This document shows, piece by piece, positions 1-64,000 of a DNA stretch of 64,000 nucleotides. Location of the stretch: contig OZ234493.1 of the NCBI GenBank assembly GCA_965153455.1, positions 23,240,213 to 23,304,212 on the forward strand. Reading direction: 5' to 3'. Made by a program: the position numbers and the translations under genes. The first letter of the stretch is position 1. Each line of letters opens with the position of its first letter. The notes below the pieces were generated by a model, which was given only the letters and a program-made list of their open reading frames with translations, was not told where the DNA came from and did no database searches. This DNA comes from Sphagnum compactum (taxonomy: Eukaryota).

Positions 1-3000
1 TGTCATGGAATGGTCTCACAATTGCCCATCATGTTCAATTTGTCACCAAACTTGCACCAATCAATTTGCTTGGCCCCTTACCCAACATAATGGGCAAGGG
101 CTTGATTATTTTAATGTGTAGTATTTTAAATGGAAGGAGATCTAGGGTTTGCTCCTAGTCATGGTTGTTGTTTCATTTTATTTTAACTATGTGGAAATTG
201 GAAAAAAAAACTGAAAAATTTGGAAAAAAATTGTAAAAAAAAAACTTGATCTTTGTGATGTGTAACACCCTTAAACTAGGGCATTCTATAAAATAAAGCC
301 TTTTAATCATGCACCTTGAGAGGGCCCTTATTTTGCAATCATCTTGGTCTTCAAGTGTCACCTTACAAAAAAAATTAGACAATCTAAATTTTCACTAGCA
401 AATCATTTTGCCAAATGGACATTATGTAGAAGTTAAAATAAATGTTGGCAAGTTTTCCAATTTGGAGTGTTAGACCAAAGGGTTTAGGTTCAAGTTCCTT
501 TGACTTAGACCTAAACCAACCTCCTTTTAATGAAACCACCACAAGAAGAACCAAATTATGGAACTAGTCTTTTGCCAATACCATAATCAAAACTTTGAAA
601 AAACAATTTCAAAATAGGTTTGTGTTCTTTAAGTAAGTGTTAGGCAAACTTTTTTCAAAAGTTTGCAACTAGGCTAAACGTTATAAATAATTGATCAATT
701 TTAATTAATTCTAAACTCCATATCTATATAATCCTTGTTTTTAATTTGTTGTAAAATTATACTCATACACTATTCAATTTATGATTGTGTAACATGGTAT
801 TAAGCCTAATTTTTGAACCATGCTCAAAAGTTTGTAAACATGAAAAAATGAACCAAAATCAAAATTGGATAAGGTTTAGAAATGTAAAAAACTAGGCTCA
901 AACTTGCGCTCAAAGAACCTAACCAACAAACATTCAACATCAAAACCAAATTGAAAGTTTTTTTAAAAATGAAAAACTTACCAACATTGGTTAAAACATC
1001 AAAACCTCATTCACCCATGGTAGCCTAAAGTGAGAATTTCCACATGGAAAGGTTGTATATCCGCAATCCTAACAATCTCAAGTGAACAAGTAGGGTTGTT
1101 GAATATGAAAGCATACAAAACATAAAAAAAGACGCCTATTGTCTAGTCCACTACCATCAAATAAAACTACCATCTAGAAAATAAAGCCAACAATATGAAA
1201 CAAAGTAGAAAAGAACCAAAAAATGGTCATTGCACTACTACAAAATGTGGGTATAGTTCACTAGTCCCAATTCACTAGACTAGTGAATTCACTACTTCTT
1301 CACTGGTCCCTGTTCACTACATTTAGTGAATTCACTCAAAATCCAATGAAATCACTTGGCGTACAGGTACACCTTTTGTTGTAGTGTTGTGATACAAGAA
1401 AATAGTTACTTTCTAACTTAAACTTTTCTTATGTATTGTAAGTTGTACCAAAAGGTGTAGATTACTTGAACATCAATTTGAGATTCTTTCCACCACTATT
1501 GTTACCTTCCATGGTTGTAGCTATTGTTTAGCAAGTAGTTGCAAACCAACAAAACTAAGTAATTATATCATGGGGAAAAAAAGATATATATATAAAATTA
1601 TAAACTAACTTCATAAAGTAATATACCATCCTACATCACCTAATGCAAGGTGTTCAACCATCTCTAAGTAAGAAAATATAAGTAAATTTATTCTCCCCAC
1701 ATTCTACAATAACCATTGAATGTTCCAAAAATTTCAATAAGTACGTTTTTGTCCCTCATAGTAATATTTCTTTAACCACCTTCCATGTATTTGAGGAATC
1801 ATACAACATAAGTCTTTTTCCATTGAATTTACACGATTGTATTACTTTCCAAGCATTATACAACTTCTCCCAAGGTCTCTCCAAATCTTCCTCTAATTCT
1901 ATTAAATTAGACTAAAACAAATGGGCCATCCAAGTTTTTTCCAACAAACATAAAAATAATCAAAAAACCATAAACGTAGAAAAATGAGGAACGAAAGAGG
2001 TTCCCCACCATCGATACACACATGGGTGTCCTCATTTTTTAAAAATTTGCTCACTCTATTTTTTCAAAGTCAATTTACCAACTTACTTTTTAAAATAATC
2101 TTCAAATCATATATTTAACCATAGGGAATATTTTCCATGTACCACTTTCTAGAATAAATTATTAAAATTCTTCCTAAAAAAATGATTAAACTCCTACTAT
2201 TTGGATTTACTAGATTTGTCACAATAATTAAAGTTTAATTATTTTACCTTGGAGATAATTAAAAGATGATAATTATTACCATGTGTAACAAAGGTTCCAA
2301 AAGACAAAAGTAAAAGTTTCCAATGTTAGTTGTTACCTATAAGTTTTGTTCAAAATTCTAAACATTCTAGTTGTGGTTATAATTTATCACAATAGTTTGA
2401 ATGTGAAAAAGATATGTGATACATTCATTAACCTTGGTAGGTTGAACATTTTAATGACAAATATTTATATAATTTTTCATAGGAATTTGACATATACATT
2501 AAGAAATTCACCTTTACACCATGGTGTCAAGATTCTAAATGTAAATGCACCTTAATAGTTCTGAAAACTCATGAATCTTTTACTCATAATTATTTAGTGC
2601 CAAATATGTTAGGTCAATACAATAAATGTAAGGATGTTAATTGTGTTTGAGTTGCTATTTTTATGTTGGATGTATGTGAAGGGCTCCACTTGAAAATTCA
2701 TAAGGTCAAGATGATTTGCAAGGATGATGATGTTACATGAGTTGTTTGATTTTTGTGTTACGTGTCTCTTTAGCTATAATTAACATTGTGGACCAAATTT
2801 TCTCATTGTTTTTATAAATGTCACATAATTTTTAGCACACAAATTGTGTGTAATGATTTATTTGAAAATTTGGGCAAATTATCATATGTGTGTCTACACC
2901 AATCATGAAGAGTTCATGAAGCTAGTGGGCAAGCATGGCATTCATCACCAATATTCATTTGATGAAGGTGATGGTTTGATGTTTTGTCATTAATTGAAGT

Positions 3001-4913
3001 AAATGTTACAATTGCATCCATTGTTTATGTTATCATTGAAATATGTTGAATATAGATATCTATAATGTAATTTTTTTTTTCCTATGTTATAATAATTGTG
3101 TCTATTAAGGGTTTAAAGTTGGAATTGTGGGGGTGCGAAGTTTGAGGTTTGGGGGTAATGGGTGCACATTGCAAAACAACCATTTTGGGTGTGAAAAACA
3201 TTTCACAAGGAATTTTCTTTATTGATATTTCACATGTTGTTTAGATGATGTGACAATGACATTTCACAATAATATGACACTGACATTAGATGATGTGACA
3301 TTGGATGACCATGCCATCAATTCAATTTGACATCCCATATTCAACATGTTAAATAAGGTGGAATCAACTTGTTATTTATAGCATGATCACATACAAACTT
3401 TTTTGTTTAGAGAATTTTCACATAAAAGAAAACTTAAGAATCAAAATTTTGAAAATGAATTGATTTTTTAAATTTTCAATCACCAACACGATGGAAATTT
3501 TGGTAAAAATAGTTATATTTTCATATTTTGGTTTTCAATTTGTCTAAAAACTACTAATTTAGAAAATTGGCCAACAACATTGTAGTACCTTTATCATTTT
3601 GGCATAAATTAAATTATTTTTCATTTTGCTGAAATTTTGGAAAATTATTCATTATTTGTGTCGAAATGTTAATAAATGAAAAAGTTCAAGTATCATGATT
3701 TGAATCATAGACCTTCCATGAAGGTGACTTAAAACTGAAGCAATCTAAACACATTAAATTGTTCCACAACATTAATAAAACCATGTATATTAGTTTTTAC
3801 AATCATTACCTATCGAAAATTTCAAAACTAAAAACTAGGTGCTGAAGTTAAAATTTCAAATTTAAATAATTATTCGACAGTTTGTTACCAAAGTGGTAAA
3901 GGTACTATGGTAGTCAATTTGTAATGTCTCATTAAGTTGTACATGCCAACTTGTTAAGACCTATTACATTATGTTGGTCCAAATTGCTTTGAATAAACAA
4001 TGTTAAGATTGATTCAATAACCTTTCATTATTTTCAACTTTTTGTTCACCTACCTTATTAATGGATTAATAATCAATGTGGTTTTTGACCAAATGTAGTT
4101 AATAGGACACAATTTATTTGATTTAAAAGATAAAATCTAACTAACTTAGTTCACATTTGCAATTGAAGAATGAATTTGAACATGAAACACACATATTCCT
4201 ACCATGAACAAAATGTTTTTCTTTTGTAAAAGTCATAATAAATGTACTTAGTTGTCAAAATTGTATAATATAATAATTCATAATTTGACATAATTTTTAT
4301 TTTTTTTAATGGACACACTTTTGATTCCTACTTGACACATCCCTAAGGGCTTAGCCATAAGGTATTAAAATAGTTTTTTCAATACAATGCATTATGAAAA
4401 ACTTGTAGGCCTTGTACACATTCCCCAATTCTTCATGGTGAGAAAAGAACGTGATGTCAAAATTCTTGTATAAGATTCAGATGAACTCTTCAAATTGAAT
4501 TCATGGACATATATTCAAATTGCACAAACCATGAAAGCAATATTAAAATCAATTTGGTTCACAAACAAGCCATAAGCTCACATGGACTTAGAAAATGCAA
4601 CACAACTTGAACTTGAGAGAAGTCACCACTTCAAAATGTTTGTATAATATACTTTATAAATCCCTTGACGAGCTACATTGAGATGACAACTTTGCCACTA
4701 ACTAAACATGCACCGATGTCCATTCCATCTTTGTGGAACGTTATAATCTTACCTTTGCAACTCAATAAGTTTATCTCTTGTCCATCATCACATGGTTGTA
4801 TGCATACATGCATTTGAAGTTATGTCCTTCAATTCTTTGGAGTTAATTTACTTTTGTAAGTTATTACATTAATGACACATTTGAAAGTCAAAACCTTGTT
4901 TTGTTCCTCTAAT

Positions 4914-5124
4914 GGTGCATTCACACTTGAAGTTAAGTCAATGTTAAATGAAAATCTAGGTGGCATCCTAGGTGGGACCCAACGGTAAATGGGCAATAGC
5001 TTAATGTTAAGTGAATGTTAGCTTAACATAAAATGTTTATGGTAAGTAAGTGAAAGTTGTAAATGACTAGCATGGTGTTAGGGTACTCAACACTAAAGCT
5101 CCTAACACCAAGTGTGAATGCACC
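4914..5124. mobile_element. MITE with 16-bp terminal inverted repeats (Tourist/PIF-Harbinger-like), copy 1
   Basis: TIR GGTGCATTCACACTTG at 4914 and CAAGTGTGAATGCACC ending 5124; TAA lies one base outside each end (4910-4912, 5126-5128); no ORF; a second closely similar copy at 34021-34243. Confidence 0.8.
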
Positions 5125-5214
5125 TTAAGTCATGCTTCATCTCCATTATCATGACAATGTATGGTAACTAGCTAATGAGGAAGTTGTTTAGGTATATTAT
5201 AAACTATATTAAGT

Positions 5215-5892
5215 GAAAGCTAAACTTACTTTTCATCCCAAAGACCTCTAACATCCAATTCAACTTGTCCTTTCCACAAATGAAACAAGATTAACTTTTC
5301 ATCCAAACTTTTCAATATGCGAAACCTAGACCCTACTGCTCCTTGTGACGTCTCTCTCTCTCCACCCATTTCATAATGAAAGCAAAACCACCCTAAACCC
5401 TAAACCCTAAAAATTAAATTTAAAATTAAAAAAAAACCCTAAACCCTAAACCCACTTTTCATCCCAAAGACCTCTAACATCCAATTCAACTTTTCCTTTC
5501 CACAAATGAAACAAGATTAACTTTTCATCCAAACACTTCAATACTCGAAACCCTAGACCCTACTGCTCCTTGTGACGTCTCTCTCTCTCTCCACCCATTT
5601 CATAATGAAAGCAAAACTTACTTTTCATCCCAAAGAACAACGAATTCAACTTTTCCTTTCCACAAAATGAAACAAGTAACTTTTCATCCAAACACTTCAA
5701 TACTCGAAACCCTAAACCCTACTGCTTGTGACGTCACTCTCTCTCCACCCATTTCATAATGAAAGCAAAACTCACTTTTCATCCCAAGACCTTTATAACC
5801 GAAATCAACTTTTCGTTTTCACAAATGAGCCTAGAAACTTTTCATCCAAACATCCCGCTTGGTACTCTAAACCCTACGGCTGCTTGTGACCC

Positions 5893-5900
<8 letters not shown>
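5215..5900. repeat. Tandem array of about four 150-170 bp units upstream of the CDCA7-like gene, with interspersed CCCTAAA repeats
   Basis: The unit GAAAGC(A/T)AAACT..CTTTTCATCCCAAAGA...TTCCACAAATGAAACAAG...CCCTACTGCT..TTGTGACGTC.CTCTCTC..CCACCCATTTCATAAT recurs at about 5215, 5453, 5607 and 5761; (CCCTAAA)n at 5391-5411 and 5435-5452. Confidence 0.9.

Positions 5901-5927
<27 letters not shown>
5899..5927. repeat. (CT)n microsatellite
   Basis: Direct reading of the CT run. Confidence 0.9.
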
Positions 5928-5933
<6 letters not shown>

Positions 5934-5944
5934 TCGAGGCCATC

Positions 5945-5998
5945 CCGGGAAAATGCAATTCAAAACCGGCGGGAACTCGTCGGCATTCGGTCTCCCGC
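5945..5998. promoter_or_regulatory. Cluster of E2F-like sites and a CHR-like element in the proximal promoter
   Basis: CCGGGAAA (= TTTCCCGG on minus) 5945-5952, TTCAAA 5959-5964, GGCGGGAA 5968-5975 and TCTCCCGC 5991-5998, all within about 180 bp of ATG 6127. Motif match only. Confidence 0.45.
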
Positions 5999-6126
5999 GC
6001 GAGACCTCTCGTCAATTGCTGGATCCGGTTTGCTCGATTTTTCTTTTGATTTCTGTTAAGCTCCTATTTGGAGTGCTGTAATTCTCTTCTTTCGCCGACT
6101 TACCCAGCAGAGTTGCAGCAGCAGCG

Positions 6127-9100
6127 ATGGCAAAGGAGGGCTTGAAAACGACACGCAATGGCGCGGCCAATCTGCAACTTTCACCGACCTCTTCCGCTTT
6201 GCGTTCCCCTCCGCATCCAGTGAGTCCCTCTTCTTCTTCTCTTTCGGACTTTCTCGCTTCCTTGGTTGATTGCTCCAATTTTGCCGTCGTAAAACGTATG
6301 ACCTTTTCAGTCTAAGAAGTGCGTGATCGCGTTCTCGCTTTTGTCTATATTCTTCTGTTTGTTACGATCTGCTGAGGTGTCGCCGTTTACGTTGCCTGCG
6401 CTTTTTGATGTTGCGAAGAAGGTGGCTGATATGTCGACCAGGTTGTTTTTGCATTATTGATTGCTGCTCTCTGTTCGTTATTTTCTGGTTGTGAACAGAA
6501 AGCTAGGAAGAGGAAGCAATACCTGACTGGTGAATCTCCCGCAAAAGCTCTGAGAGGTAGCTTGATGGAGGCATCGGTTCACAAATCTCGATTATCAGCT
6601 TCTCCTCCTCAACGAAGGATGACCAGGGCATCGCTGAAAGGCTCCTCTGATGACGTCCAGGATGCGTCGTCCCCTAGCAAGTATCAGAGGCGAAACGGAG
6701 AATTGCATACGCCAAAGAATCACTCCACTGGTCCTTATGAGAAAGTCCCGCTGCAGCGTCGGTCTCTGCAAGGAGCGAATGAACGGTCTAATCTGGTAGA
6801 TCTCACTGCAGAAAATAGTTCCGAAAGCGAGAGTGAGACCTTGAAATCGGCTAGTGAATTGGCCAGTGGAGGGTTCACTTCTGAAGATGGTATTCTGAGT
6901 CGCCTTCAGCCCTCTTCGAAAGGTACAGAATCTAAGGGTATGGTTCCTGAGAAGCCAAGGGTTTCTAGCAGAAAGATCAAAGTAGCACAGGCCAAGGCAA
7001 TTGCTTTGTCAGATGGAAAGCTTGCCAAACAAAGTGTTCTCAAGCCATCATCCACTGCAAATATGGAGGCAAAAGCTTCTATGGCCATGAGCAGAATGTC
7101 TACAGACGTTAGCTTCGAGTCGTCTGAACAGGATGACGTTCCAAGTGGCAGAGGAGGGAAATTACAAACTAGCAAAGAACTGCTTGACACTAAGACCATT
7201 AGAACAACATCACCTGAAGACACAAGTCTGCAGCCAGCTGGTCATAAGCGTCGCAAATTCCCTGCAGTTCGCATGGTTGGAACTCGCATTTATGATTCTG
7301 AGAATGGGCAAACATGTCACCAGGTGACATTTCCTTCTGCCGTAATGAGCCCAGGAAATTGGTACCTTGGGAAGAGACTTGGTCATGGTGCTTGGCAGTT
7401 GGCATAGTGATGGGGAGTTTCTTCTGCTGGATTGAACTCAGAATACATCTGTTCATTTATGCAAGCTAGAGTTGCTTGATATGTATCTCATTGAAGACCA
7501 CGCTTTCTAACAGATTGAGACATAGAGAACATATTGATTCAATGAGAACTGGTGGCAGTGCCGGCAGAAAAGACTGGAGTTCATGGCAGTTTGCAGGAGC
7601 AAAAATTGCACGCAAAAGTTTTGTCCCAAGTGCCTGTTCAACAGGTCTGTTTAATTCTTCTTCTGGGCTTCTATTGTTGGCTGAGTCAGTGGTCCTGTCC
7701 AGCAACCCTAAATGTTGGAAAACTTCTAGAGCAGTAATGCAAGGATTGTGTTAAACAGTTTGGATTCTTCTATTGTCTTAGATATTACTCATCTCAACAT
7801 TCTGATGCTGGACTCTGCCACTGTGGACAAATTAGCAGATACAAGACTAATGAGTGCTTCATTTTCAATGTGAAGGTATGGTGAAATGGTGGGAGATTCT
7901 GCTTCCAATGAGTCTTGGTGCTGCCCCCGCTGTAGAGGAAACTGCAATTGCAGTATATGCATGTGAGTATGTTGGGTTTTGACATATGATGGTATATGCT
8001 AGCTGTTGGATTTGAGGTCGCTTAAAATATGTACCAGCATTGGATTGTTTGCACTTGTATTTCTGGAGAAACAAACTGTAATACAACTTATAAAGTCTGT
8101 CAGATCTTACTCAATGCAAAAGCCATATATTGGAGGACCAGCAGCTACATGTGGGAGATGGAATCTTCACTATGTTCAAACCTTTCTGTACTTAAACAAG
8201 CAAAGTTGACATCCAAAGTTTACTCACAATTTAAAGGATATTGCAGGAAGAAGCAAGGACGCTCTCCCACAGGAATTCTTGCCCACACAGCTAAGGCTAT
8301 TGGGTATGGATCTGTTGCGGAGCTTCTTGAGCAGCATCCATGTGCTCAGGTGATCATGCTCACATGGCACAAAGTCCATGAATTCTACATCTTGTTCAAG
8401 TGCTATCAAGAATATCATGCCAAATTTTATCTCTTGCAATCCCTTGTTAAATGAAACTGGTACATCTGAGGCATCAACCAGTGCAGGAGGGGCAAGGCCT
8501 TTGGGTTTAGGGTTTAGGGTTTCTACCTTCTCATCTTTCATCAGATAACTTGTGATATCAGATCTTTGATCACATGTTTCATTGAGGGTTTTAGCTGTGT
8601 ATCACTTGAATGGGGAATGTGATGATGAAAGGAAGCAGATTTAATGGTGGATTTATATCAAAGGTGACATGGCTACAGCAAAACTATCTGCTGAATTGCA
8701 TCTTATGTGTGCCATTAGGATAACTCAGGGCCTCCAATTCAAAGAGCAATGGCAAAATCTGAATACAATGGGGTTACAGTATCTCATTTTGCACAATCAA
8801 TAGAAGCAAGAGCAAGGAATGGGATGGGTGAGGGCGCTGGGATGAGACATGAAGCACAACTTGCTTCAAATGGATTGGCAAGTCCAGGTGTTAAAGATGC
8901 TTTCAAGGATGCAGTTGGTGTACAAACACCAGCTGTCGAGGGGACCAATAATGGACCAATCCAGACTATGAGAATGCCTAGGAGGGCACGCTGGGTTCCT
9001 GGAGGACTGCTGGCAAGTGTTAATGAGGTTGTTGTCCCAGTGGCCCCACCTCCAATATATCAGGTGCAACTCATCCTTGTTTTGCAATTTGATTCAGCTC

Positions 9101-12100
9101 TGTGGATACTGTATTTTCCACCATCTGCTTATTGCTTAGCAGAGGTGGAGTTTTAAAGTTTCATTGTTTGAGTTTGTTTGGATGAGGAGGTTGGTAAACT
9201 GAATGAAGCATTCAAGAGCAAATTGATTAACTAATGCAAGCTGATTTATTGTCAGGTACAGAGAGTGGAGGTGCAGGAAGAGCTTGCAGTGGAGGAGGAA
9301 ATTGTGTTGCCAACAGGGAGTTCACTCATCACTGTTGGTGGCATAGAGATAGCTCAGAATGCTGTTGGACCTGCTTTGCAACTACTGGAGTTCTGTTGTG
9401 CATTTTCTAAGGTAGAATGTAATGGCCAGAAAATGCAAAGGATTGTCTGGAGTGGTCTTTTTTATGTGCCTGTCTTAGGTCTCTGTGGAATGGTGACAAT
9501 CTATAGTCACTGAGACTGGCGTGGCTTAGCATTGTATGTTCTGCATCCAGGAGAGTTTTATCATCCATGACAGAGCCTTATATGTGACATTGACAATAGT
9601 GATTTCTGCAGACTGGTATTTGTTAGTAATTTGCTTCTGATAGCCCAATTGGACTGTGCAGCCCCTTGGTATCAAGAAAGGTGCGGCAGTGAAGATATTA
9701 CAGGAAATTGTCAAAGGCTGCAATATAAAGCGTGGATCTCAGTCCCAGGTTATACAATTTCAAGTACGGCTGTTGACTTTGATACTTGCTGAAAGCGATG
9801 AGCCGTAAGTACTCTGTACAAGTTCTGACATGAGTCACTGTCTGATGGAACTTCAAATTTTTGACATAATGGATTGTTCTGACAATGAAAATGAAGGAAA
9901 ATCCAATCTCTTATCATGCTGCTGTCTAAAAAGTGTTACTCTAGCTATAAATGCCAACTGAAGACAGAGATTCACATCCATGTTGCTCTCAAGTTGTTCC
10001 AAGAAGCTTTGAGGTTCAATGAGGATGTGCATATTTAGAAGTAGAATTCTCAGTCAGCTTAAGTAGGCTTTCAATACAGGAATTTCAATTCTTGGGAACT
10101 CTAAACTGTGACCACACAGGAGTGTTAACATTTGACATGAGTTGATTAAGCTTCACTTTTGTAATGCATTTTTCTTGAATTTTTTATGCAGATGTAATAT
10201 TGCATACTCTCTAACGAGCAAGAACTCTTGGCTTGAGTCTCTGAAGAAATATCTGCAGAGAAAAGATGAATTTTTATCGAAGGAACGTAAGCCAAAGAAT
10301 GCAGATGATCAAACACAGGGTCATCATACTTCCACATTACTGTTTGAAGATGGATTAGACATCATTATTGCTGCATTAGAGCGTGGAGTTGAAGGTTATG
10401 TGGATCTTCAAGTCAATGAGAAGTTGCAACTTCTTAACATTCTCTGCAATGATTCACTCTCCACTTCGTAAGGCCTGTCTGTCCCTCACTTTCCTGTCCA
10501 TAGAAGCTGTGACAAGGGGGATTTATGAAGGATGTGGGTGGTAAACGTAATTATCAGCCTGAAAGGTTGTCACCTTTGCTGCAATTGTCTTTCCACTCTT
10601 GCAGTCTCAATATTATGCACTAGCTTCAGGGTTGTTCAGAAATGCCTGTTGTGTTGCTGACACAAATAGTGTCTGCAGAATTACAAGAGACTACATTGAA
10701 TCAGTGATCGCTGAAACAGAGGAGCGCGACAAGAATCATCGAGAGGAGGCAAGGGCTCTCAGGAAAGAGGCATGAGTTCTTTTCACTACATGGGTTATGT
10801 GTTGCAAGAAAATGACATTCAGGCATGCTAGAATCACTTATGTAAAAAGTTGCTTATGACAATTTCTCTTACAATATTATGTGTTGACAAATATGTCCTT
10901 TTCCTTCACCCCTCTTAACCGCAGGCATTTCTTGTGTGGGTTTGCAGGCAAAGGCAGTCCGTGAAACACACAAGGAAGCACACCTAAAGAGTTTGCTGGC
11001 CACTGGGAAACATCTAGGACCCCTCTCTCAGGAAGAACAATTGGCCTGCCTTGCTGATCTCCGAGCTGAGGCTGCCAAATTATCTGAGGCAGCAGATTCA
11101 AAGTCACTGTCCAGAAAAGGTACTTTGTTATTACTTGTGATGCTTACTTTGTAATGATCCCAAAGTAATTGCTTTCTCTTGAATAATAACCAAAACCATT
11201 TTGGTACACAGTTATATGCCCTTGAAATCCATAGTTTTTTTTGGTAGCTGTTCAGGGTTTCTTTAATATCAATCAAGTCAGAGAGTTGAGCTGTCTGGTG
11301 ATGTAAGGTTTTTGTGTGGTGGGTTTAGATGCTCAGAGAGTGGATGCAATCAGAACAGATGCAATTCACTGGGATGATGGAGCACGAGCTGTTTGGAAGC
11401 TTCAAGGGGTTGATAATCGTTCCTCTGTGGTCCTTCAAGGTTTGCCATCATCATCGTCAGTTTCTATTTTGGAGAGAAAAACAAGAGACCAGTCATTGCC
11501 AGATCTGTATCTAGGTGTAACCTTTGTGACAGTATGTCAGGAGTTGATCCTTACTTATTTGTGTCCACATCTTAGTATGTCACAAGAGACTGTCAACAAG
11601 ACAACCATGTGATTTGCATCTTCTGTTGCTGTTAGAAAAATTGCAGAAACTTGATCATCGAGAAAATCTGCCAAAATGGTAGATGAAAAAATAGTGGAGA
11701 CAACAAAGGTCAACAACATTTTCGACACTGGAGATGAATAAATTGATCTGAGATGGCTATTGAGTTTTTTTATTAGCTATCTCCAGTGCTACCCAACATT
11801 GTCACAGTCTTCCTGTTGATCCTAGAAATGGCAGAAACTTAGGATATAGTCTTTAGTACAACCGTCTGCCTGAACATTTTACCATATTAGAATCTTCTTA
11901 TCTACACCCACTGGTTTACTGGCCATTCAAGGATGCATTGCTTTGAAAGATCAGTATGTATTGTATCATAACTTTGGAAGTTATAGGTTGGTTTGGCAGC
12001 CAAGATTATTTGAGCAACCTGAATTTTGAAGTTTAGGTTCAATATTTTAAAGAGGCCCCAAATTATCTCCTTGGTTGCTTAGAGATTTTACTTCAGGTGT

Positions 12101-12803
12101 TGAATTTTTGTGGATGGTTGGTGTCTGGGGTAAACAGATATCTCAAATATCAAAGGCTCACAAGTGGAGAAGTGGTCAGTTTATTCTGAGGATGAAGAAA
12201 AAGTGCTTGAAGCTTATATTGCTCAGAAGAAGTAAGTTTTCTAAATCCTTGTTTTCATGTTATGATCCTATAGGTGCTTCACTGAAAAAGTGCTGGAAGC
12301 TTATATTGCTCAGAAGAAGTTTTCTAAATCCTTGTTTTCATGTTATGCTCCTAAATTTTGCACTGATCAAATCAGTCTTGCTTAGTCCTTTGGGGGGATG
12401 GCTTCACTTTCCAAAACCTCCAAGCAAGTTAGTGAACTAATTGGATGGAGTCTGATTCTAGAAGAATGATTGTTGAATTGTTGCCAGTATTGAGAAAGTG
12501 GTGAAATGCTGTTGCAGGAGGAAAAGATATACTAGGAGACCATACAAGCGGGTCCAACTTGCACCACCTCCTAACAACCCAAAGGAACCTCAAACAGCTT
12601 CTCCTGATAATCAATTGAATGACTCAGCTGTGATTCCTGCTCGAGATAACAACACTACATCTCCATTGTTGGATCGAGAGGATGAGTCCCTGTCTTCAGA
12701 TGAACAGGCCGAAGTAGAAGATGAAGAGGATGGAGTTTCAACTCCAGATGAGGAAAGTGAGTCAGTGGAGGATACTGTATCTGAGGAGGATGTGGTAGAG
12801 TAG
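6127..12803 (+). CDS. zf-4CXXC_R1 (CDCA7-like) zinc finger + DDT/WHIM-domain chromatin protein, multi-exon
   Basis: Exons 6127-6219, 6499-7323, 7559-7643, 7876-7962 and further downstream splice into GQTCHQ|CRQK...C....C...FCPKCLFNR|YGE...WCCPRCRGNCNCSICM|KKQGRSPTGILAHTAK (zf-4CXXC_R1). Later exons give VGPALQLLEFCCAFSK (DDT-like), EKLQLLNILCNDSLST (WHIM1-like), AIRTDAIHWDDGARAVWKL and an acidic tail ending at TAG 12803. The architecture resembles plant DDT-containing CDCA7-class proteins. Confidence 0.85.
8503..8522. repeat. Short intronic telomere-type repeat (TTTAGGG)
   Basis: GGGTTTAGGGTTTAGGGTTT. Confidence 0.7.
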
Positions 12804-14534
12804 GCCCTTGCCTATCTTCACCCCCTCCAATTAGCAGGGATCTGGTTTTGACATTCTCTAGTTCCCTTTTATAGGCTGGTGTATGGAATTCTCTTCATTT
12901 TCTCAATGGAGAATTTAGTCTCCACTAATTAGTTGATGTCCATACAAACTCTGATGACTTATATGTCAGTTTGTATCTAAAAGTGAGAAAATAAGAAAGC
13001 TGCCAAACAATCTTTACATAGTCTTTCCCAAGTCTTTGTTCAGCCCCTCCTGGGTAGTCTCTTGTTTGTGGTTTGTTGACCCATTCATAATTTGAACCAA
13101 GAAGCTGGTAAGAAAAAGTTTCCAGTATCCTTTTCTGAATAGATAACATACACAAAGGGTTCTGTATTTTTAGTGTTCCAATATCACCTAGTGACTTAAG
13201 AATTCGATCAAAATGGAAATGGTACTGGTAGATCTGAATTTTCATGCTATGTATTCAGTTTCTAGTCAATCTTTTGATATTGATTGTATACTTGAATTTG
13301 CTTGGGGCTCAAATTCCAGTATGAAATAATGTGCAGAGCTGGCAGCTGCATGATTGCTTGGGCAGTAATGAATTTTGTTCTACCAATGTGGTTCTTATAA
13401 CGACAAGCCAAATTGTGTCATTCCCATGTATGTCAGTGCTTCAGACCCACATAGCTCTGAAGTAGAAATAATTGCAAGCACGTTTTTTGTCACTGTCAAA
13501 AGTTTTGCCCTCCCTCAATGCAGGCCCAAACAAACTCCAGTGTGCTCAAACCTTATGCTTTGAAGAACGTCAGTTGGCCTCCATATGTGGACAGTCACAT
13601 CAGTGGGCAACAATTCAGGGTCCAGTTTCCTAGGAACCAATTTGGACAGATTTGAACCAAATTGAATCCTTGAGTTAGACTGTACCTTGGTCACTAGCCC
13701 AATTCTTGGTTCTTCAAATCAGGAGCTCTCCTTTTAGCACTGTTTTTTGGTCTGGACCAACTGATTTTCCCTCCAAAACAGTTGCCATGTAGATTTAGCC
13801 TCAATTTGCCACTTTTTGGTATCTGACCCTCATTTAAAGGCCTCGGGACCAATTTAAAGCTTTCGACCAATAAGATTGCTTGAATTCATTGGACCCTGGA
13901 CCTTGGACCCTAGTCTAAAGTCACCCTGAGATTGTAGCATTGTGCGTACTTGTAATCTCTTAAGATAGTAAACGCCAGGTGAACATCACCCGCCCTGGAA
14001 AGTTCTAGTAAATAAGGCTTCCCTTCCTAACAACCCATTTCTTGCTTGAAGACCAGCATCACGGTCCTCAGCTATATAACCTTTGAACATAATTGGAGAA
14101 TTGAAATATTCAGCAAATCTAAGATGGGCATCCACTCCAATGAATCAAAAGGTAGAGATGTATTTACATCTATAGTTATCACAATCAAATAAGACTGCTT
14201 TCCAGCCTTAGCAAGCTTTTGCAATTAACCTCCTCACGTCTGTCAGTACTCTGGGTCCCCCCTCTGAATATTGACTGGCAAGGATTGTCAGATCTGTAAT
14301 AGTATAAAACATATCTCAATTCTGTTTGTCAACTGAGTTGTTAAAAAGTTCATTCACCAGATCATTTGTCACAACCACCCATCTAAGAAAACCCTCCTTG
14401 CCAAAGAATAGAGGACAACAAGGTATGTTCCAAAACAAATGATGCCTCCCAATTACAGCAAGTACTGTGGAAATAGAGACCTTTACTAAACTGGCCACTT
14501 AGAATTGGCAAGCAAACTGGATGGCACTTGACCA

Positions 14535-17082
<2,548 letters not shown>

Positions 17083-20000
17083 GGTGTTAATCTCGTGTTT
17101 GTACTTCGAAATGGAGTTCATCGTTTCACGAAAACCAAAAAAAAAAAAAAAACGCAAAGACGATTTTAAAGCATCTGGGATCGGCAGTACTGGCGTACCA
17201 TAATTGAACGGTGGGTGATTTCACGGCGTCGAATTGTCGTCAAACGCGAGATGGGGAGCGCAAACAAAATGGTGAAGCACAACCACGGAGCCGCGTCAAA
17301 CCCTGCAAGAGCGAAGAACACTACAGCAACAGAAGGTTTGCAAATAGTAAAGAGGAAATGCGAAAGTGGAAAGCTCAATTTCAAAGCAAATGCATACGTA
17401 CGTATATACGTATAAGCAAGATGTATATGAATCAATAAAAATACGTACACAATACGTGTATACAGTGCAAGGGTAAGCTTGAAGAGTGAGGGAACAAGTC
17501 AACCGTCAGCATAAAGTACTTGAGAAATGGCCCATTTCCTGATTTTCAAAGGCAGGGAACTCCTTGGGGACATAGGAGAACTACTAGGGGAAAATCACAG
17601 AAGTAGCTGGCCACACAATTGACAAGGGGACCTAGGGGATACCTATATTCATATATGATGCACCATATATAGGTACCTATGTGCTTGTTCTAGCCATCAA
17701 TTTTTATTGGAGTCCCTCTATTGTGGAATTAATTGTCACAGAACAGATTGACAGTGAATGCAATGATGAATATTGTTTTGCTTTGAGGTCTTTAATGAGT
17801 GTAGAGAACAATAGTTGTGTGAGTTTTGGGTTTATGTGGAAGTTCGGTATCAAAAAATAATTCTCAGCACCCAATTCAAGATTGAGTTGCCATTTATTTT
17901 GAAGTATTGAACTTTGCAATGATAACATCGACAACTTTGTTGTTATGTGTTTTCACAACAAGAGCCAAACTTTTGCCATGACAAAAACAATCTGACATCC
18001 TCAACAATCAATCCATGAGCAAAGAACGTGAAACTGTTTGACAAAGTTGTCCATGAAGACGAAGTCAGTGAAAGTTTGTGAAAATGTTCTACAAAACTTT
18101 GTAAGCAAAACTAGAACAGATAGGCAGACCTTGGAGATAGGGCAGGGCTACATAGTACAGGTTCAAACAACAGCTTTCTGGCAGGGGGGGTTACCTCAAA
18201 TTGTGATGTTTGGCCTAAATCTACATTTTTTGAAGATTCAAGGTTTGCTTACTACTAGGCTCGCACTAATGGCCATGTAAGATTATACACAGACTTTATG
18301 GTCCATAACATTGTTGGTATGAATCTAGCAAAAAAAATTGTCTGCATTAGCATCAAGATAAAATTACGACCATGATAGAATTTGCACAACACTCACTTAG
18401 TCCATGTTGTCACCCTAATATTTCATAATCAAGTATCACATTTTTGTTTTCCAGCGATGTTATCTCATTTAATTTATTCTATAATATTAATTGTATTTTT
18501 TGCTTTATCTTTTGGGTTTGGAACTAAGACTAAACTATTATAACACAGAATACACTACGTGGTTTGGGCACCAGAAACATCTACATCTTTGTTGTCATTC
18601 ACACCAAAAACCCCAACACAAAGCATTCTTGCTATGTAGTTTTTAAACTTTTGTTCTAAACATGCAAATTTTGAAGATGATTTTTCATTGCTTCTTTTGC
18701 ACTTTTTGAATTTATGTTGATTTCTATTAACAAACTTGAAGTTTCTTTAGATTTTTCTTGTAAATATATTTGTTAAAATCACGTGAACCAGAAGTTTAAA
18801 AAATCTAATGAACTGGTCTGAAGACTGGACCGGAAATATTCCATCCAAGAAAAATTAAAAATTAAAACCGGGATCAAAGGTTCCCTTTGAAATCACTTTG
18901 GAGGGTGGTGGTGCATTTGAGATTGGAGAGACACTTACATTTATTTTGGAAGGGAACCTTTTTTTTCTTTCTTTTGCTGGGGGCTTGTCTTTACCATCAT
19001 TTTCCCCTTCAATGTGCAAATGATGTTGCCTTTTGTTCTCATAAAGACAACAACCCAGCAAGGTACCATATCTACAACATGTTCTACAGGGTTGAATGTC
19101 ACTTGGTGCTCAAGTAAGATGCCATTTGCAAATTGACAAGTTTGCTGACCACAAGGGACAAGACAAAAATATTGCATGATAGACTCTCTCACATCTGGTG
19201 AATTAAAGGCGTAGAGGAAAAAATGTTGTGATACAAATTGCTGACATCTTGAGTACGATGCTGAATAATGAACACCAAAAGCACCACAAATATCTTCCTA
19301 ACCCCCTTCCATAACAACCTAAAAATTTCCCATGCATATGAAAATAAGATCTAGAAGCCATTCAAACTACTAAGTTATTACATACCACCAGATATTATAG
19401 ACTTCCGCACAATGCAAAGGTAAAGAACTTATTATCACAGGATAGAACTCACCATATATCCTTTCCATGTAAGGCATAGTCGTCAGTGACATGTTTAAAG
19501 AATGTCACATTGCTCAGAAAATAGAGGAAAAAAAATGGGGGAACTTGATCTAGCAACTACGATGGAAAATACTGTACATGAACAATGGATACAGCACTAC
19601 TACTCTTCTGCTGTTGCTGCTGTCATGTGAATCATCCAGCCGTGTCCAATGTATAAATGTGATTTTCAAAGAGTATAGATAAGGGAGAGGCTGAAACTGA
19701 TCTGGTCATGATTTGAATTCTCAACCTACCTATTAATTTGAGATTTCAACAACTAGTTCACTCAAGCTGAGAGCTAGCTAGATTGGGTAGCTTTTCTCTC
19801 TAACAAGGGTGTGAAAACAATGGCCATCTTACAGCATCTCATTACTGCTGACTAGAGTACTGTATCCTACTATTAGATAGTTGATGCAGGATTTTATAAT
19901 GGCGTGGGATTATATTACTCTAAACCTCTTTCCCTTTGGTTCTGCAAGATTTAGATTTTCAGACACGTTAAATCCCTATTAGAATTATAATTCAGAGCTG

Positions 20001-20288
20001 ATCGAATTTCTAGCCATTGTTGCAGGAAGTAACAACCATTAGCTTCTCAATGTATTGAATTCCTGGGTCGGATTTGAAGGTCATAGCACCCATCAATCCC
20101 AAGTTGCCTAATTCTATTGATAGAGTGCAGGGATTAATTTGTGATCTGATTTAAATAGGTGGACAGTGAGCGTGTAAGAAGCATAACAATTACTGAACAA
20201 TATTGTTCTGAGTTGGATGTGAAGTAGCAACAAAACCCATTATGTAAATTAGGCAACTTGATGAGTGGTCGTGAAATTGGCAATTGAC

Positions 20289-22345
20289 TTAGGGTTCAGC
20301 TGGTTTCCGAATGGATTCGACTGACCCTGCTGCTTCCAGGGTAGTGTGCCGCAAACCATATTGGTTGATGACTTGGTTGTCTGCGAATTTGATAGCCCGT
20401 TCCATTTGGGTTTGGCATAACTGGGGTGTGAAGGCTGGATTAATGACTCCATCACAAAATTCACAACCCACAAAATGAGTTACAAATGGCCACCGATCAT
20501 CCCCATACACTCCTGGCTTGTACTTGGCCATCATTTCTTCAAATTTCTCTGTCAAAATTCTCCAGTACCCTTGGAAGTAGTAGGAACGCTCCAAGTATAC
20601 CTTGGAACCCCACTTCTCGCTGCATTCACCACAAAAAACCACATCAAAATTCAGATCAAGGATTACATTTTTTACTGCAGGCTCGGACAGATGAGGATCC
20701 CATATAATTTTCTGTGAGGTTGTTCTTAACTAGGGTCAGCTTCCATGTGGCTCACCTAGTCACTACGTCCAACTTGCCGGGCTTTCTATTTTCCAATTTG
20801 GTGATATCGAAAATATGGCGCATTTTTCCCCAAAAAAGAAGAATTAGTCAAATTTACACTAGGAAAGCAAACACTCTCAAAATTTCCCCCGTTTTTTTGT
20901 GAGGAAAAAACTAAAAACATGGCTCAAAGAAAGAAAAAGAAAACTGCACCCAATCAGGGTTTTCTTTTCCAATTTTTGTGATATCAAGAATTTGTCTCAT
21001 TTTTCCAAAAATAGAAGAAGAATTAATACTCGAATTTGCACTACAAACAAAAAAGTTGCCAATTTTTGGGATCCAAAAACGACAAAATTGCTTGAAAAAA
21101 GAAAGAAAAAACACTGGATTGGATTCATGGGGGGGTAGAGATTTGAAAATAAATTGACCTGTTTGAGAGCATGAGGTATACAAGTGCAGACTGATCATCA
21201 GCTTCGCCTGGAGGTCGATCAGGGAGGGCCTCGCTAAGGAGCGGACCAATGGCGTCACGGACAGGACCCTGGGGACTCATGGGAGCCCAGGCGTACAAGA
21301 GGTCCAAAGACCACTGGCAGTTCCGGAGCAAGAAAACACCAGCATTGAGAGCCAGCCAGCTTCTCTTCTCGTACACCTTGTCATCCCACCCGTGCAACAC
21401 CATGTTGTAGTTCGCGTATTTCTCCAACGGCAGTTGGAACGACATGTCCGTGAAGATGGCGTCGCTGTCCATCCACCAGATCCAGTCCACCTCTGGGTGA
21501 TTCCGCATCAGCATGTGCGTCAGGAATACCTTCACCCACCACAATGTCATGTCGTCATCAATCTTGTCCATGTTGTAGTAGATCTGGATGTCATGCAATC
21601 GGCAATAGTCCATTTTGTTCTTGATGGCCTTCAGAAGCATCTGATCTCCCCGTTTGTTTGGACAAGCTTTTGGGTGTGAGCTCGTCACCAGAAGGATGCG
21701 AGGACCAGGATCACGTTTTGATGAACAACTCGAGTAGTACTGATCATCATCATTATCACGATGCAGATCTTCAGCTGCTGCTGCTACTGCATTACATGAT
21801 CTAGTACTCTTCATCAGCTTTGCCTTGGTGATTTCTTCACGTTGCTCATCCCAGTTCTCAATTCTGGGTCCAAATTTGGTGAACTCCTGGTTTGAGTTGA
21901 AGATCTGTTGCATCTTGGTGTCTATCTCTGTGAAAAGTCTCTTGACATCCTCATCCATTGGTGGTGCTTGATAGACTTTTTCCGACGTGACTTCCTGAAT
22001 CGCGCCAGCTTGATCAATGACTTGTTTCTCCAGCTCATGATCTGAACCGAATTTTCGAACAGCTAATTTCTGAAGTGTTGTTTCACCACGACGTTGTTCT
22101 TGATCGGGTTGTCCCGAATTTACGGCGTCCTTGAAGTCGATCTCGTAGCTTACGCTCCTGACAACCAGTATGCACACAGCAACCGCGGCGAAAACGAGAT
22201 AAATACTCTTGCATTGAAACGTTTGCCGCAGCAGCTGCCCCTGCTGCTGATTGAACCCTTTCTGACCTGCAGCAGCACGCAGCATCCTTCGGTACCAGGG
22301 CAGCTCCACCGCTGCTTTTGTTGGTGATCCTTCTTTCCCTGTCAT
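20289..22345 (-). CDS. Glycosyltransferase family 34 (xyloglucan xylosyltransferase / galactomannan galactosyltransferase-like), 2 exons
   Basis: Exons about 22345-21159 and 20620-20289. N-terminal TM segment IYLVFAAVAVCILVV; motifs KNKMDYCRLH, WIWWMDSDA (DxD), LNAGVFLLRNCQWSLDLL, ADDQSALVYL, YFQGYW and WPFVTHFVGC. Confidence 0.93.
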
Positions 22346-23359
22346 GGAGACTTAATCGGAACACTGCTGCAGGAGGGCAGTACTGTACAGCTAATAACAG
22401 CTAAATGCTCCTCGCGGTCTAAACAACTCCACGACATAGAACAATCTATAATACCAATCTGAAGACAAGACGAATATGACTCATGCAGCAGCAGGAAATC
22501 ACAACTCCAGAACAAGTCATGACTTGGATTCATACCAATTGCAGGAGTGTGTCCTCTGAGGGGCTACATAATTGGGGACACATAAGTTGGGAAGTACTTG
22601 CTTTTCCACTCATTTTGGTAACATGGGGACATTGGGGGAGGGGGAAGTAGGTACATGCCTTTCCAGTCATCATGGTAACATGTAGAGCACAGGGGGGTAA
22701 CTCAGTGGGTAAAAATGTTTAACAGGGATGATTTTATCTCCTAAGATGGGATGGAAATTCACTTGTATCTGTACAATATACTTTTACCCTAGGGTTAGTT
22801 TCGTCATTCAATTATCTTTTAAATAGTGAAATGAATTTTTGTATATATGATTAAGTTGAGGTGTTGAACACTATCATAATTATCACAGGCTTCAATCTGA
22901 ATGATTTTAACTCCTCATACGAGGGTATCATAGTAGATCATGAAAAATATTTTAAAAGAAAAAAAAAACCTAATTTTTGAAAAAAAATAAGTTTATTTAA
23001 TTTTTCCATGTGGAAATTGACCCTAGGCTATCTATCATTGATATGACAATATCATCATCCCTAAGATTGGATGGAATTCATTTGTGTCTTTATGTATCAA
23101 TGATGGGACAATTTCATGTCCTAAGATTTTATTATACATACTTAGCACACCAGGATTTCAAAAGCTTGGGGGCTGCCTGAAGGCTTTTACAAAGGACCTA
23201 ACCAATTTCACTAAGCCAGGCCATCAAGTTACAGTAGAAACAAAATTCATGGGGTAAGGCCTTCCACTAAGGGTGCTCATTGTCATAAGCTCCCTATAAT
23301 CGCCTTTGGTCAAATCTGTAATGTCCTCTCTAAGGGTATAGGGAGCTTACAACCATTCA

Positions 23360-23796
23360 TCTAGTAAGGGAGGTTGTTTGTTTGTTTTGTCATAGTGAGA
23401 TTTCCCAAACCATGGCGCCCCCTATCATGCTCTTGGTATGGTTGGAAAGGCCCTTGATGAGATTGGGTACATTGAGGTGGGTTTGCAATGTTTGGACTTA
23501 TTGTACATGGGTTATTGAAATTTGAACAATTTTGTCATTTCAAATCATAATGTTAAGGAAATTGGGGTGTGCTCTATGTAACATTGGAAGGTCCTTGATG
23601 AGTAGGGTTTCATGGAGATGATTTTGCAATTTTTCAACCTAAGTTGTAGGTAATCTTGAATTGCGAATTTATGTCAAAAATTAAATTTTTTTGTTGAAAA
23701 TTGGATTTCAGCATCACACCTTAAGAAGGAGTACATTTTCCCCTTTCAAAATTCATTCAGTATTACTATATGTGATAACAACACAAGACACACTGG
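23360..23796 (+). mobile_element. Possible non-autonomous Helitron-like repeat
   Basis: Starts A|TC (23360) and ends CTGG|T (23793-23796; CTRR). Internal repeat GGAA(A)GG(C/T)CCTTGATGAG occurs twice. No convincing subterminal hairpin. Confidence 0.25.
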
Positions 23797-25958
23797 TAAT
23801 ATACGGGAAATGGGAAACCTTACCTTGTGTGAAAACTTGTTGAAACAAATTACAAATAGTAAAAGTCCCTGTCAAGCATCTCCAATGATGCAATGATACT
23901 GGTATTGCCACAATTAAGGGCAAGTGCTTGAATGCATGTGCAATGTTGGAACTAGTGTTGACTGGCTATTGAAAAAACACTTGATCATCAACCCCGGTTT
24001 ATGGATAGACTACTAATTGATTGTTAATTTATTTGAAAATCAATAGATAATCTACCCACTTGGTACATATTACTCCAAGAACCAGCAAGACCTTTATGGG
24101 TCAGGTATTGAATTTTCAAATTTTTAATAACCTGCCTAGATTATTGGAATTTCATCTACATAAGTTATTACCGCTGAAATCGGTAATAGAAAACATGAAA
24201 ATAGAAAAAAAAAAACCTTATAACCTACCCTACCTATGTAGTATAACCAACAGTTCTCAAGGTGGGCATTTGAGAACCGATCCTTATACATAATTCATAG
24301 AAAATTCCATTTGAAGGCCTATGCTACAATGCTCGATATGTCAAATGGCATGAGACTTCCAAATTTTCTCAAACTTAGAAACAAATAGATTTTTGAATTG
24401 GATCCTTCTTCACATTAATTAGAAAAAACTCTTTTTTTTATTAAGGTACAATGAGTGTGTCTCAAGACTTGGGGTCCAATTCAAGTGTTCGATATAAAAA
24501 ATGTGTGTCCTTTTTCTCTTTTTTTTTCCATAGTTTTTTCTATTTTTTGTTTTTTATTTTTAAACTTGAGCACCAAGAATTTGGCCTCCCCATAAAGAGT
24601 TTTGCATTCTTAGCTGCTACTGGTTACTATATTGTTGATCAAAGTTTGACAACAACATCAAATGCACATCAAAAGCAAGATGAAGAGCAGAATATATGAA
24701 TGTGGAAAAGCTAGTCCTCCACAAGAAAGACAACAGTGCATGCATGTCCAACAGCAATGCAATCCTTCAGAAAAGAAAATCCAAATATTCTTCAACAACC
24801 ATCACCTGCATGCAACCTCTTGCTACTTACCTACCGTCTTACCCATCATGCAATTCATGAATGGGTTTCTGCATGGGTTTCTGAAGGTCGACACCAAACC
24901 TACTTGGCAAATGACAAAGGAGTTTCCAACTGGAGGGTGTTGGTGTAATTCAGCAATGATCAAATATAGGTAATTATTATTATATACACACCTATATACC
25001 TTCCTTGTGCTTTTCCATGCAACGTAATGTGATGACCAAAAATTATTGTCTTTGTGTTGAAGCAGCAGTAGCAAAGGAAACAATTGGGAGATAATGATTT
25101 GAATTGAAGAACCTTGTTCACAATAAACATACTGTAGGACCTTGGCAGCCTCAGCACAAATTTTATTATTGTCAGCAATGATGAATTTTTTTATCAAAAA
25201 AATTTCATAGGAAATTATTTTGGGTGACGGAAAATGAAGAATCTTTTGGAAATCTATTCTGAGAATATTTTTTTCTCGGACTGGAATCTTCAGTATTAAT
25301 TAATTATTTATTCATTCGACAAATGTGTACTGAAGCCGCCCGTGTACTATAGTAGTCAGGGCCTTATTTTACTTTAGAAGGACTGAAATCAGCTCTACAT
25401 ATCAGTCACCAAACAATTTTGACTCTGATGTTTGCAATCTCTGAATCTTTCTTTCCAGATTATCAATACAAATAAAAGATTGTCAAAAGAAATCTTTGCA
25501 ATAGTCAACAAATATTGCATGATTGTGCAGGTTTCCCAGTTGTTAAGACTGATTAATTTCATTAAAGAATTCAATTTGTCAAAAGAAGTCCCTACTATTG
25601 ACTTATAAGCCCCAATTCTTATACTCACTAGTAACAACTACTAGCCTTTTTTTTGGGCAAAATTTTGGACTTTTTATGGGTTGCAAATTCAATGATTCTT
25701 TTGCAAAAACAATTGCCAAAAATGATCTGATTGTTAATAACATTCTTTATACCATGTTAGATAACCTTCAAATTGAGTTTTTAAATTTAGAATAATAGAA
25801 ATATGGATTTTACCATGCTGGATTGACTCCTTTTGAGTTAGCATTAGCACTTACATGTTTTGACATGCCAAAGGACCAGTTTCCATATAAATGTCAAAAG
25901 TTAGAGTCTGCAGCATCTAAAGCAGGACAGATAAGACAGCATTTACAACATATAGCTC

Positions 25959-28900
25959 CTAGGCATCTGTTTTAAGGCCCAAGTGGCCATCACACACATT
26001 GATACTATCAGTGACCTGAATCCCCTGTTGGGCCACTTCATGGTCCAGGGCTGCCACACTGTCGGTAATAGTGGGGCGCTTTATGTGCCGCACTGCTTCA
26101 TATGAGTTCCCCTGTGCAACACCCACTGTCATTCCCATATAAACCAATGTCTCCAAACTCCGCTCGCTGTTTGCCAGCAAATCCTTGTCCAATTCAATTG
26201 AGCTCTGCAGAAAAAAAATCATTTATTTTTAGGGTTAACTCGGAGTAACAATTCAACTTTGATGCCCAAGCCAATTGCTTTGGTCCAAATCCTCATCATC
26301 AGACTTAGCAGCTTGCTGTGTTCCTCAGGTGTTTACTAGCCAGATGTCAGTTCCTCACAAAATTGTTATACTTGGTTCAAGACAATGGGTTCTCCAACAG
26401 CAGATTGCACAAATAACTCATAAAGCTATGGTGACTGTCATGTCTTCCTACTTTTCATGTCATGTCTATAACTGGATGTCTTCAGTTTATATCAACATCC
26501 ATTTCCGATACACACACACACAATTCTGACAACATGAGAAGCCAACCAAACACTACAAATGAAGTGTAGGGATTCTGAACTAACCTGCTGAAATACAACA
26601 ATGACTGTACTGCCGCCAAATTGAAAATAACCCATCTGCACAACCAATCCACCACTCATTAGAACACCAACCAAAGTTGGACCTGTCAAACAAAGCAAGG
26701 TGATAAGTATACCAGTGATAGCATAAGCATTGATTGAGGGTCAATTATAAGTTGCATTTCCCTTGGACAAGTGCAGATGCACAGGGCCCCAAGAGAAAGA
26801 ACAACATTTCGGCACATTTTTCCCTTGAAGCGGGGAACTGCTTGGAAGTGATTTGCAGAGGCATTTAATTGCAAAGTACAAACAGCATATACCAACCTGC
26901 TCTCCCTTCTTTATCGTGTCACCTTCCTTCTTGAACAAGTTGATGGAACCAACCATGGTGGCCCCAATTGCCACCATTGCCACCTGATCCATAGACACAC
27001 AATGAAATTCAATAAATCATCTTCAATTTTTCAGAAGGGAAAGCCATTATTCTCCTACATCTAAATGATGTTGAAGGATGAAGTCACAAACAGTGTGAAA
27101 TATGTGCAGAGAACATACCATATCCAGTAGTCAAGGATCTGATATAAGTACTAACCTTGCCAAAGTCACTGGTGTCAATAATGTAAATAGCCCGCTTATT
27201 GTCTGTGAAGACATTGCAATACTTACTGTTGACAGCTATAGGATTAACCTGCACATTTTCAAATACAAGGATGCCCACAGCAACTGAGCACCATATTGAT
27301 TGTTGCTTTTCCAGGCAAGAACTCGAACGTTCATGATCACAAATTATGTTTTAGCAAAAGGAATTCAGCATGTGTCAGAACCATCTTTATTTTCCACATC
27401 TTTGTGACATTAGGAAGTCATCCTATCAATAGCCTTCTGCAGAAGAATAATTATCACAGACCAAAGATATAAATCAAAGACCTTGAGTAGTTGCACAAAA
27501 AAAATATTCAACATTAAGAACACTTGTATGTGGAACCATACCGTATAAAGATAACCCGAGATGTTTACAACTTTGATCATTTTCCCACTAACAGGTGCAT
27601 GAAACCGATGGTAATCCTGGTTGCAAGATAAGCCCAAGTTAGGCCCAACCTCTGGACCAAGTGGAGTAGCACACAAGGTCTCTGCCTTATTAGCAATGTG
27701 TGCCAACAATGTGAGACTAAAGTATGGGTATTCCAGGTCTACAATGAATAGGTCTCTAGCACAAGAACCTCAATTCACCTGAAATTCCTCACATTGCTAA
27801 ATATAATCCTGCTTCAACATTGCTCATTGGGCAAAATTGTACACTTGTACACATGTCTGTGGAGTAAAATCCCCAGAACATGTTTGAAGACTTTGAGCAG
27901 TCAGGTGAACTCCTAAATAGGTAATCTCATTGTTAATACTCATGACACCAAAGGAAACAAGAACATACTACAGAATTGAGAGAATCAGAGAGTACAAGAG
28001 ACCTGGGGTGCAAGGCGAAAGGTAACCATTGGGCCACCCTCAAAGTCCTTGGCTATGTGTTCTCCCAGCAGCCCTGTGACAGAGAACTTCCGGCCCTGTA
28101 GAACCCATTTGTGACTTGTCAAAATCAATTCATGGGCTCAGCCCAGGGCACTAGTTCTATTTCCCACTATTCTTTTGCAAAGAAGTAGAAAGAATACAAC
28201 CACACCATTGCAAGCTCAATATAACATATCTGAATTTGAGATTCCACAAGTACTGAATGCTCCAAGGGGAAGAAAATAAGCTGACAGGGCCCTTGTGTAA
28301 TTTCTAGACCAAATGTAAATTCCAATCCTTGTGCCAGTGACCACATTACAGTTTTCTCATGTCAATCAAAGATGGAATCTTAAGTAGGAAAAAGAGACAG
28401 GCACCTTGATCCAGAAACGAGTGGCATCATCAGGACTGTTGAATGCCATCAATCGAGAATCAGCCGCACATACTGCCACTGAATCAATGTCCTCATATGC
28501 AATTGGACGCACACCAGGCTTAAGCTCCCTAATGAAAAATTCATTGAATGTCTGCGCGCATAAAGAGTCTCTGGATAAGTTCAATCAAGCAGTAGATCCT
28601 AGAGAGCAAAAAACATGCAGAAAGAGATATGTCGGAGAGCAAAATGCACTAACCTTGTAATACTCAACTGGCTCCTTGAATTCATCAACAATGACACGGT
28701 CCTGCTCAGAGATTGGACAGAGCATCCCATTAAACATGGCATACAGTTAATGACAAGGACAAATCAGAGGAATATCTGGGCGACACATATTCGAAAGGAC
28801 ATGGCCCCAAGTAAATAGATGTAGATCCACAAGATATAACTGCTTGTCAACTAACCTTGAAGAACTCAATGAATTTGGGGATATCTTTCTTTGATTCTGC

Positions 28901-31900
28901 TGTCTTCATATGACGCCCCTGCTTCTCTGAAATACTCTGAAGAAGATTCTTTGTCCCTATTGCTCAAATAAATGCCCCCAATTCTATCAGATCCCCTTTT
29001 AACAGTTTGTTTAAGCCTGTACATCTCCCTTTCACATTAACATACTCCACATACTATAGTAATTAAGTCATATCCTGTTCCAATACCTGGTCCTCTACTC
29101 AGTATATAGTAAAGAAATGAAGAGAGCGTGAAGAAGATAGCTCAGGAACACACACCAACATCGATCAGTGCCAAACCCGCTTTGGATTGATAGATGGCAC
29201 GCATAGAAAGCACAATTTTCATGTCAATCAACTCCTCAACAAGCCTCTTTGTTCTCCTGTCAAATACCTGATTCAACCATCATTTGGAAGGTTACCCTAT
29301 GGGGCACGACAATGCTTTCACTAGCAAATGGAAAAAAGGGTTTCAAAGAATCCTCTCTTCAAGCAAAGGCAGGTCCATAAACAGGAGCTGCTTACCAAGA
29401 TATGTCCAGTGTTGGCTCGGCCCACATCATATGTTGAAAAGCTGGCCCATTCACTCAATTTAAACATCCACCTGGACAACAAATCCATGACAAGCAATCA
29501 GTGAGTGTAGGATTAACACCAACATATCCTACTACCTATTTTGGATACGCAAAATGATGTTAAGTTGCACAAGCCACAAAACAAAACAAAACAGAAGAAC
29601 AAGTTCTTGTTTGAAATGGCATACCCATTGGAGGCCTGCTTATCAGTCATAAAACCACCAGTCATGATGTGGCTGCCAGTGCCTTCATCAAAGCAAAGGC
29701 TCATATGAATCACATCATTCAGTAAATCAACATGGCCCAGATTCTCACCACATACAGGGCATTGATTGATCCTGAATGTCCTGCACCCCAAAAGCCCATG
29801 CATTCTCACTCAATATCTCTGTTTTGAGTTGCAGATGCAAACAACAAGAAGTGGATTACTATATGTTGCTCTGGCCTGTCTCAGGAAAAGTTAAATCATA
29901 AATCCAGAATCTAAATCCAGAATCTCTGCAATAAAAGCGAAGAAGATATTGCTGTGTTGGGGGGCCAGTGGGCAAAAGAATACCTCACTTCACTATTGGC
30001 AATCAGTGCAGAGAGTTCATCTGTATTCACTTTGCCATCCTTGTTAGTGTCAGCTTCGTTAAAAATTTCTTGAAGCTGCATCCTCATCAAAGTAGCAACA
30101 AAAAACTCACATCAGTAGATCCATGAAAAGAGCACATCGTCATGAACTTCATATCTATGACCTATAGCAGAGAAGTCTACATAACAACACTTTGAAGTGA
30201 CACAACAATGAGAATAGTCCTAACCTTGTGAGAGTTGCTCACAAAGTGTCAGACCATCACCTTCATCATGAATAGCAGTGACAAGCTGCCATGACTACCC
30301 AATTACTTCATCAGCTCCTGACCATGGTGTAGATAATTATACAATAACCTACCCAAAATTTTGGTTAAACTAACAAAATCTGCATCCTGAGTTTCTGTCA
30401 CATTTCCAGAAGCAACAGCAAGACTTAGTCATTATGTTGGGTAGCACTCACAAACTCTGAATACTGAAGGTCACATTCCTCTGGGTGGAAATCCAGTAAA
30501 TAAATGCAGAAGAGTAGCCAGTGTAAAAGAAAAACCAAAAGGAGACAACTGTTCTATCCACTTCCAGAGATTGAGCAAGAATCCACACCATTGAACAGGA
30601 ACAGAATTCAATATACCTTGCTCACTGGCAGTGTATTCCCAAAGGCTTTGATCAGATCACAAAATTGCTTGAATGATAGTTCCCCACTCTCGTTGTGATC
30701 CTGTTAGATTTTCAGCAAATGACTCCAATTGACATGAGAAGGCAGCTGGAGAGTATTTGAATAGACTTTTTCACAGGAAAAACAAGTTAGGGGGGTTTCT
30801 CACCATCATAGAGAGGAGACGTCGAGCAAACTTCATCTCGGTGACTGCTCGGTCCTACAACAAAGGTGCACATGATTGCATCAGCATGGTTGACCCCCAG
30901 GTCAGTTGACAATGTGACACAGGCAAGCAGTCATGTGAATGGAATACAAAAGTTCTAAACAGGCCAGGAATAGGTGAACAGAAATACCTCAGCACTGTAG
31001 CTCAGAGTTATTTTCCCCACCACTTTAGAGTTCGAGTTTGGATCGATCAAGTTATGAACCTCATTTGAGTGAACTGTCTCCTGCTACCCCAAGACACTAG
31101 TAGATTTATGATGGAGTCAAGGGCCAGAGTGTAGAAGACTAAAATCAGTGTATGTCTACTGCATAAACGGAAGAGCAAAAGAGACAGTGCACTTCTCAAG
31201 TTATGACTATGATAGATTGGATGGAGTTTCTCATTTTGCTGGATACAACTCTTACACCCATTTCTCTTGATCTGCTCTTGAATTTGTGTCCTCTTTACAC
31301 TTTCTCTGAGTCTTGTCAACATCCCATGAACAACATGGATATAGTTCCAGTCAGCTTTCATGCTACATATCACTTTCTTCTTAAACCATACATGGGTGCT
31401 TGAGGGTACCACCCAGGTGCTGACATAAAAAACTTACAGAATCGAAAATACCACTGAGATCAAGTTCACAATAGCAAACCAATGTGTTTCCAGTTAAGTG
31501 AGCCTGCAGTCATGACATAGAATTGGTGAGGAATGATAAACACCTCAGTGACAGCCAGTATTTCTAAACAGTCTCAAATCAGATTTGTTACTTGCAACTT
31601 ATCTCACTCGATAGCAGATATTCAAAGACTAATGAAAGGAGGAGAGACAGAGCCAAAAAACTTACCTCATGGACAGAGACACGGACAATTCGTGGGCCAT
31701 TTGCCTCAAGTACCACTGTCCTCTCCTGCAACAGAAAGGCACAACTTTTAGGACAGTTTTGGATTGAGCAAGTCAGAGTCAAGAAACTAAGTTCACAACT
31801 TACCAGCTGTGAGTCAGCTATATAGCTACTACTATCTGAACTTGAGAACTAAAAGATGCGAAGAGACTTACAGATTTCCATTCTGGCTTGTCTGTGCTGG

Positions 31901-32670
31901 AACAAAAAGTGAACACAAAGACTCAGTTATCAGGAAAGGACAATGGATCGTCTATGGTGTAACTTGAGACCCGATAATTAGATGCAAGAAGAGAGAGACT
32001 GAATTTCCAAATGTATGGGTTGGACAAATTGCACAAGGGAGTTCAACAAGTAAGACACGATTAGGACAATCTTCTTGAAAGAGAAAATTGTGGGAAGACC
32101 TAAAGAGACTGCAGGAGTGAGAAAAAAACTCAACTGGATGGATGTTGCAGTCAGGAAAGTTTGCTCCCCAATCGCCACACAAGCAAACCATTTCCCCTTC
32201 AACTGCAATTGTGCCTGATACCTCACAACAATCCACTTTACAATGTTTTCTGTATATCATGCATGTAGAGAGAGCACAATGTGAATTCCCCCCTGCAATT
32301 TGCACTAGCTCAAAACAAACTACTCCTCCTCCAGCGAAGATAGGTAGGTCAAGAGTTCCTTCTCAGATCAGAAACCCCCCTACCCAACACTGTCCCCACA
32401 TACCTTAACAGGGAGGGAAAAACGAAAATGCCATAATCAAAACTCCGAATTCCTCATGCTTTCCCTCACAATCCCCTTACAACAACCCCCCTAAAAATCA
32501 CCTCCACCAGCGGAATATGAACTTCGTTTGCGCACACTAGATTCAGCAAAAATGGGTACACAAATTACCGACATCAGTTGAATGAGAGCCACGCCACTGA
32601 ACTGATCTTCGCGTAGATGTGTACCGCCACTCTTGCTACCGCCTGCATGCATCGAAACATTGTGCCCCAT
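25959..32670 (-). CDS. PSD2: Phosphatidylserine decarboxylase proenzyme, PSD2/PSD3 type (C2 + EF-hand + decarboxylase), about 20 exons
   Basis: Start MGHNVSMHAGG (ATG 32670). C2 segment WFACVAIGEQTFLT; EF-hand exon near 29990-30075; INQCPVCGE...HMSLCFDEG; TFNEFFIRELKPGVRPIA; CAADSRL; DYHRFHAPVSG; VNPIAVNS; AIGATMVGSI; autocleavage motif GYFQFGGSTV; stop at 25959. Confidence 0.93.
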
Positions 32671-32994
32671 ATCTCCCCTTCCTTCCTTCCTCCTCCTCCT
32701 CCTCCTCCTACTCCACTTGATCCCAAATTTTCCCTTTACCAAGATGCAAACACCTGAGAAGAACTTTATGTAAAATGCAGGTAAGTTTTATGTAAGTGCG
32801 TGCAGCTTTGTGTCATGGACGATTTGATTCGCGCCCAAGTTGAGTCCTTTTTTGCCAAACAAAATCGTTGCCAAAACGTTGGAAGCGATTGATGTGCAGA
32901 GAGAAGAAGAAGCTCGTTCTTTAGTTGTGTTTTTTTCTCAACGCTTTGCATTTGTGTGCGTGCCTATTACGTGTGAAGTTTTGGTTTTTTTGCG

Positions 32995-33371
32995 AACTTG
33001 AGAGTGGGAGTGGAGCGCCGCAAGTGTCTTATTTTTGGCACTCGAAAGTGAAAAAAAACACACAAGTTCAGCAATTTCACAAGCGACAAAGTGGTGACAC
33101 CTAAGTTGGGATTGGGAGAGGGGGAGGGAGGACATGTGTTTTGATTTGATTGTGCTGCTTCGTTTGGGTACCTATCCAACAAGCTTTGGCTTTTATGAGA
33201 ACTTGAGAGTGGGAGTGGGAGTGGAGCGCAAGTGTCTTATTTTTGGCACTCGAAAGTAAAAAAAACTTGGCGAATGTCACAAGTTCAGCAAATTTCACAA
33301 GCGACAAAGTGGTGACACCTAAGTTGGGATTGGGCGGAGGAGAGAGGACATGTGTTTTTATTTGATTGTGC
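32995..33371. repeat. Direct tandem duplication (about 160-170 bp, two copies) upstream of the PSD start
   Basis: AACTTGAGAGTGGGAGTGG...GCAAGTGTCTTATTTTTGGCACTCGAAAGT...CACAAGCGACAAAGTGGTGACACCTAAGTTGGGATTGGG...GAGGACATGTGTTTT.ATTTGATTGTGC at about 32995-33156 and 33199-33371. Confidence 0.9.
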
Positions 33372-34020
33372 CCACAAGCGACAACGTAATGACACCCACA
33401 CAACTTACTACCATAACAACCTTCATGGTTGCATTCAGCTCCACTTCTCAATGCACTTCTCAAAGAGCACTTCCACCATTGGCCTGCAAAGTACTTACTT
33501 ACTAGTTTGAACCGCGTGCCTAATGCACAGGTGTGTTATTTCAATAATGTTTGGTTCATGTTTTAGTATTTTTTTAAAAACTTTTATCTTTTTTATTTTT
33601 TATTTTTATGTGTTTTCTGTTTTTATTATTATTTTATATAATAAAAATAAAGTGTTTCTTTTTCACTTTTGTATTTTTGTTTTATTATAAGTTTTATTTT
33701 TTCTTATTTTCTACTCTTTATTTGGTTTCTTCTTTTTTGTAATTTTTTTCTTTTAAAATGATTTTACTGTATTTCCCTTTCCTTGTTTCATTTGTTCCCA
33801 TTCCTTTTTTATAGTTTTTGTTTTTTTTACTTTTTTTTGTTTATGTTTGTTTCATGTTTTAATTTTTACGGATGGATGGATGAAAAGCTTCATTTCATCC
33901 CGACGTCCTTTACTATATGTAATATTTCTCATGAAGTATGTACATACAAAATAAAATTCATATGTTGATGATTTGGGGCCCCAGACCCCTTAATCTCTCA
34001 CACAATTTTCAACCTGCTAT

Positions 34021-34243
34021 GGTGCATTCACACTTGATGTTAAGTCAATGTTAAAATGAAAATCTAGGTGGCATCCTAGGTGGCACCTGATGTTAAATGG
34101 GTCATTGCTTTATGTTAAGTGAATGATGGTAGCTTAGCATAAAATGTTCGTGGTAAGTAAGTAGGTGTAAGTCCTAAAATGACTAGCATTGTGTGTTCGG
34201 GGACTCAACACTTTGAGTCCCTAACACCAAGTGTGAATGCACC
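34021..34243. mobile_element. MITE, copy 2 of the family at 4914-5124
   Basis: Same TIR GGTGCATTCACACTTG...CAAGTGTGAATGCACC and the same internal sequence (AATGAAAATCTAGGTGGCATCCTAGGTGG). Confidence 0.8.
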
Positions 34244-37200
34244 TTTAGCCTCATTATTTTAGAATTGGGCTAACTTGGGCTCAGTTGGGCCCCACTCTCA
34301 TCACCTCTTTTTGATCTCATCCCCTAAATTGTGTTATCTGTGGAGTGTCCAAATATGGGACCAAAATAGGGGAAACCCAGAATGGATGGGATCCCCAAAC
34401 TAGGCATAACAACTTTTTTTTTCATGGGCTGCCCACCTATGGTCTATGCTATGCGGGCTATATGGGGTAGGCTAGGAGGTTAGGGGGCTTTGGGCTAAGG
34501 GAGTATGGGGGCCATTAGCTAGATGGTTGTATGCTATGGCTTGTGATATAGGCTATTGGTTATATGGCTATGGCTATTGATTATTGGCAATTAAATATAG
34601 GTTATTTGCTAATGGTTATTGCTATGGCAGATGGTTAGGGGTATTGGTTCTTAGCTAGGCTATGGCTATTGACAATATGGATAGGGATAGGTTTGGTCTT
34701 CCAGGATTTGAGGTTAGGACAAGTTTTATGTGGGTTTGAATGTTTGGTTTTTAGGGTTTTGAGATTGGGTTTTTTTAAGTGTTTAAGGTTTAGGCTTAAG
34801 GTTTTTCAATTTCAATCTAATTTTTAAGGTTTCGGATTTTTAGATTGTAGCATGGCTTATGTTGGTGTAGAATAAATAAAGTTCAAAATCAAGATTAAGA
34901 CACACAATCATGGACTAAAAGATGGCAATGAAAATTGTTATTTAAAGCTCATGATTTTGTGTATGCAAAATGAGGAAATTTAAAATTAGCTTCAAAAGGT
35001 GGCTTTAGGGTTTTAGGTAGATTGGAACTCGTAGATTTAGATTTTCATGGCACGTATGTAATGAAGATTACATTATATATTTCATTCTTGTAAACTTCTT
35101 CTTATTTTTATTTGAAAATTTAAAAGATGTCTTTTTCAAGTTCCTCAAGTGGTTCTTCTTCAACTAATGATGAGGAATTTTGATGAGGAATTTTAGAGGA
35201 TATGAATCAAACTGATTTCATGATGCAAATGATGTCGATGGTAGTGTTTTTTTTGTGGCGAAATTTCACAAAATTGCAAAAAAAAAGGGGGGCGGTGGGG
35301 GTGCAATGAAAGGCCTTTATAATTTTAGGGCTACTATTATATTTTTTTCACCAGATCTCAACCATTGTGCGAACCAAGAGGCTACTCTAATGATGGATGG
35401 CTTGGATCCCTTATTGCCCAAAAGTGATGGCCACAATTTGATCCCTATGAAATAGTCAATGTTGATATCAACTATGAGTAGGGTTCTAACTTCTAACACC
35501 CTTGTTCACAAACTAGCAATTCCCCCTTAAGAAGACCTCCAAGGATGTAGGAAACACATTTTTTTTCCCCCCTTATTTTATTCATAGAAAAAATTTATTG
35601 CATTGCTACAATTATTATGCATTAACATTATGAATGATGATGATGATATGGTCATATTCATCATTAAGGGAAAGGAGGTCTAAGGGATGCAATTTGGCAA
35701 CATGTTTGACATGATGGTTTCTTAACAATCAATAGAGTTATCCATAAAGTCACCATGTTTTCACTCTATCTTTGGGACCCCTTTCACCCCCAAACCCTTA
35801 TTTTAGTGATATTTGCAAAGTGAGATTTATTCTAGGTATGAAATGATAAAATTCAACATTTAATGCACAAGGTTCGGAAGTAATTATAATAGTTGTACAT
35901 GTAGGGAGCAGTGAAAATATATGTAGCAATAATGAGGCGCTCATGAAAAAGGAAAAATGGGGTAAGACATGATGAAATTCATTTTACCACCAAAATTGAT
36001 GGTTTTTAAAGTTTTACCCCTTGTTGAATGCTATTGTATTTTTTTGCAAGTTTTAAAAAAAAATTGCCCCATTTATGACCAAACTTAGGGTTTTGGTGTT
36101 GTGTTTTCCTTACTTTATGGATAACTCCATATATGGATAATTTCACCAAAAAAATGTTTTAAACACACACAAGGATAATTATAATTCACTTTGCACATTG
36201 TGCACATTCTTAGTTCAAATAGTTTTCAAACACTTGACATGCTCTCCTTCCATCTAATATTCACTACAAAAAAAAACAATCTTTTCAACTACAAAAATAA
36301 ATAAAAAAGACCCCTTTTGCCCCCTTGTCCAACATGATCAAAATGTTATTTTGGAAAAGTCAATTTGTACCTATTTGTTTTGATTGTCATGTTTTTCTTA
36401 CCATGAGGTCATGGGATGTTTTGATTAGTCAAAATGACTAATTGTCAATTTGACCATTGGTCAATTAGGCCATAATTGTTTATGGTCCAATTTAAACCAC
36501 ATGTCATCATTATGTTGCATTTTTGAAGGTGATGTGATATCATATGTTATAAAGAAAAGTAGGTAAGTAGGTACCTATTTACGACTATGTGTCTATGATA
36601 TATACACATGCATTGTACACATCACACATCACCATATACAAAATACATATACATGATTTGTTCAAGGTTGAACCTAAGACCTCATAGAGGCATGCCGATG
36701 CTTTTGTCATCAAATTACACAACTTTTTGTTAGTAAAAGTTGTGCAACTTTTTTTGTTTTATCTTTTAAATCATGAAATTCTTGAAAAATCACAAAATTA
36801 ACACATTAAAAAAAAAATGTTCAAATGAAACAAATAAAATGATATTGTTGAAGTTTATTCAAATATCTATTCAATAAAATCAATATATTTTATGAATTTT
36901 CAAATGAGTTTTTAAAAAATGTTTTCGAAAAACATAAATCATTAACAAATTCAAACATGTCAACTCATGATTTTTCAATTCAAATTCCATTCATTGTGCA
37001 ATTAAACAAAACAAAGTAGTTAAGTGGGTAAGGTAGGTAGGTATGTCAAAGATGGGTAGCATAAGTAGGTCATAGGTAAATAGGTAGGTTGTTAGGGTAG
37101 GTATATATAAGTAGGTTATGTATGTTTTAGGTTGGGTATGTAGTAAGGTAGGTGAGTAGACCTAGAATAAGTAAGGTAGGTAGGTATCATAACATGTGAC

Positions 37201-37817
37201 AATATGTGGTTTAACATGATAAATACATGTGGTTAAGTAACCATCGCACATGAACCAATAGTTCATTCCCTATTGGCAATTCATTATAAGCACAACCTAT
37301 CATAGCCTATGTTAGGCAAGTAGCCTATGCCTAGTCAATAAACTAGCTAGTTATGCTAGGTTAGGTAAGTACCTAGGTAGGCTCATTAGTAACATTAAAT
37401 AGGTAACATAGGCTTAACTAGTAAGCTAGTTTTAGATTTACTAGGTAAGCAACCTTGGCCTAGGCCTAGCTAACTACTATCAAATTAATATGGTTGATTT
37501 GAATAAACCTTAGCCATTTTGATTTTCTTTTTTCTTTTTTTTTTCCTTCTTAATTAGATGTTTAGACTAATAGTTAGTAAAAATAGTCACTTTAATCAAA
37601 ATACTAGTAACAAATAACACATGTCTTTCATGCCTTAGGTCTTTAGTTAAATTGGACATTTTTTTTGTCAATGCAAACATTTTAGTCAAATTGAACTTGT
37701 ACAAAACCACAATTTCTTGTAAATTTTTTTTTTGGGTCTTTAAAAACACAATAATCAAACAAATCATGCAAAAAAAATGATTTCATTTAAAATTTTGTTT
37801 AAACAAAAAATCTAGTT

Positions 37818-39047
37818 TTAGCATGACAATGATGCAACCCTAAAAGTGAACCCCACCATGTGGGGTGCATACTCCTCTTGAATTTGCACTATCACATTAG
37901 TATGGATTCTGTGCAACATGACCACCCCATTATATCCAAATGAAACATGTTTTTGGGCCATATCGTCCTTGTTCAATGCACCTGGTGTGATTAGGGTTTT
38001 GGTGATCAATCTTGTCATGTTGTTTGCACCTACACCATCAATTACACATTCCAAAAACAATAACATAGGTACCTTCCTCTAGTTTGGAATAATATAAATA
38101 TGCGCACTAGCTCAAAACTAGTTGTCCAAGCTTGTGAATGCATCACAACTTAAACTAACATTAACTAGATTGAACATAACAACTTTTTTAGTGGCATCTA
38201 ACACCACTTGTGTAGTTGTTCCACCATGAACCATGTTGAACTATCAATCTAGAGCTTTTCAATGTTGTTTTCACACCAAGTTGTTTGAATAAAAATTTTA
38301 AACCTTCAAAGTCAATCATTGGCCTTCCTTCCATCAACAAATGTAAACCAATGGTGAATTGGACAAGCGTTTGCTTGTCATCATTCCCATCTCTTTTCCT
38401 CACAAGATGCAAAACACTAAACCCCTTTGCCAAATTAGCATTGATTGCCTCATTTTGAACATGTCGGTGTCTTTAGAATAGAATAATTTGCTTGTTTGCA
38501 CACCTTTAGTTGTGACCTTTGCCTTCCTCTTTCCAACATGTTTGGAAAAGTTGTCTAACTTAAGAATAAACAAATTTTTTTTGCATTAAAACTTGGAACA
38601 TATTTTACAACTCATAGCATGAATCAAGCCATCACCTCCAACAACAAATTTTGCCCATGTATAGGCCTATTTGGATGCCCATAAATATTGAAATTTTTTA
38701 TGTGCATCATACCATGTTTATTTCCATTTCATGTATCTTTTGAGCATTACATGTTGCAATTGAATCTATAGTTTTAGGAGAACTATTATTAAATGATTCA
38801 CTATAATTCATTGAGAGATTGAATGCTTCAGTTGAAAAAACATCAAGCACAGCAACATTTGACAATATATCTGTTGTTCAATTATCGACATTGAATTTAA
38901 CAAGGTCTTGCAATGACATTCTATCGTGAAAGAAGTACCTTGTTCAATTGTCAACATTGAATTTAGCAAGGTCTCACGATGACATTCTATCACTAAAGAA
39001 ATAGGTACACTGAAGTGAAGATTTGGAGGTACATTCAACAAAGCCAT
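37818..39047 (-). mobile_element. Degenerate hAT-superfamily (ZNF862-like) transposase remnant
   Basis: Fragmented frames: WAKFVVGGDGLIHAMSCKICSK (zinc-finger-like), KQTLVQFTIGLHLLMEGRPMIDFEGLKFLFKQLGVK and VSFGYNGVVMLHRIHTNVIVQIQEEYAPHMVG, which resembles the DGA...GV...HC region of ZNF862-like transposases. Several stops and frameshifts. Family assigned by motif recall. Confidence 0.6.
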
Positions 39048-39260
39048 GGTGTGACGTTAACCCAAAAAAATTTGATCGACAAGTGATGACCATCAACAAA
39101 ATTTTTGTTCAATGCATCGCTTATGTGATTGACAACAAAGTCGACAAATTGCAATCAACAATAAAATTTTAGGTAGGGTGAATGATATCCTTTTTTTGGG
39201 TAACTAAAAAGCAAAATTTCACTGAAAAAAACACTCAATGCAAACCTTTAAATTTTCTTA

Positions 39261-39604
39261 AAGATCTCATTTAAGATCTCATTTGAGGACCTGGCACAAA
39301 TAGGAGAATTTCAAGACCTCATTTTGTTATTCACAAAAACTTCATCCGCAAGTGTGACATTCATTTAAGACCTCATTGTGGGGAAGTTCTTTGCCAGACA
39401 GTGATGCAAGCCCTACAAAAAATGGTTTCAAGACCTCACTTAAGATCTCGTGTTGGATGTTAGTACCAGGCAGCGATGCAAACACCCAAAAAAGATGGTT
39501 TTAAGACGTCATTTTGGAAGTTCTTGAGAGGCAACGATACAAACCCTAAAAAGGGCTGGTTTCAAGACCTCATTTTGTAACTGACAAAACCTTCCTTCGC
39601 AAGT
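39261..39604. repeat. Degenerate short tandem array (core AAGA(C/T)CTCATTT) upstream of the Ycf20-like gene
   Basis: Core motif at about 39261, 39273, 39313, 39368, 39430, 39503 and 39564; the longer unit CA(G/A)(T/C)GAT(G/A)CAA..CC..AAAA...TGGTTT(C/T)AAGAC occurs three times. Confidence 0.75.
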
Positions 39605-39938
39605 ACCCGTCGCGGAAGAAGACGACACGAGAGACACAAAAGCACAAGGAAAAATGGAGAATTAGACGCAGTTTTTGTTCTCTGGGAGTGTTCTGTTTTG
39701 TCAGTTGAAGTTTGTTGATTGCTTGCATTTTGTTATTTGAATCCAGTTCATTTTCTGCTTTAGGTTCCCCCCCCGCCCCCCCCTGGTTATCCCTTTGTTT
39801 TCCCCCTTTCTCTTTGTGAATGTAGGAGGAGGATCACAATTTGTGTGAATCTGGTGGTTACGGGAAGGAGAATTTTCTCAAGAAGTTTTTTCCTGGTGAT
39901 TGATTCTGGTACTGTTTTTTTTTTTTTTTGGGTTTTTA

Positions 39939-40481
39939 ATGTCTTTGATTCTTGTGTTGCCTACTTCTTGTTCTGGTGCTGGTGTTAGTGCTTTTTCTTC
40001 TTCTTCAAGGCAATTCAAGCCAGTTGCAAGTGTGCGGCAAGAAGTTCCATGGGAGATTGGGAAGGAGTTGAGTGCAAGGAGGAAGCGGAAAGGAAGGGGG
40101 AGATCTGTCGCTGCTGCTGTGCAAGGATTGAGGATTAGGGCAACGCAAGAAGGGGATTTTCAACGAAGGCGCTTGGTGGATGTGGTAAAAACTCTTCCTC
40201 GTGTGGCTCGAGCTTATTTCAAGAGCCCGTTTCGGAGGGCTTTGTTTGGAGGGATTGCACTATTAGGGGGATTTTATGTGGCGCAAACCATTTCTTTGTC
40301 CTTTGGTGCATTAGGCGTGAACGACGTCATTGCTGCGGCTTTGTGTGTTTTGTTCACGGAATTTGTGACTAGGTTCTATCACACACGGGTGCAGATTACA
40401 TTCCCTATAGCGCTCCTCAATAATTTCAAAATGGGGCTCACATATGGGCTCTTCATTGATGCTTTTAAGCTTGCCAGCTGA
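39939..40481 (+). CDS. Ycf20-like (DUF565) chloroplast membrane protein, intronless
   Basis: First in-frame ATG at 39939. Ser/Ala/Arg-rich transit-like N-terminus; conserved core RRALFGGIALLGGFYVAQTISLSFGALGVNDVIAA...LLNNFKMGLTYGLFIDAFKLAS*. Confidence 0.9.
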   Translation: MSLILVLPTSCSGAGVSAFSSSSRQFKPVASVRQEVPWEIGKELSARRKRKGRGRSVAAAVQGLRIRATQEGDFQRRRLVDVVKTLPRVARAYFKSPFRRALFGGIALLGGFYVAQTISLSFGALGVNDVIAAALCVLFTEFVTRFYHTRVQITFPIALLNNFKMGLTYGLFIDAFKLAS

Positions 40482-41768
40482 CAGCATTTTGCTGTGTGAA
40501 TAAAGGGGCTGGATCTCTCGAAGCATTTGGTTTTGGTTTTCCTCAAGATACATTGTTGCACTTGCAATGTTTTTTCTTTGAGTACATGTGCTATGTGTAC
40601 ATTTTCTCCCCCTGAATACGAGCATTTCTTTCTGGGATAAGTGAAATCTCTCAGATTCTTCTCTCTAGTGCAATATCTGCAAACAGGCATCCATCTTACT
40701 TCAGTAACAAACAAACAAAAATACAAAAAATAAGATGGTTATTGTTTTCAATAAGTAGGATGGTTGCTCGTTTGAAGATATTTCAGTAGACAGAGAGAGA
40801 GAGCTCATAAGCTATTTTGTCTTATTCATTCTTTTATGCGTATGCATGACCATGCTCAAAACAATCTGAGGGCAATGTCAGTTGCATGTATCACCATGAC
40901 ACTTCTCTCACTTTTGTTCAATTGTGATGAAAGAATGCTATGTGCAGCAGAAAGGTCGAGTTCAGAACTGTTATTGCAGAAGATGCATTATACATCACAT
41001 TGTACTTTCATTCCTAGAGTTTTCACATTGTCCTTCCCATTCCTAGAATTTTTTGTGATGTTTGAATCTTTAGTAGATCTATACCCGGGACTCTCTTATG
41101 ATTCTGGATGACAGCAAGGAGTTTCGTATGATGAACATTTCATCTTGGAGAAGTGGTTGAAGTGTTATTCGCACCTATCAAAGGAGTGATAGCTGCATTT
41201 GGGTGTAACCAGGTCTTGGAAGCATACCACCAGGTAACCATATTTAAGTGTGCTTTGGGGAGTTTCTGTTCCCAAGTACATTATTGCTGTTTGCAGATCT
41301 AAGTCTTCTTGACAGAAGTGCTTCAAGCACCCTTCTTTTCCAGGTATTTTGTTTTTGTGGTCACACGTTATCATGGCTTTATGGACTTCGTAGTTTCAGT
41401 TACTCTTGTCCTGACACTAGGCTACAGCAGTTGATGTCAGATGGGAAAGCGTTGGTTGATGTCTTGTTTTGTCAGTGAGTCACAGTTGCCCTGGCATATT
41501 TATTTGACCTGTTACTCTGCTGCCATTGTCAAACCTTCACTGGGTTCCAGTGTAAGTAGAGTTACATTCAAGACTCGGGTCATCCAACCTTTTTATATGT
41601 ATACAGGAAGTTCATGATTTCAATGTTGTTTCTTGACAACAACTGCAATTGCAAAGGTTATTGAAGATTGAGGGCTTGATTTGATAAGTGATTGGTGTAA
41701 CAATGTGTAGGTCAGGCTACCTTAAGGGTGTTAGTGTTCATAGTGACTGTGATAAGTGAGTTCTTTCC

Positions 41769-44700
41769 ATGGCTCCAAAGAAGAACTCCAAAGCAGCTAT
41801 TGAGGAAACAGCAAGCAAGCCATCAATAAAAAGTGTGTCCACAGCAGGTTCCAATGCTGCCCTTGGTGGAAATGAAGGAACTGATGCACCCACCAAAGAT
41901 GCCATACCAGCTGTAGTTGAAAAGCCTAAAGAACCTGTCGACCCTCTTGCTTATAAGGTGCTTGAAGCTCACATCCTCTCCCCTTGGTCCAATAAGTACA
42001 AACAGGAACAATGAAGTGAATATTTTTCATGTAGGACAATCTGAAGATCCAAGATTATGGGGCCAGACTCACCAGAGAACTTGTAATATCATAGTTCAGT
42101 GTTTAGTATTTGATAATTTGTGCAGAGGTTTTTTTTTCTAGTCCACCCAACAAGTTGACCATCTGAGTGATAGTCAGTCCACTTGTTCAAGCTTCTCTAG
42201 AACTGTGGTTACAGTGCTTGTCAGGGATACTCTGATTTGGAGCCTCTGGAGTAATTGTCCAAAATCCTCATGACTACCACCTTTGCTTGTTGGCTACTCA
42301 TTTAAGGAGTAAGTGATAACTGATGTGGCAAGGCAGTTGTGGAAGTAATCAACCTCATTTGAGAACATGGAATACCTGTTGATATTTTGGGGCAGGGGAG
42401 AACATGGAAGCTTAGCTGACACCCAATGTGTGTGAGATGCAGAAGGATGGTTTGGTTGACTGGTGGGCAAGAAAAGCTAAAAAGTGGCATGTCAGAAGGC
42501 CACCCTTGCATGATCACCGAAGGTCATCACTTAGAATCCCCTGGGGCCTTTTCAGCAAAGTGGAGGCTCTTACACAGGACAAAGAACTAGAGGTTCCAGA
42601 GCAGTTACCATGGCCATCAAAAAAGTACTCACATATATTGCCACGGACATCATCTTGGAGAGCACCTAAGGACAGTATTATGGTTGCAGATGCAGAAAGG
42701 AAGAAGACAGTTCTGGGTGACATTGCCCCTGCCTCCCAAATGGGGTTACAGCTGGTGCCTGCTGAAGAGGCTTCAGAGACTGCTCCACCTGCTGTTGATG
42801 GTGGAATGGCTGATGCAGGATTGGGAGTTGATGGTGGTGTTGTGGTTGATGAGCCTTTTGATCAAGGTGGGGTTGAAGATGAAGCTGCTCAGATGGAGGA
42901 AGCAGCAATAATGTGGGAAGCTGCCAGGCTTGATCAAGTTCAGTCCCCACTGTAGCATAGTGTAATGTCAAATGGGACTTGAGTATTGCATCAGCTGAGC
43001 AAATTGACTGTTTGTTGATGGTGCCAATACCAAATATATGCACTCAAATGACCCTTCAGCCCCTCAGGCTATGTTAATTTTTGAGCTTCCCTGCTATGCT
43101 AATTTATTTATTTTTCTAAGAGGAATCTCATAAGAAGTGTTCCACCTTCAGTTACAATTTACTGACCAGATGGAACATGTTCTGAAAGCTTTATGTTAAT
43201 TCTGCAATTGACCTAAGTCAGAGGGTGCCTTTGAATTGACACATGAAGTCAAAGAGGGTGAAGACAGAGAAATCCTGCCTAAATGTAATTCCATGAAAGC
43301 AGGAGAGGCTGCTGGACCATCAACTGCGACCCTGGAGGCGTTCTTTTCAGCAGTCATGGAGAGCTCCCCTCCATCACCACCCAGATCCCAAGTCAATGAA
43401 ACCTTGGAAGCTGTCTAGCAAGCTGGAGCTTACTCGAAGGCTGAAGACAGCACTATTCACATTGATGCCTGAGCCAGGGCAGGAGTGGCGGCTTCTGCCA
43501 AAGGAGGAGCGTGAAAGGTGGAGACTACAAATGCCAGCTGCACAGTACTTCCTGGTTTGAAAATTGAACTTAGCTCCCACACGATGAGTCAACTCTTTGC
43601 AACTGTTGTCAACTATCTTAGAACTGTTCACCATGGACACATGAAGAAAGTCACAAAGATGGGTAGAACAAACTGCCAAAGGTGACTGGAAGGACCCATT
43701 CCTGCTTGGTGCCTTTCTTGGGTGCAGGAGTGCAAGCTTCTAGAAAGAATGATGCGGAAGATATATTATCTCAATAACCCACGGTACAGCAGGAATGCAA
43801 AATGTTTCCAGGTAGTCACAACCTGGCAATGATTTGTGAGACTTTCTGTGCAGAGCATGTATGTTTGCCAGATATGCATCACCTGTGTAGTAGGGTATCT
43901 CTTATGCTTGGCTTGTCTGTCATTGGGACCAGGCCTTGGAAATATACCGGGAAAGGGAACCTGTCAGGCTTCCACCCTACTGGATAGCAGCACCAGTGAA
44001 AGGTCCACCAGGATATGAGCACCTGTATCCCCCTGTTGTTGAATTCAATGGGTTTGGTAAGTCTTCGCATAGTTGACCATCTGTTATAGATGCAGGCTAT
44101 CAGGTAATTGGTGAAGCTGATCAGTGTTTCGTGCACTTTTTTCCTTTTGTCAAAAAGGCCTGCAGTATTTTGTAGTATGAATGTTGAGATGTAGTGGCAT
44201 GCAAATATGCTTCCTCAGGTTGAAGCACTAATCATTAAGATGCCGGAAATGAATTTCTTTTTGGTAGCCAAAGTTCTGTATCATCTGTGAAATCCCTGTC
44301 AACATAAAGTTCTATTGTGTAATTTTTGCAAGCACAGTGACTGCTGGATGGGCTGTAGAGAGTGAGTTTTCCTGCAAGCAGATAATCTTCTAAGAGAGGA
44401 GGCTAGGAATATCTGCTTCTAAGATCTCAATTTGGCATTGCAGAATCTGGAAAAACTTATGTAGCTCACCTTCACATATTGAATAAGAGCCCTTGGAGCC
44501 AACGACTCAGGTACTTTGGTGACTTTCTATCTACCTTCCTATATTGCCCACCTCAAAGCCTGAGAGAATAAATACTATGGTGTTACAAATTACTTCAATG
44601 GACTGTTGTACATTTTTTCACTATAGCTCTGTCTCCTCCAAAGCCTCTGTCTTCTTCTCTTGGCTTATTCTCTGCTCATGATTTGTCCAAATCTTATCTC

Positions 44701-47700
44701 TTTATGAGTTGAAAGTCTATATTTTTGGTCTCCAGCCTGTTTGAAGTTCCTGGCTGGGTTTGTAGCTTCAGTTTTATGAGGATTTGTGTTACTATATAGA
44801 TTGGTTGTTGACTTGTTAAGCAGACATTCATCTGATCCCCTCACTGCAAATAGATTTGTGGTCTCTTGCCCTCTCTTGCATTGCACCTTGACCTAATCTA
44901 TTTTTGCCAAATGTGGCAGGATCATTAAGCCCATGACTGATCAGTACTTCTTGTCATCAGACGAGGAGCCCTTCCAGGGAAAAATTCTTATTTCAGGCAT
45001 GTTCTGCCGATTTGAGATTACGTATAAACCAACGAACATTTTTGAAACTGAGGACACAATTGAAGTCAGATCAGAGATGGATACATGCATAGTTAAATTG
45101 ATCTCAACTCACCCACTCCCCACTGTGGTTTTTCCCCGGAGTTTGGACCTTGGTTACTGCCTGACAGGGCTTTCAGTCTCTTCCTCCTACACATATGTGA
45201 GCAAAGGTGCAGGGTGTCATTTTGCAATGCTAGGCTTCAGTGATGATATGGAACAGAGGTTCAGCAGAACAGACGGGCTCCAAGATGACCAATGGAATGA
45301 CCTTCAGGCACAATACTGTGATAACAACTTCACCTTCTTTCCTCCTTTTATTGCCTACCCAAGACTGGTGACAGTTGAGGCAGACAAATCACAGGAGATT
45401 ATTGTGTTGTTCCGCCCTCCAAAGGCTGGGAAATTTTCAGGTGTGCTAAAAGTTGAAACTCAGACTGGACGCCATTGGGAAATACTTGTTACTGGGCATG
45501 CTGTGGACCTTGAAATCAGTTGTGACAAAGTCGATGGGCGTCCCTTCAGACCTGGAGAGTTCAAACTGGGAGTTGATTTTGGTAACTGTTGTGTTGCAGA
45601 ACCAACAATTCACAATGTAACAGTCACTAACTACTCTGAAGTCCCTGTGCGATTCTACTGGAGAGTAGCTGATCAGGAAGAGGTTGCTCCTTCTGGAGTA
45701 GTTCTTAAGGAAAGGGAATTGAATACAGACACAAAGAAAGCATGTTGGGAGGACCCCAGGGAGTTTGTCCCTAATCCTCGCTTTGGAGTATTGCCTGCAA
45801 AAACTGAGACCTCAATTGCATTCACATTTACACCACCAGATCTAGGAAATTATCGGCAGATTGCCAGATTATGTATTGACACACGGATGGACCATCCACT
45901 TAACTCCAATGGCTGGAAAAATTTCAGAGACACACTATTTAGGTTAGAAAATGAGTTAAGCAAGGAGAAAAAATTAGGCAAATGGAGGCGATCAGGTGCA
46001 GGTGATGGTGAAGAACAAAAAGTCTTCAAATTTTCTGATGAGAGCTTTGCTCTGAACAAAATAGACAACATGGGTCAAATTTCTATAGCACTTGAATTGA
46101 ATCTACTGGGAGTTGGGGTGTCTCTTAATGTCAAGCTCTTGCCTCCTCTGCTTGTAGTTGCTGGTGGCTTAACAGTTGGGACAGTTCACACCTTCGATAT
46201 CATTGTGAGGAACAACAGCCCTGTACCTGTTCAAATGTCATGGGAATGCCCCCACACACCCTACAAGGCTGGCATGGTGAAGAATTCTGTGTATTTTCAA
46301 CCATTGACTGGCAAAATTCCTGAGCATGGAAACCAAGAGGTTCAGGTAATATTCAGAGCAAGGAAAATTGGGGCATTTGAGGCAAGGCATGGTTGTAGAA
46401 TAACAAGCCAGTTGGATCTAGGAGGACAGGAACTACAATTTCATGTGGCAGGTCATGTTCGGGGTCCAGTTATTGCATTGTCTCCAGCAATGCTCAACTA
46501 TGGCCTTGTGCAGGTCAGTGATAATGGATCTCAATTCTCATGATTCCTCATCATTTAGCAAACAAGGTCCTACCTTGTCTTCATCTTTCTGTACATTCTT
46601 TCTCTTAGTCCTGCAAGTCTGCATTGTCCAGTGGAAGTACTGTGCCTTTTTTTCTGCCCTCACATGTGGAGTGACATCAGCACATCTCCTGTTCTCTTCA
46701 TGTTTCTTGGCCTTCACATGAGGGAACAAATCTCATTGGCAGGAGGATTCTCTTTGTGTGTTTTCTTCATGTTGTGATGCAGATTGACAGCACTCATCAA
46801 CTGGACCTGACATTGACCAATAGGAGCACAACCGCTGCTGCATTCAAGCTCTACACAGCAATAGACCCAGAAGGCCAAGCCATCATAACTTCAAGAGACA
46901 AACCTGTGGGGCTCTCGTCTTATGGTGACTTTCTGCAGTTGTTTAAAGATGGGATACCACTCAGTCAGTCATACTGCCAAGATGTGCATAATCGCTTTAT
47001 ACCACATTCACAACTGAGACCCTTGCCCTTGAGCAAAGTTTGTCAAAGGGTGTGCTACCCCCCTGGTCCACCATATCCTGAAGGAGATGTCAAGCAGCAC
47101 CTTGTTTTCTCCCCAAACAGTGGAGTGCTTCAAAAATACCAATCTATAACTGTGAAGGTGAGGACTTTTTGTCATGGAGCCTATTCCAGGATCTTTGATT
47201 TTGCATGACCTTCATATGTGATTTAAGTTTCAAATTTCATGACTGCTCAGTTTACTGAGGTTGCACATGTTGTGGATGAAGGCTGTTTTGACAGGAACTA
47301 AGCGTGGGTACCTACGTCTAGCAATCATCTGTGAGGTTGCAGATCTGGGATCCCCTACTGAGATGGCCATAGCTCGAGCTGAAATTGATGCACCCCGAGC
47401 TTGTTTGATCCCACCAATGATTGACTTGGGAATCCAATACATTCACTGTGACATTGAGAGAGATGTCACCTTGCGAAATCTCAGAGCTCTCCCTGCATCT
47501 TTCAACTGGAGGAGCCAGCATGGTGTTGGTGACCACAAGTTTGTGGACATTGAATGGACTCAAGTGTCTGGAAAAGTACCTCCAAGAGGAGAACAGCAGC
47601 TAACATTTAAGTTTACCCCCCATAGACTTGGTCCTTTTGAGTGCATCCTAGTTTGCAAGGTCTGGAAGCAGCAGTATCCATTGGGGCTTTTGCTGAAGGC

Positions 47701-50700
47701 ACACATTGTTGACATTCGTGTAAGCTTCCATGTGTTCCCTCTTGATGTGGAGGATGGACACCTACTCTCTGGCCGAGGTGTCAAGCAAGAAAGGCTACAG
47801 AAAGCACGGAAAGAGAGGCTTCTTCCACGCCGTTCAACCAGTGATGGTAGGCGGTATGAAGTAGTAACCCTTGATCCTCCAGATATTCCATGCATCGACT
47901 ATGGACGGCGGAAAATTGTTGGAAAGGTTCACTCTCTGAAGCTTGTTATACGGAATCATTCTCCTATCACTGCCAATGTCCAGTTGAGAGTACAAAAGTA
48001 TCCAAGTGAGCCAAACACTTCTCTTATAAGAGAGGAGCTATGGATGCTCGCAGCTTTAACAGGCCACCTGTCCACTCTGAACCCAAACAGAAGAGATCCA
48101 TTCCAGTCAGCAATGATAAACAAGAAGTTGCGACATCCTTTGCTGGGACGGCAAGATGAGCTCCATTTCCACTACTTTTCCAGTGCAGGAAAGTCAATGC
48201 TGTGGCGGCGAGTGGAGGGTGCAATGCACCAGGCACTAATCAAAGAGGGCCGCAGTGTGGCATTTTTGTTGTATCCCTGGCCAACAGGGGTATTAAAGGC
48301 ATGGTCAGAATGGTCTTGTGAGATTGTGTGTTTCAGCACACTGCCTGGAGTCTACTTGGATACTATCATTTGCAATGTGCGCTCTCTGACCCTGCCTATA
48401 TCAATACTCCTGCGATCAAGCTAAAGAAGGAATCCAACAAGTTGTGGAAGATAGGTATCATTTACCAAAACTTCATCTTTAGTTTGAGGTCTGAGAGCCA
48501 AATGGCACCCTCTAAGTCCTTTGAACACATAAACATGACATATCCCCATTACAGTGAGGGAGTGATGCTTAGACTATGATTACTCAATTTGTGGTTTTGA
48601 AAATGCATTGGACCCTAATCTCACCTCTTGTGCTACTGTGTTTATCAAGTCCTGTCTGGTTATGGACTCATAGTGCATTTCAGTCATGTTCATTTATCTG
48701 ATTCTCATGGTGCTGACTTTTGTGCTGGAGAATGTGTATGAATCAGATTGGCCGCCTGTCACCATTTTATTTTCCGATAGAAATTGAGCTACTGGGAAAT
48801 CCACTTGTTACCAGAATTAACTACTTAGAGCCCAGAGGTTTACAAGACATCAAAGAAACCCCTGAACTTGTCTTAACATGGAACACAATGCCCACTGGCA
48901 ACCCAGTTGTGCGCAGATCATTCTGGGTGTACAACATTTCAGCTTTTCACATGGTGGTTGAGTGGGAGGTGAAGATGGCCAGCCTTAGTAATGAAGGAGG
49001 TTTGTGTTCCATGTCCTTTGACATTGAAGATGATCGACCTGAGGTGCATGCAATGCTGGTGCCAGAGCGGGATGGTGAGGACTGTTGTGTAAGGGTGAGT
49101 ACCATACAAACCTTTTCTGGTCCATCAGAAAGCCCATGTGAGATGCTTGGTATCAGATTTTTCTGCTTGGGGCTATCTGATGGCTTAGTTCCAACCAAAA
49201 AACATCTACACAATCAACAGTTTCCACTGTTGCAGATCATGACCCTGGAATGGAAACCCTGAAAGCAACAGTGAATTAGCCAAAACTGAGCTGTCCATGA
49301 TGACTAGGATAGTAATAAAAGTCCAAACTACTACAAGCTATACTCCAGTAGACTCCAGGATGCAGCATTTCACAATCTGCTGATAGCTCACAATGAACAT
49401 GCATGCAGGCATGTGTGCAAGAGCATTTGGGTATTAGGTATGGTGGTTTGGTGCATGTCACCTTCAAAGACTTTTTGGAGGCCATGCCTGAAAATCCACC
49501 TTTCCGAATTGCACCAAAAAGACAGGTATTTGCATAATCTAGTGCTCTTATTCTATTGCTTCAACTGCTGGCCTGGACATATTCTATTGCTGAACATCTT
49601 GGCCTGTTGAGCGATTGGATAGATGTCCTGTATTTCTGGTAGAACCTGTACCAGAAGTAAGTCAAAGATATGAGGTGGTGAATGTAATGGACTGGATTTT
49701 ACAGGTCATACTTGGACAGGGCAGCTCACAATTTGTAGTTACATTCCAGTCATTGGAGGCTTCAAACTTCCAGGCCACACTTGTAGGCAAGACTCGAATT
49801 CATGATGGCCAGTTTACAAGACGACTTGCAGCCCCGAAATTTGAGTTTGACAGTGCTCTTGAGCCCATTGACAAGCAGTACATTTACCGGAGGCCCTCAA
49901 CCAAACATGTATGTGAACATGTTGTCACTTTCTTTTCTCACCGGACTTCCCAGTTTCAGTCTATGCTCATCCACAAGACCTCACAACTAGGTGGGGACCA
50001 TGTGCATCTGGAGCAGCCTAACCAAAGAAAGCTCACCAAGAAGGGTGGACCTTGGGCAGATTTTGGGAGAAAAAGATCAAAGGTACACAGGCTGGAACAT
50101 GATTCTGACCCAGATGAGTCATCTGAAGCAAGTGGTCCTCTTACAGAGGAAGGGGGTTATGATGTGCCAATCCTTGATGTTCCAGATGCCTTGATTACTG
50201 ATGCATTTACCCCAAATCTTGAGGTTGACCTAATACGCCCACTTCGTGTTACTCTGATTGCTGGCCTGCTTGTACCCAGGTGGATCTCTCACTCCAACTT
50301 TCAGCTTGTCATACTTCTGTTTTAATGAAGAGTTAGCTGCTGGTCAACCTGAAGTCTAGTTGCTTAGCAGTATGGTTGTCTTCATATGGCCATGTACAGA
50401 TCTTCCAAAGAACCATGAAGTATAAGAATTATTCCTCCCCATGAATCTGTAGTAAGATGTACCATTGTAAGTTCAGTGCTCTGTGGTAGGGTGCTTCTAC
50501 CAACACTGTCATCTTGACAGACTACCTCTTATACTTCCACCACTTTATTGTATTTTCTGGCTTCTATTCAGTTTACTTCTACTTGAGTGTACTGTAGACT
50601 AGAACTCTCCTAGTTGTCCATAACTCCATTCTCATGTGTGCAGGCTGTACTGTAATGTGGATGATACTCTCAAGTTTGAATTATTTGGTAGCATTCCTGT

Positions 50701-52159
50701 TGAAACCAGATATGACACACGGGCTCTTTTCCTGACAAACACATACCTTGACCGAATCTTATTTTCCATCAAGATGGCACAGCCATTCTATCTTCTAAAT
50801 GCTCGTCATGGCATTATTGAGCCAGTAATTAAAGGTGATGCAATTCAGCGACTGTCTGTATTGAAGGACCCACAACGTGAACCTCAAGAGAATCATTACA
50901 GATTGCCCAGAGATTGGAGCCTTCAACTTACTATTCGGTTTCGACCCCATTTTAATGAAGGGGACTGCTATCCCATGGATGAAGTTATAGGGTGTGACCT
51001 TGTCATCACTTTCCAGGACACACATGAACAGGCATGTACCTCCTAAAGTTTCTGTAGATTCTGAAACAAGAATCCCCTGGTGATCCTTGTGCACACAGAA
51101 ATGCTTCTAAAAAGCAAAACTCATGTAAGTTTTAGCCATCAAGTGTCACTGTCTGCAATCAACCTGCATGCAGGCATCTCATGAGCCATTCATTGTGGGT
51201 TTGCAGTGATTGTCAGCAAAGGATGTCCACTATTTGATTTTCAGAGACCCAGAGTGCCAGAAAAAAGCATGTTATTGCTGGTTTTTCATCTCTTTCTTAA
51301 GGGTTTGTCTTTGGCCAGACAGTCAAGTCTAAGGTTATAGATGAATATCATTGTGTCATAATGTCATGTGATCTGACTTCTCCTTTTGTTGTGAGCAGAT
51401 CATACACCTTCATGGGGACATCTATTTCCCAGAGGTGACATTGCAGACTGAGAGCCTGTGGTTTGGAACAGTTGTCTGTCCTGACTGTGTGCAGACCATG
51501 GATTTCAGCATATCAAACACTAGCTTTGCTCCTGCTGAGTGGAGAATAGTCACTGAATGCAGTCACCAAAACATGGTTGAGTGTGCCGAACTTAATGGAT
51601 TTGTGGACTGGGTAAGTGGTTCATTGTTTCTGCTTTTTGTTTGTGCTCATGTGTTCTTGGGCATGACTTGTTTATGTCGCCATTTTGCACAATGTGTCAC
51701 ATAATCAATTTGAGCATCTGTCATCTACTCCTGGTTTCCATTTTGGTCATAGGGGCACTGCAGGATTTCAGAGTTTCATTTCTTTTCCTGTCTCTGCCTT
51801 ACAGTGAATAACAAAAGACATTGACTGAGCACTTTTTCTTGCAGGGGCACTTGAAAGATCTTAATAAGATTTGGCCTGTAATCTGGAAAGCCACACCAGA
51901 AAGTGGCAGATTGCCTGGCAGGGAGGGTTATATGAGTGCTGCACATAAACAGATGGTAACGATAACATTTTCTCCACATGAGCCCATTGTGTATCAAGAG
52001 GCTGTGTGGATTGAAGTCTTCCGAGGTCGAGGCTGTAGGCTTGTCTTGGAGGGGGAAGGCAGGGAGGATGTTATACTGCCACCTGTTCTTGAGCTACCAG
52101 CTCCAGCTCCAGTTCCAGTTGACAAGAAAAAGGCTTCCAAGGCATCCAAGAAGAAATAA
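41769..52159 (+). CDS. DLEC1: DLEC1/CFAP81-like ciliary central-apparatus protein (tandem ASH/PapD-like Ig domains), multi-exon
   Basis: MMRKIYYLNNPR (about 43749-43785), ESGKTYVAHLHILNKSPWSQRLR, ISGMFCRFEITYKP...PLPTVVFPRSLDLGYCLTG, and repeated DFG/NYG...(T/R)N.S...A.F.W...P..G.I/V.P motifs in long exons (44933-46513, 47281-48376, 48746-49094, 49704-50279, 50644-51031, 51399-51611, 51845-52159). The 5' exon structure (41769-43800) is uncertain. Confidence 0.75.
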
Positions 52160-52924
52160 ATCTGTGGATACAACCTTTTGCTGCCTGTTGTGTCACAACA
52201 TTACATGCACAATCAAGCCATATTATGGTTGCTTAGCTTCAAGTAAGTCTTCTAATAATCCATTTGGAATAAATCCACTAACTATTATTCCACTAAGTTC
52301 CAGTACCCAGTGACTGAAATCTTTGCTATTCAATCTTCTTTATCTTTCAACACATTCTTGGCAAGGATAATTTTTTCCATTCTTGTACTTTTTGTCCTGT
52401 TCTCGAACTTTGAGAAGTGTGTATCAGCCCCATATGTTGCAATTGTTGGAGTCATCATATCCTTGGTTTAGTCTTTTGAGGATGTCAACTAATTGGTAAG
52501 CAATAACTTCCTTTGCAAAATATATTAGAGAAGTACCTTACAAGTCATGAAGCACCACTGACATTTGCAAATAAGTCACACCTCCAAATGTACTCACGTT
52601 AGGATTGGTAAACTGTATTCATAAGAGGTAATTGCTTGGATGCCTTTGTGTGGTATACCAGTGGGTTTTGATAGATGGTAAGTGGCTGGTTGACGTTGCA
52701 AACTATTTGACTTATATCAAATGATATATCAAATGAAAATTTTAGGAGCTCACACTGTATGGTTGTTGTGAGCTCCTAAAGTAGTCATGGAAACTGTAGA
52801 ATGTTGAAAACCTGGAGAAATGATTTGAAATAAGATGCACTAAGTCAGACTACTCATTAGCCCCGTATGAGTTGTCCAATATATGCATCTTTGGTATGTT
52901 TCCAATGTGGATTCAACTCATTAC

Positions 52925-53231
52925 TTGATGTTGTTCAACCTTGGGATGTATTTGGGGACTTAGAAGAACAGATAGTTTCAATAGTGCAATTGAAGATTGA
53001 AAACCTTCACTGTAAAATAAGGCATTTTGATACAATTATATATGATGGACACTAACAATGGGAGCCAACAATAAGTTAAAGATGGATGTTTCCAATTTGG
53101 AATCAGGGCAGGACTTGATGTTTTTCAAACTTTGGGATGTATCTGTGGACCTTGTGGAACAGATAGTTTGAATATTGCAATTGAAGATTTAAAAACATCA
53201 GTCCTAAAACAAGGCATTTTGATACAATTAT
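52925..53231. repeat. Two diverged direct copies of a ~115 bp sequence
   Basis: TTGATG..TTCAA.C.TTGGGATGTAT...GAACAGATAGTTT.AATA.TGCAATTGAAGATT...AAGGCATTTTGATACAATTATA at about 52925-53040 and 53115-53231. Confidence 0.8.
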
Positions 53232-54235
53232 ACAAACTACACTCACAATTTGACTCAAAATAAGTTGTTGGGCAATTGGTTCTTGACCTCTATGCTCCAC
53301 AACCTCTTATATTGCAGCTACCCATTTATCAAGCATGGATAGATCTCAGCATGTTTACTTTTGTGTCACGTTGATGGTAATTTGTTTACCTCTCATATTT
53401 CAACGCAGGGTGCTTAGCTTTGGCTGCCTCCAACATGACTAGTGGGCGCTTATGCTGTTGGCCAAAGAATATTAAATGTTTTACAAGGTCACCCATCCCA
53501 ATAGTATCTGTTTTTCCTTAAAGTCTTACAACCTCTAGAATGTTGTTAAAGCCACTTGTGATCAACTTTGACATGGTAGGTTGTATTTCTTCTTATTCTC
53601 AAGTATTTCTTTTTGTGCATTTGTGGCCTTTAATCATTTCCTGGGATTGTTGTTGGTTTTAGCTTGTGAGGATTTCAGTTTGTGGTTGCATCAATTCCTG
53701 ATTTCCATGCTCGTTTGAAATATGTTTTTTGAAAAAGGAAAAAACATTGTTCGAGTAAATGATAAGCTCTTTTTTCGCTAGTTGTCATAGTTACCATCCT
53801 TTATCCCTGATATAGAAAACATGCGAGATATTGCCTACTGTATATTGATAACATGTTATATCACATAAGGTCCCTGCCTGGCTGTAAAGGGCGTTTCACA
53901 TTTTGTAAGGTCCCAGCCAAGCTGTCATCAATCTGACAGGGTTTTTAAGTAGGAGTCTATTTCTACTGTCCTGTCACAAGTACTTCAAATCCTGGAAGGT
54001 TCTCAAGATACGCCTCTCCCCTATACAAAACTTTCTGTACCTTTTCATCTTCAAGAATGGGATCATGCAATGCTGAAGCTACAGAATATGAGAATTTTAT
54101 CAGTTGTTGAAATTATGTCTACTGTGATCTTTGTATTTCTGGTGATGAATTATTGGAGGTTACCTTGAGATAATCAGTGAAGATGTAAACATCCCCTGGT
54201 GAACATGCCAAGCTGCACTTCACTGGCCACTGGGA

Positions 54236-55860
54236 TCACCAATTGGTAATTCCTGCAAGAACAAAGCCCCTTGCTTAAAATCGGAGAAAGGAATTGGTCT
54301 CACTTACTACAGATTTGCTATGGACTCTCTCTCCAATAGACTTGATGTGCCAGGGTGTTTACTCATACCGCTTTTCACTCTGTCATTGAACATTTGTGCT
54401 GTGCTGAGCTCCCACCTGCCAGCAGAAGCAAGCATGTCTAATTTTCCATAGGAGCAGCTAGCCTGCAGCATTCCCAGGATTCAATTCAACTAGTGGAAAA
54501 GTGCTCTCACATCTCCATATTACCACAATTCTGCAAATACCAAGAAATCCACAAAGAAGCATCAGATTCAAAGGACATTGTGAATTGACAATATCTTCTG
54601 CCTACTTTATATAGCCAGCATGAGCGAGAATATCACACTGACAGAAGGGCAGTTGAAGGTGAACTTATCCATATCACGACCTTGTTGTGTCCAAGAGCAA
54701 AGTGTTCAAATGTCCAAGAGCTTCCCTACCAAGCCCACACATGGCATATCTTGAAGCATAGCAGTCCAAGAGACCACGCTGTGTATAGACATCTTGCTGA
54801 ACATTTCCAACACATCCTCAATGCTCCCACATTTTGCATGCATGTCAACAAGCTTACTACTACTCATGAAGATGTCAGACCCACACCCACTTTGAACAAG
54901 CTGTTTGTGCACATGCATGCCTTCTACAAGTGCTACTGCACAAACACAGCTGTAAGCACTGCCACAAAGGTGAGAAAGGTACTCATTGTTGCACCCTTCA
55001 CACTGCAGTTGTCAAAATAGGTCCAAGACATTTGACGTTGACAATGTTTCACATGTATCAGAATCCTAACGTTCCAAGAGAAAAAATTTCATGCAACCAT
55101 CTGGTGGAGACTCTCCATGCATCCTCTAGGGGACTACCATATTTAACATACATCTAAAAAAGTCTGCTACCCACAAAAAAATCAGAATCACAGCACTTTG
55201 AGTGATCTTGTCATCAACATTTCATCCTTCTTTCAATGCTGAAATCATTGGACAAGCACTCAGAACACCCGCAAAGAGTGACAGAGTGGCCTAGCTTCAA
55301 CCTTTCCATTTTATTTGTGAATGACAATGCTTTTGATCTTTGCACATTTTCACATGGTCCATCATCAATCTCCAAGTGCTAACTAGGACATGCATTGAAA
55401 TATTCAAACAAAGGCAAACCTGTCAAGAATCATGCCTCCTTGCTGCATTTTTTGAAAAAGCTTCAATCTTGCCCAGCTTTAGCATCTCTCACAAGCCTTA
55501 CATTCAGTTGAAACTGCTGGATTTTACAGTTCCCGGTGCCATCATTGCAGCCAGCTCTGCTTCTGCTGATTGTGGGGTTCAAATTGCTGTGGAGCCAGAC
55601 TGTCTCCTCAGTTTCTTCTGTTTAAAATCAGGATATCTTATGTGTCCCTATGGCCAGAAGTCCAAATCCAGCTGATCACCAATGTGCTTCTCACAGCCTG
55701 GTGCAAATTAGGCAATCGTGACAACAAAGAATCATGTATCCTTCACAATCAATTTTTAGCAGCATTTTTTCCATTACCTTGTCAAACTGTGCAGGATCAC
55801 CAGTGTGTAGTACCTGAGAAGAAACAAGCAGCAAAGTTCTTTCACGATCCTTCTCTAGCC
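54236..55860 (-). pseudogene. Degenerate inverted paralog of the PDF-PPR-DYW gene
   Basis: The minus strand gives GHIRYPDFKQKK (from 55647), MAPGTVKSSSF, HVHKQLVQSGCGSDIFMSSSKLVDMHAKCGSIEDVLEMFSKMSIHSVVSWTAML, LVELNPGNAAG*, GMSKHPG and GLCSCRNY..W*. It contains stops, frameshifts, large deletions and an unrelated ~330 bp segment at about 55030-55360. Confidence 0.85.
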
Positions 55861-56729
55861 TCCCGCAGATAACAGTCAAAACGGGTGAAAAACATAGCAC
55901 CTCAGAGTGGAATTGCTTTCTGATCTCATGGAACTTCTCCACATTCAGTGCATAAGGAGAAACATGCAAATTGGTTTGAAGCAACGTGCACAAAAGATTG
56001 GCAGGTACATCCGATCCAGGCAGATCCAAGCTCAAAACTCAACACAATTGGAAACAAGGAGATGATACTCCAGAGGTTGCTCTTGTTGCTGGTTTTGTCA
56101 CTGCACTTAGACTCACATTCTTTCATGCCAAACTTCAAAGATCCCAAATCCTATGTTCCATGGATTGACTGCCATCATCCCTACACAATTGATTACAGAC
56201 AGAAAAGAAGGCGGCAAAGCAAGGGTTTGAATTGGACTTTGAACAGCCAGATCCTTAGCATAGATGTGCGCTTGACATTCAAACGAAGATCGAGGCACCA
56301 AACAACACACCTGCTGCCGCAGCATTTACTGGAAAGATCACCACACTCATAGCAATTGTAAGAAGAGAAACTACATCGCCTTGAACTTCTCCCTTCCGAT
56401 GTGAATTTCTTATTGCTGCAGACAGGATCCCAGAGTTGGATCACTCAAGAAGAACAAGTAGAGGAGGAGAAGATTTGGAGTTGGTCTGGATGAGGGAGGG
56501 AAGGAGACAAGTTTGTGAAAGCAGACAGAAATTCGTCCGCAAAATTTCTTCCGTGCACGCACATGCGCAACCTTACAACCCTATGAATTTGGTTTTTTCG
56601 TTCCTTTCTGTGATGCGAGGTTCTTGCGCGCGGCAACCTTCAAGAGTATTGCTGTGTGTTTTCCCTCCGCGTTCTCGAATCGATCGCGACATGGATGCAA
56701 ATCTCTCTACTTCATGATCCTTCTTGCTC

Positions 56730-59700
56730 ATGGCAATGCGCGAGCTCATCATACCTGCATCTCGCGTCCGCTTCGGTCTTTGTTTGGGTGAGTCCAGGAC
56801 TTAAATCTTTTTTACACTTCTACTGCACCTTGCAAATTTCTGCTGCTCTCCTCGTTTGTTTCGTGACCCTCAGGTCTGTAATTTTGTTCATACGAGAGCA
56901 AAAAAAGTTGAAGCTATTTCCTATTGATCGTCTCCATTCCGTGGGAGGATTTGAGCGTGCTTAAGAAGAGTCGGGTTGAAGCAACGTTTCTGAGTTTTTC
57001 GCACAACAATAATATCAACTGCTTGCAACAGGTTTTGGTCGTTGCCACAGGGTTCTAGCCTCTTCTGAAAGAGAAGATCGTCCAGTAATCACACCAGCTC
57101 CATTCTCAGGTGCGTATATGTGTTGAATGTTTTTACAAGCTAGCACAAAATTCTCACAGTAAGTGCAGAGCTCCATCTTTGAGTGGTCATAAAAAGGAGA
57201 GCCAGCATCCGAGATGGAATATCTGATTTGTTTCATTCACATTTTTAACCTTGGTTGAAACACCATGCTTTCTCACTGTAGCCTACATCTGTGAGAGCTT
57301 GTATGTTTGTTTTTCATCAGTTTCAGTGGTTGCTTGCAGACAACCAGAGAAGGATTGTAGAGAAGCTTTGGCAAAAATTCTTTTCAGATCCTTCACAATG
57401 GTGGGATCACAGGTTGGAAAAGGTAAATGCAAACTGGTTGCTGCTGGGATTCTTTTGAGGATGTAGCAAGTTGGGAGCAATTTGGGAGCAATCAGTCTTT
57501 GCTGGTTTGTCATGGTGATCACCTGGTTTGCAGCACTTGGCTGTCAGAAATACACAGCTCATGAATGAGAGATTTTGGATTTCTGGTCACAGGGACATGC
57601 AAGGTATCCTGATTTCAAACATAAGAGGACACAGGAGGCACTGTGGCTCAATAACAATTTGAAACCCCCATGGGTTGAATCAAAGCTGGTGGCAATGGCT
57701 CCAGGGAGTGTACAAGTGAGCATTTTTCAAAGGAACATACAGCTTGCAAGGTATGCTAAGGCTGGACACTATGAGATGGTATTGAAGCTTTTTCAACAAC
57801 TGCAACAAGAAGAAGGCACAATTCCTGACAGGTTCACTTTTGTTCCAGTGCTCAATGCATGTGCTAGTCTACGAGCACTTGAGGAGGGTAGACACATCCA
57901 TGCACAGATTGTACAAAGTGGTTTTGAGTCAGATGTCTACATTGGTAATAGCCTTGTTGATATGTATGCCAAATGTGGGAGCATAGAGGATTCCTGGAGA
58001 GTTTTCAGCAGGATGCCAACACGTGATTCTGTTGCATGGAATGCATTGATTTCGGGGTATGTGAAATGTGGCCAAGGACACAAGGCATTAGCATTGGCTC
58101 AAGAGATGCAACAAGAGGGGCTGGAACCTGGTGCTGTCACTTTTGTTGCTGTTTTGAATGCATGTGCCAGTGTTTTGGCACTTGAGGAAGGCAGGCGTGT
58201 GCATGAGCACATAATTCGAAGTGGTTTGGAGTCTAACTTATTTGTGGGTAATAGCCTTGTAGACATGTATGTAAAATGTAAAAGCCTGGAGGAAGCATGG
58301 GGAGTCTTCAACAGGATGCCTACACGCAATGTGGTCTCTTGGAATGCTATGATTCTTGGACATGTGAAATGCGGTTATGGGCGGAAGGCATTGGAAGTAT
58401 CTCAACAAATGCAACAGGAGGGGGTGGAGCCTAACACTCTGACCTTTGTGGGAGCACTGAATGCATGTGCTAGTTTAGCAGCACTTGAAGAAGGCAGGCA
58501 TCTGCATCAACAGATTATTCAAAGTGGGTGTGAATCTGATGTTTTAGTGGGTAACAGCCTTGTGGATATGTATGCCAAATGTGGGAGTATAGAAGATGCC
58601 TGGAGGGTGTTCAGTAGGATGCAGGCACATGATGTGTTTGCATGGAGTGCCATAATTCTGGGTTATGTCAAATGTGGGCAAGGGAAGAAGGCCTTGGAAC
58701 TAGCTCAACAAATGCAACTGGAGGGAGTGAAGCCAGACCCTGGTATCTTTGTGGCAGTACTGAATGCATGTGCTAGTGTAATGGCACTTGCAGAAGGAAA
58801 ACTTATTCATTCTCAGATAATTCAGAATGGTTGTGAGTCTGATATATTTGTGGGTAGTAGCCTTGTCGACATGTATTCTAAATGTGGGTGCATATCTGAT
58901 GCTTGGAAGGTATTCAACAGGATGTCCTCACGGAATGTGGTTGCTTGGAATGCTATGATTCTGGGATTTGTGAAATCTGGGCAAGGGCAGAAATCCTTAG
59001 AACTGTTTCGGCAAATGGAACAGAAAGGAGTGGAGCCAGATCCTGTCACATTTGTGGGAGTGCTCAATGCATGTGCCAGTGTATCAGCACTTGAAGAAGG
59101 CAGGCGTATTCATCAACAGATCATTCAAAGTGGTCTTGAGTCAGCTGTTTTTGTTGGTAGTAGCCTCCTTGATATGTATGCCAAATGTGGGAGCATAGAG
59201 GATGCACAGAAGGTGTTCAACAAGATGCCTATGCAGGATGTGATCACATGGACTGCCATGCTCAAGGGATATGCGATGCATGGGCTTGGTAAGGAAGCTC
59301 TCAGACATTTTGAACAGATGTCTCAAGCAGGTCTAGAGATGGATCAAGTCACTTTCATTTCTCTTTTGTCAGCTTGTACCCATGTGGGCCTAGTAGATGA
59401 AGGCCTCTGCTACTTTGAATCCATGGGATCAGTTTATGGTGTTCCTGCAACAGTGGAGCACTATGCCTGCATTGTTGATCTTCTTGGCCGTGCTGGCCAT
59501 CTTCAGGAAGCAGAGGATTTCATCAGTACTATGTCCTGTGAGCCTGCTGCCTCTGTATGGGTAGCTCTCCTTGGTGCTTGCAGGATTCATCATAACATGG
59601 AGATGGGAGAGCGTATTGCAAAACAGCTTGTTGAATTGGACCCTGGGAATGTTGCAAGCTATGTGCTCCTATCAAACATCTATGCTGCTGCAGGCAAGTG

Positions 59701-60163
59701 GGATCTCAGTGCAAATGTTCAACGACAGAGATTGGAAAAGGGCATGAAAAAACAGCCAGGGCCAACCTGGATTGAAGTGAATAATGAAATTCACACATTT
59801 GTTGTGGATGATCAAGACCATCCTCAAATGGTTGAAATTCATGCAGAACTGAAGAGATTGTCAGGGCAGATGAAGGATCCCGGATATGTGCCTGATACAA
59901 AACTTGTGCTGCATGATGTAGAGGAAGAAGAGAAGTTGTTTCATTTGTGTCACCATAGCGAGAAGCTGGCTATTGCATATGGGCTGATCAGCACACCTCC
60001 TTATACTCCACTCCGGATTTTCAAAAACCTCCGGATATGTGGCAATTGCCACACATTTACCAAGTTCATTGCAAATCTAGTTAAGAGAGAAATCATAGTC
60101 AGAGATGCCAATTGCTTCCATCACTTTCAGGATGGTCATTGTTCTTGCAGGGATTACTGGTGA
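56730..60163 (+). CDS. PLS-class PPR protein with E1-E2-DYW domain (organellar C-to-U editing factor) and an N-terminal OSB-type PDF motif
   Basis: Proposed exons 56730-56787, 57032-57109, 57340-57422 and 57593-60163 (all GT-AG, phases consistent, 929 aa). Five PLS triplets + P2L2S2 + E1/E2; PG box KKQPGPTWIEV; HHSEKLA; CGNCH; terminal CSCRDYW*. Confidence 0.92.
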
Positions 60164-60732
60164 TGCCAGCAGTCTCTTCTATGTGGAATGGGGAAGGATC
60201 TTTCAGATTGCTTCTGGTATGCATGCACTTTAGGTTTGTGGAATGATGCCTCAGACTGCATGCTGGTAGCTCTTTTTCTAGTGCCTAATTTGATTTTCAG
60301 AGGGAGGGGCAACAAAACATCCTGGCAATGTGAATTGGTGTCTTTTTGTATGAAGTTTGAAAGGAAGAACTTGTAGTGTCAGGGAATGAATTCCACTAGA
60401 AATGCCACTGCAAACAATTGAGGATTCTAGAAGTATGGATATCAACACATCCATCCAGGCAGTGATAACATGGCAGTTCTTCTATCTAGTTACAACCATT
60501 CACGTGCAATGAGTGTGAGGTACCAAATGACACAACTTTCATCCTTTACTGAAGTGCAAAATGTATCCCATGATACAACATTTCCTTTAAGAAATTCACT
60601 TTGACTAACCAAGTTGGGCAGCATTAAGATTACACTCTTCCTGTTATGTGATACTGGGTACAATAGCCCCTCTTTGTTGGGGTTATAAAATGATCATTGT
60701 ATACACACTACCAAACATTCATCACCTGAAGC

Positions 60733-61103
60733 TTACACACTGAATTCTGCATTGTGATCAAATTTATTGTTGCCTCTCTCAGTTTCATCCTCTTGCTGTT
60801 GGTCCCTTCCAGGCATCAGTAGTTTCCCAATGAATGACATTCCACTTGTAGCCCGCCGTGCAGAAAGTGATGCTGATTGCTGCTCAGATGTATTTGGATG
60901 TTCTGATATCTCTATAGTACCTGATCCATCTGGAGGAGACATGAAATGTAGAGAAACAAAGTGCCACATGGTTGTGAGTACTTAAACTGCAGGCATAGCT
61001 TTTTGGTATGTAATCCATTTTGAACCCTCAAGAAACTGCCATGCCCTGAGTTGAAGAGAGAGCTATGCCCAAGCTTTATTTGTGTATTGTCTACGTTAGA
61101 AAT

Positions 61104-61137
<34 letters not shown>

Positions 61138-64000
61138 TCAAAACATCTTTTCATATATCTCACCTGGTGTGTTTGGTTCTGAATTACTAGCTTCAGTGCT
61201 GTCAAAAGTTTCACTGCTAACGTCTTGTGAGCTGTTGCCATTGATAGAATCATCATTGTCATCACGTGAGGAAGAGCCCTGAAAGGTGGAAGGGTCGCTT
61301 GAGGAAACTCCATTGGCTAACACATGCTTGTGCTTCTTATGCTTCACTTTTGCTCTGTGATGCCAGCCATGAAGAGCATTGACAGTTGATTCCTCAAAAA
61401 TGGAATGCTTGAGTTTAGTACCCATCTGTGGAACCACCAAAGGTCGTGAAAAATTGTGTGTGAGTTTCATAATACTCGTAATAGTTTGGCAGAATTCAGT
61501 CTGGAATCCAGGTTTGAGATCTATGTCCCACAGGCAAAGCCCAAGGATCTGTGAAACTGTAGTGTGGCAAATGTACTCACCAATATGAATTGCTACCTGA
61601 AATTAAATTGAGAAAGCTCAAAATGGAACAGATGATGCTGGAGGAATACCTGGGTGACAAGTGCATATAGGGGCAGTGTGCTGTAGCTGCACAACCATTG
61701 GACAAAAAGTCTGCAAAAGGCTCCAAATACCAAGTGGTGAACTTCAGTTAAACCTTGGAAACAGTACTTTTATCTTGACGTCCCAAGGATGCATGTTCTA
61801 CAAATTTTGTGGACTCTTATTGCAATCTTGAACTGCAGTTATGTTACTCTTCACCTGTAATCACCTTTGTCACTCATGGCTCTCTTCTTACAAGCTTGTC
61901 TCTTGCTACAGCTTGCTACATACTGACAACTTTAGGCACATATTGCAAGGATTGAAGCTTTACCCCATGGCTAACCGCACTAAAACCATCCATGTCTTCC
62001 CCATCATGCAAGAATGGAATCCAAATGTGTACTGCAAAAAGGATACAGCAGTGGTAAGTCACTACACATTAGTCTTTGAGACATCGGAGTGCTGAAAGCA
62101 TGTTGAATTACAGAGACATGTGTCATTGTTGTTCTTGCAATCAAATATATCTTCATAAGTACTGAGAGTTTCTCTCAATCAGAACATTTGATCATCAGTG
62201 AATGTACACTTGACAAGAGATGTGTTCAACTACCATCAGGTACTTCAAATCTCATTTGGAAAAGTCAACAGAATGCTTACCAGAAGCCAGAAGAAGAATG
62301 CAAGCTCAAAGGCATTCTGCAGGATGGTCAACCATGATCAACATCATTCCATGAGACAAAAAGTGAATGTGTGTTCTTGCAGGCATTGGTAACAAGATGG
62401 CATATTACTAATATCAATGTAAGATGATAGGTCTACTTGAAGCCAGATTCTAATCCTGCAACATCTGTGATGCATTCCTAACCTGGAAAAACCTTACATC
62501 CCTCACCTGCTTGCATACAGTGTGTTTGATATTTTAACATGAGTCCGGTGATTGATAGATTACCTGGAAGAGGACAAAATGAATGAGGTACAGCATGACT
62601 CTTGGCCTTTTGAACCAGAACAGGTCATCCCGAAGTCGAACAGGAGTGCAATGGTAGGTTTGTCCCCTGTGGGCATGAGCATTATCACACTGAACTTGTG
62701 CATTCTTGAACAGCCTCACTGGTGTATCAACAGCCTTTACACAGCCTCGTACTTCAAGTGTCAGTTCACAGATGATCTTTTGTAGCTTAGCTCCCATTAT
62801 TAATACCATCTGCATGCAGAGCACAGAAAAACCTTAGACATCATACATCACCTGCCTGTCCAACTGCATCAAAGGCCATAGGTTGAGGTTTTGAGAAAGT
62901 TTGCTGACATAGCATTCAAACCCAAAACCACTACAACTCAGAGCTTGGCTGTTCTTATCAACCTCCTGAAATAGGTAGGTAAATAGCTAAACAAAGCTAG
63001 AGAGGTAGGTAGCAACCTAGACTATGTATGGTATTTGTCACCTTTGGCCTCCAACTTAGGCTGTAACATGCCATCTACTTAGTCAAGGCACCTAAGGAAG
63101 AAGCTAAAGAGCGGAAACAGGAAAACAAAAGACCTAATAAAAACAAGGGGGAAGAAGAATGAGAGAATTGGAGGGCAAGAAAAGTAGAAGTTAATTATTA
63201 GTGTGCTTACAAACAAAGGTAAAAATGCTATCCAGAAGAATATAGACCAACCTGCAAGGAGATAAAACCACAAAATCAGTGTGCAGCACAGTCGAAAGCC
63301 TTAAACCCTAAATTCCGCTGTTCTGAGATAGATACCTTGTAAAACCTTGCTTGAATTGTGAAGAGGTGCATTGAAGAAGAGAAGTGAGAACCAGTGGGTA
63401 GACAGGAAAGGCAGCAGACAACCCACCATGGACATCAAGGAGCAAAAAGATGACAACAAATACCCACAAATAAAACCTGTAAAGGCAAAGCCACATATTA
63501 GGATACACATTATGGCAGTTGGTTTTTTTCCCTTGCAGACATTACTGAACTTTAATCTCTGCAATGGTAGCATTGCACTACTAGAACCCAACTCAATAGT
63601 GTATGGGCAAAAGTGTCGCAGATTTGGGATGGATTAGACAAAGCAAGCAAGCTGAAAAAAGTTGAGAAGAAGTTGAGGTCAACCTGATCCCTACTACAAC
63701 TTTGAAGTCAGCTTCCACGGTGCGCTTTATGTATTTGTGGAAATCATAGTTCTTTGATAACCTATGAGTCTACACCACAAGCCAATCCATATTTTATAGA
63801 AACAGTGTGTTAGGGGGGACAAAGTGTATCAAAGGAAAACTCAAGCAGTTAGCACTCAAAATCAATTGCTGACAATATTGTATTGTGAAGGAAGCTGTTG
63901 ATCAGAATTGAAGAATGAAAGATAGTTGAGATAAACTCACAGCAAGAAAACCAACACGAAGTGTCAAGTAGTCGGTCCTTGTGACAGATCTGCTAAACTG
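60733..64000 (-). CDS. MLO: MLO family seven-transmembrane protein (3' part; 5' end lies outside the window)
   Basis: Exons encode YDFHKYIKRTVEADFKVVVGI, YLWVFVVIFLLLDVHG, WSIFFWIAFLPLF, MVLIMGAKLQKII...LRDDLFWFKRPRVMLYLIHFVLFQ, NAFELAFFFW, FVQWLCSYSTLPLYALVTQ and MGTKLKHSIFEESTVNALHGWHHRAK (CaM-binding region). Probable last exon 60929-60733. Confidence 0.93.
61106..61134. repeat. (AG)n microsatellite in the last MLO intron
   Basis: Direct reading of the AG run. Confidence 0.9.

What the first reader, a model, noticed from the sequence alone, without database searches (positions are those of the whole stretch)
56730..60163. PPR-DYW cytidine deaminase fused to an OSB-type PDF ssDNA-binding motif hidden across an intron
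Seen in sequence: the ORF track starts this protein at a TTG inside an intron. Splicing 56730-56787/57032-57109/57340-57422/57593- gives MAMRELIIPASRVRFGLCLGFGRCHRVLASSEREDRPVITPAPFSDNQRRIVEKLWQKFFSDPSQWWDHRLEK|GHARYPDFKHKRTQEALWLNNNLKPPWVESKL, followed directly by the PLS array. Established knowledge: W..FF.(N/D)P..WWD.R..K.....PDFKHK.T.EALWL is the PDF motif of plant Organellar Single-stranded DNA-Binding proteins (OSB1-4/pTAC9), where it binds ssDNA, and typical PLS-DYW editing factors carry only a transit peptide before the PPR array. Inference: one organellar protein combines an ssDNA-binding module, a sequence-specific RNA reader and a Zn-dependent cytidine deaminase. It could tether editing to the nucleoid or transcription bubble, add non-specific RNA affinity, or direct deamination onto ssDNA. 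I do not know of this architecture being characterised, but I cannot check the literature.
Basis: partly seen in the sequence, partly recalled or inferred. Interest (0 to 1): 0.9.

Follow-up and report, generated by a model that had tools for sequence, protein, structure and literature searches.

The report
RNA-editing PPR protein with PDF motif
A peat-moss gene for an organelle RNA-editing enzyme carries, ahead of its RNA-reading repeats, the small DNA-binding motif known from OSB genome-maintenance proteins, and this add-on proves common in mosses, liverworts, clubmosses and ferns, although I found no paper describing it.

Summary
Exons 56730-56787, 57032-57109, 57340-57422 and 57593-60163 join through three GT-AG introns. 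They give a 929-aa protein: presequence, one PDF motif, PLS-type PPR array, E motif and intact DYW deaminase. Intron 1 is seen in RNA. The other two junctions rest on indirect contig evidence and on a near-identical Sphagnum jensenii gene model.

The motif is a true OSB-type PDF. An HMM built only from non-PPR, OSB-like repeats matches it end to end at 66 bits. A whole-library phmmer search with a Sphagnum paralogue hits proteins named OSB1 and OSB3 at about 1e-20.

It is not a one-off fusion. 93 of 120 listed relatives carry the motif. PDF+PPR proteins occur in Sphagnum, Calypogeia, Riccia, Diphasiastrum and Adiantum. All seed-plant hits were SSB/OSB-type.

Pfam has no PDF model. Nine literature searches found no description of the architecture.

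The most likely role is an accessory single-strand nucleic-acid clamp lying 5' of the PPR footprint. This is inferred, not shown.

Novelty: new variant of a known kind. Interest: 0.6.

The parts
56730..56787 (+). Exon 1: start codon and first part of the presumed organelle presequence
   Evidence: in-frame model with donor TGG|GTGAGT; joint 56786/57031 seen in X24 (1 read), X1 and X2 contigs; the same N-terminus in S. jensenii model P0121. Organelle targeting is inferred from composition, not tested.
56788..57031 (+). Intron 1 (244 nt, GT..AG)
   Evidence: for the splice sites. for the RNA joint. X24 depth is 0 in bin 56864-57004.
57032..57109 (+). Exon 2: rest of the presequence
   Evidence: a 79-nt X2 contig covers exactly 57031-57109, and X1 record 1 ends 79 nt after joint 1. 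One search confirms the frame.
57110..57339 (+). Intron 2 (230 nt, GT..AG)
   Evidence: for the splice sites. X24 depth is 0 in bin 57146-57286. The joint itself was not among the listed rows.
57340..57422 (+). Exon 3: the N-terminal half of the PDF motif begins at 57357 (VEKLWQKFFSDPSQWWDHRLEK)
   Evidence: for the HMM alignment; the 35-nt core 57378-57412 is multi-copy. Bin depth is 1080 in X18 against about 29 beside it, and 37.7 in X24 against 0-4.5. Loose ends at 57378 and 57412 appear in X24, X1 and X18, which points to paralogues sharing this exon and its 3' boundary.
57423..57592 (+). Intron 3 (170 nt, GT..AG, phase 0), which splits the PDF motif
   Evidence: Indirect RNA support comes from X1 record 4. 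Some unspliced material is also present (X2 record 20 and X24 reads at 57535 and 57560).
57593..57679 (+). C-terminal half of the PDF motif (GHARYPDFKHKRTQEALWLNNNLKPPWVE), at the start of exon 4
   Evidence: model residues 53-101 match the OSB-only PDF HMM over positions 1-48 of 48 at 66.2 bits, and match the PPR-type HMM over 1-51 of 51 at 94 bits.
57680..57721 (+). Conserved linker (SKLVAMAPGSVQVS) between the PDF motif and the first PPR
   Evidence: P89 and G90 of the linker are nearly invariant in 52 sequences; a helix is predicted right after the PDF, with pLDDT about 78-79.
57722..59587 (+). PLS-type PPR array
   Evidence: PPR_2 at 2.7e-97 with 11 stretches, PPR at 2.7e-80, PPR_1 at 5.1e-43. 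The array boundaries are approximate.
59588..59863 (+). E motif (59588-59776) and a weak E+ match (59789-59863)
   Evidence: E_motif at 1.7e-18 over 1-63 of 63. Eplus_motif has E 0.021, below the curated cut-off.
59882..60163 (+). DYW cytidine deaminase domain and stop codon
   Evidence: DYW_deaminase at 2.2e-40 over 1-93 of 93. One search shows HSEKLA and CGNCH directly, and the protein ends CSCRDYW*.

Best explanation
This is a four-exon nuclear gene of a Sphagnum peat moss. It encodes a 929-aa protein made of an organelle presequence, one PDF motif, a conserved linker, a PLS-type PPR array, an E motif and a DYW cytidine deaminase.

Shown here:
- The domain order.
- The PDF segment is homologous to the repeats of OSB proteins.
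- The PDF+PPR arrangement is an old, conserved, multi-copy architecture of non-seed land plants.

Established knowledge:
- PLS-E-DYW proteins are site-specific C-to-U editors of organelle RNA.
- PPR arrays bind RNA with the protein N-terminus towards the RNA 5' end.
- OSB PDF motifs bind single-stranded DNA.

Inferred mechanism:
- After import, the PDF stays on the mature protein.
- It acts as a sequence-nonspecific single-strand nucleic-acid clamp on the RNA just 5' of the PPR footprint.
- This would raise affinity or residence time, or keep the site single-stranded, while the PPRs read the sequence and the DYW domain deaminates the C four nucleotides 3' of the last PPR.
- It is an accessory module, not needed for catalysis.

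My confidence is about 0.95 for the architecture and about 0.4 for this mechanism. The score given is for the whole statement.
For: Architecture.

PDF homology:
- phmmer with the Sphagnum paralogue P0124 against 1.84 billion representatives gave 775 hits at E<=1e-3 and 249 at E<=1e-10.
- These include P0197, 'protein OSB1, mitochondrial-like [Populus nigra]' (1.5e-20), and P0201, 'organellar single-stranded DNA binding protein 3 [Euphorbia peplus]' (5.1e-20).
- An HMM built from 61 PPR-type motifs matches the repeats of named OSBs nearly end to end (from HMM position 2-4 to 50-51 of 51) at 51-73 bits.
- An HMM built from 175 repeats of non-PPR, OSB-like proteins matches the window's spliced protein over 1-48 of 48 at 66.2 bits.

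Same constraints in both contexts. The invariant positions in 52 PPR-type sequences are W, F, W, D, R, D, F, H, K, L, W, P, W. Most of the same core positions (W, W, D, R, P, D, F, L, W, P, W) are nearly invariant in 130 mostly OSB-type or array proteins. Transit peptides are not conserved like this, so the motif is probably kept in the mature protein.

Position. None of the 105 PDF+PPR proteins has its first PDF starting beyond residue 300, and the median start is residue 46.

Copy number. 91 of 105 have one copy, 13 have two and 1 has three. This mirrors OSB copy-number variation. The NAR 2019 paper links an extra PDF to a longer ssDNA requirement (passage).

Folded unit. AF2 gives pLDDT 80-92 for a helix plus three short strands plus a helix that lead straight into the first PPR helices.

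PDF binds ssDNA: passages in PMC6963530, PMC4166229 and PMC6451138.

RNA runs 5'-3' along the PPR array: passage in PMC13041630.
Against: - No binding data exist for any PPR-borne PDF.
- The review passage says OSB1 and OSB2 prefer ssDNA over dsDNA or RNA.
- Physcomitrium PPR56 edits faithfully in E. coli from constructs that lack the whole N-terminus, keeping only 14 residues upstream of the first PPR (Methods passage). An N-terminal module is therefore not needed for core editing. I could not tell whether PPR56 has a PDF at all.
- The AF2 output gave no inter-domain error, so the orientation of the PDF relative to the RNA groove is unknown (pTM 0.54).
- A PDF+PPR protein occurs in Riccia. 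From recall, that lineage is held to lack organelle RNA editing, so the module may not be tied to editing.
- Two of the three splice junctions were not seen directly in RNA.
Confidence: 0.45

Rival explanations
1. Nucleoid or ssDNA tether. The PDF keeps its OSB-like preference for single-stranded DNA and anchors the editing factor to the nucleoid. The anchor point could be displaced strands, R-loops, transcription bubbles or replication intermediates. Editing would then be coupled to transcription.
For: Only ssDNA binding has been shown for PDF motifs (passages), with a stated preference over RNA. The core residues are conserved between OSB-type and PPR-type motifs.
Against: No localisation or DNA-binding data exist for any PDF+PPR protein. 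The short conserved linker and the predicted helix running straight into the first PPR look more like a fixed extension of the RNA-binding solenoid than a flexible tether. A single 50-aa motif beside a PPR array that holds RNA tightly is likely to meet RNA first.
Confidence: 0.2
2. Protein-protein or structural module. In the PPR context the PDF no longer binds nucleic acid. It serves instead as an N-terminal cap, a solubility element or an oligomerisation or partner-docking domain. This would be a non-seed-plant counterpart of helper proteins.
For: The PDF is always at the N-terminal end of the solenoid. The linker is conserved. From the passage, AtOSB2 is a tetramer. MORF helpers are restricted to seed plants (passage), whereas PDF+PPR proteins were found only in non-seed plants.
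Against: The aromatic and basic core that defines the ssDNA-binding motif is kept unchanged. A mere cap would not need this. Tandem duplication of the PDF ahead of PPR arrays fits avidity for a polymer better than capping. No interaction was tested.
Confidence: 0.15
3. The motif does not matter in the mature protein. It is removed together with the transit peptide, skipped by alternative splicing or an alternative start (for example ATG 57695), or is a decaying relic.
For: Intron-3-containing contigs and reads exist (X2 record 20, X24 reads at 57535 and 57560). Junctions 2 and 3 were not seen directly. Coverage of exons 1-2 in X24 is low, at 1.5-3.4.
Against: There are thirteen invariant columns across 52 sequences from mosses, liverworts and a lycophyte, and the motif is present in a fern. 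This argues for purifying selection over hundreds of millions of years. A start at 57695 would also remove the presequence. Spliced exon 1-2 RNA is seen in 3 runs.
Confidence: 0.07
4. The PDF directs the DYW deaminase onto single-stranded DNA, giving organelle DNA C-to-U mutagenesis or editing.
For: An ssDNA-binding motif and a cytidine deaminase sit in one polypeptide.
Against: The PDF and the deaminase lie at opposite ends of an array of roughly 600 aa whose register places the target C next to the DYW domain. All known DYW activity is on RNA (established knowledge). A family-wide DNA mutator would be strongly deleterious. Nothing here tests it.
Confidence: 0.03

Closest known systems
OSB proteins (OSB1-4 of Arabidopsis; OSB2 = pTAC9 is recalled, not checked)
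   Same: They share the roughly 50-aa PDF motif with the same conserved core. The match is end to end with 51-73 bits per repeat. Both are organelle proteins. The number of PDF copies varies in both families.
   Different: - OSBs have an N-terminal SSB-like OB fold followed by C-terminal PDFs. 35 of 130 scanned representatives carry PF00436.
- This protein has no OB fold.
- Here the PDF sits at the N-terminus, followed by a PPR array and a deaminase.
- OSBs act in mitochondrial DNA recombination surveillance, not RNA editing.
PLS-E-DYW RNA editing factors (for example Physcomitrium PPR56 and PPR65, and angiosperm DYW-type factors)
   Same: PLS array, E motif and a DYW domain with HxE and CxxCH. 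This is expected to be a stand-alone C-to-U editor.
   Different: - The textbook architecture shows only a transit peptide ahead of the array (figure legend passage).
- Here a folded nucleic-acid-binding motif precedes it.
- Heterologous assays of PPR56 discard the N-terminus.
PPR proteins with an extra nucleic-acid-binding domain (for example maize PPR4, which has an N-terminal RRM)
   Same: The same logic applies: a general RNA-binding domain placed N-terminal to a sequence-specific PPR array (passage).
   Different: - PPR4 is a P-type splicing factor, and its RRM is a different fold.
- The PDF has no solved structural relative. Foldseek found 0 matches at E<=0.001, best 2.2.

Membership tests
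PLS-class PPR-DYW RNA editing factors | Tandem PPR motifs of the PLS type | tested here: met
   PPR_2 at 2.7e-97 (11 stretches), PPR at 2.7e-80, PPR_1 at 5.1e-43. The closest relatives are PLS-type with E and DYW. The P/L/S register was not assigned motif by motif.
PLS-class PPR-DYW RNA editing factors | E motif between the array and the deaminase | tested here: met
   PF20431 at 1.7e-18 over 1-63 of 63. The E+ match is weak (E 0.021).
PLS-class PPR-DYW RNA editing factors | Complete DYW deaminase with zinc-binding HxE and CxxCH | tested here: met
   PF14432 at 2.2e-40 over 1-93 of 93. HSEKLA, CGNCH and a terminal DYW.
PLS-class PPR-DYW RNA editing factors | Organelle import and C-to-U editing of a defined site | not testable with these tools
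   The presequence is inferred from composition only. No target was predicted or assayed.
PDF motif (the ssDNA-binding repeat of OSB proteins) | A motif of about 50 aa with the conserved W..F..P..WWD.R..K..PDFKHK...LW...P.WV core, homologous to OSB repeats | tested here: met
   - the OSB-only HMM (175 repeats) against the spliced protein gives 66.2 bits over HMM positions 1-48 of 48.
- a whole-library phmmer search hits proteins named OSB1 and OSB3 at about 1e-20.
- One search gives the reciprocal test.
PDF motif (the ssDNA-binding repeat of OSB proteins) | Binds single-stranded DNA | not testable with these tools
   This is known for Arabidopsis OSB1 only from review and paper passages. The primary paper, PMC1785405, is not held.
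OSB protein family | An SSB-like OB-fold domain N-terminal to the PDF repeat(s) | tested here: not met
   no SSB match on the 864-aa ORF. Only about 50 residues precede the PDF. The protein therefore shares a module with OSBs but is not an OSB.

The most novel reading that the evidence does not exclude
The PDF motif is an ancestral, general N-terminal single-strand clamp of land-plant PLS editing factors. It works on nascent RNA or on the displaced DNA strand at the nucleoid, which makes editing co-transcriptional and independent of helper proteins. It was lost in the seed-plant lineage when MORF/RIP helpers appeared. The two would then be alternative solutions to the same problem. If so, adding a PDF could improve synthetic PPR editors.
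Probability: 0.12. Interest if true: 0.85.

Novelty: new variant of a known kind. Interest (0 to 1): 0.6.

Why it matters
PPR-DYW proteins are the specificity and catalytic factors of plant organelle RNA editing, and they are being engineered as programmable RNA base editors.

A conserved, folded nucleic-acid-binding module on the N-terminus of many such proteins in mosses, liverworts, lycophytes and ferns is missing from the standard domain scheme. Pfam has no model for it. It is also routinely cut away in heterologous assays.

If it contributes affinity, unwinding or localisation, three things follow:
- The model of how early-land-plant editing factors work without MORF helpers would change.
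- The partial understanding of the weak, loosely matching N-terminal PPRs might be improved.
- There would be a new part for synthetic editors.

It also shows that the PDF motif is a mobile module used outside OSB proteins. It occurs with PPR arrays, as pure PDF arrays, and in a dinoflagellate. This widens a motif described as plant-specific.

The test is cheap: constructs with and without the PDF in the established E. coli editing assay, plus EMSA of the isolated motif.

Tried and rejected
- **Pfam.** Scans of exon 3 alone, of the exon-4 ORF and of four full-length relatives found no family covering the PDF region. Named OSBs also carry only PF00436, or nothing, in the precomputed lists.
- **First attempt to fetch OSBs.** I searched with the first 260 aa of P0050, region 1-66, among proteins of 143-455 aa. 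It returned 10 hits among 12 candidates, none of them an OSB. The word filter was too strict.
- It has no number and falls. I gave up that route to a remote profile search.
- **ESM Atlas.** A search on the PDF part of P0124 gave one hit at 0.76, a phage cluster. This is meaningless.
- **Foldseek against the PDB.** The PDF+PPR model matched only PPR/TPR structures in its PPR half, with 0 matches at E<=0.001. The PDF-only model gave 11 matches at E<=10, best 2.2, so no structural relative was found.
- **Tree of PDF domains.** I built a tree of 405 PDF domains on 49 columns. 241 of 399 inner branches are unresolved. The PPR label needs 24 changes against 74.5 when shuffled, and well-supported branches force only 2. 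A single origin of the fusion is neither shown nor excluded. My 'array_or_frag' class also contains PPR fragments, which inflates the count.
- **Crude PPR regex.** It found nothing and I replaced it with BLAST to a PPR region.
- **Whole genome.** None is held for this window.
- **Earlier findings of this scan.** Nothing was returned in three look-ups.
- **Primary OSB paper.** Zaegel et al. 2006 (PMC1785405) is not held. It may already mention PDF motifs outside OSBs. Supplements are closed.
- **Complex prediction.** Not used, because the report claims no protein-protein binding.
- **Open question.** I could not establish whether Physcomitrium, hornworts or Selaginella have PDF+PPR proteins.
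Full report
**What is in the sequence**

The 864-codon open frame 57569-60163 (+) carries PPR repeats, an E motif and a complete DYW deaminase domain in Pfam:
- PPR_2 at 2.7e-97 with 11 stretches.
- E motif at 1.7e-18 over 1-63 of 63.
- DYW deaminase at 2.2e-40 over 1-93 of 93.

The DNA shows HSEKLA, CGNCH and a terminal CSCRDYW-stop directly.

Joining 56730-56787, 57032-57109, 57340-57422 and 57593-60163 gives a 2790-nt CDS in frame. It has 929 codons and one terminal stop. All three introns are GT-AG, of 244, 230 and 170 nt.

**RNA and comparative support for the model**

I laid one raw poly(A) RNA run, two moss or plant metatranscriptome contig sets and one DNA-like contig set on 56300-60500 at 90% likeness or more.

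- Joint 56786/57031 (GT..AG) is present in X24 (1 read), X1 and X2.
- A 79-nt X2 contig covers exactly exon 2.
- X1 record 1 runs from the 5' UTR through joint 1 and stops at the end of exon 2.
- X1 record 4 matches from 57591 onward and has 84 further letters that lie elsewhere, as expected for exon 3 joined on.
- Joints 2 and 3 were not among the 15 of 78 joints printed, so I did not see them directly.
- Some intron-3-containing material exists (X2 record 20, X24 reads at 57535 and 57560). It may be pre-mRNA or DNA carry-over.

Independently, a Sphagnum jensenii gene model (P0121) has the same N-terminus across all three junctions. Full-length Sphagnum paralogues such as P0035, P0016, P0044 and P0097 have the same layout.

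P0005, a 757-aa model that is 97% identical over 752 aligned residues, starts inside intron 3.

**Is the N-terminal segment really an OSB-type PDF motif? Yes.**

- Pfam has no model for it.
- I ran phmmer with P0124 against 1.84 billion cluster representatives. P0124 is a 186-aa Sphagnum fallax paralogue that is little more than presequence plus motif. The search gave 775 proteins at E<=1e-3, 249 at E<=1e-10 and 19 at E<=1e-30.
- The top ranks are multi-repeat proteins.
- Exact look-up names P0197 'protein OSB1, mitochondrial-like [Populus nigra]' (1.5e-20, two repeats) and P0201 'organellar single-stranded DNA binding protein 3 [Euphorbia peplus]' (5.1e-20).
- P0142 and P0157 pair a clear SSB domain with C-terminal repeats.
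- A local HMM built from 61 distinct PPR-type motifs aligns to the repeats of these OSBs nearly end to end (from HMM position 2-4 to 50-51 of 51) at 51-73 bits each.
- In the reverse direction, I built an HMM only from 175 repeats of non-PPR proteins with an OSB-like layout. It matches residues 53-101 of the window's spliced protein over positions 1-48 of 48 at 66.2 bits.
- The protein has no OB fold. It therefore shares a module with OSBs and is not itself an OSB.

**It is a family trait, not a single fusion**

A search seeded with the first 100 residues of exon 4 returned 209 proteins at E<=1e-3, of which 120 were listed.

- Of those 120, 93 have the PDFKHK half, 64 have the P..WWD half and 61 have both.
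- Most of the rest begin just after the motif or in the linker. These look like truncated models.
- This search is biased towards the motif. It shows that the motif is common, but not what share of all PPR genes carry it.
- The sources are several Sphagnum species, the leafy liverwort Calypogeia fissa and the lycophyte Diphasiastrum complanatum.
- Cluster look-ups add Riccia sorocarpa and the fern Adiantum capillus-veneris.

In the read lay, the 35-nt core of exon 3 (57378-57412) has far higher summed depth than its flanks. X18 shows 1080 against 29, and X24 shows 37.7 against 0-4.5. Loose-end consensus sequences diverge on both sides but keep the ...GAGAAG|GTAA exon end. So many paralogues share this exon and its intron position.

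Among the proteins I held:
- 105 combine PDF and PPR: 91 with one copy, 13 with two and 1 with three.
- The first PDF never starts beyond residue 300, and the median start is residue 46.
- 36 of the 105 show the DYW zinc signature. Many of the models are truncated.

A search from the fern N-terminus gave 42 hits. Every seed-plant hit was of the SSB/OSB type (for example OSB1 of pea, OSB2 of Panicum, OSB3 of Vigna). The PPR-type hits were from Diphasiastrum, Sphagnum and Adiantum only.

These searches are limited by word filters and list caps. Absence from seed plants, Physcomitrium, hornworts and Selaginella is therefore not established.

**Structure**

- AF2 on a 157-aa Sphagnum fragment with a 52-sequence alignment gave mean pLDDT 79. 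It predicts a helix (the ..LW.EFF.. part), three short strands (WWD, FKH, LW) and a helix over the ..WV.AELAA.. linker. The model then runs directly into PPR helices.
- A PDF-only model repeats the same elements with pLDDT 84-91 in the motif.
- Foldseek finds no solved relative of the PDF.
- The invariant columns in 52 PPR-type sequences are W, F, W, D, R, D, F, H, K, L, W, P, W. Most of the same core positions are nearly invariant in 130 mostly OSB-type or array proteins.

**How it most likely works**

Established knowledge:
- PLS-E-DYW proteins are site-specific C-to-U editors of organelle RNA.
- RNA runs 5' to 3' along the PPR array from the N- to the C-terminus (passage in PMC13041630).
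- PDF motifs, not the OB-like fold, carry the ssDNA binding of OSBs. An extra PDF goes with a need for longer ssDNA (passages in PMC6963530, PMC4166229 and PMC6451138).

Inference:
- The PDF stays on the mature protein. Its conservation is unlike that of a transit peptide.
- It clamps single-stranded nucleic acid just 5' of the PPR footprint, adding non-specific affinity or keeping the site open.
- I put this at about 0.4.

Against it:
- OSB1 and OSB2 are reported to prefer ssDNA to RNA.
- Physcomitrium PPR56 edits in E. coli without its N-terminus (Methods passage).

Rivals are a nucleoid or ssDNA tether (0.2), a protein-interaction or capping role (0.15), irrelevance in the mature protein (0.07) and ssDNA deamination (0.03).

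**Comparison with what is known, and novelty**

The nearest known things are:
- OSB proteins, which have the same motif in a different architecture and with a different function.
- Classical PLS-DYW editing factors, which have the same core but are drawn with only a transit peptide in front (figure legend passage in PMC9459714).
- PPR proteins with an added RNA-binding domain, such as maize PPR4, which has an RRM (same paper).

Nine full-text searches found no paper that links the PDF motif to PPR proteins.
- A 2026 OSB family study required OB fold plus PDF and never mentions PPR (0 occurrences).
- A 2026 kingdom-wide survey of editing factors has 0 occurrences of OSB or PDF in its main text, and states that MORF is confined to seed plants.
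- I saw these papers only as passages. Supplements are closed, and the primary OSB paper is not held. An earlier mention cannot be excluded.

I rate this a new variant of a known kind. Both parts are known and the combination is not described. The combination is old and widespread rather than unique to this gene.

**Verdict**

The interest lies less in this one gene than in the general point. Many editing-type PPR proteins of non-seed land plants carry an overlooked single-strand-binding module, and its role is directly testable.

Noticed in passing
P0134 and cluster members; repeat positions: A dinoflagellate (Effrenium voratum) encodes proteins made of 9 tandem PDF repeats (phmmer E 1.2e-48). 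The motif is therefore not confined to green plants, contrary to the review passages.
   Followed up: partly
P0132 (Kingdonia uniflora, 1160 aa) and P0179 (Coptis chinensis, 1526 aa); P0132 has 13 PDF repeats plus a weak SSB match. P0179 has 3 PDF repeats ahead of a kinesin motor domain and may be a merged gene model.
   Followed up: no
P0237 (Riccia sorocarpa, 458 aa); A PDF+PPR protein without an E or DYW match occurs in a marchantiid liverwort. From recall, that lineage is said to lack organelle RNA editing. The model may be truncated. If real, the module is not tied to editing.
   Followed up: partly
P0029, P0042, P0082, P0090 and P0043 (Diphasiastrum), P0170 (Adiantum), P0140 (unnamed); Two or three tandem PDF repeats precede the PPR array in lycophyte and fern proteins, whereas all Sphagnum examples seen have one.
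   Followed up: partly
window 56691-56717 (+): A short upstream ORF (ATG, 8 codons, TGA) lies in the 5' leader 13 nt before the main ATG at 56730. It is covered by the same RNA contigs.
   Followed up: no
window 57428-57592 (+): Intron 3 is partly covered in RNA runs (X2 record 20; X24 depth 4.5 in bin 57428-57568). This could be retained intron, pre-mRNA or DNA carry-over.
   Followed up: no
window 56300-56440: In the stranded run X24, reads here lie in the opposite orientation to those over the PPR gene, and 5 molecules end at 56336. A neighbouring transcript on the other strand probably ends here.
   Followed up: no
window 21125-22351 (-), 39900-40481 (+), 44897-48424 (+), 61138-61602 (-): The other long open frames match glycosyltransferase family 34, DUF565, Ig-like domains of the CFAP65/CFAP74 ciliary type, and the C-terminal part of an Mlo protein. 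This is an ordinary nuclear gene neighbourhood with no second PDF or DYW gene in the window.
   Followed up: partly
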